64,000 nt of DNA from Adineta vaga (taxonomy: Eukaryota > Animalia > Rotifera). This document shows positions 1-64,000 of this stretch, piece after piece (positions within the stretch are counted from its first letter, which is position 1; every line of letters begins with the position of its first letter). The translations under genes and the position numbers were made by a program. The stretch is from the NCBI GenBank assembly GCA_021613535.1, contig CP075492.1, forward strand, positions 10,788,001 through 10,852,000, given 5' to 3'. A model generated the notes under the pieces. The model saw only the letters and a list, made by a program, of their open reading frames with translations, had not been told where the DNA came from and made no database searches.

Positions 1-225
1 CAACAATTCGTGGTTGACATTCACGAATATCATTCTAAGAAATTGAAACACATTATTCGATAGAATACAAAAACAAAAAGCTGTTTTTTCTATTACTTTT
101 TGAGCAGCAGCAAGTACTTTATTTAGAAAACAAAGCCATTCATAGATGAATACAGGTCGTTTATTTTCAGGCAAACTTTTAAGTGCTTCTTCATTTAAAA
201 TTAAACTTTGAGCAAGTTCAAGCAT
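1..225 (-). CDS. HEATR5B: HEAT repeat-containing protein 5 (HEATR5A/B, Laa1 family), 5' part only; gene runs off the left edge
   Basis: Manual translation from ATG 225: [47 protein letters not shown] intron, then [11 protein letters not shown]. Matches the remembered human HEATR5B N-terminus ([34 protein letters not shown]). Not in the ORF track. Confidence 0.85.
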
Positions 226-1434
226 CGATCTAGAAACGAAATTAAGTTGTCACTATGATCAGAATAGACAAATGAGATTATCGAACATCTTCTTTTCTCA
301 CTCGATGGATAGTTTAGCAGAATGGAAGAAAAAAGATGCTTTGAGAGATGTGACAACAGTCTCAATAAATACTCATCTTCTTAGAAAAATGTAGACAAAA
401 ATAAATAGCCGAGAAATGGTCTTTTATCGTAACGATTTTTCTTTCCTTCCTTCCGCTATGTTTTTTTTGTTGTATGTATTAGTCAGTTGTGTGAACTGAG
501 CTCTAGCAGATAGGTTTTTCTTTTTTTTTCTTCTCTTTTTTGTTGTTCTACCAATAGGAACAGCCGAACAACCAATAGCAGACGTCGATGAAAACAAATG
601 AATACTAACGTCATCTTTTCAATATCATGAAGACAAGTGTATATTCTCGTTCTCGTTGTAAAACAAAAATACGTGCACTGTGTAGAAACAACGGCGCAAA
701 TTACAGCGTGATATCGTTCGATTGATGGGTTAATAATGATATTTTCAAGCTCAGATCATTATATTAATGATCAATTATGTTCAACTTAAGTAAATGTATC
801 GAATTGATCAAAACAAAACTGAAACTACAACATGTGTCGAGTGTTTTATTTATAGGAAACTAATCATATGGTGATAATTTCTTTGTCTATTGATAATGAT
901 TTGTATAGAATTAGAACGATATTCATCTGAGATACTTTCTCCAACTTAGAGAATCAGTAGAACAATCGATAGATATAGATTGAATACAGATAGTGTAACT
1001 TTAAAGTATCTGAAGAAAAGAAAATTCTGTTCATGTCATTTCTATGATGCATTCTTTGGATAATTACAACCATTTTTTATGATTTATTTGTGCATAGATA
1101 TGCGTGTGTCAAACATATTGTCATAAATATCTTCTATCTGTATACTTTGCAATTTTCTTAAGGAAAAAAGAACGTCTTATTTTACATATATAATAATCAA
1201 TAGCTCTATATATAGTATAAGACGTAAATGCTATCATTTTTCTTCTTCGACAAGAAAAAATGTTTATCATTGCTTCTTTCATCTTCAGTTTCGTTTGACA
1301 TACGGTGAAAGAAATCTGATCCATCATTTCATGAAACCTAGAATGAGTTAGTCTATATGTTGTACCGTATTAATCGAGAGATAATACTGAACTTTTGATT
1401 TCATTTATTTTGACGCGAAAGAAAAAACACTTGA

Positions 1435-4400
1435 TTAAATAAGGGCAGCAGTATCAAATGAACTGAAACTATCTGGTAGTTGATGATTTCGAAATATTTC
1501 TTGTTTATTTCTGACTGTTACTGCTCCGTGTAATGATGAACTATGTTGAGAAATGGCTGCAATAGATTTCGTTTTTGAATGAATAGAAACACTTTCTGGT
1601 TCTAAATGTCGTTGTAATTGTTCATAATAGAGTGTTCGCATATTTTCAATACTAGCTCGTTCATCTGCCTAGAAAATAAAATAAAGAGAAATAGTTTTTC
1701 ACTTAAATACTACAGATTTCTTACTGTTTGAATAAGTCGTGTGACTAGAACACGTGAACTATCTGTCATTTTTCTTGAATAATTTGATTGTTGAGCTAAA
1801 CGTTCTTTTCGAGAAACGGATTGTTCAACAATTAACATGATTTTTGCCCATTGTCGTAACCATTCTTTTTTACGTTCATTCACCATCGCATATGTGTTAC
1901 CCATCACTAAATAAAACTTAATGTATCAAAACGAAATAAATATAGATGCTGTAGCATACTAGCGATCAACATATTCACCAGAAGTACAGCTGCCATAATG
2001 ATATAAGTAACAAACCATATCTGAAAGAGATTATCTGTCACATATGTACAAAAAAATTGACGAATAGACTTACTTTTCCAATGATTCGAATTCCAACAAT
2101 TGGATGTCGATTTAAATTTTCATAGGCATCCGTTACTTGTTGAAGTGTAACACAAAACATATGAAAAAAAGTTTCAATTACTGTTGCAAACTCATTTTCA
2201 CAAGCTGTTCGAACGAATAAAACATGAAGTGCTTGCGTAAAACCAAACATAAAGACAAGAAAAATTAAACAAAATCGTAATAGATCACCACGAATCATTG
2301 TATATATCATGACAACAAATGGACCGGTTGTTCGAAAACCACTTAAATACAAAGAAAAGGAAATAATTATCCATCATTATTAGAAGAAGAAAATTATCGA
2401 GCTATTTACCGACAAAAAAAGAAGAAATAAGGTGCACGTGTTAATGTTGCAAATACACAAAGAATGTCATCTGCTGCAAGTGAACAAGTAAATCGAGCTG
2501 GTAACATTGCAATTGTTAATATACATGAGAAAAGAAATAAAATTCGCGATGGATCGTTTACATAAATAAATGCATCGAGTTGAAAATTTTGATAAGAAAA
2601 TTCTTGAATTGTCATTAATAGATAAATTATTGCACCGAGTACACTTAAGCCATCACACAGATTAAGCATCTAAAAGTAAATGTCTTGAAAATTATTTGAT
2701 TTTTCTAATAAGTTTTTTTTGCTTTACTAGAGCCATGGGTTCAAAGATCCCTCTAATGTTGTTGGTATGGTCGGTATCTTTAACAAACGTACTATTTAGA
2801 ATTGTGTTGTTTTCATTATTAACAATTGGTTTATGCCATAAGAAGTTCGTATAATGACATTGACATTCACTTTTATTCGATATCACTGATTTGTACGTAT
2901 TTTCACTTTTATCAAGTTCAACTTTGTCCAAACATGCATCGGGAAGATGATAATATCCACGAAGAAGTAATCCAAGCAAGCATATACTAAAATAGAGTGT
3001 AAACATAGCCATACGTTGAAAGAATCTATAGAAAGAAAAACGTCATTAACGATGAAATGATGCAGAGAAAAAATGACTTGAATTTGATAAATGTACGCCA
3101 TTTTTCATTTAGTAGTTGAACTATTAAACCATCCATCATATCCAAATGACCAGCAGATTCCTAAAAAATTGACTCAATAGGTTTTCCTACTTCTACAATT
3201 TCTCTTACTCCTCGAACAATAATATTCAATGCACTTGTATCACTTAACGAGCCATCTTTTCCAATAGTATCAATATCAGCTAATGGATAACCAGCACATG
3301 TAACATTACCATATTGCCAATAAATCGTACGAATTTTTTGTAAGATATGATCGAACATCTAATGAAGATCCTTTTTCGTATTCAATTTAAATCGATATCC
3401 GATAAATTCTTACTTCTTTCCGTGCTTTCACTGCTGCAAGTGTCAATGGTGTTAAACCTTGTCGATTTTTTATATCTAATGATGCACCTAATTCATACAA
3501 TAGATCTACCATACTCTATAGAAATGAATTTAGAATGCTATAGAGAAAAGAAAGTTGAAACAAACAATTCGATTATAAATGACACACATATGTAGAGCAG
3601 TATTTCCATTTGAATCTTGACAATTTGTATCTGCACCTTTGGCAACTAATAATCTTACTGATTCTTCTTGTTGTAAAACAGCAGCAAATGAAAGTGCATA
3701 TTCACCAAAATAACAATAACCATCATAATTTGTGGCAACACTGACTTCTGGACATTCTTTTGTAACATTATCCACTCTAAAAATGAAAACTTTCGAAACA
3801 TCAACAAAACGAACTCTTTCGATTCTCCTACCGACTGGATTTTTGATCTTCTGGACAAAAGAATTTTCCACAACATCGTTGTGTAAAATCAACACCAGCA
3901 TCAAGAAGAAATTTCACTGTCGCTGGCTCTTCATTAACAATAGCAATATGAAGAACATTTTCACCTGAAAATTTCAGATAAAAAGAGGTTGACTCACAAT
4001 AGAAAAAGAATCTTATTTACCGTAATATTCATCAGCCATATATAGATCATCAATAAGTCTTGGATAATATCGAAGAAGTCGTTTAGCTAAAGCTGAATGA
4101 ACAGGACTTGAAGAGAGAAAACAAATATGAAGTATATGTTCTCCAACACCACCACGTAAATCCAAATCCCAACAAACATGTTTGGTATCTTCGCCTAGAT
4201 TATTTTCAAAAGAAAAATTGAAATCTATTCACTTTCTTTCTGTTACCATTGATTTGTTCTTCTTCAGCAATTTTAGCTGGTGTAACAATATTTTTCAATT
4301 TATTAAATGTATTATTTCGTCGTCGGACAATTTCACTAATCTTTATCTGAAAAATGAAGTTCATTTCAATTAAAACAATGACACTTGTTAATAATCTTAT

Positions 4401-4693
4401 TATTTACCGGTTTTCCTTCACCATCATTATAGAGAAATTTCGGCATATGCTCTCGTATAAGTGCATCGATATGTGTATAATCTTTTGTTCGATTGGCTAG
4501 GCGCATAACATCGATAAGTTCTCCACCTCCCTAAAATAAAAACTCTTCGCTCTTAGAAAAAAAAAGAAAGCAAACGCTTGATTAAATTTTAATTTACTTT
4601 AAGATCAACGAATCGATATAGTTCTGGACCTTGACCATCGGAATTGATTTGAGCTTTTACCCCCGAGGATACTTCTGATGTTGTATTACCCAT
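1435..4693 (-). CDS. nan: TRPV cation channel, Nanchung/OCR subfamily (multi-exon)
   Basis: N-terminus [30 protein letters not shown] resembles Drosophila Nanchung. Ankyrin repeats ([24 protein letters not shown]), S4-S5 segment [26 protein letters not shown] box region [15 protein letters not shown]. The 3' end (stop at 1435) is less certain. Confidence 0.88.
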
Positions 4694-5232
4694 ATTATTC
4701 TTGAGAAGAATAGACTGATGTCGATTGTGATTGAGCCGGAATATTCAATTGAATGTTTACCAATGTTGACGGAAAAAAACTGAGAAAAAGAAAAGAAATG
4801 ACAAGGAAAAGTATTGCTTATTTGCCCGTAATTGGAATAAGTGACGAAGACGTGTGAAAGTTTAATATAAAGAAGCAGAAGACGATGGAGAAAAAAACCT
4901 TTTTTACTTGTCACCTAAAAGGGTTAAAAAAAGAACAAACCAACGATCGATTAGAATTACATATTAAAGTTTGATCATAGACTCTTTCGTTTTTCTCTTT
5001 ACTTGTTCATTGATGAACTCTTGATTTTTATATTTGACTTTCTCTCTTCATTCATTATGTCAATTCATAAGTGCTTCTTCATCACTTGCCAGTTTAATTT
5101 ATAGACAAATGATTTCAATCGAAATTTTCTTATTAATTAAAAAATAAAAATACTGACAACACAAATTTGACAACAAAGAAAAGGAGAAGAAAAAAAATTG
5201 AAGAGGAAGAAGAAGAAGAATCGGAATGTAGA

Positions 5233-7874
5233 TTATGAACCGTTAGTTTGACTGGAGTATTTATACTAAAATAAAGAAAAGTAAAGAAAAAATGATCTAT
5301 TATAAGAAGAAGAAAAAAAGAAACAAACCATTTGCTCTTGTAACAATTTTATTGTTTGTTTATCTTGTTCTCTTTCTTTACGTAATAGAATTAATTCCTA
5401 AAAGATAAACAATATGATTCTTTTAAATAAATTCTCTTTATGTTTTCGTCTCATACTTTTGCTAAATCCTCGTAGGAAGAATTTTCATCAATAGAATTTG
5501 TTCGAATGTTACTACTTTCACCACCCATTCCACTCATTGACTGATGTCTAGAACTAATCATTGAATCATGAAATGAACCAATCATCGAATCCTAAAAGAA
5601 TCGTAAATGAATAGTAATGCTATTCTAAGGAACCAGATGTTCTTACGGTCATATTTGCACCATCGGAATGTTTTAATAATCGATCGAGTTGATGTAAAAT
5701 TGTTTTTACAACCATAACATCTTTCATTACTTGTCGATAGGATTCAATATCCATTGTTATTTGTTCGGCATCTTCACGTGGTGGTAAAGCAGTCGAAGGT
5801 GGTTTTAATGAAATTGATCGTGTTAAACTTTTGTTTTTTAAAGATAAACAAAACGAGTTAAATTGCAGAAAAATATGGAATTATGTATCTTACCGATGAT
5901 GATCATAATCAAAAACATTGTCCATTCGATAACTCAATCGAGTTAATTCATCAAGAGATTCTCGAACATTATTTGGAGAACGAGGATCTTTTGAATTTGA
6001 TTGCATTGGTGTTGCATTTACTTTTGTTATTGATGGTGATTTTTTATTCATTTCCAAAGATAATGAATTTGATGAACATGAATCTGTTCGATTCCTGAAG
6101 AAAAGAAAACTTATTTATAAAGATTTGTATTCGAATCGAAATTGAATTCTCTTACGTTTTACTAATGGAATCTAAAGTAAGTGTATCATCATAATCACAA
6201 ATTAAATCCTCTGATTTTAAACTACAATTATCATCATCTAATAATCCTTCTTGATTGAGAACATTCGATAGGGCTGATGATGAAGATAAGGTACTAGGAG
6301 TGCGATGTCGATATCGAGTGGTGTGAGAACGTTGTGCAGATGTTGGACGATTGGTCGGTGATTCTGTGCTCGCATAGGCAGAATCACCTTGATGAACTGA
6401 ATCCGTCGTTATATCATCATTCTAATATGAAGAAAAAACAGGATGACATGTAAAAATAAATATAAAATGAAGTTATTCTTACTTGACTTTCAATTGGAAA
6501 ACTTGCAGTATGTTCATCTGCAGATGAATTTTCATTTTTTTCTTCTTCGATTACAGTTGGTTCAATGGGTGATGATTTTATAGCATTGGTTATAGGAATA
6601 CGTCGAGTAAAGAAATTCATACGTTTTGGAGCTTTATATCGATCACGAGTTGCATTGACATCTATTTTTGATGGTAGTGCAGATGGAATCGAGGAAGAGG
6701 AATTTGAAGGTCGTGAAGATGTATTTATACGTTGACGATCAGCTGTTGCTGTTGTCGTCGATGATGGTGCATCTTTATACACACGAGGTGAAGATGATGG
6801 TGCTACTTTCGACTTCGATGCAATAGTTGTATGTAATCGTGATGATGACGTTTGAGTTTTTGTTATATGTGGTTTAGGTGTGGAATTTGCACTATTCGTT
6901 GATGACGGACTAATAGAACGACTACGAGCTTGAAGAATGGCTGCTTGTGCTTGTTGTAAGCCTGATGCTGTTGGTCGAGGTATAAAACCAAGACGTGGTT
7001 GAGCAGTAGGTTGAGAAGGTGATGGAAGCGAAGAACGATTCGATATAGACATTGGTCGAGTAGTACCTATAAAATATGAATAAAAACAATAATTACAAGA
7101 AAATAATAGTAATCAAGAGGATAAAGAGGTATTGATTCGTAAACATTCACATTTAGTCTTGTTTTTTTTCTACTCGCTGCCATTATTGTATGAGGATGCA
7201 AGAAGAAAAAACTAGTATAGAACAGGAAGAAAAAGAAAAAAAGAAAAAGAAAAAGCTCGTGGCCGTCGATGACAAGAAGGAGACTCAATTTTTTCTTTTT
7301 TGTTTAGTGAGTGAGTCATCGACTAGCACTAACTAGCTAACTCACTCTATCTAGCCCAAAGACATTCATTTCTTTCCTTTTCCTTTTCATTGTTCAACAC
7401 CAATGACTCTTACTATTATCCACAGATGAAAGAAACATATAATTGTCAGAATTTACCTGTAGTAGTAACATTTTTTGGTCTCAATGATGCTGTTGTCGAA
7501 GATGGTTGATAAACAGGTAGTCGAGTTTTAGGAACGGGAATTCGTGGTTGAGGGTGTGATGTCGAAGATGATGATGATGACATCCAACTATTTCGCTTTG
7601 AATTATTGTTATTATTTGAATTCGATGAATAGAGTTGTATTAAACTGTTTGTATCAGTTTTATAAACAATAGGTTCTAGAAAATGTGATGATTGAATATC
7701 CAAATTTGTAAATAAAGATTGTGGACGTTGAGATTGTTGTTTTGAAAGTATACTTAATGGTGAAAATGATACTTGTTTATTATCAAGGACAGGCGAATTC
7801 TTTGCTAGTGTTCGTTTATGCAGTTGTCGATGATGCTTCTTGCGATGTCTTACGCTGGATGTGCAAGCACCCAT
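5233..7874 (-). CDS. Ser/Pro-rich protein with N-terminal MGAC acylation motif and C-terminal coiled coil; CCSER1/2 (FAM190)-like
   Basis: Exons join in frame from MGACTSS (7874) through a low-complexity region to YRQVMKDVMVVKTILHQLDRLLK and ELILLRKEREQDKQTIKLLQEQM, stop at 5233. The CCSER resemblance is from memory and weak. Confidence 0.55.
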
Positions 7875-10800
7875 CGTCGAACTATATACAATAAATACAA
7901 GAGAAGAGAAAAAAAGGATACAACTAGAGAAACAGATAAAAAGAAAAGCAAGATAATATTAGCAATCGTTGTATTAATTGCTAAAAAATGTGTTTCTTTT
8001 TCTTGGTCCTTAATCAATGTTATACATACATCTTACTTGAACTTCGATTTCCTTTCTAACAAATCAACCTTCCTATGTTAATCGGGCATGTTCAAATCTC
8101 TCGAATGTTCAATGAAAAAAAAATACATACATATATATGTTACTTACATATATATTATATATAAACAGAAATCTATATTTGTATACGAAACAAATGACGA
8201 TCGCGTGATAGAAAAAAAGAAACAACGAGTAGTTACCTCAATTCCCTCATCGCTTAGCTTCACCTAATTGAAAATCGTTTATGTCAACAAGAAAAAAAAA
8301 TTGCATTTCAAATACGAAGCGCGAGATGTAACAAATTTAGTACATCAAATATATATATACATATAATCTATCACACATTTCGATTTTTGTATTTTAAAGT
8401 AACACTTATTAAATCAACAATAGCAGCAAGAAATAAATTGATACCTTGAATTTGACTATATCAAACATGTTGTTGTTATTTATCGTCGTAGAAAAATTAT
8501 CTGTTCGAAGGTAAAGATTGAATATAGTTATACATAACCAAAGATATGTCGTACGTACATTGATATGTTAACGATGAAAATTGAAACAAAGTTAAATGTT
8601 TAAAATAAAAATGTCGTCAAGTCGTCGAAATGATAAACAAAATAAAAGCGAAATGATACTATTCTAGATAGGTTTTATCTCGTGTCTAAGCCTCTGCGAA
8701 AAAGAACGAAGGAAAAAAAAGAAATAGTGAATAACAAAACAAAAACTATCATCGCAATGTGACTCAAAATAAACGAAGAGAAATGAAAACATGATTGCTT
8801 AATTATACTTCAAGATTATAACGATCGATATAATGAATGCATTGCAATTTACTAATAATTGACTGATGACGTCGATCATTTAGTTACTCAATGTATCCTT
8901 AAGAAAAAAATATTGTCCTATATGCAATGATTAACAGATATTTTTTTTGTTAAAAAAAATATGGTTCCTTCGGAGATGGATTGCACCAGCTGGTGTTTTA
9001 TGAGAAGAAATATATAGTTAGCCTTGTATTTCTATGTAAATGAACCATGAAATGAGTTTTAAAATGTAGAAATAAATAAAAGAAAAAAGAGAAAAAATAT
9101 CAGGAAAAGTCAAGATTAAATCAGATTTATCTGATGATACACCTACCTATTTCGAGTTTTTTTTAATTTAAGATGAATTTATATATTTTAACTAGAAGTT
9201 CATTGGATTAAAGATGAACAAGTGATTTGTATATTTCGATCAAATAGAAAATGTTCATTGAAACGATATCAAGATCAAAGAGCGATTTATATCAAATAAT
9301 GAGAATGTGTCAAGATATCTGTCTGTGTTTGTACAAAATATTCTTGACGTTGAATATTTTGTCTGCGAATCGAAGAGATAATAGAAATATTAATAGTAAG
9401 GAAGAGAGAAGGAAAGTACAACAAATAATGAGTTATTAATTGTAATAATAATATGAACTATCGAGGTGATATTATGACGCGAGGGCAGACGAAATGAAGG
9501 AGTGTTCGAGTGTTTGAGTGAATATATAGTTGTATGTTTGTACGTACGTGTGTATATATACACAGAGGGAGAGAGAGAGAGAAGCAATCGGTCTAACAAA
9601 ATGCGAGATATAGTGATGAAAAGGAGAAGAAAAGAAAAGGGTTGAGTATTTTGATGGTGTATATGTGAAAGTAATTAAACATGAAAACGGCAAAAAGTAA
9701 GTGTAAAATGATGGACAAAGGTCGTATATAAAGACGTGTGTGTATATCAAATGAGACAAACAAGAGTTTATCTGATGTCGAAATGTATGAAACCTCGTAA
9801 AGCTTTTATTTGTCGATAATCAGTGTAAAAAATCGTTTTTATTTAAGAGTGAGAGTAAACGAGAAAAGGGATGCAATGATACAGAAAAAAATTTGATTTC
9901 AAGGTTTAAAATTTTGCTTCACTTCTTTCTTCTCTTCGTTGATGTTTGAATTAATTAAGAAGAGGAATAATATCAGAAAAAAAATAAATTTCCTTTACTT
10001 TTCTCTTTATTGCAACGAATATATCAGATCGACATGATATTAAACAATTAGAAATGATTTTTCGACACGTTTTTATCAGATCTATGTACATAAAAATCAA
10101 TTAGATGACACATAGAGTCTGTTTTTTTTAATCATTTATCTATCAGAATATGATGTGTTGACATACCAAAAGTATCCTGATTATCAAGTAAGTATAGAAT
10201 AGAGAATTATCATATTTCGGCGTGAAATTCAAGGGGATATTATGTTTGCTTAATCACTTGCTTTACAACAGACAGAGAATATTGTGAAGGACCTGATATG
10301 TGAACAAAAATTTTCCAATTCAATCGAAAGTAAATGATTTTTTCATTAAAAATCATTGTCACTAAAATACGAAAAATTCTTATTTTTATGTCAATCATGA
10401 TGATCAACTAGGTAATCATATAATAACTAGGTGCAAACGATTTACTCTTCATATATTGTATTTAGTGTCAGATCAATTCGATTGAATCGGAATGTTGATA
10501 ATAAAGATTGTCTCTTAAAGTTTAATTATATGAAATGAAGCCTAATAAAAACAATTGTTTATAAATTGATAGACACTAACGAATTATATTTATAAAATAC
10601 TTTAATAATCTGACGTAACATGTGAATCGTAGACGGTGGTTAGATACGGTATATTTGTATAATTTTGTAGACATATACCATGCAATACCTACATTTAATC
10701 ATAATATGCACATCATATCGAACTATCGTTTTCCGTAATTGATTCAAAAACAGTCATTCATATGCCATGGCTGTTGTAAAAAAATAATGAAATGTCGATT

Positions 10801-11227
10801 CACTTTAGAATCTATTATGAATCGAACATAGTATTATTGATGAAGAGATTGCAATAGAGAGAGAGAGGACTGTCCTAATTGATAAAATGTTCTTCGTCAT
10901 ATTATTGATTTTTGTTCTGTTTTCGTTTCATGTTCGAATTGTGCATATACATACTTTTGTATGATTTGAATGAGATTAGAAATCATATTATCAATGACAC
11001 GCAATATCATCTCTAATTCATCACGTATGATTTTCAAAGAAGAAAAATCTTTTCAAATTTAATTTATACACGAATGTTTAGTTCATAGCCGACACAGAAG
11101 ATAGATAATCATATTTCTGAATTTTTTCATATAATACTATAAATAAAATTAGTTTTATTTAACAAAAATTTTTCTAATATATCAAAAGACAATGGACGGA
11201 TTACAAAATGATTCAATCAAGCATGTA

Positions 11228-12052
11228 TTATTTGGTTTTCTCTTCTTTTCTATGTTGTCGTTCTTTAGCTTTTAATTCAAATGTAACATTGACTGTTACA
11301 TGAATAGTTATTGTTTTTGCATCAAGTAAATTTTGAAAGGATGCTGTTTGACCTGGAGCAGACAGTGTTCCTTCACGTTCTTGATAACTTTCTTCAACAA
11401 TATGCACAGCTTTTGCAACATGAAGACCAACTGTTCGAGCGACATCTTCAGCAGTATGTTTAGCATTACGTACTGCTTGAACACTGGCTTGACGTCTATT
11501 AAGGAAAGAGAAAAGAGAATTATATGATTATTTGAAAACTTCAATACTTTACTTGATATTTTCTAAACGAAGTGTCGAATGAAAAAATACAGGATCAAGA
11601 ACTCGTACAATCGGTGCATCGAGTTTTTCAACTAATTGATTCTGACATTGTTGAAAACGTTGAATTTCAATAAATATTGCGCTTATTTCAGCAGTAACTT
11701 CATACATTGTATCACGACGTGTAATAGATTGAACTAAAGATTTATCTTGTTCTTTAACACCATAATTTCGAAATGTTTGTTCAATATATTTCAATCGACG
11801 TGTAACACTTGTTTTAGCTTCATTGACACTCGATTTTGTACTTGTTATAATAACAATTAATTTAATTCGATCAGGTGGAAGAGAAAATTCTCCCATACCT
11901 GATATAGTTATTTGTCGATGTGAATCAGAATCAGAAAAGATCAATGCACCACGCATTTGTTCATCTGTATAAGCACGACTTTTTGGAACAAGACCAAGAG
12001 ATTTCATCGGTCGATTCGATGTAATATAAGCGAGACTTTCTTCTCGACGCAT
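11228..12052 (-). CDS. IRAK1BP1: IRAK1-binding protein 1 / SIMPL (DUF541) domain protein, 2 exons
   Basis: RQITISGMGEFSLPPDR..AKTSVTRRLKYIEQT; second exon RRQASVQAVRNAKHTAEDVARTVG..VTVNVTFEL. This is the SIMPL-domain pattern. Confidence 0.8.
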
Positions 12053-12198
12053 AATATGTTTTGATTTCTGTATGATAATCTTGAGAGAAAAAAAAGAAGA
12101 GATTTGAATAGATGTATAGAATCAGTTGCTAACGTGAAGAATTCTTTCAGATAGAGGCAATAGCGACAGCAACCGACGATATATGATGCTTTTATGTA

Positions 12199-12221
12199 TG
12201 TGTGTGTGTGTGTGTGTGTGT
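12199..12221. repeat. (TG)n microsatellite
   Basis: About 11 TG units seen directly, between two divergent genes. Confidence 0.9.
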
Positions 12222-12468
12222 TGATAGGAGAAGAAGTTTGACAAACGGTGTAAAAGCAGAGTATAGAAGAAAGAAAAGAAGAAAAAAGAACAGGAATGAG
12301 AATGCGATGCGTTTTTTCCCCTTTTTTTCGTTGGCTAAAGAAAAGATGTTACTGCATCAATATGAAGAACAGCAAGGGTAGAACCACAAGTGAATATAGT
12401 TGACCTTCTAGGAGCAGTTAGTTCAGAAATCAACTCAGTTATCATCTATTTTCAATTTTTATGTTCAA

Positions 12469-12858
12469 ATGGTGAAATATTCGATGATGAAACGCCTTAC
12501 TCAACTGTTAGCTTCTATTCTTTTTATTATTACTGTATTAACTATTTATCTATCTTTTGACTTTCTAATCAATTCAGCAATATCAAATAAAGATATTACA
12601 GATAAACATTTACACAGACATGAAAAGCTTCCAACGACATCATCTGATTTCTTACTGACAAAATTACAGAAATTCAATGGTAATCGTGAATACAAACATG
12701 TTCTTAATCCAGAACGTCGAACACGTAGTACGAAACGAAAATTACAACGTGCCAAAATTCCTCCATTTCATAAAAGTAAAACGGGTGTAAAAATAAATCA
12801 AATCCGAAGAATGACTAAAGATCAACGAAAACATCATTTAACAACAAAAAAACATTGA
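12469..12858 (+). CDS. Orphan 129-aa protein with N-terminal signal/anchor helix and very basic C-terminus
   Basis: Intronless ORF with a hydrophobic segment LLASILFIITVLTIYLSFDFLI, an RRTR furin-type site and coding-like codon usage; divergent from IRAK1BP1. Confidence 0.6.
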   Translation: MVKYSMMKRLTQLLASILFIITVLTIYLSFDFLINSAISNKDITDKHLHRHEKLPTTSSDFLLTKLQKFNGNREYKHVLNPERRTRSTKRKLQRAKIPPFHKSKTGVKINQIRRMTKDQRKHHLTTKKH

Positions 12859-13304
12859 AATTCAATACTTGTATTCTTTTTTTGAAATAGTAAACTCTTG
12901 CATCTAATCTATTCGAATATTTAATTATATGTTCTATAAGAAAATCTTATTGTACAGGTTTTGTTTCAGATAAATTACTATTGATAGATCAAGATTCTTC
13001 AATTGTGTTCGTTTTTACAGAAACAAAACCCTGATTTGATGTCATCGATAATAATATATATATAACAAAAAAAAATAGACTAAAAATATCGTGACCAATT
13101 ACAAAAAGGAAAACACGAAAATGGATGATACGTTGAACATAAACAAGAATGACACACACACACATACAAGTACATATAAGTCTTTTGATAACGTAATTTT
13201 AGTCAGATCACAACAGATACCCGTCACCGTAGTTTTTCAATCATCCTAAACATGAGACTTTCTTTTTGTGCAACATTGGAATAAGATTATTTAAAATAAT
13301 ATTA

Positions 13305-15292
13305 TTATTCATCCGTATCTAATGGTTTGTATTTAGGATTATCACTTCGAACTTGCCATGCACTAATCGGTAAATTTTGTAGACGTATTATAGTTCCATA
13401 TTTCCATATAAGCCAAATAAATCCAATTAATGTGGTTATTGTTACTTCGATATAATATGCATCGATATACGGTCGACATGCACCACCTAACATACCACAA
13501 TTTTTTTCTTCAGCTGGTGTACTACATTTACCATCGCCTAATGAACATGATTTCCATGTTAAGTAATCAGCTGAATATAAAACTCCTGTAGAAACCCAAC
13601 TACTACCTAAAAAATCATCAATATTTATATATCTTGTATTCTCAACAAAAAGCAAAGATCAAGAAATTCTTACCAAGATTGGATAATGTATTCAATAGAG
13701 TCATATATGTTCCACCTATTTTTGGATCGCTAACTTGAGCAAAAAAGGCCATTTGTGAAACAAACATATTGTACATGAAGATTTGTTGAATGGCAAATAT
13801 AAAAATGCCTAGTGCATAATAATACCATGGAAATGTTCTATCATAATTTTGAAAGGATGGTGTAATCCAGACATATATAGCTAGGACAATACCAATAAGT
13901 AATCTATTTTAATATAAAAATTAATTATAGATTTAAAAGAAAATCTTCTCATACCGAAATGGATGAGATTTAATGAATAAATTCAATGGCTGTGTTCCTG
14001 TTGTATAGCGTGAAATTAAGAATGGGAGAAGAATTTCTAATGGAATTAATGGAATTGCTAATAAAGCTAATGTATCTTTTCGAACACCACGTTCAATTAA
14101 TTCTAATCCAGTCATAGAATCGACTGCAGCAAAACCAATCTAGAAAAGAATGATTAGAGAGGAAAAATAAATAGAAATTTACTTTGATAGTCAATAAAAC
14201 CATAGCCATATTTCGAACTGCTGGCAAACGAAGAACTTTCAGAAGTATTTTGTATGTTTCAGCTAAACTAAAATGTGGTTCAGTTGCATCATAACTTTCA
14301 TCTGTTTCATGTTTAAATATAGCAACTAATGTTGTTGATATTGCGAATATAATACCCCAGAAAGTAAGAAAACCTGAAAAGAAAGAAATAGTCAATTATT
14401 TGAACGATATTCTCATCACTTACCTGGTAATGTAATCAATCCATTTGGTTGTAATTCCATCTGAAATGGTTGACGTACATAACGATTAGCGAAATCTTTT
14501 GATTCAAGTGCAAGAAAAACAACATTTCCTAGAAAATAACCAGCTGTCTGGCCAACAGAATTGCACGTACTCGCCCAACCAACATTTTTTCTAATAGAAG
14601 CGATTAAAAAAACGATATTAATTTCTCCAAGGAATTTTCCTTTATCCTACCTTGAAAGCATTGATAGTGCCCAACCATCTACACATATGTCTTGCGTAGC
14701 TGCCAGAAATGATAAACCAAAAAAGATCGACGTTAGAAAGAAAATATCTAAAATAGTAACATTTATGAATAAATTCCAATCAAAATAAAAACATACGTGG
14801 ATGTTGACTTGTTGTTGATGCTGCTGGTTCACGTAAAATATCATTGATATAATACGAAAGAATAATCATAACAATGGCAATTGAATATTGAACTGGTATT
14901 AACCAAGATTTTCTTCGACCAAATCGTTTTAAATATAAAGCATCAACAATGGGTGCCCAAAGAAGTTTAAGACTAAATGGCCAAAAAGCAAATGAAAATG
15001 TTGCTTGTTGAGACCAACTAGCGCCGTAACTTTGTATAATAAGTGGAATTGATGCTGCCATACCAAGTGGAATACCTTGTAATAAATAAAGAAACAATAA
15101 TAAACCGATGCTCCATTGATCTTTTCTCCAAATGTTTCGTTTCACTATAGATGGACTCGTATCTAACATTTCATCGTCTGATTCAGTCGATGATGGTGGT
15201 GAAGATACAGGTTTTTCACTTGTATCGTTTTCTTCTTCTTCTAATTCCTGCTCGTCGTTTTGTTTATTTCCTGGACGATATCGAACGGCCAT
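13305..15292 (-). CDS. SLC33A1: Acetyl-CoA transporter 1 (AT-1, MFS family)
   Basis: LLLFLYLLQGIPLG, QATFSFAFWPFSLKLLWAPIVD, FGRRKSWLIPVQY, FLAATQDICVDGWAL, DPKIGGTYMTLLNT across GT-AG exons. Confidence 0.93.
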
Positions 15293-15531
15293 TGACAAAT
15301 GAATGTAGACAATAATTAACAATTGTTCTATTCCACATATAACAAACACGTCTTCGTCGTATGACTCATCGAAAATGTTGATTGGTTGAAACAAATGAAT
15401 ACTTATTTTCTTTATTATTTTATACAAAAAAGACAATCATAAGAAGTTATTGAACTGGATTAAAGAGGAAATATTTTTTCTTAATACAACAAGTGCTCTT
15501 TTGATTGGATGAAGTCGAACCAGTTATTTTA

Positions 15532-16780
15532 ATGAGCGCCGAAGTATTCAAAGTAGCTCCAAGTCAATCGACGGTTTATTTATCAAATATTCCATTTCAT
15601 TTAACAAATAATGACATACATAAATTATTTGATGAATATGGAAAAGTTGTCAAGTATGTAGTAGAAGAAATCTATGATCGAAAAATGTCAAAGAGTGTAA
15701 TGATGTATTTTCGAACTTTAGAGTAACAATTGTGAAAGATCGTGAAACTCGTCAGAATAAAGGAGTAGCTTTTATTTTATTTCTTTCATCAGATGATGCT
15801 CTTCGGGCAGTAGAAGCATTCAATGGTAAAGAGGTTTGTAGATGTGAAAATAGCAACACGAATTTATTTGAAAATATTCATATTTCAGTTACAAGGACGA
15901 ACATTAAAATGTAGTTTAGCCATTGATAATGGTCGTACAAGAGAATTTCTTCGAAAACGTGAATATCCTGACAAAAGTAAATGTTTTGAATGTGGTGTAA
16001 GTGCAACGGTATTTGATTTCAAATTGGAAGAATCTTCTCGTCTGTTAATATTTAGGAATCGGGTCATTTGAGTTATGTATGTCCGAAGAATACGCTGGGT
16101 AATCGACAACCACCAGTGAAGAAAAGAAAAAAAGCAAAGAATAAAATTAGAACGGATTCACCAAAAGAATCGTATGTCAATTCGGAAATAATGTTTTCTT
16201 TTAATAATTATTTAATTTCCTATAGAAATTCCAATGCAAGTGATGATGATGTTGATGGTGAGGATGAAACATTAGCGTCAATCATTGCTTCTCAGGTAAC
16301 GGATTGATGTTTGGAAGAGTGTGAGTTTTTAACCTTGAATTAGATGATATTTGAGAAAGTATAGTAGAAACTATTGACCTATCAACTTGCTTTTATTGTC
16401 TTATGTGTATCAATGAGCACTCAATTAATTATAGAAGAATTCCTCAAAGTCATTGTTTATTTATCGTAATTTTAGTCAATCGTTGGTCGAGTCTAATGAG
16501 TATTGGTTGGAAGCTTGAGAGAATTATTAAGTGATTGTATAAGATCATAGTCAACATTGCCTTGGGTATGCTATTTGTTCATACAAATAAATGGAAGGAA
16601 ACATGCGGCCTTTTCCCAACAGAAGATAAAAAAAAATGAATAAAATACTTTATTTTCATTTGATTTTTTTTTCAGGATTATCAAGTCAAATCGACTGCGA
16701 TGGACGTTGCATTACCTCCAAGGAAACGTTATTGTCAATCTTCTTATTTCAGTGATGAAGAAGAAGAAATAAACGAATAA
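15532..16780 (+). CDS. ZCRB1: U11/U12 snRNP 31K protein (RRM + CCHC zinc knuckle)
   Basis: [55 protein letters not shown] and C-terminal YFSDEEE closely follow remembered human ZCRB1. Head-to-head with SLC33A1, about 240 bp between start codons. Confidence 0.92.
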
Positions 16781-17474
16781 AACTAAAAGCTATGTATAGA
16801 TGTATATATAATATACTGCGATGTTTAGGAAGACAGAGCAGATGTCTTTCTCAATCAATTTGTCAGTGAATAGAATAAATCATGACGAGTATAACTAATA
16901 CTATAATAAATCACGAAATACATCAACCATTAGTAATGTTTCCATTTGATTCAAAAGGAGAAGAAGAAAAGCGTTGAAATTGTATTACTTGAGTTACATG
17001 AAATAAAACTCAAATCAATGGACAATCTTGTTTGATATGATAACGATCGATTGATTTCGATTTAATAACAAGTACATAATATCTATAATTGATGTTTATT
17101 TAAGATCAACTAATGATGATGTGACATTGCATTACGCTAGAAAAACATAAGAAAATTTTTTTCTTTCTCTCATTTATCACTGCTTTTTTGTTCTTCTATT
17201 GTCCAAAGAAATATAAACACATATTGAAATGATATTAAGGAAAGAATAGTAGTAGTAGTTGCTGTATATGAATGTTGTTAAATGATGTCGAGAGACATAT
17301 TTCATGTTTCTGGAAGATGAGATTATTAAGGAGAGAAAATTGGTTCGACTGACAGGAAATAAAGAATTTTTCTTCTTTCTTTTTCTAATCAATGATATGT
17401 GAGGGAAACGAAGAAGATTTGTTTCTACAAAGAAATCGACAATTAGTTGTTCGGCAAGTTCATGATATGAAAGC

Positions 17475-20400
17475 ATGAACAGTTCAATTTGTCTACTTAT
17501 TATTATTTTCTATTTCATCGATTCATACAAAACGTTTGATTTACCAACAGAAATACATATTGGTAGATATATTCTACTTGAAAGAAGAATTTTATTTATT
17601 CGTTATTCTAGGAGCAATTTTTGATACTAATGATAAATTATCTCGTCAAGCATTTGAATATGCTGTGGCTAAAATCAATGCTCAATCTCAAATATTGAAA
17701 CGATCAAAAATTGTCGTCAATCAAATTGATATTGTTGATGGACACAATAGTTTTCTTGCATATAAAATGGGTAAGATAGAAATGAAAAAATAGAAGAACT
17801 CATTCTTCTTTATAGCATGTGCTCAAATTGAAATGGGTATTGCCGCTCTATTCATCGGTCAGTTAACACCTGCATTAGAATTCGTTAGTTCATTGACAAG
17901 GCAATTACATATTCCATTATTTTTATCATCACCTGATCCACAAACGAAAGTTGAATATTATATTGTTAATGTTTATCCACATTATACAGCAACAAGTCAA
18001 GCATTGAGTGATTTGATTAAATTTCAACAATGGGAAGAAGTTGCCATTATTACTGAACACGCTGAAAGTAAAGAAATCGATTCGAAAAAGAGAAAGATAT
18101 TGTTTCTTTCTGTTTCATTTAGATTTACTCTATTTGCAAGATCTTTTGAAATTACCTTCAGCACACGAACGAATGAAAGTGACTGTAAGACAATTACGAG
18201 GTCGACCAAGTAATAATAGTTGGCATCCATTATTGAAACAATTGCAAACAACGGGAATTTCAAAGTTTTTAGTCGATGTTAAAACTGATCATCTCGATGA
18301 TTTCTTTCAACAAGTATACAAAAACCTAAAATTCGATGTTCTGATAAGAAAAGAAAAACTTATTTTTTTAGGCAAAAATTGTTGGATTAGTTGGACCTTA
18401 TTATGATTTTGTATTAACTTCATTAGTAAGAAAATGAAGACTTTTCCAAAGCAAATTTCAAGACATCTTTTCTAGGATATATCGGTAGTTAAATGGAATA
18501 AAATTTTATATACATTAGTGAACATAACTGGTTTACAATTTTTTGGTCGTAATGATCCAGCTGTTGATGAATTTTTTGATACGAATGTTCTACCTGTAAA
18601 TTCTCCTGTAAAACTAAGTGAACTTTCCTTACGAGTGAGATTCGATGACATCAATTTGAATTTGTTCTATGTTTTCATTTGTTGCAGGTCTCGGCAGCAT
18701 TGATCTATGATGCTGTTTATTTTTTTGCTCGAGCATTAAGTCAATTTGTTGAACAACGTCCATTTAATATTACACCATTAACATGTGAAGCACAGAAACC
18801 TTGGATACATGGAGCAGCATTTGCTCTATTTCTAAAGACGGTATGAATGTAAGATGATTGATTATTACATATAAAAATATCAATTGATACTAGTTCGAAG
18901 CAAATGGTATAACAGGGAAAATAAAATTTGATGAAAATGGTCTACGTACAGATATTACATTAGAAGTTGTAGATTTAGTTGCAAATGGTGTGAATAAAGT
19001 ATGTGTATTTTCTCAAATACTTTATTTCTTTTGCCATAATAACGAAATCTTTTTAGAATGGAAATTGGTCTTCGAATGCTCCCGATCGACTAGAAATTCG
19101 TCGTAATTTAACAAAAGATTATGAAACAAGAAAACAGGAAATACAACATCAAGAATTAAAAGTTACTTCTGTGATTGTATGTAGAGATACAATCTTGATT
19201 ATTTTCATTAGATTTATTTTCTAGGAACCGCCATATGTTATGTGGAGTAAGGAAGAGACAAAGGAAAGTATTGAATAGAATTATTTTGAAAAATTTCCTT
19301 TAGAGAATGATTCAAATTCAACAAAAACATCGTTTCAAGGTTTTTGTATTGATATTTTACTTGATCTAGCTGATAGACTTAATTTTACATTTCAAATCGA
19401 AATTGTTAAAGATAAAACATTTGGAAAGAAGAATGAAAAAGGAGAATGGAATGGAATTATTGGAGAATTAGTCAGTCGTGTAAGTAATCAATTTTCTTTG
19501 ATTGAAAAATATAATCATTTTCATATTCCAGAGAGCCGATTTAGGTCTAGCTGGTTTAACTATCACGTATCAACGAGAACAAGTATGTACTATCAAGACA
19601 AATCATTTTATATTCATCTAATTCTTTCTTACGTTGCACGAATACTAATTTATACCGATAATGAATTTTAGTTGAAAACTTTATTGTAGGCAATTGATTT
19701 TACGAAACCATTCTTAACACTGGGAATCAATATTCTTTATAAAAAAGAAAAGCGTGCTAAACCAAAATTATTTGGATTTTTTTCACCGCTAAGTTTAAAT
19801 GTTTGGCTTTATATAATTGCTGCATATTTTGGTTAGTTGATTGATTAAATACATTTCATTTGATTTCCATTTGAACCATATCTTTTAGTCGTTAGTTTTG
19901 TTCTGTATTTGGCTGGAAGATTATCGCCGTATGAATGGCGTAGTCCACATCCTTGTAAACGAAGTCATGAGATATTAGAAAATCAATTTACATTATTCAA
20001 TGCATTCTGGTTTGTTATGTGTAATATTATGCATCAAGGTTATTTTATTAACTCGCAACTCGTTCATTTTTTTCAATGAAAATCGCCTTTTTTGTTTCTG
20101 TAGGTACGGAAATAAATCCAGTTGCACCATCAACACGAATGATTAGTTGTATATGGGCATTTTGTACTTTAATTCTTGTTTCATCCTATACAGCTAATCT
20201 TGGTAAGTCAAAATAACATATGATTCATCCTTTTATTAAAACGTATTTTCTCTGAAAAATCCATTAGCGGCTTTTTTAACTGTTCAACGTATGCAAACGC
20301 CGATTGAAAATGCGGACGATTTAGCTTCACAAACAAAAATTGCTTATGGTGTTCAACGTGGTGGATCAACAGAAAACTTCTTTCGAGTATGAAAATACAT

Positions 20401-21222
20401 AACATATTCGTTGATAATTATGAATTTGATCGTATCATAGGAATCCAAATTAGCTACCTATGAACGAATGTGGAATTATATATCTGCTAATCAAGCAACT
20501 GTTAGTGTAGCATCTAGTACCGAAGGCATCAACAAAGTACTCAGTGGCAATTATGCTTTCCTTATGGAGTATGTTATATCAATTATTTATATTGAAAGGT
20601 GAATTGAAAAGCGTTTGTTTTCAGGTCAACAACAAGTGAATATAATATAATGAGAAATTGTGATTTAACATCGATTGGTGGTTTACTTGACTCGAAAGGA
20701 TATGGTTTTGGTGTACCACAGAGTATGATCTTTTCAAATATTATTAATGTCTTCATTTACTCTAATTTAATTAGATTCACCATATCGTGATATATTGAGT
20801 GATACAATATTAAAACTACAAGATGAAGGTGTTATTCAAAAATATTATAATAAATGGTGGAAAGAAGCAGCAAATCTCAAATGTGAACGAGAAGATAAAA
20901 GAAAAGAATTAGCTTCGGAATTAGGTTTTGCAAATATCGGTGGTGTATTTTTCATTCTGGCTATTGGATTAGTTCTATCGATAGTTGTTGCCGCTGTAGA
21001 ATTTACAATTAAGATACGCAATCGACAAGGACGACAAGTATACATAATAAATTTAATAAATATTATCGTACATCATTTTATCTTTTTAAGGCTTCAGTAC
21101 GTAAGGAAATGGCACGTTATTTTCGTTTTGCTTTGACAAATGGTAGTACACCAAAACGACGAATTAGTGAATTTACCAAAGATATTTCTTCAAATCAAGA
21201 TCATATACAAAAAAATTATTGA
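17475..21222 (+). CDS. Ionotropic glutamate receptor subunit, kainate-like (many short introns)
   Basis: Signal peptide, ATD, S1 ([17 protein letters not shown]), M3 SYTANLAAFLT, S2 GGST and FLMEST, M4 [12 protein letters not shown]. Confidence 0.92.
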
Positions 21223-21558
21223 TCAAACAACAAAAAGAAAAGACTTCGTTATATTATTTTATAATAAACTGAACAGAATGATGAGGAGAAGAACAAGAAG
21301 AAGAAAAAGAACAATGAAGCCTTTTAAAGTTACATATAGAAGACAAAATTTTAATTATATCAGATCAAATATGACTAATTATATTGCAATACAAAGATGA
21401 TTGGTAGAATTTCTTTTCTTTCTCTACACACTAGCAGATAATACAGATATCAGTCGATTACATAAATATACAAAGCAAAAAAACAAACAAATGGAACATT
21501 TCATTATGATTCTCAATTGATCATGAAAAAAAAACGAATAGAGTTTTATATGGACAGA

Positions 21559-24500
21559 TTATGTCTCAGTTTCATTCACTGGAATAGATTCAAATGTTGT
21601 CGGTGGAGATGATGGTTGTGAATCGTCACCAACTTCATCGTCATCCAATGCTCCGTCTTTTTCTTTTGGTGTTTTACCTTTTCGTTCTTTCGATCGACGA
21701 TTTTGAAACCAAACCTATGAAATAAACAATAACTCTCTTATCAAAACTGTATAGTAGAAAGTCAATTGATTACTTGAATAACGCGTAGACTTAGACCAGT
21801 TTCAGCAACTAGTTGTTCACGTTGAGTTTTATTTGGTTTTGAACAAGATTCATAAGCTTTACATAAGACCTAGATTGAATAAAGATAGAATAAAGAAAAT
21901 ATATTCTGAAAATAAACTTACGTCTAATTGTTGTGGTCTAATCGTTGTACGTGCACCTTTCTTTTCTGGTGCTGTTGAAGATGATGTTGATGGAATTGCA
22001 TTCAAAGATTGATCTCCATCACCTGCGGAATCATCAGATTCATTTCCAGACTTGCCGTTTGTTGTTTGTGAATGTAGTTGTTGATGTTCATCAAGATCAT
22101 CACTTTCAGTACCGCTCAATTGTCGTTTTGTAGGTGTCGAAACTGAATCAGGTGTAGTAGCTATCGGAGGAGTTGCTTCAGATGATGTCGGAAGTGTTGC
22201 CGCCTCACTTTCCATTGATGTAGGAAAATCTGTAGATGTTGGTGGTACAACAGATTTTTTCTTATTTGCTCGAGGCGTTGATGCTTTCTTCTTTTCGCCA
22301 CCTGTATTACTTTTACTTCGTGATTTACCTGACTTTGTTTCAGATCCAATCATAGATGAATTTTTATCATCGGTTCCTGATGGACTAAAAATACAATTTA
22401 TGATTACAAATTTGCTGGAAAGAAAATAAAATGTTGTACTTATTGAGTGGAGATCCTCCGGGAGGAATAGCTGTTGGTTGCATGAAAGGAAATGGTTGAC
22501 CTGGAGTTGATGCACCAAATGCAGGATGAAATCCATAGGGCGGTGGGTAACCACTGGCATATGCAGCAGCAAATGCAGGATTGAAAGCACCTGGAAATGC
22601 GTTGTAAGCAGCAAAATGTGGTGCCATATTATACATAGCTGCTAATTGAGCTTGTTGAGAAGTTGGTGTTGGTGTTGGTGTTTTACCATTTGTTGTTGAT
22701 CCAGCAGCACCAGCTGTCGAAGGCATATGTGGTGGCATAAAAGAATTATTAAGTAAACCCATTTGAGCAAGAAGATTATGTTGCGAATGATTATTTCCAT
22801 TTCCATTGGTGAACTTTGTTTCGTCACTATCATTTGTGTTTCCATTATCTGTTGAATCTGTTTTTAATTTCTTCTTCTTTTTATTTTTTGATGCCGGTGG
22901 TGGTGGTGGTGGCGGCGGCGGTGACGCAGTGTCTTCATCCATACCATTTTCTTCATCAATTTCATTCTTTTTTGCTTTAGATTTACCTCGTGCATTCGCT
23001 TTTCGTGCTTTCTTCTTTGGTGATGATGATGATGTCGATGAATCATCAAGTAAGTTTTGTGAACGCATGTCTTCATAGTCTATTGAATCTGATTTTTTCT
23101 TCGCTGAATTCAAATTTGATTGACTCATATCAAGTGGTATACTAGCTGATGGTGGTAATGTGCCAAATGGTGGACGATAGAAAGTAGCCATACCAGCTGC
23201 TGCTTGTGGTGAAAATGGTACACCGGGCCCAGGTGTAACAAATGGAAATGGAAATGGATTTGGAGGTGCATTTGTTGGACGTACTACATCTCCGAGAGTT
23301 GAGGGTGGTATCGTACCGAATTCTAATAAGGAGGAGAGAGCTGATGGTTTCGACGTTGAACGTGACCCCTTTGGTGGAGATGCTGGACGAGCGGGTGTAC
23401 CCGATTCAGCATTTGTTGATATATCCATCTGTGAAGGACTAGATGAATGATCAAGTGAATCTGTGTCCGATGCATTCGCTGAACGATTTGGATCAGATGT
23501 AGATGCTGGTAGTGGTTGTGACGCATTTGCCGCTGATGATGATGATGATGATGATGATGATGTTGGTGGTGGTGGTACTGGTGGCGGCATTGGTAGTCTT
23601 GGTTGTAAATGAAAACCAGGTGGTAAAAATTGTGCAGGATTTGGAAATGCTGGATTGAAGTTAGGTGGCATAAAACTAGGTGTCATATCAGGTTTCATAA
23701 TTGATGAAATTGACATTGGATTTGCTGCCAGTCCACTTAGTAATGATAATGGTTCAGACATTTTTGCTTGCGATAAAAGTGATGGATTTGTTGCTGTTTG
23801 TGGTGGTAGCGTGGTTGGTTGTGTAGCAGATGATGAAGGTTCTGATTCAGATTTTTTCTCATTAGAGTTTGTTGAAGGTTTGCTTTTAATAGCAGGTGAA
23901 TGATTCACTTCTTGAGCATTATCTAGCACATTATTCTTAAAGAGAAAACAATGAATCATGATAGGTAACGTGTTTGAGGATGACTATGTCACATACTTCT
24001 TCATTAAAATCAGTATCATCATCATCTTCATCATCGTCTTCATCTTCCGTCTCTTCTTCGTCGCTTCCACTTGAGAAGCTTCGTTTACGATAACGTGTTG
24101 TTTTTGTTGTACGACGGTTACTTGATCGTCGTTGAGCAACTGGCGCAGTTGAAGATGTACCAGTTGATGCTTTTGATCGTGTTGCTGGTGAACGACCTTT
24201 TCTTTCTTGAGCAGTTGTCTGTTTTTGACGAGACACTGGTGTTGTTTTGGATTTTGTTGGCGAACGTTTACTACCATTACTACTGGTACTTTGTCGAACT
24301 TTCGATTGTCGACCGGTTGTTTTTGATGGCGGTGTTGCTGGACTAGACGGTGGTGAAGATTCTTTCAAAGGTGATGTAGATGGCTTTGTAGTTGGTGGAA
24401 GTGATTCATCAACTTCCATTGATTGTTGTTCATCAACATGATTATTCATACTAGACGTACCATTTGTAGTAGGTTTTTCTTCTTTAATTTCAGGCACTGG

Positions 24501-25253
24501 TGAGCCTTTTCCATTGATACCGTTGACAATTTCGTTAGCTTTGACTTTATCTTAAAAGAAAATCAACTAGATAATTGACAAAAAAACAAAATTGTATGCA
24601 ATAACTCACTTTCTTCTTCATTTACTGAAGAAGTTGTTTCATCGGTAGTTTTATTTGGATTTAAACATGCTTGGCACATACAATCCAAATCATTCAATGT
24701 TGAATTTTCAGGTTTGAGCAAAGCTATGATATCATCATCTTGTAGAACATGTTTACATTTTGAACAAACAAAACAATCAGCATGATAAATTCGACCAGCA
24801 CGAATTCGACGAATTAATTCATGAGATTGTACAAGATTTTGACATGCAAAACAACGATGAATATATTTTCTATAGAGATAATATCAAATTAAAACAAAAC
24901 GTTTATATTTTCGAAATTTTTCTCTCTTTACTTTATGAAATCATCTTTACAATAGAGTTTTCCTTCACGTGAATAACATTGTTCATTTAATAGACATCGA
25001 CAGATAAAACATCGAACACATTCTGGATGCCATGAATGATCAAGAACATTTGAGATAGATGGAGTATGCACTGGTTGAGAACATCCAAAACACTGACTTA
25101 TAGTCGGTGGCACGCTAAAATCAGATTGACGAAATGTTTCATTTGAGTTTTGATCGATTGTTACCTTCGACTTGACTGACGAACAGGTCTATTCGAGTGA
25201 TTATTTAGAGGAACAGGTGAAACCGTTACAGGCGGACGTCGACGTTGTTGCAT
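21559..25253 (-). CDS. LIM-homeodomain transcription factor, Lhx1/5 type, with a very long low-complexity linker
   Basis: Two LIM domains (CFGC..WHPECVRCFIC..LYCKDDF; CFAC..YHADCFVCSKC..CQAC). Homeodomain [44 protein letters not shown] matches Lhx1/5 (RTTIK..[15 protein letters not shown]). Confidence 0.85.
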
Positions 25254-25683
25254 GATTTACCTAAAAATGACACGAATTCTTCTCCTCTTTCACAAGTTCA
25301 GTAGATCTTTCAATAGGGAACTTTTTTTCTATCGAAATTTCCTTCATAATCACAATCAGTTAAATTATATTTACCTTTTAGCTTGTAATCTCCTGTGGAG
25401 AACAAAAAAAAGAGAAATGACAAGCTTGTTCAGTTCCATTGTGTGTGTTTAAACTTTGTTGATGAACGTTGATTGATCGAAAGCAGACCAATGATATGTT
25501 AAGAAGATAAGAACGAAAAATAAAAATAAGAGAAAAGATCAGAAGATAAATTTTGTTTAATTTTCACGTTTTTTTCTCTTCGAAAATTATTATTTGACTA
25601 TTTCGCATAAAATAAACAATATTAATAACTCGTAATTATTAACCATTGAACTGTATGTAGTAACATTTAACGAACGTTACGTT

Positions 25684-27651
25684 ATGAATATGACGCCAAC
25701 TGCTGGCAATCGACCGCAGCCAAAAGATAAAAATGTGAGTTTTGAACATTAGTATTGAACTATTTTCCACTATGAAATATATGAATTAACAGTAAAATTG
25801 AATTGTCAGTTAGAAAGTTAACTATATTTCGTTCAAGGTTTAGGGAAATATTTTTCCATCGAAAATAAATTGTGATAGATATATAGCATGAGTAATTCAA
25901 TAGCTATAGACTTTTAAACTGAAGTCTTTTCAAATAAAATAAAGTCTTAAAACATTTTAATATTGTTTTTAAATCTTAAAAGTTCAATCACTTCGATACG
26001 GTGATGATCTAGGTCATCGAACAGATGGAGCTGGTTATCATTCTAAAACAATCGAGATCGTTGAACCTAAAATAACTCATTTTCTTTTCTTATCATTCTC
26101 GAATAAATCTCATCAATCATTTTTCTATTAAGAAATGTGGAAAATTTGAATTTGATTAAAAGTAAGTCTTGATAGTTATCTATCTTTAGTTATTTAAATT
26201 AGATATATCTTCTTGATGATTCCTTGAACTAATCTAACATATAACTTTGAAATTCGAACGAAATTTATACTTATATCTACTCTATATTATTAGGATAACC
26301 AATCAGCTTTTGTTGGTTTTGCTAATCTACCGAATCAAGTTCATCGAAAAATTGCCAAACGTGGTTTTGAATTTACTCTTATGGTTGTTGGTAAAGAAAT
26401 GCAATTCTTAATTATTATCAGATTTATAGATGAATACTTCGCTTTTTTTCTTGTAGGTGAAAATGGACTTGGAAAAGCAACATTAATCAATAATCTATTT
26501 CTCACTGATCTTTATCCTGAACGACACATTCCAAGTGCTCAAGGTAACTTTCTTTTTCATTTCTCATGTGTTATTCATTTCATTTGCGTCTTTTTTTTGA
26601 TAGAAAAACTTCGTCAATCAGTGAAAATCGAAGTATCTTCAGTCGAAATTGAAGAACGTGGTGTCAAAGTACGTTTAACTGTTGTTGATACACCTGGTTA
26701 TGGTGATAATCTAAATGGTATTGAAAATTATAAAGCCATATCAAACTACATTGATAATCAATTTGAACGTTATCTCAAAGATGAAACTGGTCTTAATCGT
26801 CGAAATATATCTGATAATCGTATTCATTGTCTTCTCTATTTTATTTCATCATTCGCACGAGGGTAAGTCTAATGAACATATGAAAAGTCTCATACAAATA
26901 AACTTTGTCGGATATTTAAAAGATTGAAACCCTTGGATATTGAATGTATGAAAGAATTACATCATAAAGTCAATATTGTTCCAGTAATTGCCAAAGCAGA
27001 TGCATTAACTACTATGGAACTTATTCAGATGAAACAAACTGTAAGAAATATTCATTTTAATTAATAAGATGATTCGAAGATATGTTGTCGATTTCAGATT
27101 CTTCAACAAATTCATGAACATCATATTGAAATTTATCAAATTCCAGAATGTGATGCTGATGAAGACGAAGAAATAAAAGAGAAAAATAAACAATTGAAAA
27201 AATCCATTCCATTTGCGATCATTGCTTCCGCACAAACTTATGAGGTTCAAGGAAAGAAGGTTTCTGGAAGAATGTATCCATGGGGTTTAGTCGAAATTGA
27301 AAATAGTGATTATTGTGATTTTCTTAAACTTCGAACGATGTTAATGTAAATTTTGACTCTCAATATAATGAAAAATTCTTCTTTCTATTCTATTTAGAAC
27401 TCATATGCAAGATTTACAAGAGATTACTGATGAAATTCATTATGAAAATTATCGATCAGATAAACTTCAATTAAAAAAAATCCTTGCTAATGATGAAAAA
27501 CAAAAGAAAATAATTCAAGAAAAAGATAGAGAGGTAACTTATTCTATATCCTTTCTCTTTCTCATATGAATCATACTTTGATTTGATTTAGCTTCGACGA
27601 ATGCAAGATATGTTGGCAAAAATGCAAGGACATTTAGCTGAACAAAAATAA
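25684..27651 (+). CDS. Septin, SEPT2 group
   Basis: [55 protein letters not shown] and C-terminal [12 protein letters not shown]. First exon at 25684-25734 joins in phase 0. Confidence 0.92.
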
Positions 27652-27907
27652 TAATAATAATAATATTGCTAATCAGATCTTTTGTATTGAATTTTTGTAG
27701 TATTTGTATATTAAGGAAAAAATAAAGTATCCTAGATTTGACTATTTGAACGAACGTCGTCTTAGAATGAAAAAGAAGAAAGAAAGAAAGAAAGAAAGAA
27801 GGAAACACAGACGTAGAGAATGAATCATACTGAAGGACGAATGTCTACTATGCAATTTTTGCGTTCGTCTTGCCTTTATAAGATACGCTACTGTCGGTAA
27901 AAAAGTT

Positions 27908-28028
27908 AACTCTGATTCCGGAACAATCACAAGAAAATCTTTCGCCTTTTACTAAAGATTTCTGTGTTTCGGAATAATTCAATGAGTCTTATAGACAAAT
28001 TTTTTCTCGGCTCGCTTCGTGCGGGCTT
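27908..28028 (+). ncRNA. RNU5: U5 spliceosomal snRNA
   Basis: Invariant loop 1 with its stem AAATCTTTCGCCTTTTACTAAAGATTTC, 5' ACTCTG pairing with GAGT, U-rich Sm-site region and 3' hairpin GCTCGC-TTCGT-GCGGGC. Ends are approximate. Confidence 0.92.
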
Positions 28029-28488
28029 CCAATTAAAATAAATGAAATAATCTTTTTAAACATATCTGATAGAGAAGGTATGTCCTTATCTAACAGAATG
28101 AAAACGTTGACCTGATCTAAGTATAAACAATATTGCATGTTGCATATAACTATTATTAACTTTTGTTACATACCATTCACACAGATAAGATTATCTTTAC
28201 TACATATTAACAACGCCCTCTATCCATACATGATAAAGGGGAAAAAAAGAAGCTGGCACGCTATGAAATCAAAAATATTTTTTAAAATCATGTGTAAAAT
28301 TAGATCATATGTATATATTTGCATATCTTTCGAGACGAAGAAACATATTTAATAGAAAGGAAGAAAAGCACACTACACAAATCCATTCGAAAAGAAAAGA
28401 AACAAATGTCACTGTGTGTTTTTTTTGTGTCAAAAAAATAAGGAGACTAAAGAAAACAAATTAAAATTAAACATTTTTTTGTGAAAAA

Positions 28489-29482
<994 letters not shown>

Positions 29483-30765
29483 GATGTAGAAGTGTTGGGC
29501 TTAGTTATTGTTTTTGATAAATACTAGTGAAAAGTAATAATGATGAATATGATGTGATCTCACAGGTCACACTACAGTTCTTTTTTTTTCTCTTTTGTCG
29601 TCGTCGTCGGCTTCTCTCTCCCTCTCAAGCAATGATTCAATGTTTTTACTTGCTTCTTAGCTATAACGGACACACTGTAAGTAAATATCATACAATAAAA
29701 CAAAAAAAAAGCGAGAAAGAGAAAAAGAATGAAAGCGCAGTTCTTATCGTATTGGCATGTGTATGTATTTACTTCAAATCGAAGCGTCACTATTTGTAAT
29801 ATTGCAATTGAAAAAAAAAATTGTGTCATATATACGGACACACACAACTGCCTCTATTGTTCAACAAAATCGATCATGTTACATTAATGTATGTGCGGTC
29901 AACTCTTTTTTCCCCCTTTTTTTCTTCTTCTTCTTCTTCATCGTCCTCTTCTCTTTTGTTCCCATCGAATCGATCTTTTTTGTCCAGACAGAGAGTAAAC
30001 GAGAGAAAGAAGGAGAAATTCTATATATATATATATATATATATGAATGTATGAGTGGACGACGAGTAATCATGACGTTTTTGCTGTTTATTAGTCGCTT
30101 GGTGTGAGTGTGTATATGGAGATGACTTGCTTCATTGCTCAACAGACTTCGAATATATATATATATATGTATGTATTTATATACATAAAGAGAAAAGATC
30201 ATGATGTAATAATAAATAGTATGTGCATATAACCAGATGTTGCCCATAGACATATGCTAGACGACAACAGCAGGGGGTACTTATTTATAACTGTATCATT
30301 TTTCTCTTTACCGATTTTGACTCAATCATGAACGGAAGAATGACATCGATATCAATGTTTGTTTAGATTGACAATAACAGATATTATTAGTCAATTAATG
30401 AATGTCGTTTTCTATATTGACACTGATAAGTTAGTGAAACTTGTCAATTAATCACTAAGACAAACGGATAAGGCTCATTGAGATCAAGGCTATACTATCT
30501 ATGTGAGAGAATGTTGATATCCTATATTATCTCTACGTAACCTTGATAAGATGAAAAAGGTATTATTCTTTCTCTAATATATCTCTTGAGCAATCTTTCG
30601 ACAAATGATTCTTTTCTATTAATGTAGTTCATTACTATGCTAAATATCTATATCTATAAAGAAATTCTACTGTATAGTTACAATTAATTTGCTTCTTGAT
30701 TATTATAGTCAAAGAAAAAACATCGTAATATACAAACAAGAAATGTTTGACAGTCTTCTTCGTTA

Positions 30766-31939
30766 TCATAAAATTCGTCCATAAATATTCCAAAGACAAA
30801 CAATTAATGAATTGTCATTATTATTCATAACTAAACATGCATGAAGTAATGCATGGAATTGTTGACGAACTGATTCATTATTAACTATTTGTTCTAATGT
30901 TGTATTATCATGTGATGTAATTATTTTTTCTAGAATATTGATAAGAATTGAATTGTATGTTGAGTTATGGTTTACATGTTGAAATAAAGCAAATAATTCA
31001 ATGAGTATTTGTTCAAAAACTAATAAGAAATAAGATGATTGACAGCCTAAAATTGAGAAGAAAAGATTTTAGTAAACAATAGCGTTCGTTTATGATACAA
31101 TGCATAACACTCAAAAATGAACTCTTGATTTAAGTATCGAATAAGTGTTTTTGTTAGTTAAATTTTACCAGTTTTATCGAAAGAGAGAAAGAGATGTGAT
31201 GACAATTGTGCGTGCCATCTGGGAAGTTCTGAAGCAATAGCAAACATTCTTTTGTCAATATTTATAGACATCGGAAATGAAGAATCTGTTCGTGCATTTC
31301 AGACACAAACAATACTTCAATCGTACTGTAATGGATATGTTGAATAAATGAACAATATTGGAATAAATCATTCTTCGCTATATATACCGATTTGTTCAAT
31401 AAGCATTTGGCCATTGTTTGTAATTTTTGATTGTTTTATGCACATCAGAATTGAACTAATCAAATTTCGTATAGTTGAATGGAAGATTTTTGAATATTCG
31501 GCACAATATCATAGTTTATAATAATACCAATCAATTGTTTGAATAGAATTTCATATTTTTCTTCTTTGATTCGTAATAAATTTTCTTTCATTAATTCGAA
31601 TATTCGATCCATCGTTTCAATAATTAATGTTTGTAACTCAATATTAAAATCTGTTGATTGAGTAAACACATTCTGTAAAAAATTTCCATGATGTTCAAGT
31701 AAATCGAATGCATTCTTTGGAATAATCATTGATCGTGAAGATTTTCGAAGTGAACATATATCAACTAAAACTTGTTCGAATTGAATAGCTTCATTGATTT
31801 TATTTCTTCGTAAAGTGTTCTGTAAATGTATTGTAAAATCTCTTGGTGTTAAATGTGATGGTGTTAATCGAATGATAGCCATGGTTAGTGAAAGTTTTTT
31901 ATAGAAATTTTCATTATATAAGAATGTTTGTACATTCAT
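30766..31939 (-). pseudogene. MEI4: MEI4-like meiotic DSB-formation protein, interrupted by an apparent 1-nt frameshift (real null allele or assembly indel)
   Basis: N-terminus KLSLTMAIIRLTPSHLTPRDFTIHL versus remembered human MEI4 KLALALAIIRSKPADKSSREYTEHL; internal HGNFLQ versus HMQFLQ; last exon SYFLLVFEQIL and CLWNIYGRIL versus FYLFWVLEQLL and YLWRVGILL. The frame switches between about 31508 and 31462. Confidence 0.7.
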
Positions 31940-32040
31940 GATATTCTACAAGAATCAATATTCTTGAGATAGAAAAAGAAGAAATTCAAAGAAAACTCTT
32001 TCTCAGTTCAAACGATTTTATTGAAAAATAAAACTGTTTA

Positions 32041-33646
32041 TCACAAAGTGGCATACATTTTCAAATAATGTTTAGCAAACGGAGAATTAGGAACCATTAT
32101 CATAAAACTCGGCATACCAAGTTGAACAACAAATCTATTTAAAAACAAATTTAGAATATACATAAACGTACAAATAATTTTATGAAAATATTTCTACCCT
32201 GGTAATTGAAGCGTTTCCAGAAGTGTTTTATCAGATGGAACAATCTTTAATTGATGCTTATCACGATCTTCATAATAGATCTAGAAGAAGATTTTTTGTA
32301 ATTATTAAGGAGTGATTAAAAAGATCTTACACTCATTTGATCTAACGTATATTTCCCTTCTTCATCCCATGGTGCACGCGATTGAAACATCTCAGCTAAT
32401 TGATCAATAAGTCTAAACACGAAATAAACTTTATCATAGAATATCATTTTCGTTGGACGTTACTTTGTATTCTGATGAAATTCTTTTATATAATCCGTTT
32501 GTCCATATTCTGGATAGAGAAATACAACTGGAAATGTTAGTGTTTGATTTTCTTCATTCAATTGAATACAACTTCCGGCAGGATTCGAACTTATATTGAA
32601 TATATCAAAAGAAGGGTCTTCTTGTAAACGAATATTATGTTTCTAAGAAGAAATCCTCGTGTGAATTTATATACAAATGATTAAGTTCATACCTTGACAG
32701 CGTTCAAAACTTTCTGTTGTTCATTTCGTTGTTTTCGATCTAAACCTTGTTGTTTTCTGTCATCACGTTCTTTTTCTTTCTAAAAAGAATACGAATGAAA
32801 AAACTATTTCGATAAAAAGTCAATATTGAGTTACTTGTAACTTGGCTGCTCGATCACGTATTTCGATTAATTTATCATCATTGTTAGAAAACATTGAAGA
32901 GAAAAAAATTCATGTTAAGGAAAAGAAGAACTAGCAAAATATGTTCCGAATTGAAAAAAAAGAAAGAAACTTAATCAAACAAAAAGGATACTGATAAACC
33001 AGCTGTGCACCAAGATTGAGCTTCTTGATATTTACTTAATTTCATACATGATTCAGCAGCTTTTAAATATGCCTTCAAATGATCAGGTTTACATTTTCTC
33101 GATAGAACACAATCACGTAAAGCCGATCGATGATTACCCAAATAGAAATTTGCTGTGGCACGATTACAGAATAGAACAGCATTGATAGTCGGATCTGGAC
33201 AACGTTGTTTGATACCTTCGGTATACGCAAGAATTGCATTACGATATTTTTTGTATCCGTAATATTTATTGCCTTCTTCTTTGTATTTAGTTGCCTTTTC
33301 TAGAATTTATTTGATCTAAAATAATATTTGTACTTTCGAATTTCATTTCTATACCTAAAGGTGTATCGTCATCATTATCCCAATGCAATGCTTGTAAAGC
33401 TGCTGTTGCTGGGTGAAGTTCTGCACCTTCTTGTGGCATTTCTTTTAAAAAGAAGGGATGTCCTTCGAGATCCTAATATATATATATATAAATATAATAG
33501 AATCAAAACTATCATTTCCTGTTCATTCTTACTTTCCAAAAGGCATCATCCAGTTGACCCGTTGGTAAATTATCTTTGTCTTCGACAAGTTTATCAATGA
33601 ATTCATCAAGTTGTTGATCAAGTTCTTCCGGTGAGGGTGTAGCCAT
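32041..33646 (-). CDS. TTC4: Tetratricopeptide repeat protein 4 (Cns1/Dpit47 Hsp90 co-chaperone)
   Basis: HPFFLKEMP..AALQAL, ATKYKEEGNKYY..YTEGI, VLFCNRATANFYLGNHRSALRD and the wheel-domain motif FPVVFLYPEYGQTDYI. Confidence 0.9.
32892..32991 (-). other. U12-type (minor) intron in TTC4
   Basis: 5' splice site GTATCCTTT at 32991 and branch site TTCCTTAAC at 32922-32914. The 3' end is uncertain (see findings). Confidence 0.8.
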
Positions 33647-34043
33647 CTGGAAAAATGTTTTGATTTTTTTATTTAAGAAAAGAAAATTTTGATATCATGT
33701 TTTTGTTCTCGAACAAATCAATCTTAAGACGATTTTTATTAGTTCTTTTCATTTGTGCGAACATGACAACAGTAAGATATACACAAAGAAAAAAACATAG
33801 GATAAGACGAAGCATGAACAGTAACATACATGTCTAGTCTTCATATCGGGAATGTTTAATATTCGCCTAATCTTCTTTCGATTGATAACAAACAAGACAT
33901 GAATATTTGTTTTTCTCTGAAAAAGTTATCGTTCATTTTGTAGTAGTAAAAGAAGTGAGAAAAAATGAAAAAAGAAAAGAAAAGAATACACATTCTGTGT
34001 TTTTGTACAAAATGATAGAGAATAATTTCTTTTGAGTTAATGT

Positions 34044-35952
34044 TCAAGTGCGAGCCATTTTCGATCGATTGAGATCATCATAAAGCGGTAATAATTCAAT
34101 ATATCGTGTTCCCATGTATTTCTTGTGATATCTACAAAGAAAAGGAGTACTCAAGCAACATTTTTTCTTCAAGCAAAAGAGAAAAATAACATACGTTAAT
34201 GCTTCAGTAGCTTCTTCACGTGAACCAAATTCAGCATACCAAATAGGTGGTTTACCACGAGGAGTATTTTCTTGTTCAAGACGTATAGGTACAACTGGAC
34301 TAAAGAACTGAAAATAATCGAATTTATATAGGAAATATCACCATCATTTTTATCTCTCACTTCGAAAACTTCTTTTTCACCGGCTTCAAATGGCACACCA
34401 CGTATTTTCATTGTAAATGATACTGACATTGGACCTAGAAAAGATTTTTCTATGAAAATATTATTTCCTTTCTAAGCTCTTACGTTTCATTGCACCACCA
34501 CCCATATGATTGTTACTTGAATAATTATTTGACTGGTTGTTTCCACCATAGGAATCGTAGTTATTTGACGATGGATTATCATATTGATTCATATTATTAT
34601 TATATCCATTTCCACTCATATTGCCTCCCAAATTACCATGTCGTTGTGATCCATAGTTTTGATTCGATCTATTGTTTCCACCACTATTATTATCACCAGC
34701 AACAGCAGCAGCAGCACCACCACCACCTCGTTGTCGTGCCATGGATTGAGTGTCGTTCATAATGGAGGCACGAGCTTCAGCATAGGTGGATTTGAATAAT
34801 TCAATATAGCTGTGATAATGATAAGTAAAATATAAAAATAAGTTTAAAAGATAAAAACAGATAGAAATCAAATAGTAATGCAACTTTGGGCATAACAAGC
34901 AATGTCGAAGAAAAAAGATCCATTTTTCGTTCCATTAAATTGATCAGATAGAAAATTAGAGAGCAAAAATTGAAATAAAAATGAAATGCAAGAATAATAT
35001 TAATTCTATCTGATCAATTTAATTGAAAATATCCCCCCAAAACGATCTGTTTTTCTTTTAACTTAAAGGACACCTTCGTCTCGCTCATTTTACCGTACCG
35101 ATGACCGATATTCATGCGGTTGAATTCCATAGCTCGTAGGGCATTGTCCATGTTCGCGAAAGCGACAAAAGCCTCGCCTGCCGGTTTGCTCGAGGAGATG
35201 TGTACGCCATTCTGAGCTATGTCGAGTCCTATAAGGTGAGGTAATCCCAAAAAATAGACAAAAACAACACAAAATAATATAGATTCTAATTTTTTTATCG
35301 ATCCTACAGAGGAATTTTCCCACTGAAAAAAACTCGATCTTCTTCTTTATCCTTAATTCCATGAATATGTACGTACCTCGAAAGAAAGTAGTCACATCTT
35401 CTTTACTGGAATTATATGGTAGACCACGTAGACGTACTACTGGTTCACGCCAATTATCATTATTAGCATTTGGTGAATTTTCATCACTAGTTTGTTCACT
35501 ATTGTTATTTTTAAGTGCTTGATTCATTTCATCCGTAGATGATTCAAAGACTTCAATATAACCTGGAATAAATACAAAAAACTTGTTGTTTAGTGAAAAT
35601 TTTGATTTATTAGAGTGATCTTTAGTAACAGATTTTTTTTCATAGAACAATACATACGACTGCCTATAGTTTTTTGATGGCACATATTTGCATTATCGAC
35701 ATCTTCTTGTGATTCCAATACTACAAAACATTCGCCCGTTGGTCGTGATTGGTCGTTCATTGGAAAAAATGTCTGAAGAACTTTACAACCTAGAAAAATC
35801 AACAGTTTTATAAAAATAGATACATTTAAATGAAATAAAAGACCTTGAAGGAAACTTTGTATATCGCCTTTTAATGTATTCCATGGTAAACCACGAAGAC
35901 GAACTACGAAACCACTATTGTTATTATTATTATTAACAAATGAGCCGTTCAT
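34044..35952 (-). CDS. hnRNP F/H family (glorund/GRSF1-like) protein with three qRRMs
   Basis: Three quasi-RRMs: VVRLRGLPW..RPTGECFV..RYIEVF; VVRLRGLPY..GEAFVAF..GHRYIELF; MKIRGVPF..GTRYIEL. Gly/Asn/Tyr-rich linker before the third. Confidence 0.9.
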
Positions 35953-36236
35953 CGTTCGGTAGAAAAAAAGAGACAGAGAAAAGATTTAGAGATGATCCTA
36001 TTATATTAGTAATAAACTGAACAACGAACGATCATTGTGAACTAGTAACCAATTAGATAATATACACAATATAATGCTGTATCCCTTTAAAAAAAACATA
36101 TCTTTACATCTAACACACTAATGCAAATTAATTTAACCAATAGGAAATTTTCTTCTTCTGTCACACATTGTTAATTGTTCGAGGTAAACTATGGATAAGA
36201 TAGAGAGAGAAAAAACAACATAAAATCAATGGATGC

Positions 36237-37496
36237 ATGATTAGTCGAATTGAAATGGATGGTCAAGATTCAACTTATAATCCAAATCTCCCATCGTCAC
36301 ATTATAGTTCAATGATTCCGCCATTGACAACAGATGTGAAATATAATATGTATGATACAAATACAAACGAAAATAAGCCATTCAATGATATTAATGGAAT
36401 GTTACAACAAATTATGTCTATTGTTGATCAAAGTCTTGATGAAGCTCAATCAAGGTTTGTTTTCAAATATTTGAAATGTACAAATTTAATTTTCTTTTTC
36501 TTTAGAAAACATGCATTCAATCAAAGTCGACTTAAACCTGCCTTTTTTCAAGTATTATGTGAAATCAAAGAAAAAACAGGTATGTCTTTTAGAATTCATA
36601 GGTATATATATATATATATCGTTAAATAATCCGATATTTTTTTAAGCGATTAATATTCGAAATTTTCCGGAAGATGAACCACCAGATGCACAATTAATGC
36701 GTTTAGATAATATGTTATTAGCTGAAGGCATAGCTGGACCAGAAAGATTAGGTAGTTCATCGACATCTTCATCTGCTGCTGGTGCTAATGCAGCTGCAAG
36801 TATAAATGATGAATCAGCACTTGAACATGGAGATTATCGAGCAAAATTATCACAAATTCGACAATTATATCATAGTGAACTTGAAAAATATGAACAAGCA
36901 TGTAATGATTTTACTAGTCATGTTATAAATTTATTACGTGAACAAAGTCGTGCACGTCCTATCTCACCTCGAGAAATTGATCGAATGGTAGCAATCATTC
37001 GAAAGAAATTCTCATCTATTCAATTACAGTTGAAACAAAGTACATGTGAAGCTGTTATGATTCTTCGTTCACGATTTCTTGATGCCAGGTAAGACAAATT
37101 GACTTGAAGAAATATTCTATATCGTTTATTTTTTATTAGACGAAAACGTCGTAACTTTAGTAAGACAGCAACTGAAGTTCTCAATGAATATTTCTATTCA
37201 CATTTATCCAATCCATATCCAAGTGAAGAAGCTAAGGAAGAATTAGCACGTAAATGTGGCATTAGTGTATCACAGGTAATTTAACAACAATAATCTTTTC
37301 ATTATTAAATTGATATGTTTACTAATGAATTCAGGTTAGTAATTGGTTTGGTAATAAACGCATTCGATATAAGAAAAATATTGGTAAAGCTCAAGAAGAA
37401 GCAAATTTATATGCATCAAAATTAGCTAATCAAGCTGCACAAGGCGTTGGTAATATGCGACGAGACAGTGACAGTTCACATCATGGTGAAAGATAA
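36237..37496 (+). CDS. PBX: PBX/extradenticle TALE homeodomain protein
   Basis: PBC-A/B ([38 protein letters not shown]) and homeodomain [39 protein letters not shown]. Confidence 0.95.
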
Positions 37497-38042
37497 TTTT
37501 AGAGAAAATCCTTCATTAGATTCATCTAACTCTATCAACTCGCAATTTTTATTTCTCGAGTCATGAAATAATGATTGTTTTTAAATCTCATATAGTCAAT
37601 CTACATATACAATATGTACTTGTTCTTCTTCTTCTATTCTGTGTGCAATTTTAAATGCGTGTCTTTCTTTTGAATCTCGTCATTTGCTGTATTATAATCT
37701 TACTCATTCGCTTGACATAAACTTATGTATTATGAAAATTTTCGCTTTATATCATTGATCAATATATTCATATTGTTTGCTTTCGCGAATATTTTATGCT
37801 TGATCTCATCGAGTTATCTTTTTACTGTAGTGATTTGTTCTTTGTAGTAGACAATACATTTGTACAGTTTAGTAGTCTGTCTTTTTGTTTCCTTCTTTAC
37901 TGTATGACATTTTCTATGTATGAAAATCAATAAAACATGATCTCTTACCGAATTATAATTTGATTTTTTTCTTTTATTATTTTAATTACAAACGAATAAG
38001 TTAGTATATTTTTGTTCTTTTATCAGATAGAACAACTAATGT

Positions 38043-39050
38043 CTAGACTTTGTTTTTGATACGATCAAGATTTCTTTTATATAATCGAAGATGCGGATGA
38101 TTAGCTGGTAATGATTGTTGTGCGATATGAACAGCATGTTTGTAAAACCAACGTGCTTTCGAATAATCACCCATTTTTTCGTGTAATGATCCGATATTGT
38201 TATGAGAGATACCTAAGTTCGAATGGTTGGAAGGAAGTGATCTCTGAATTTCAAGGACTCTTTCGTAGTAACTAAGTGCTTTCGAATAATCACCCATATG
38301 ACGATATGATATACCAATATTGTTATATGACATACTTAAATCAGGATGATTCACAGGAAGTGATTGTTGTTTAATTTCAAAGCATTTTTCATAATATGAA
38401 ATTGCTTTCAAATATTCACCCATTTTAAGATAGACAACACCAATATTATTGTAAGACATACCTAGATCAGGATGATTTGAAGGAAGTGATCGTTGTTGTA
38501 TTTCAAGAACTTTTTCGTGATATAACAATGCTTTATCATAATTACCCATATGACGATATACGATACCAATGTTGTTGTAGGAACTACATAGTTCGAGACG
38601 ATTCGAAGGAAGAATTTGTTGTTTAATACGAAGAGAGTTTTCAAAATACGATAATGCGTATTCGTATTTGCCTATTTTACCATAGATCATTCCGAGATTA
38701 TTACACGAAGCAGCTAAATTCAGATAATCGGGATAGGCAGTTTCTCGATCGATTTCAAGTGCTTTTTCATAGAATCGAATAGCTTCTTCATATTGACCCT
38801 GATGATCTTTAATTGATCCGAGTTGATGACAAATATCTGCTTGTTCCTTTGGATCATTTGTACCATTCAGTAAGACTTGATACATTCCTTCTCCTCGATC
38901 AAATTGGTCTACTGAACGTACTAAACGATCCAAAACTATCGATTGTTTCATTCCCTCTTCTAGATGTTCTGTAGGTACATGAAGATCTTTGTGTGTATTG
39001 TTGTTGGAAAGTCTTAGATTCACTTGATCAATTCGTTGATTTTCACCCAT
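38043..39050 (-). CDS. Intronless 42-aa TPR-repeat protein (KLC/NPHP3-type repeats), apparently a 5'-truncated member of an ART-TPR family
   Basis: Repeated SLPxNHPDLxMSYNNIGxxYxxMGxYxKALxYYEK units. The N-terminus resembles the linker that follows the ADP-ribosyltransferase domain in rotifer ART-TPR proteins (from memory). Confidence 0.8.
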   Translation of the reverse strand: MGENQRIDQVNLRLSNNNTHKDLHVPTEHLEEGMKQSIVLDRLVRSVDQFDRGEGMYQVLLNGTNDPKEQADICHQLGSIKDHQGQYEEAIRFYEKALEIDRETAYPDYLNLAASCNNLGMIYGKIGKYEYALSYFENSLRIKQQILPSNRLELCSSYNNIGIVYRHMGNYDKALLYHEKVLEIQQRSLPSNHPDLGMSYNNIGVVYLKMGEYLKAISYYEKCFEIKQQSLPVNHPDLSMSYNNIGISYRHMGDYSKALSYYERVLEIQRSLPSNHSNLGISHNNIGSLHEKMGDYSKARWFYKHAVHIAQQSLPANHPHLRLYKRNLDRIKNKV

Positions 39051-39414
39051 ATGTTTTTATATCTCGAATATAAAAAATATGATACATCCTAAATCTATCT
39101 CTATCCGCCGATTATTAGTGAAACTAAGACTATTGGAAAAGTTCAAAATGTATCATTTAAATCATACCATTGTTTTCAAACCTTATCGCAACATTACCTT
39201 TCACTTTTGTATTTTATTTCATCAAACAATTATCAATGAAAGTTGAAAATTCACTTAATAAAACAAACAGAATTCAAATTCTTCTTTCTATTTCAGTGTC
39301 TGACATTTGTTCATAGAGATTAAAATGAAATCATATGAAAAGAAAACTGAGAATAAATGTTTTTATTTTATTATACTACAAGAAAATCTACGTTTTTGAT
39401 ATGAAACGAACAGT

Positions 39415-39930
39415 CTATCGAGTAGTTATAGTTTGTTTAGCTAATATATCTCGAATTTCACATAAAATTTTCACTTGATCATTTGTTTCAATTTGTACTA
39501 ATTCGTCACCTTCTGCATTTTCTTTCTTTCGTGTAGCAAGTTTATGTACTTTATTAATGGCTTTAATGACAAAGAATAATGCAAATGCTATAATTAATAA
39601 AGAGATTATCGTTTGAATAAATTTGCCATAACGAATGACCACAGGTGGTTGTTTTTTATAGACGAAATTCTGCATTTTAATCGTTAAATTAACAAAATCA
39701 ACGCCACCTAAAACTAGACCTAATGGTGGAGTAATAACATCATCGACTAATGATTGAACGACATTAACAAAGGCTGTACCCAAAACGATACCAATAGCTA
39801 GATCTACCACGCTTCCACGAAGTGCAAATCTATTGAAAATAAGAATTTTTGAAATGAACAGATCAATATTAAAAACTTACGCTTTGAATTCTTTACAAAA
39901 ATTTTGACAACAACGACAGCAAGCAGCCAT
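39415..39930 (-). CDS. mscL: Large-conductance mechanosensitive channel MscL, copy 1 (exons 39930-39881 and 39829-39415)
   Basis: [64 protein letters not shown] aligns along its length with E. coli MscL ([39 protein letters not shown]). One 51-nt GT-AG intron. Confidence 0.95.
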
Positions 39931-40447
39931 ATGGAATGAATCTAAAGATTGTATATTCAAGTTTCAGATTTCATTCAATGACTACGTAATGGATGATAAG
40001 GAAAGAAAAATGTATGAACGAATATTTTAAAGGTCAATGTCAACCATTCATCAGTTGAACTAAGATTAATTGAATTATATAACACAAATTCTACTTAGCT
40101 ATTATTCTACTACAATCAACAAATATTTAGGAGATTTTAATTATATTGAATCAAGTCTTACATGCAGCTCAATCCGCTCTTTTATGTTCAATGAATAAAG
40201 AAGAAAAAAAACTACATATATTGATTTCTATCATTGTAATATATGTCCATATATTTTCTTTCTTTCTCTTTCATTCGTTCATTCGTACCATGATCGCCTA
40301 ATGTATCTTAGTTGCATATTACTCTACAAGTGGTCATATAAATACGAAAGGATGGAATAAAGTTCTGATGTAACATCAGTATATAATACAAAATTGATTC
40401 ATTTATTCAGAATAAAAAGAGAATAAATTAAAAAAATGCATTTATGT

Positions 40448-40980
40448 CTAATGTAATTCATTGGATGCATGACTTGTTGAAGTTTGTCGATATAGAATAT
40501 CTCGAATCTCACGTAAGACTTTTACTTCATCAGTGACATTATTATCAGGATTACTTTCGATTGTATCTTTTTTTCGAAGTGCTATTCGATGTAATTGATT
40601 GATACCTTTAATAACGAAAAAGAGTGCAAATGCAACAATAAATAGAGAAAGAATAGTTTGAATGAATTTGCCATAACGAATGACCACAGGTGGTTCGTTT
40701 TTGTAGACGAAATTCTTCATCTGAATCGTTAAATTAACAAAATCAACACCACCTAGAAGAAGACCCAATGGAGGTGTAATAATATCATCGACAAGTGATT
40801 GAACTACATTAGTAAAAGCAGTACCAATAATAATACCAATAGCTAAGTCTAATACATTTCCACGAAGTGCAAATCTATTCAAATGAAAAAATATATATAT
40901 GAAAAGTCTAAATGAATAATAATTACGTACGCTTTAAATTCTTTACAAAAATTGAAACAACATTGACCGATTCCCGACAT
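40448..40980 (-). CDS. mscL: Large-conductance mechanosensitive channel MscL, copy 2 (exons 40980-40931 and 40874-40448)
   Basis: MSGIGQCCFNFCKEFKA/FALRGNVLDLAIGIIIGTAF..YGKFIQ..RKKD..EIRDIL. A 56-nt GT-AG intron sits at the same phase-2 position as in copy 1. Confidence 0.95.
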
Positions 40981-42043
40981 GTTAATCTGGAATAAGTCCA
41001 CATACAAATCAGAATGATGTAATTTTGCCTCTAGGATAATATTCGATCAGTAACCTTATCTCTATTATTCTTTCTTATATTATTCAATCAAATCGGTACT
41101 GCTGGAAGTCGAGGACCTAATTAATAATTCTACACATCTGATAATCATCGAAAGCTTTTAGATTTTTATTAGAATCTCACTTAAGAAAAAAAAAGAAAGA
41201 CTCGATTGAATGTTTATAATATTTATCTAAGTGATGCACGCCGTAATACTATCAATCATCAAATGATATTCCATAAGGAAGAGAAAAAAAGAAACATTCC
41301 TCTCAGTCTGTAACAATATGCATTCGAGCCATTTGCTATTCTTTTCTGTCTCGCTTAGATAATTGCATACTAACATATACAGATGAGTTATTTACTTGAA
41401 TATTACGTAGTATCGCACACTCCAGTGTGAAGAATTTGAACGAATAACATCCAACAGCATTGCCTAATTTGACTATGCTTGAAAGGTTCAATTATAATCA
41501 CTGATAATTGATACCAACAGTAATGTTCAGTTCGTACAAATGTTCCATTTTCGAAGTATAGGATTATTGAGAAGTTTCAATCAACCATCGATAGAGAAAA
41601 GAAAAAATATGATCTGATGCGTAAAAGTAAATATAATTTCACATTATAGATACACAACTATCAGGAAAAGTTTCACTCATGAGGTTAAATATTTATTTGA
41701 TAAATAATTTGTTATGGGCTACAATTTTCGTAAATTAAATGACATGTGTAATATTATTGACATAAGCAATTATTCCGAGATCTTGTTTTTCTATAAATAA
41801 TTATTCAGATGATTACAATTTTACTTATTGTAATAGTGTCAGATCATTCTATATCGAGCTAGTATTCGTTTTATTGAAAAAGTCTTTAGTTATCAAATTA
41901 TTTTAAATTGAAAGTTTTATTTTGCATCACAAATAAAGAAATGTGCCTAGAATTTATATGTCACCGGAATATGCATTTAGTCTTAGTTTATTAATATCTG
42001 ACAAATAGTAATCGAGCACAAAACAGAAATAAACATTGATAAA

Positions 42044-44054
42044 CTATCGTCGAAGGTGCTGATGTAAACTGAGCATTTGTGATGAAACCAATGGTTTCTA
42101 TAAAAAAAAATGAATTAATAAAACAAACATCATTTCAAAATATACTTGAGCATAGAAAGACGGTGGTTCTTGTGTTTTAAGCCGTTTTGCAACAGGTTCA
42201 TGATTTTCTTGCATGGTCTAAATATTAAATAATTATATTCAAATTCTAGCTAATTAGTTTTGCTTACAAGAAGATGTACATGTGAATGCTGTTCTTGTAC
42301 TACAATCATTTTATGAGCAGGAGCATGACAATTTTCTTGTGTGATTTGAATTGATGGTTCTTCAACAGGAAGAGGAGGTGGAGGGGGTTGAGCAACTGGT
42401 TGTTGTTGTTGTTGTTGTTGTTGTTGATCGTCTTCTTCAATAATAAATTCTCGTTTTCCATATGGAATCTCCATTCCATAGAAAGCGCTGAAAAGATATA
42501 TCGAAGAATAAACAAATCAATGTATAGATGTTAAACATACTCTTGATGTGGTAATGGTAGTTGTTTAAAGAAAGGATCACAGAGAGCTTGTTCTGCTGTT
42601 ATTCGTTTATTGGGATCGAATGTTAAGAAACGTTTCATTAGTTCTAAGGAAAAACTAGGATGTCCATTGGGAAAGACTTTCTTCATCCATTGTTCGATAC
42701 TACAATGACCGTAACTAAAAATAGGAATGATACGATTCAATAAATAGAGAATTCTTGTGAAAAAATCTTTACTGAATTGCTCGAAAACCTTCTTTACCCA
42801 TTCTTGGATAATCAGGCATTTGTTTCAAACCAGACCAATCATTGTCTAAAATAAGAATTGTCAATTGTTGAGAAAACAAATGACTTTTCTACGTTTCAAG
42901 ACTTACCAGATGGATAGCCAAGTACTTGAAAGATTTTTTCTAATGCATCACGATTGAATGGTGATGAAGCTTTAATATCATCTTGTTTACAATGAAATAA
43001 AGGTTCAAGTGTCAATAATTCGTAAAATATACATCCAATAGCCCAAAGATCTATTTACGACCAAGAAAAAAAAAACAAGTCCGATTTCAATAAAGATCGA
43101 CAGCAATCAGACCTATTGCTTTCGTATGATGATGACTACCAAGGAGAAGTTCTGGTGATCGATACCACAGTGTAACAACGACTGGATCAATTTTACTTAG
43201 AGGTACAAGTGGTGAAGTAAATAATCGTGCAAATCCCATATCTGCTATTTTTACTCGTCCACGTTCGGCACCATCACCCATTAATAGAATATTAGCTGGT
43301 TTCTAAAGATTGAAGGAAAAAAGAATTCAAAGAGATAAATAAAAATTGTTGAAATACGTACTAAATCTCGATGTAATACCCAATTGGAATGTAAATAATG
43401 AATACCCGCAAGAATCTGATAAAGAATAGATTTGATCATACCCGGTGCACTATTAACTGTTTTCTTAGAAGCTTTAGCTGCTCGATGATATTTTATAATA
43501 TGCTAAAATAAAAATATCGAATAAATCTTTCCTTTCATATCAATAATTAATCTCATAGATTTCTTTCGTACCCAAAGATCATGTTCAGCAAAATCAAATA
43601 ATAATGAAACTCGACGATCGACATGCGATAAAAATACACGTTGCAAATTGATAAGATTAATATGATTAAGTTCTCGAAGTAACTACAAGTAAAAGCATAT
43701 AATTAACTTCATGAGAAATATTCGAAATAATTTTACAGCGATTTCTCTTATGGCACTATTCGACATCGATTGTCCAGTTGCTAGAAGAAAATATCGTATC
43801 ACATTTCATGATGACAAAAAATATTACCATCGATTTGTTTCAATGCATAGTCCGTTGTATCAGTTCTATTCATATAGATCAAAAAAGCATGAGATTACGT
43901 ATGAAGACAAATTATGAAAATCGAACCCGTCTTTTCGTTTTGCTTTAAAAACTTTTCCGTAAGTTCCACGACCAATCATCCGACCCTGAAAAGCGAACAT
44001 TTCTTCAACTGAACGCCGAATGTGATCCTGTTGTGTTCGAAATTCAAAATCCAT
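42044..44054 (-). CDS. CDK8: Cyclin-dependent kinase 8 (Mediator kinase), divergent, with a polyQ tail
   Basis: MDFEF.., [46 protein letters not shown] (CDK8-specific DMG) and DPVVVT. Confidence 0.92.
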
Positions 44055-44255
44055 CGTCTTTCTAGCATTAAGTCCTCATTGAAATTGAAATCTTATCTCT
44101 AAAAATTAAGATATTATCTTGTTTCAATTGATTTCAAGTTAACTTTTCATCAAATAAATTGTCGTATTTTATATTTACAATGAAATCAATTGACTGACTG
44201 ACTAATAATAACAGGAACAGACAGACACATCACACACATAACAATTGAGAAGCAT

Positions 44256-44299
44256 TTATCCAATGAAAAATAGCTTGTCAGATATTTTTCATTGGATAA
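44256..44299. repeat. Perfect 17-bp inverted repeat with a 10-nt spacer; each arm has a CCAAT box
   Basis: TTATCCAATGAAAAATA (44256-44272) and TATTTTTCATTGGATAA (44283-44299), about 200 bp upstream of the CDK8 start codon. Confidence 0.85.
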
Positions 44300-45377
44300 T
44301 GATTCCAACAATAAAAAGAGACTATATATTAATTTAATGAAAATTAATGAACATTAAATGAATTCCATAATGAATAATTCATGTTTTCTTTAACTAAAGT
44401 CTATTCTTAAACAAAAGTACTAAATTGTATCCTTCGATTGTCTCTATGCAAACGCATGTCCATGCGATATTACCTGTTCAGATAGGATCCATAATAAAAG
44501 AGAAATATGACGAAAATAGTATACTAATCTTTTTCCTAGAAATTCAGATTAATAATCGTAAAGAATTGTAATTACATGATAATCGATTCTAAATAATAAT
44601 GATAAAAGAGAAAGTGATTATTAGTTTCAACTTCTTACATCCATACTCTTCATTTAAGAAGCAACATTATCAATACTGGTATCGTCTCAACTTCGTGCGC
44701 AAACTGCAAGTGTTAGGCGATGAAATGATACTGTTTTCAAGAAGGAAAAGTAGTTGCTGATGATCAGACAATACATCCATTTGAACACATATCAATGATC
44801 AAAAATATTCATATATATGAGTTTTGATAGTCTTACTCTCCATTCTGTTGAAAGTGCCACTGAATATTATAGTCTATTCCATGAAATTAGAGAGAAGAAA
44901 TCAATCGAATGCGGATCAACGAGTTCGTTTATGTCGTTAATCCGATTAGTTAATACTAAACAGGTCGTCCTATTGCTAGTGTGCACACTCAAATCTACTA
45001 ACCAAATAATAAGTTTCTATGCATCAAATCATGGAGCCATTCGAAAGTCTTTTCCTCTATTTAATGACCGTAATATTTCTTTACCTTTTTGAATCTAACA
45101 ATAGTTCATTATGTCAATAGAGCAAAATAATAAGAGTAAAGAATTGCATAATATTTAACTTCTATTATACATGTAAATTTGACTAAATGATGGCATTTAG
45201 TTTGTACTATACGTTTTCTTTAAGGAAAATGATCTCTTTTTGATTCGTTCGAAAATGAATTGATTCTTTAGATCGAAATCATTTTATCCTTGAAAAAAAA
45301 CCTTTAATCTATGTTTCACTTTAAGCAACATACATTTAAACACACAAAGAAAACAAAAGAACATTGATTTTCGAATA

Positions 45378-46502
45378 TTAAGACGATAATAACAGAGTAT
45401 TTCGTTGAATTTGTTCAATCACATTCCATAATTTCAAAGCTTTACCAATTTTCAATGTCGATTTATGAAAAACTTCTTCACGTTTAAGTTCATATAATTT
45501 ATCACCATTAATATCATATTGATTTAAAAGTATTGATGCATATTCATAACCTTGTTGATGAAAAAATTCAATTAGATCGTTTGTTGTCCATTGATGTACA
45601 TCGGGAATATCACCACGTAAACCAAGTAATTGTTCAATTGTGACTGGAGGTAGATTATTATTGGTTAATAGAGGCTGTCGAAAAACGTGTTCGCTAGATT
45701 CGGATGTTTTCATAAGACGAGATTTTTTCACTTTATTTGGATATGTTTGACTACGAGTACGTTTCTTATTGTTCGTATCAAGATTATTCTCTTTAGTCAT
45801 TTGTGGTGAAGATTCTAAACATGTGTATAGATACGTAGATCATCAATTATTGACTAAGTAAATAAATTTACCTGATATGAAAACAGCAAATTCTGGTGAT
45901 GGCGTTTCACGTTTACAATGATGATAAGTTTCATCGGAATTTAACATCGATTGTTCTGCAAGAGCTGTCGCCGCCGCTGCCATGGCTTCTTGTGGATTTA
46001 TTGGTATTGCTGTTGGCGTTTTTTGATTATAACAAATATTCATATTTTCAATTAGTTTCGCATATTTGTCATTTTTAATTCGAATAGTAAAACCACCTTT
46101 ATGAAAAACTTTGGTGATAAGTCCATATTTTAATAGATCATCAAGTATAGAAAGAATTTCGTCTCGTTGATCGGACATATTCGTTGCTGTATAACGTTTA
46201 GCAACATATTTTAATATACGTTCGAAGTCTGGTCGACATTTTCGTCGTTTAATTTCATCGATTGCTTGGAAAACTGGGCGAAAACGTGCATCAGTTAAAA
46301 TATTAAGTAAATCACATGATGTTACTGTTGAATTCGTATCATTCGGAGTTGTAATCGAATAGGAAGAAGAAGCCGTTGAAGAACATGACGATGAATCGTT
46401 TACATCAGAAAGTGAAGGAGGAGGGGTCGGTAAATTTCTTTTTCGAGCAAATGAAGGAGATAATGATGTTCCACTTATTGTTGTCATCGGTGTGAGGATC
46501 AT
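45378..46502 (-). CDS. SAMD1: SAMD1 (atherin)-like protein: CpG-binding winged helix plus C-terminal SAM domain
   Basis: AIDEIKRRKCRPDFERI matches the SAMD1/KAT6 winged-helix signature (RKARPDLERI). SAM domain WTTNDLIEFF..DINGDKL..LKIGKALKL. Upstream exons are possible. Confidence 0.8.
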
Positions 46503-46768
46503 CTGGAAAAAAAGTTTTTCGACTACAATATAATGTAAAAAGAAAGACAGAGAGAAGGAGAAACGCACACGCGCGCGCCTGTTGTTGTTTTTTTTTCTTG
46601 TGTCGTCGGCGTCTTGCTAGAGGAGAGACACAATCATTATGGTTCTTTTCTCTCTCTCTCTCCCTCTCTTTCCTCGTATGTAATGTAATGATGGATGATC
46701 ACATTGCGTTGTGTGTACGTCTACAGAAAGAGAAGGAGCGGGAGAACACATTCTCTTTTTTAGGATAG

Positions 46769-46790
46769 AACGCTTCGCGCGCGAAGCGTT
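46769..46790. repeat. Perfect 22-bp CpG-rich palindrome AACGCTTCGCGCGCGAAGCGTT
   Basis: Checked by hand: the sequence equals its own reverse complement. Confidence 0.95.
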
Positions 46791-49700
46791 TACTTACTTG
46801 AGAAAGAGAGAACGAGCGAAAGAGAATAATTATGCGACGACGAATGTTCAATCGAGGTCAAAAATAGAGAGACACAGAGAAAGAGAAAAGTCTCTTCTTG
46901 TATCTTTTTTTTTCGTTGTATATACGTACATATCTCATGTAAAACGAAAAAAGAGAAGAGAATGAAAAGGAGAAAAAACCTTCTGATATCGGTATAAAAA
47001 GAGAGAGAAAAGAGAGAAAAACAACAACAACAACAATAAAGAGATGTGCGATTTCTCGTTTCGAAAATAAACAAAGGAAAGAACATCAGACTAAACTAGC
47101 GCCATCCATACTAAATCTTTGACTATATTTTTCTATGTGCATATAATATAATATAATATAAGGCAAAGAAGAACGAACAAACGAACGAACGAAAGATAAG
47201 CATAGAGTGTCTGAATAGATCTGTCTTCGCTCGTTTTTCTTGCTCCTATTTGTTTCATACGATTCATTTTTTACGAAATAAAATGTTCAATACGTCATTA
47301 ACACTGATACATTCTCAAAAAGAAAAATTCTAAGATAAAACGTAGATGATGAGAGGAAGACGCGATATATGAGGATGGTGGTAGTAGTTAGTAGCAGTCT
47401 AGTATTGAGTAGAGGGAGAGGGAGAGGGAGAGAGAGAAGCAGCAAAGACGCGCGAACGAGCAAGTAAGCAAGCAATGCTTGTGTGTGTGTGTGTGCGCGC
47501 TCTCTCTCTCTCTCGTTTCTTGTAGGAGAAAATAAAAGAGAGGACACATACACGCACATATTGAAGCAAACGAGCGAGCAAAAGAAACGGAGAGAACAAG
47601 AGAGATGCGACGAAAAAGCAAAAGGTTTTTTTTCGGTTGTTAATAAATAGAAATCATAAGAAAGTACAACAGACTACACGTGTATACACTTCCTTTTGTT
47701 TGTTTCTATCTCATTATGGATGATATTAAATAGTTAGATTTCAATAATATGAAAAAAAAAGTTTTCCTCTAGTCTTACAATTATTATGCAGGGAGATTTC
47801 GAGAGAGAAGTATTAGTATTCTGATTTTCACCTACATGTTCTGTGTACCAGTAATGTCAATACACACCTTCACTTTTTTTTCTATTTCGTCAACAACAAA
47901 AAAAACATATATGATAACGTTTGATGATGTGCATCTTGTTGACATTTCTCGTAACTTTTCGATATTAGAGAATCTATTTGAAATGAAATGATCAATACCG
48001 AAAAGAGAAAATGACTTATCTATTTGTCATAATCATCAACTGAATCAAAAGCTCAAGAACGAATGCTTTTCTTGTTTTATTTTGTTTTTTTCAAACAGAA
48101 AAACTTAAGAGTACGGAATGGTTATACGAGATGTGACGTACTTTTACATACACTGAATATGGCAAAAAAAGAAAGAGGGAGAGAGAGAGAATCGAATAGA
48201 AGATGCAAGAGAACAGGAAGGCAGTTCATATATTGTGTATGGCAAACATTAGTAGTTTTTTCTTATCTCAATGTGCAAATGTACGATGCAGTTAACATAT
48301 TCATATATTGAAAAGTTGTATTGAGCTCATCTGGATTTTTAATCCATTGATCTTTTTTTTTATGTCATCTCACAATAAATAATTTATTCCAAAAGACAAA
48401 TTCTTACAACTGTATTTTTAGGAGATATCTTTATGTCAAATACGATCAAGATATCTCTTCTGTGTCTCACTCTTTCTCTCTTATCCTATCTATGTTCTAA
48501 GTTGCAGAAGAGAGGAAAAAAAAGACGAACAAAAAAGAAATGAGAAATGCGAACACATGAAGCAACACGAGTTAGATAATGCACCTTTCTTTTTTCTGCG
48601 CTCACATTTTACATCTATCATATCAAAAAAACAAATCTGTAATATACATAAGTATTCTTTCGATTTTTATTTCTTTAAAAATTTTCTTAAATTGGAATCA
48701 ATCGGTAGAGAAATCTGTGTTGACTTTGAAGTGTAGAGAACAATGGCTACTACTTTTTGTTATCGATGCCTTTATATTGTTGCTATCCGAGTGCTTCCAA
48801 AAGCAGTGAGCGCACGAAGCAGGCAAGGACAAGAACAGCGGTAGAAAGAGAATGGAGCAAGCAGAAAAAAGAGAAGAACAAGCGAAAACATCGAACCAAC
48901 CAGCGAGGTTTACATGCCGACGCGTTAGGCAGTTCGGCCATCATCATATACTAAAAGGATGTAGAAGGATCGTGCGTGCTTATATAGACTTCCCAAATAC
49001 TTAACACTCAGTTTTTTTATACAGACACGCGTGTTATATAACAAATCTTTAAAAGATCAAGCTTATTTTCATGTAACGAGATATATTAACAAAAGATCTC
49101 TAGAAAAGAAATAAATATTTTGAAAATAATAAGAATTAAAAACATCAGCGTCTGTTTAGTCAACGTATTGCTATAAGATATTAGTAATTGTAGTGTAATT
49201 TAAATTGAACATCAAGTATCTATATACGTTCTTAAGTAAGAAAGTACATGTACTTACAAAGAAAACATGTCCAACTCAAGATACTACAGATATTAATATT
49301 CCCATATTTCATGCTTTACGAATTGAAGAAGAGAAAGTAGTGTCTCCATTGATCATTGTAGTTTCTTTGAAAAAGGTCACCATCCAGACCAATAAATCTT
49401 ACTTGTCTTTTTTCTTTAATAAGGTTGGAATAAATGTCGACATTTCTAGTAATAATTATTTAATACAATGATGTACACGAACGATTGTTATAAATCAATA
49501 TATAAACATCGGATCACTTTTTTTTATCAAGTTTTTCGTAAAATCATACATACTTATAAGACATTTCGAAGGTCCATACGACAATCATGATTTACAATTA
49601 AACAAAGATCAATATGAGTTTTAGTACAATTCTTAAATCTTTTGTTTTTTCAGTTAAATATTTATATACTGTTACTTTATCGTTGTTTAAAAATCAAATA

Positions 49701-50000
49701 TCAAAAAAAGCTTATAAACAGTAAGGTAGAAGCAAAGAAGGAAAGAAAGAAAACAAAAGAAAAGATGGTTTGCAAAAAAATAGAAATCTAATACAATCAA
49801 TAATCATTCAATCTTAAATCTATGTTGATTTAATATTTGATGCACAATGAATGCGATATTGTATCACACATAAGGGAACAAATACACAAATATTGACAAA
49901 TCGATTTTCTCTTTTGTTTATCTGAAAAAGTGAACTGATCGAAGAAGAAGAAGAAGAAGATAAAAAAAAGGTAGTATAGAAAAACCCCGAAAAAATGATA

Positions 50001-51088
50001 TTAATATTCAAAAGCTTGCTGTTGTGTTGTATCATGTTGCAATAAAGAGTATGGTTGGGAAATGTTTGATTCATATTGCCATGATCTACGTGATTTAGAA
50101 TCAATAATAGAAGATGAATTATGTGGATGATTAGAATGAGATGTTTGTTGATCACGAATGATAGTGTGAAATTCTCGTGGAACTTCCCATTCGATATCAT
50201 TCAATTCGCTAACACTAGCAAATCTCATTCGATGAAGCGCTGATGATAGAATAGGTGGAGATGAAAAAATTCTTTTATCTTTGGAATTCATAGGCCGATC
50301 CGTATTGATTTTAACGGATATATAGGGTGAATCATCGTATTTTGATGATGTTCGACTACGGGATGGAGATGTATTTGTTCCAGTTTTAAGAATTGATTTT
50401 GGTATTGTATGAGAATATGGAAGACCATTAAATTCAGTAGATGTATCTATTCGCTGTGTTTGAGGAAGAAGAAGTTCAGGACGTCGAAGTGGTTGAAATC
50501 GAAAGTTTTCAAAATCATTCTTTTCATCCGATAAATCATCTCGAAATGAACGAATATCAAGAATAGCTGCTGGACGAGCATGTGTATAATTATAATCCTT
50601 CATTGGATGAGTATGAATTTCATAATCAGCTGGTAATAATTGTGTAGTTTTAATTATATTTGGTTGAAGTTCAATCCAATTTTGTGATTGAATTTGTCGA
50701 ATACGTTCTGGATCATTACCATCTGAAGAAAAAGCCGTATTTTGAAAACCATCGCTATAGCTAACAACTGGTTTATGTCGACGAAGTGTACCGACAAGGG
50801 CTAATTCATCGGCATGCGGTGGACGAAGGATAGTCGATTGAAATTTTGATTGAGTACCTGTTGGAACATCTTGCAGGTATTCATATTCTTCTCGCTAGAA
50901 ACAAGAAAAGAAAAGTTGTAAAGAAAACAACAATCATTGAAACAAGAGATTTCATTTACTTTAACATAGAATTTCTTTGGTCTGATACGATTAAAACAAC
51001 ATCGACATAGACAGATGATAATTAAAATTTCAAATAATAATATGGAACATATTGCCCATAAAGCCAGATTTGTTTCCAATGCGTTCAT
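50001..51088 (-). CDS. Single-pass membrane protein with a juxtamembrane Cys cluster and a Tyr-motif-rich disordered tail (2 exons)
   Basis: TM segment LALWAICSILLFEILIIIC followed by LCRCC. A phase-0 intron joins an open exon from REEYEYL to QQQAFEY. Confidence 0.7.
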
Positions 51089-53588
51089 CGTCTATCGACG
51101 AGATGAACAACAAGTAATCCCTAGAACAAATAACAAATCTATGTCGATTAAATGAAATACATTCAATTGAAATTTATGTTAATGATGTAATTCATTTTTC
51201 AATGGATATCTTTCGATTTTAATCAGTAATGAACGTGTATATTCATGCTCATCAAGTTTTAAGAAATTCTATGAAGAGATATGTTTTTTGTATGATTGAA
51301 AAATGAATAGGCGGGTTCAAGGAGATTCTCTCATCGAAAGAAGAAGAAGAAGAAAAAAACGAAAAGAATAATATGAGATGAAGATCTGTTTTCGATTTGT
51401 ACTTGAAAAGAAGAAAGAAAAACACATTGTTCTAATTGTTTTTCTTACTGATATCTTGTTCGTGTCTAATCCATGATTACAATCACTTCAACTATTCCTA
51501 TTCAAAGCGTCCTGTTTCTCCATATATATGAATATATTGTTATTTTTTCTTGAAGATATTAAGTACAGTGAGAAATATTCTTGTTTAGTTACTCATCGAA
51601 GTAGTAGTATTTTTCTACGTCTTCAATAATGATAAAATATGAGACAAACGAAGAAACCTTTGAAGTCTAGTTAAATGAAAAAAAGATGAAGAAGAAATGG
51701 ACTTGCTTCCTTCTTTTATGCAAACTTTTCTTTTTATTCTTACTTACTTACCTATGCAGAACTGACGTGAATACATAGGAAGTAAACCTCATGAAATATT
51801 GCCAAGGAAAAAAACCACATATTTCCTGTCTGTTGTCATATTCATTATTATATAAAACAAATCTCTCGTGTTCAAATTCTTTCCTACTCTATAAAATACT
51901 CACATGAATTGATTGCATTAACAAACGGTACATTGAAAATGATAAGAAATCAAATGAAATAAGATAAATTTATATGCCATACAACAGTAAACTAACTTTC
52001 TTTTTTAACACTGTTGTGCTGCTGACGCATATCATTTACTTAGAACCAATGGTAAATTTTAACATATATCTAACAAGAATGAATGAACCAACATACGAAT
52101 ATCAATAAAAGTAAGGCACATCAATAGGTGACTAAAAGAGTTAAGAGAGAGAAAGAAAGAATTATAAGAATAAAGAAATGCGACGTCTTCGTTGTTCTCC
52201 TTCAATACTCGTGCGTATAGAATGGTTCAAATTTTACAGTGATGAACGAGCCAGTCAGGTACAGTTACTTCACTCAAGAAAAGAACATTAACATTAACAT
52301 CGAAAAGAACGAATCATTTGTCCAATGATTAACACTGAATATAGTAAGAGACGTTAAGAGAATGAGAAAAAAATGATGACGATCAAAAAAAAAAGTTAAG
52401 ACGATGATGAAGAAAATAATTTCTCAATCATTTTAATTTTTTACAATACACTTATCAAAACGGCTTTTTCTTCTCTTCTCTATTCGTGCATATAAATGTT
52501 CTTCAATTATGAGCACACTATGTTGTCTTCGATTTTGGCCAAAAAATGTGAATAGCAAATTAAGTTGTTATAATATAGAGATTGATAGTCACCTGAATCT
52601 ATCTAGTTCCGTATTTTTATTTCGTCTTTGAATTAAGTAGGTGTCACTGAATCAAAGGAGGAAAAAAGAAGGGAAAGAAATTTTCGTCTACACCTCATTT
52701 TCAAGGCTATTTCTTGGTTTGATGGATTCTTTCATGTGTGTTCTGAACCAATACTAATTTCAATGATCTTTTGTTCGAATGGTGATCAATTGACCTGTTT
52801 ATTGTATAAATTCAATTCCATCATCCCGTTCTTCTGTTTCTTACTCCCTCTCTCTGTCTCTCTCTGCCTTACTAAAATTGACCGTTTTTCTGCCTACTAG
52901 TTTGTGCTTTTAAGAATGAGACACTAACGAACATATTGCATTCTCTTTCGTCCACCTCTTTGCCGTCTCAAGACAAAAAATTAACGTCTTGTTAATCGAT
53001 CGCGCACTACTATATGCTCAATATATACGTGTCTGATTCGTAATTAGAAGGAGAGGTAAAGAAGGATAAGAATATGCGTACATTAGGTCAAACACTTGCA
53101 TATTCGTTCAATCTAATAGACTTTACACAAATGTAAAGTATTGACATTTCAATAGACTTGATGATAACATATCTGTCGTGTTCACATACATCTAATACGT
53201 TATATTTTGATTGAAAATGAAAGGAATTATATACTGATGATATTGTGTTTATCTTTTTACAACCAAAATGTCAATACGTTTGTTCTATTTACAAGATGAT
53301 CGAAAATTTCAAGCCTTTATTTTCATTTTAATAACAATAGTATGAATGAATGATTAGTATAGTAAAATCACTATTTTCCGTTGAATACCAGTAGCGCTAT
53401 TTATTGATTGGTTTTTCTTTTCAAAATGTGAAACGTCATCCACCATCCGTAGGTTCACGATAAAAACGAACGGAGGCCGAATGAAATGATATTTTTCATC
53501 GAAAAAGACAAATAACTTTACTATTATTATCAGGAGTATATCTACTTTAGATTTGTTTGTAAAACAGTGTAGTTGAAGTGTTTCGATC

Positions 53589-54687
53589 ATGTCACTTATC
53601 ACTGTAGTGATTTTATTGTTTCTTAGTAGTCCATTAATTTTATCGAAAAAACAAGAACCAACCTGTGTGGAACCTTTGGATGGTGTAGCAGCATATCCAT
53701 GTGAAAGTCGTCCAAGTCGAGAACCACTTAGTTTACAATTTAGTAAAGCTCAAAGTAAGTTGATGATATTTGATTTCTCGAAACTATGATAGCTAATTGA
53801 TTTCTTGTTCATTTAGTTAGTAAACCAGCTCCAACATTTGACGGTTTAGCAGTTATTAATGGTGAATTTAAAGAAACTAGTTTAAGTGATTTTAAAGGCA
53901 AATATCTTGTCCTTCTTTTTTATCCCTTGGATTTGTAAGTTTTCTCATGCTATATATACATATTTGAAATCTGTTTCGGATTTCTTCTAGTACATTTGTT
54001 TGTCCTACTGAAATCATTGCCTTCTCAGATCGTATTCAAGAATTCAAGAGCATCAATACTGAGGGTATGAATATCAATTTATTTTTTTCTTCTCGAAATT
54101 GAAAGATAATTTTAATAATGAATTTTTTAGTCGTAGCAATCTCGGTTGATTCACAATTTACTCATTTAGGTACGAAAGAAACAATGAAAATTTTCTTTGC
54201 AAATTGTCATTTTTATCTTTAGCATGGATCAATACACCCCGTGAACAAGGTGGCTTAGGAAAAATTCAAATCCCACTTCTATCAGATTTAACTCATCAAA
54301 TTTCGAAAGATTATGGTGTTTATCTTCAAGATGTTGGTCATGCGTTAAGGTACGGATAGAAATAAAAATTTAATTAAAAAGTTTCTTGGTCTATTTTTCA
54401 GAGGATTATTTATAATTGATGGTCGTGGTATTCTTCGTCAAATAACAATGAATGATCTTCCTGTTGGTCGATCAACCGATGAAACACTTCGACTACTTCA
54501 AGCGTTTCAATATACGGATAAACATGGCGAAGGTATGAAATGATATGTTTACTACTAATTCAAACTAATGATATCTTGCATTTTAGTATGCCCTGCTGGT
54601 TGGCATCCAGGTTCTGACACAATTATACCTAATCCCGAAGAGAAATTGAAATATTTCAGTAAAAATTATGAAACAAAGAAAAATTAA
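53589..54687 (+). CDS. PRDX4: Peroxiredoxin-4 (secretory 2-Cys peroxiredoxin)
   Basis: Signal peptide, [28 protein letters not shown] and KLKYF. Confidence 0.93.
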
Positions 54688-55083
54688 AATGAACTATTTC
54701 ATTGATTGATTGTAAAGACTAATCTTTGTCAACAAACGATCAGTTATGTGATTTATATACTTTATTTTGTTTCTTTCTACTCTTTCTTTTCATATTTTTC
54801 ACGATGTTTTAGTTGTTATAGAGATAGCAATAAAAACAACTATGTTGTCTTTAAACTGTTCGATTTTAATGGAATCTTTTTCTTTGAGTAATGAGACTAA
54901 AAGCAACAATAACATGTTGTTTTTGTTCTACTCTTTCGCAATTCAAATCAGATTAATCGACATGAAATGTGAAATGAGTAAAGAAAGAGAGAGAGAGAGA
55001 AGAAAAAAAACAAGATTTCGATCAGTTTGATTTATTCAATTCAATTTGTATTGAAATAATTTAATGAGAAGAAAAAGAAACGT

Positions 55084-55695
55084 TCAAGCCATCATTTGTC
55101 GTAAAACAGGATCGGCATTTGGATTATTTCCGTGTTCTGTAACAAAAGGAGCAATTTTATTGAAACGTTGAGAAACCATTGTTTGATCTTGATTAGCAAT
55201 TCGATCTAAAATTAATCGATAACCAGGTGCTTTACCAATACGAATGGTTCGTTTTGGTTCAGAACGGGGTGAACTAGCGGAACCAACTGAAAATTAAAAA
55301 TAACAATGAGTCTAATTCTAAGAATATAGAAAATCTTACATCGTTCTTCGAATATACGAGTTACATAGCGTGAAGTTGGTTGTTTCATTCGAAGAGATTG
55401 ATATCGACGCATTTCAAGTGTATTATAAGACAAAATACGTTGATCCATTTCTTTGGGTGGACGTGCTGGTTGACCTCCTTCAAATTGATAGAGTGGATCG
55501 TTAGCAACACGATAGGATTCAAGTGATGGAGTTGATAAAATCAAATCACCTAAAAGGAAAATAAATCATTTGAGAGAAAAAGAAACTAGTTTATTTACCA
55601 GTTGTATTATAATGATAACCGGTGTATGGTCTGACATTATTAGAATCGATACTTCTTGAATAAAGTAAACTTCTTAGTGTTTCTAAATCCGACAT
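55084..55695 (-). CDS. Hypothetical protein of about 170 aa, 3 exons
   Basis: MSDLETLRSLLYSR.. joins through two phase-1 GT-AG introns to ..DPVLRQMMA*. No family recognised. Confidence 0.65.
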
Positions 55696-56609
55696 CTTTC
55701 ACTAGATCGTTTTTCCGAAATGTTTTGATATATATATATATATTTATAAATGCACAAACGCGTGTGTATTTTGTTGTTGAAATCAGATCTGGCCACTTAT
55801 TATTGAGGTGTTTGTCGACACGATTTATTTTCTATTCTTCAACTTAAGAATGAGGCATGAGCAAGAGAAAAAAATTGAAGAGAAAGAAGAAGAAGAAGAA
55901 AAGAACACTATCAGAAAGCGACTGTTACAAAATATTGATCAAAATCATACTTGTTGGTTGCCGAGACACCGAAATACCCAATCTGATCGAGACAAATTGA
56001 TGTTGACATGTGCGCCTATTTAAACATCGAAGAAAATCCATCTTCCAAGAATAAATTCTTTTGTCGAAAGAAATTACAATGTAACAAACTGTTATTTTTT
56101 TTACTCCGAATAAAAAAGTTAAAAGTATTCAAACAATAGTTTATTGAGTTCTGAGGATTCATTTGTTATTCAAGGGCGTGTTAGAATTTAAAACTATTTG
56201 TTTCCATTCAAATCTAAGAATTATCGTAATTCTGTGTACGTACGAAAAAGTATTGTATTATCAATATGATCTAATGAAGCTACATTTGATTTTTCAGCAT
56301 GATGTGTGTGGTGTATTGATATTCTGTATTTCTTTGACAATGAATCCCTGAACTTTTTTGTCTAGTGAATACTTTGAAATGTCATAATAGTGCAAACAAC
56401 GATTGAAATTTCTATCATTCTTGTAGTCGGAGTCGTCGTCGTCGTCGTATGACAAACTTTAAATGTGGATCTCCTACATAAGTCAGATGTGAAGGACAAG
56501 AAAACAGATAATGAGAGGAAGACGAAGGATTACACAAAACAAATTGTAAAGTAACGACAGAAGTGAAAAAAAAGGAAGTAGATCATTCACTATTCTATTT
56601 GTTCCGGAG

Positions 56610-57314
56610 ATGATGCAAATAACTTCACGAACACGAAATATATCATACAAATGGATATCAAGAATCATTGGTATTGTCTGGGCAATTCTTACAGCTTGTT
56701 TTGCTATTTTAAATATATATGTTTTTGCACAACCGCAATGGATTGGTGATACATTAGCAAGTCCTCGTGCTGGACATTTTGGTTTATATTCATATTGTAT
56801 CAGTACGACAAGTGATTATGAATTTGATTGTCGAGGAACATGGACCGATTTTGGAACAATTCTTAATGCACCATTTGCTGTAGCAACATTCTTTATTGGT
56901 TTTTCAGCTTTACTTATTCTCATTTGTCTTGCATCATTCATTCTATTCTTATTTATACGTGCTCGAATCGTTTATTTTATTTGTGCATTATTACAAATTA
57001 TTTGTACCATTTGTTTTCTTATTGCTTTGATTATTTATCCATCCGGTTTTGATAATGAAACAATTCGATCGGTATGTGGAGATCATGTCAATGATTATAA
57101 TATTGATACGTGTCAAGTTCGATGGGCATATATTTTGGCTATAGTTGCGTTTTTTAATATTTTAATTCTTTCAATTCTTGCATTTTCACTTGCTATGAAA
57201 CAACCGAAAGGTACAACTAGAGAAGAACATATGGATACAAGACCAGTTATATCAAAATATGGCGAATCGAACGAAGGATTTGATGATCGAACATTTTACG
57301 AGCAACGACGTTAA
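56610..57314 (+). CDS. LHFPL tetraspan protein (LHFPL3/4/5, TMHS-like), intronless
   Basis: IGIVWAILT, QPQWIGD, GHFGLYSYC, LIIYPSGFD..VCG..C.VRWAYILAI are LHFPL family motifs. Confidence 0.9.
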   Translation: MMQITSRTRNISYKWISRIIGIVWAILTACFAILNIYVFAQPQWIGDTLASPRAGHFGLYSYCISTTSDYEFDCRGTWTDFGTILNAPFAVATFFIGFSALLILICLASFILFLFIRARIVYFICALLQIICTICFLIALIIYPSGFDNETIRSVCGDHVNDYNIDTCQVRWAYILAIVAFFNILILSILAFSLAMKQPKGTTREEHMDTRPVISKYGESNEGFDDRTFYEQRR

Positions 57315-57641
57315 TTTTATGTTATAGAAAGAAAAACAAACAATCTTGGTTTTTTTGTTTTTTAGCTTAAAATTTGCTCATAAATGTAATGATCTACATT
57401 AGACTATAGAACTTCAAAAGATATTCTGTTTGTCTATTTTTTCAGTCTATCAGCTGTTCGATTCGGAGGAGTATATATTATCTTTCATGAAAATGAACTT
57501 ATTTGTTTCATCAATTACATAAATTGAGTAGCAAAACGTTTTATTCTCATCACTAATTAGTCAAAGAAGAAGGATATCTTTATATAGATAGAACATTATG
57601 AGAGTCGATAATGATTCTATCTTTAGTCGTACATTATTATC

Positions 57642-58043
57642 ATGCATCTATTTGATAAACTACGAGCAAGTGTACGACGAAAACCAACAAATGTATGTTT
57701 AGGTTTCCTATTTTGCATTATTAATTTCATTGTTTCTTAGAAAATCGAATTGACATTATCAGAACAAATTGAAAATTTATTATATCAATCAACTATATCA
57801 GTCAATGATCATCGTCTTCAATTACTTCGATCTGTATATGAATATCGATTACGTCAATTCGAAACATTGAATGATTCAAAACGTCAAGAATTCGAAGAAT
57901 CAATGCTAAAAAGTCTTCTTGCTATTACATCTAATCTTCCATCAAAATCACCATCCGTTTTTAAACGATCATCACACTTCTATCAATCCATGCCATCAGC
58001 GACCTCTATACAAATACAAAAACGCAAGACTAAATCAAATTAG
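57642..58043 (+). CDS. Small hypothetical protein, 2 exons
   Basis: MHLFDKLRASVRRKPTN joins through a phase-0 intron to KIELTLSEQIENLL..KRKTKSN*. Confidence 0.55.
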
Positions 58044-58711
58044 TAAACAATTTTCTTGTACTTATCAGTAATTTTACTTGAAAAAAAAAACCATTATAAT
58101 AAATTTACTTTTTTTTGACCATATAATATCAATATGTATATCGATTGGTTCGTTCAAGTCCATTACAAACTTCTGCCAGACAAGAAAGGAGAAATAAAAA
58201 AAAACCTCTTTTTCTCTTCGTTGAACAAATAAACTCAACGATTGAATATACCTGAGTTAGTCTACATAACATAACATCCCTATCTTACATACAGACTGAT
58301 CATGAAGCAATTAGTGAACTATTCATGTCATACATTCGTTCGTATCTATATTTACTTTAATGAAAGTTTACATGTTCGTTTTCTGGTTCGTGTCTACTTC
58401 AAAATCATGAGAGTGACACATTTATCTATCTATTGTAGAAATATATCGTTATGTAAGAGAGACGATTGTAAATGTTTATTTAAAGTAAAATAGTTCCTCG
58501 TTACTTCTATTTATTCTCTTGAATCAATATGAGAAAAGAAGAGAGTAAAAACGTGAAAAATGGAAATAGTTTTATTTCTATGTAGTTTATCTTTTCCTTG
58601 CAAGATAAAATTCAACATAACCTTGAACTTTTACGATGTTTTCATCTCTAAAAATATAGATAAACAAATTTTGTTTTGATGAACCTTGTGTTTTTCAGAT
58701 TACACCTAACA

Positions 58712-58906
58712 ATGGGTCCATCTCAACGTCAACAACGTAGAACCGATTCGAAACATTCCACATCAACTACTGCTGTTAAAAATAAATCGAATAGTAATTC
58801 AAACATACTAATATTAGGCATTGCATTTGCTGCATTAATTTTATATGTTCTATATCAATCAATTAGTGTTTATAACAAAGATCGCATGTATAATGACTTT
58901 GACTAG
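58712..58906 (+). CDS. 64-aa single-TM microprotein
   Basis: MGPSQRQQRR.. basic N-terminus, TM ILILGIAFAALILYVLY, short C-tail; preceded by a splice acceptor (TTTTTCAG at about 58698). Confidence 0.55.
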   Translation: MGPSQRQQRRTDSKHSTSTTAVKNKSNSNSNILILGIAFAALILYVLYQSISVYNKDRMYNDFD

Positions 58907-59941
58907 GAATGAATCTCTATTTGTCTCATATTGCGAAAAAAAACTCCTATTTGTTTTCTTGCTTTTAATCGATGTGAATTAAATAAATGCTTTGGTTCTT
59001 ATTGCTGTTGTGATAGTGTTCGAAATTTTAATTATTGTAACTTATTGAACAAATAACTAGCAAATTATTAGCATGATTCTGAAAACTAATGATCTTTTCT
59101 ATTGCTGCATGAGCTTTTTGAATTTATTGATTCCTTATTTCTGCTAAATAAATTTCAAATATTCGTCTGTTTCAGATTGGTCAAAGAGAAAAACATGCTT
59201 ATCTTGGTTTGATCATTATCAATTTACAGTGTTAAGAAATCAATCTCTTTTAGGTAGAAAGATCAATTGAACGATGTATAGAATTTGTTTATTATAACAC
59301 AATATTTAAAAAACTTGTTACTAACACAGATAATTTCTTTTTTTCTCTCGAATTTATCTGCTATCATGTATGTTCTTGATTACGTAGACGAACATATCCG
59401 ACGCGTCTGTACGTATTCTTTTGAACTGATGAACGGATGATGTGATTGAGAAATAGGTCAATACATATTGTTTTTTCTTCAAAATGAATTGTTCGTTGCA
59501 TGATGCCAACCTTGAATTGAAAATATGTGTGTTATTATCCGTCGTCGTCAAAACAATAGAGAAGGAAGAAAAAAATGAGTATAGAACAGTTGAAAAATTC
59601 ATACGTGAAATGATCCATACAGTATGTAGATTTTCTCATTGTTTGATTTATTACCCCATGACAAGATAGATTTATTAGTTTATACATTCAATCATACGAT
59701 TTGTTAGGAGAAAAAGAAGATAAATGAATTGAAATTTGCATAGCATTTTTTCAGTTTGTTGAAAATAATTTTGTTTATTTGTTTTTAGATAGATGAGTGA
59801 AATTTTTATCGTATGCTGGCGAATAATAACGAGGCATGCTCTGTAATCAAGTGAGTCAAGCACTTTTTAAACTCATTATTTGATTGATATTTACTCTATG
59901 TTTTGTAGTAGTGTAAAGAGAATAATAATCCATGCATTAAA

Positions 59942-62900
59942 ATGATGACAACTTTAGAAAGTATGCGAAGAAATTTGTGATTTTATTGATTTCTTTTTTT
60001 TCCTCATATAATTAGATCTTCAGGATGGTAATCTTTCATCATCTGTCTTTGATAGTCCATGTCCTAGTGTTGCATCAGTAAGTTTTCGTATTTAAATGAA
60101 ACTTAATTCATTGTTTATCTTCTAGGATAAGCAAGATGTTGTAATCGTGGTTGATGAGGATGAAAGTGATATTGAAATTGATGAAGAATCAACTATTCAT
60201 ATAAATGAAAAATATCAACAATGTGCTGCAAAATATCTAATCAATAAACTTGATCTACATGCTGAAATTATCATTGTGAAGCCAAATTTACCAGTTCGAG
60301 TTTGTCGAACAGCAATACCATATACAAATCTTCGCGATGTTCAAATCATAACTGTAAATTAAACGACAATCTTTCTGATACCAAACAAGCTCATTTGTTT
60401 TTAGATTGATAATCCTCAAACTTCGAAACCAGAACATGTAACTAAGAGACAAATTTATATGAATGAACCATGTTCATCGACAACTATTCCTATTCGATCG
60501 CGTGTATTTCATCGTGCAACATCACTACTCGGTTTTGTATTAGAACTTCCATGTATAACGACAAACAATAATCGTTATCTCGTTTTATATGATGATTTTA
60601 CTGCATGTTATCATTCTTATGGTGAACTTCATCTTTGTTTATGTCAAGATTTTCGTCGACATCTATTAAATATTGATTATAAAGATTTACGCGATTATTA
60701 TCAACAAGCTTTCAAAAATTTAAACAAATCTATGCAAATAACGTATTCATTAGACAGTATTATTCGTGTAAAGAAATTCGGTGCTCAATATCATAATGTT
60801 CGTGTTATTGAGGTTGATTATTCGTTGCTTAAAACTTGTTTTTTCGAACGAAAATCTAAGAAAGAAATATGGATTTATTGTAATTCATCGATTATTGAAC
60901 GGACTCAACCAATCATTGAACTACCAATAGTAACAGTTTCTGAAAATCCTCCAACACCAACAGACGAAACTATTGAACCATGTGCAGATTTACCACGATT
61001 ACGTAAACGACAAAATGATGATAATAATAACAATAGCAACAAAAAAGGTATAGTCATCATAAATGGAAATTTACGATCTAGAAGTTGCCGCTTGATTAGA
61101 ATACGAAAATTAAAGATCAGTGATCTTTTGATACATTTCTCAATAACTTGTGAAAATAGACACATACTTGTATTCGAAATATAGTTTTATATTTATCTAT
61201 CTTACAGTCGAGGAGTATTATGTGAAATATAAACAGGTAAGACATGATGCTTTCATATGTTGTTATCACTAGCATGTTTAGTGTACAACAACAAAAAAAT
61301 CGACAAGGTTTTATAAGAGAATCTTAATTGCATAGCATTTCCGCAACATTTCCTTCAAGATAATGCTTTATGAAATTTTCATCTACAAAAAATTGTCTTT
61401 TATTCTATGCGAATTGTTTTAGATAGGAAAAAACTTCGTGATCGCTCGAATACAAAACAACCAATTTTATCTTCGAATGACGATTTATCATCAGCAACAC
61501 GTCATAATATTGTAACAGCTTATTATACAAATGTTCTTTTTCCAAAATTTCGTGTACTGAATACTCTACCTTCAACAGTACATAAATGTGGTCGACGATG
61601 TGTAATCTCAGCTGAAGAAACATTCTGTCCTAGTAAAATTCGAACGAATCCATTTTTACTTCCATTTGACTGTCGATGGTCAATTGTTGATAGTAAACCT
61701 CGTGGTTATCGAACACCATGTTGTCGTACACTTTATTCTCTAGATGATATTGAACAATATCTCTATCGAACACAATCGAAATTATCGATAAAATATTTCG
61801 TCGATGGTGTTTTAACTCGTTTTAAACCACCCATTGATGATTATGAAAAAAAATCTATTCTACTTGAAGATTTATCTAATGGTCAAGAAAATGTTCAAGT
61901 CTCTGTATATAATGATATTGATAATAATAAACCAGATAAATTTGTTTATATTACGAAAATTCGACCAATTGATAATCGTATTGCTGCAGCATATAATGAT
62001 ACAAATATGACATCATGTTGTGATTGTACTGATAAGTAAGTAGATTAAACTGATAATCATGAAGTTAATATTAGATCGATTCTAAAATTTGATCTGTTTT
62101 AGTTGTAATGATCGAATGAAATGTGCTTGCTTTCGTAAAACATTAAGTCAAGCTCAAGTAAATCATGATTCATTAGTAATGGAAAAAGAAAAAAATCGTT
62201 ATACACAATCATACATGTTAAAAACAACAGGTTATCAACGAAAACGTTTGTTAAATCCAATATCAAGTGGTATCTATGAATGTAATTCGAAATGTGCATG
62301 TCATCGTGAACATTGTTCAAATCGTCTTGCTCAACAAGGTCTGTTTGTACATTTACAATTGTTTAAAGATAAATCGAAAGGTTGGGGTTTACGTACATTA
62401 CATGATTTACCTCGTGGAACATTTATTTGTCAATATATTGGAGAATTATTAACATCAGATCAAGGACATGAACGTGCACAAACGATGGATGATAAATATC
62501 AAACAAGTCTAGATTTAGTTAGACAAGTTCGATATGAAATCAGTGATGAAGATATGGATGCTGATGATGACGACGATGAACCGTATGTAGTTGATGGAAG
62601 TTTGTATAGCAATTTAGGCAAATATTTTAATCATTCATGTGATCCAAATATGTTTATTCAAAATATCTTTATTGAATCCCATGATCTTCATTTTCCAAAT
62701 CTTGCTCTATTTACACGAACACATGTCAAAGCTGGTCAAGGTAATCGACACTTTCTATTTCACTTCCTTTTCTATTGACAAAAAAAATCTCATTAAAAAT
62801 TCTTAATAGAGTCGTGCTTCTATGACCTTAGTCAAGTATTTGATTACGACAGAACGATATTATTCGATATTTATAACATCATATAGAAATATTTTATTTT

Positions 62901-63218
62901 CAGTAGTGATTGATGCTTTTTCTATTAGATTTCGTAACACTATCACTCATGTTAGGCAATCAAGTTAATCTGTACAGACATAAAAAAATATTGACATTAT
63001 ACACGTATTTCATGTAAATATCTTCTTCTTCTTCTTCTCTTTCCTTCGATTATTAGATAATAGTAGAAAATAAGTTTGTTAATTACTATAACTTGAATAA
63101 TGACAAAATATATGATTAATATTTAGAATTGACTTGGCATTACAATTGTGAATTATTACCCGATCGTGAAGTAAAATGTTTCTGTGGATCGAAAAATTGT
63201 CGTGGTCGATTGTTGTAA
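59942..63218 (+). CDS. SETDB1: SETDB1/eggless H3K9 methyltransferase (Tudor-like region, MBD, pre-SET, SET, post-SET)
   Basis: MBD NPFLLPF..YRTPC..DIEQYL; pre-SET DLSNGQE..CCDC..GIYECNSKC; SET KGWGLR..YFNHSCDPN..ELTWHY; post-SET CFCGSKNCRGRLL*. Confidence 0.92.
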
Positions 63219-64000
63219 CATGAACTTTCTTTGGTCAGATTTCGGAATCTATTAACATATATTGCTGTTTCATAGCATATTTTGTTTTTCTATGTATGAT
63301 TGTTTTTTTGTTTCACTTGTTCTGAATTTAACTATGTATTTTTGATATAAATTCTTTCATATGATCTCTTTTGTTTTAATGATTAGCAGATTTGTCAGAT
63401 CAATGCGTTGATTATATTTTTGAGAAGAAGAAGAAGACGATAAAGAGAAAATGATGATTTCTGTTGATGTCAATGGCCTTCGCGTGTAGAATATATATTC
63501 AGTCGATGAACATTGAGTAAATTGAGCGCATAGAGAAGAACGAGAAAAGTAATCGATGTTACTTCTTAATGGCAGCTTTATTATTTCTTTTTCTTCTTCT
63601 CCTGAAGATGATGATGATGATGATGTAATTTGTGCGAGATTGATTCTTCACATACAACGATTTCATCGATGTCCTACTGCTTCATCAAATTTCACTTGTA
63701 TGTAAATTGTACTTGTCGTCAGGAAGATTATTTGCACGAGAAGAGGAAAATTAGAAGCATTACTATTTTCTCTTCTGACTAAAATAGAAGATAAGAAAGT
63801 AGTGCTGAAAAGATGTTAAGAAATAGAAACTTATATTGTTGGTCAGTTTGCTTTGAGAAAGATAAGCTGTTTTCTGTTAATTAGCATAAAGCATCTGGAG
63901 CTTTCTATTTCTGATTATATGATCACTGTTCGTCTTCTTTCTTTCTTTCTTATCTTGTGGAGAGAGAGAAAAAGAAAAGGTCAATCAGTTTTTGAATCTC

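Follow-up and report, generated by a model that had tools for sequence, protein, structure and literature searches.

[quoted passage not shown] A locus on chromosome 3 bears on this question. An earlier note had recognized a MEI4-like gene there whose reading frame is interrupted for lack of a single base, and had offered two explanations: that programmed double-strand break (DSB) formation is decaying, or that an intact, overlooked MEI4 is masked by a sequencing error. Is this gene, which we call MEI4-A, a MEI4 at all, and is it broken? We consider it likely that MEI4-A is an intact, single-copy, two-exon gene of A. vaga, coding for a very divergent MEI4 homologue of ~284 residues, and that the reference lacks one base of it.

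The window analyzed here is a stretch of 64,000 nt of chromosome 3 (10788001-10852000) in the haploid A. vaga reference (6 scaffolds, 100.8 Mb), and MEI4-A lies on its minus strand (Table 1). In the list of open reading frames and its translations, a first ORF of 159 aa spans 31939-31460 (-) and closes with a TGA at 31462-31460. Another frame (..IRNLISSILMCIKQSKITNNGQMLIEQI) stays free of stops from 31508 until it meets a GT at 31387-31386 (-), and an AG at 31048-31047 (-) gives a phase 1 junction with the last exon, whose stop codon lies at 30768-30766. The ORF end at 31460, the overlapping frame, the donor at 31387 and the acceptor at 31047 are thus all present as they had been described. 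The intron is also borne out by RNA: contigs from two sequencing runs, X10 and X19, carry the joint 31045->31387, with GT..AG on the minus strand, and since these contigs skip the 341-nt intron, spliced RNA of MEI4-A exists. The expression evidence consists of spliced contigs from whole-animal RNA libraries. Exon 1 is backed by the ORFs, by collinear alignment with intact orthologues and by an RNA contig over 31482-31932, and a profile built from the family matches it at positions 1-157 and 154-189. Exon 2 is matched by the same profile, shares 74% identity with Adineta steineri, and has a pN well below its pS.

Table 1. Features of MEI4-A and of related loci. Five-digit positions are those of the window; chromosome positions and positions in other loci are marked as such.
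Feature	Position	Strand	Remarks
Exon 1	31388..31939	-	ATG at 31939-31937; in two frames in the window since a base is absent at 31473/31474
LSLTMAII motif, codons 16-23	31871..31894	-	LALTIAII in orthologues; putative counterpart of mouse MEI4 alpha-1
Omitted-base site	31473..31474	-	C-T in the window; CAT (His) in DNA and RNA contigs; His in every orthologue
False stop TGA	31460..31462	-	arises solely from the missing upstream base
T5 run	31487..31491	+	error site proposed earlier; unchanged in all four runs
Single intron	31047..31387	-	341 nt, GT..AG; phase 1, splitting the Gly codon that follows ..IEQI
Alternative GT donor in intron	31167..31168	-	same acceptor, 122 nt skipped, one X10 RNA contig
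Exon 2	30766..31046	-	last 92 residues and stop; predicted C-terminal HEAT-like helices, end ..LWNIYGRIL
Introns of orthologues	L009:6551-6995, L012:3554-4966, L013:3551-4706, L014:3563-5125		same Gly codon, phase 1
MEI4-B, I4U23_014109, 376 aa	chromosome 3:10523555-10524765 (L010:1450-2660)	+	MEI4-like paralogue
REC114-like candidate, small two-exon gene	chromosome 3 about 10401650-10402306 (L011:1054-1710)	+	~417 kb from MEI4-A

A word search of proteins with the 159-aa piece returned 30 homologues. Full-length orthologues of 273-279 aa are found in A. steineri, Rotaria magnacalcarata, R. socialis, R. sordida and two Rotaria sp. isolates, and all of these read through the site of the break without interruption. 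Over ~10 kb, A. steineri and the window have the same genes in the same order (Septin, an SH2/SH3 adaptor, MEI4-A, a Wheel-domain gene and an RRM gene), and the Rotaria loci also keep the order Wheel-domain gene, MEI4-A, SH2/SH3 adaptor. With ~30 homologues, a conserved gene order and spliced RNA contigs, MEI4-A is far beyond a chance ORF. Searching the whole genome by DNA, by protein and by profile revealed no ohnologue or second copy of it.

Mouse MEI4 and yeast Mei4 (PF13971) are the REC114 partners of the RMM complex, whose proteins have pairwise identities ‘well below 10%’ between distant species (PMC10393190). In the bdelloid family, 13 of 21 members match Pfam Mei4 at E<=1, the lowest E being 1e-5; the best score among the orthologues is 24.9 bits (E 1.7e-5) against a curated gathering cut-off of 25. 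In every match, residues ~15-69 are aligned to profile positions 17-71. Only 2 of the 21 members match the second most common Pfam family, and no other recurs. The name ‘MEI4-like’ given to the gene earlier is thus supported by consistent signals, all of them below threshold: no member reaches the cut-off, and the A. vaga pieces themselves have no Pfam match.

The matches are centred on the LSLTMAII stretch, which corresponds to a part of MEI4 that contacts REC114. In mouse, helix alpha-1 of MEI4 (13-LALALAII-20) inserts into a dimer of REC114 C-termini, where it touches REC114 F230, L231, F240, F243, V244 and V247, and helix alpha-2 contributes contacts through T33, L36, A37 and V40 (PMC10425845). 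The bdelloid proteins carry 16-LALTIAII-23 (LSLTMAII in A. vaga) together with T36, L39 and L43, in register with mouse L13..I20, T33, L36 and V40, and these residues fall on predicted helices 10-25 and 32-65. At the level of sequence and predicted helices, then, MEI4-A appears to possess the LALALAII-type N-terminal helix of MEI4.

Searches beyond sequence alignment point in the same direction. We used the orthologue P0011 as a stand-in for the full-length protein in an ESM Atlas feature search and in a fold model. The ten Pfam-carrying clusters nearest to P0011 all carry Mei4, and clusters of plant MULTIPOLAR SPINDLE 1 (MPS1) rank just under them; these clusters score 0.92-0.93 and share 204-209 of the 256 features with P0011, in a search whose stated false-positive rate is 4-10% at 0.9. 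The AlphaFold2 model of P0011 (pLDDT 78, pTM 0.67) predicts three N-terminal helices followed by a 10-helix solenoid, with the solenoid helices running from residue 76 to 275 at pLDDT 80-94, and residues 65-276 match TOG/HEAT domains with Z 13.4-10. In published descriptions, Mei4 orthologues begin with flexible helices and continue into HEAT repeats (PMC10393190), and in the predicted model HEAT-like repeats likewise follow the N-terminal helices, in ~five helix pairs as compared with the four HEAT repeats described for Mei4.

When the genome was scanned in six frames with Pfam Mei4, the MEI4-A locus was not picked. The scan picked another gene, at chromosome 3:10,523,606, ~296 kb from MEI4-A, which we call MEI4-B. 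The two proteins have an N-terminal motif in common (KKLSLAITIIRNTP in MEI4-B, KKLSLTMAIIRLTP in MEI4-A), and the intron of MEI4-B is in phase 1 and falls after ..QMIISL, just past the helix that ends exon 1, as does that of MEI4-A. MEI4-B also has bdelloid-wide orthologues of its own, and its nearest Atlas clusters are again MEI4 (0.94). In a profile-profile comparison (hhalign), MEI4-A and MEI4-B match with a probability of 88.6% and an E of 2.7e-6, over the N-terminal 52 columns only. The remainder cannot be aligned, and MEI4-B, which has a Ser/Gln-rich tail, exceeds MEI4-A by ~90 aa. When the MEI4-B profile was used in a word search, all matches were in bdelloids. Since MEI4-B shares the motif and the N-terminal profile match and has its own orthologues and MEI4 neighbors in the Atlas, bdelloids appear, from these sequence comparisons, to carry two anciently diverged MEI4 paralogues.

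The existence of MEI4-B raises the possibility that MEI4-A is a MEI4-derived paralogue that has taken on another role, in accidental breaks or in pairing during non-reductional meiosis, with MEI4-B making the canonical DSBs. The coexistence of two deeply diverged MEI4-like families in Adineta and Rotaria, which share nothing but those 52 columns, would fit this, as would the length of MEI4-A (~276-284 aa, where typical MEI4 clusters have 356-415 aa). Nothing in these data separates the functions of the two genes, however, and the Pfam Mei4 signal is more consistent in MEI4-A (13 of 21 members) than in MEI4-B (2 of the 10 sequences scanned), so that we regard a changed role for MEI4-A as unlikely.

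A more radical objection is that MEI4-A is intact and yet no MEI4 homologue: it would be a HEAT-repeat protein peculiar to bdelloids, in which the likeness of the hydrophobic N-terminal helix to that of MEI4 is due to chance. HEAT solenoids are common folds. The fold matches of MEI4-A are generic TOG/HEAT domains, and an ESM Atlas shape search gave only generic HEAT/ARM rows with TM <0.5. The Pfam matches are all sub-threshold and limited to ~55 residues, and the profile searches reached no canonical MEI4: the family profile, run against 1.84 billion proteins, retrieved nothing outside this bdelloid family apart from one spurious repeat protein, and in sequence searches of the PDB neither the 159-aa piece nor the family profile gave a relevant match. 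Against chance, Mei4 comes up at the same profile positions in 13 of 21 members with no other family recurring, MEI4 and MPS1 clusters are all that the independent language-model search brings up, the residues through which two successive mouse helices make their contacts recur in register, and the protein as a whole has the architecture reported for Mei4 orthologues. We accordingly hold a chance likeness to be distinctly improbable, and descent of MEI4-A from a true MEI4 to be very probable; the identity is supported, not proven, by several independent lines that are individually weak.

Comparison with known systems gives this identity its context. MEI4-A resembles mouse and yeast Mei4 in its LALALAII-type helix and the T..L...V spacing of its second helix, in the predicted succession of flexible N-terminal helices and a HEAT-like solenoid, in having MEI4 as its nearest Atlas clusters, and in evolving fast (dN/dS about 0.3-0.4). 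Unlike them, it has ~280 aa rather than 389-408 aa, its similarity is detectable in ~55 N-terminal residues only and lies under the Pfam cut-off, and its host is an animal without known males in which meiosis I is non-reductional. Caenorhabditis elegans provides precedents for both features of the bdelloid genes. DSB-3, a MEI4 homologue, is a highly diverged RMM component that was long overlooked, and DSB-1/DSB-2, a duplicated REC114, show that duplication occurs within the module; C. elegans has duplicated the REC114 side, whereas bdelloids seem to have duplicated the MEI4 side, as MEI4-A and MEI4-B. The plant protein PRD2/MPS1, which is among the nearest Atlas clusters of the MEI4-A orthologue, likewise has REC114/PHS1-binding helices at its N-terminus and HEAT repeats behind them (PMC10393190); it comes from another kingdom and has no HMMER-detectable sequence match to MEI4-A.

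The Pfam REC114-like profile, scanned over the genome, picked chromosome 3:10,402,097, where an ORF ends ..YLSTCLMDPMFYIFVDRNEQML.. and matches profile positions 175-236 of 236, the MEI4-binding end, at a sub-threshold E of 0.0032. Aromatic and aliphatic residues of this ORF are spaced like F230, L231, L235, F240, F243 and V244 of the mouse protein. We regard this gene as a candidate REC114, a lead and no demonstration. The Pfam IHO1 profile matched nothing anywhere in the genome, controls included, and is hence uninformative.

We turn to the break itself. A. vaga aligns to the orthologues in three collinear pieces, at 31939-31475 (..NIQKSSIQ), 31472-31389 (IRNL..IEQI) and 31044-30769, and the intact orthologues read ..NIQ(K/Q)HSIQHIRxFIDL..IEQIG|CYxSYFL.. 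across the break. Where every orthologue has a His codon, the minus strand of the window has two bases (C31474, T31473), so the lesion is the absence of one base inside this codon. The site is 14-18 nt from the T5 run in which the base had been supposed to be missing, in a short TA context that is not a homopolymer.

Four public runs from four studies, comprising DNA and RNA, were compared with the window over positions 30600-32100 as assembled Logan contigs, not raw reads: X2 (2013), X6 (2021), X10 (2024) and X19 (2013, filed under another organism label). X1, the run that is most likely the assembly's own source, is not one of the four. All contigs over the site (about eight, from all four runs) contain one extra base, a T behind 31473 on the plus strand, at depths of 232.5/232.5, 99.5/99.5, 22.2/22.2 and 7.2/7.2 in the four runs. 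With this base the minus strand reads CAA CAT ATA (Q-H-I), which is what the orthologues predict. At 31487-31491 the same contigs list no insertion or deletion. Each run contains two haplotypes, one with 31414 T>C, 31440 G>A and 31481 G>A and the other with 31466 T>C, and the extra base is on both. The letters of the window are those of one haplotype at 31414, 31440 and 31481 and those of the other at 31466; because of these mixed letters, the window must be a mosaic of haplotypes across the error (31384-31511). The reference was produced with NextDenovo from ONT reads, with haplotypes purged and HyPo polishing (PMC8494291), and a base omitted between mosaic SNP sites suggests a local mis-consensus in a collapsed long-read assembly. 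Every contig of the four runs has the extra base, whichever of the two haplotypes it represents, and we conclude that an error of consensus or polishing in the assembly, and not gene decay, produced the frameshift.

This outcome decides between the two explanations first offered for the locus. The second, in which a MEI4 that is intact was overlooked behind a sequencing error, was essentially right, since the contigs restore the frame, and a frame-disrupting lesion in the DNA of the organism, as decay of programmed DSB formation would have it, is contradicted by the same contigs. Reads with a sixth T in the T5 run had been named as what would speak against a pseudogene; the frame is indeed restored, but by a base at 31473/31474. 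X6 also differs from the window outside this site: two bases are deleted at 30647, and three substitutions lie at or just beyond the end of the gene (30757-30778). These differences probably reflect a different A. vaga isolate or haplotype.

A decaying gene should also show relaxed constraint, with a dN/dS near 1, notably downstream of the break. A comparison of alleles and ohnologues had been proposed; the genome has no ohnologue, and comparison with the orthologues gives no signal of decay. Pairwise NG86 dN/dS is 0.26-0.44 among the orthologues and 0.29-0.39 between A. vaga and the orthologues, the latter from codon pairs pooled over the three separate pieces, with constraint as strong after the break as before it. 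The two post-break pieces have pN 0.14-0.26 and pS 0.26-0.64 against the Adineta and Rotaria orthologues, like the pre-break piece. Among the variants in the runs there are 8 coding SNPs (5 of them synonymous) in ~825 nt, as against 12 SNPs in the 341-nt intron. A real one-base deletion in the sequenced culture, heterozygous or recently fixed, which would make MEI4-A a young pseudogene and programmed DSB formation a decaying process, has on its side the reference sequence itself, a public annotation that stops at the TGA, and the place of X1 outside the runs compared, and is very unlikely against a base found in all ~8 contigs from four runs of 2013-2024 on both haplotypes, a reference that is a haplotype mosaic exactly at this site, and equal constraint on both sides of the break. 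A search by eye for a short intron that might rescue the frame near the stop turned up a 49-nt GT..AG candidate, which runs into a stop. MEI4-A is intact, transcribed, spliced and conserved under constraint.

The missing base shifts the frame, creates the false TGA and leaves the public annotation with a truncated model, P0001, of 140 aa, from Met20 to the false stop (window 31460-31882). P0001 is without the first 19 residues, which include half of the putative REC114-binding helix, and without ~125 C-terminal residues. The reference genome and its annotation are thus wrong at MEI4-A, and as a consequence surveys of the ‘meiotic toolkit’ would miss the gene or score it as broken. Full-text searches of the literature for MEI4 or REC114 with bdelloid, Adineta or rotifer found no paper that identifies these genes in bdelloids.

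As MEI4-A is intact and its frameshift an error of the reference, the locus argues for, and not against, working machinery for programmed meiotic breaks. With a MEI4 homologue, its paralogue and a candidate REC114, licensing factors of SPO11 would be added to the case for programmed breaks, and MEI4-A modestly supports an intact SPO11 licensing machinery in an ‘asexual’ animal. By analogy with mouse and yeast, we infer that MEI4-A binds REC114 and has a role in DSB formation: its N-terminal amphipathic helix (LSLTMAII) would insert into a dimer of REC114 C-termini, its C-terminal HEAT-like solenoid would complete the REC114-MEI4 module, and this module may condense on DNA and license programmed SPO11 double-strand breaks in the non-reductional meiosis of bdelloid oocytes. 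It is also conceivable, and in our estimation doubtful, that bdelloids have a cryptic but complete REC114-MEI4 module in which the duplicated MEI4-A and MEI4-B, sharing only the REC114-binding helix, form alternative REC114(2)-MEI4 trimers with divided roles, such as programmed SPO11 breaks for one and pairing or the repair of accidental breaks for the other. Were this true, the ‘programmed or accidental’ origin of bdelloid recombination would become genetically testable. MEI4-A, MEI4-B and the REC114 candidate are concrete targets for knock-out.

Minor forms of the RNA are present in X10. One contig has the alternative joint 31045->31168 at a depth of 7.39, with just 28 nt on its shorter side, and another is unspliced across the normal donor. 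Retention of 31387-31169 leads to a stop six codons past the normal donor, and the alternative-donor and unspliced contigs suggest partly spliced or unproductive RNA. We also considered a three-exon model using frames within the intron (31314-31265; 31285 or 31298 to 31169); the residues it adds are in no orthologue, and the main RNA joint skips them. The orthologues have an intron at the same phase-1 Gly codon, of 445 nt in A. steineri and of 1156-1563 nt in three Rotaria orthologues, and a metagenomic homologue, P0032 (L015), is intronless. In every Adineta and Rotaria orthologue examined, this single intron is unusually long, at 341-1563 nt.
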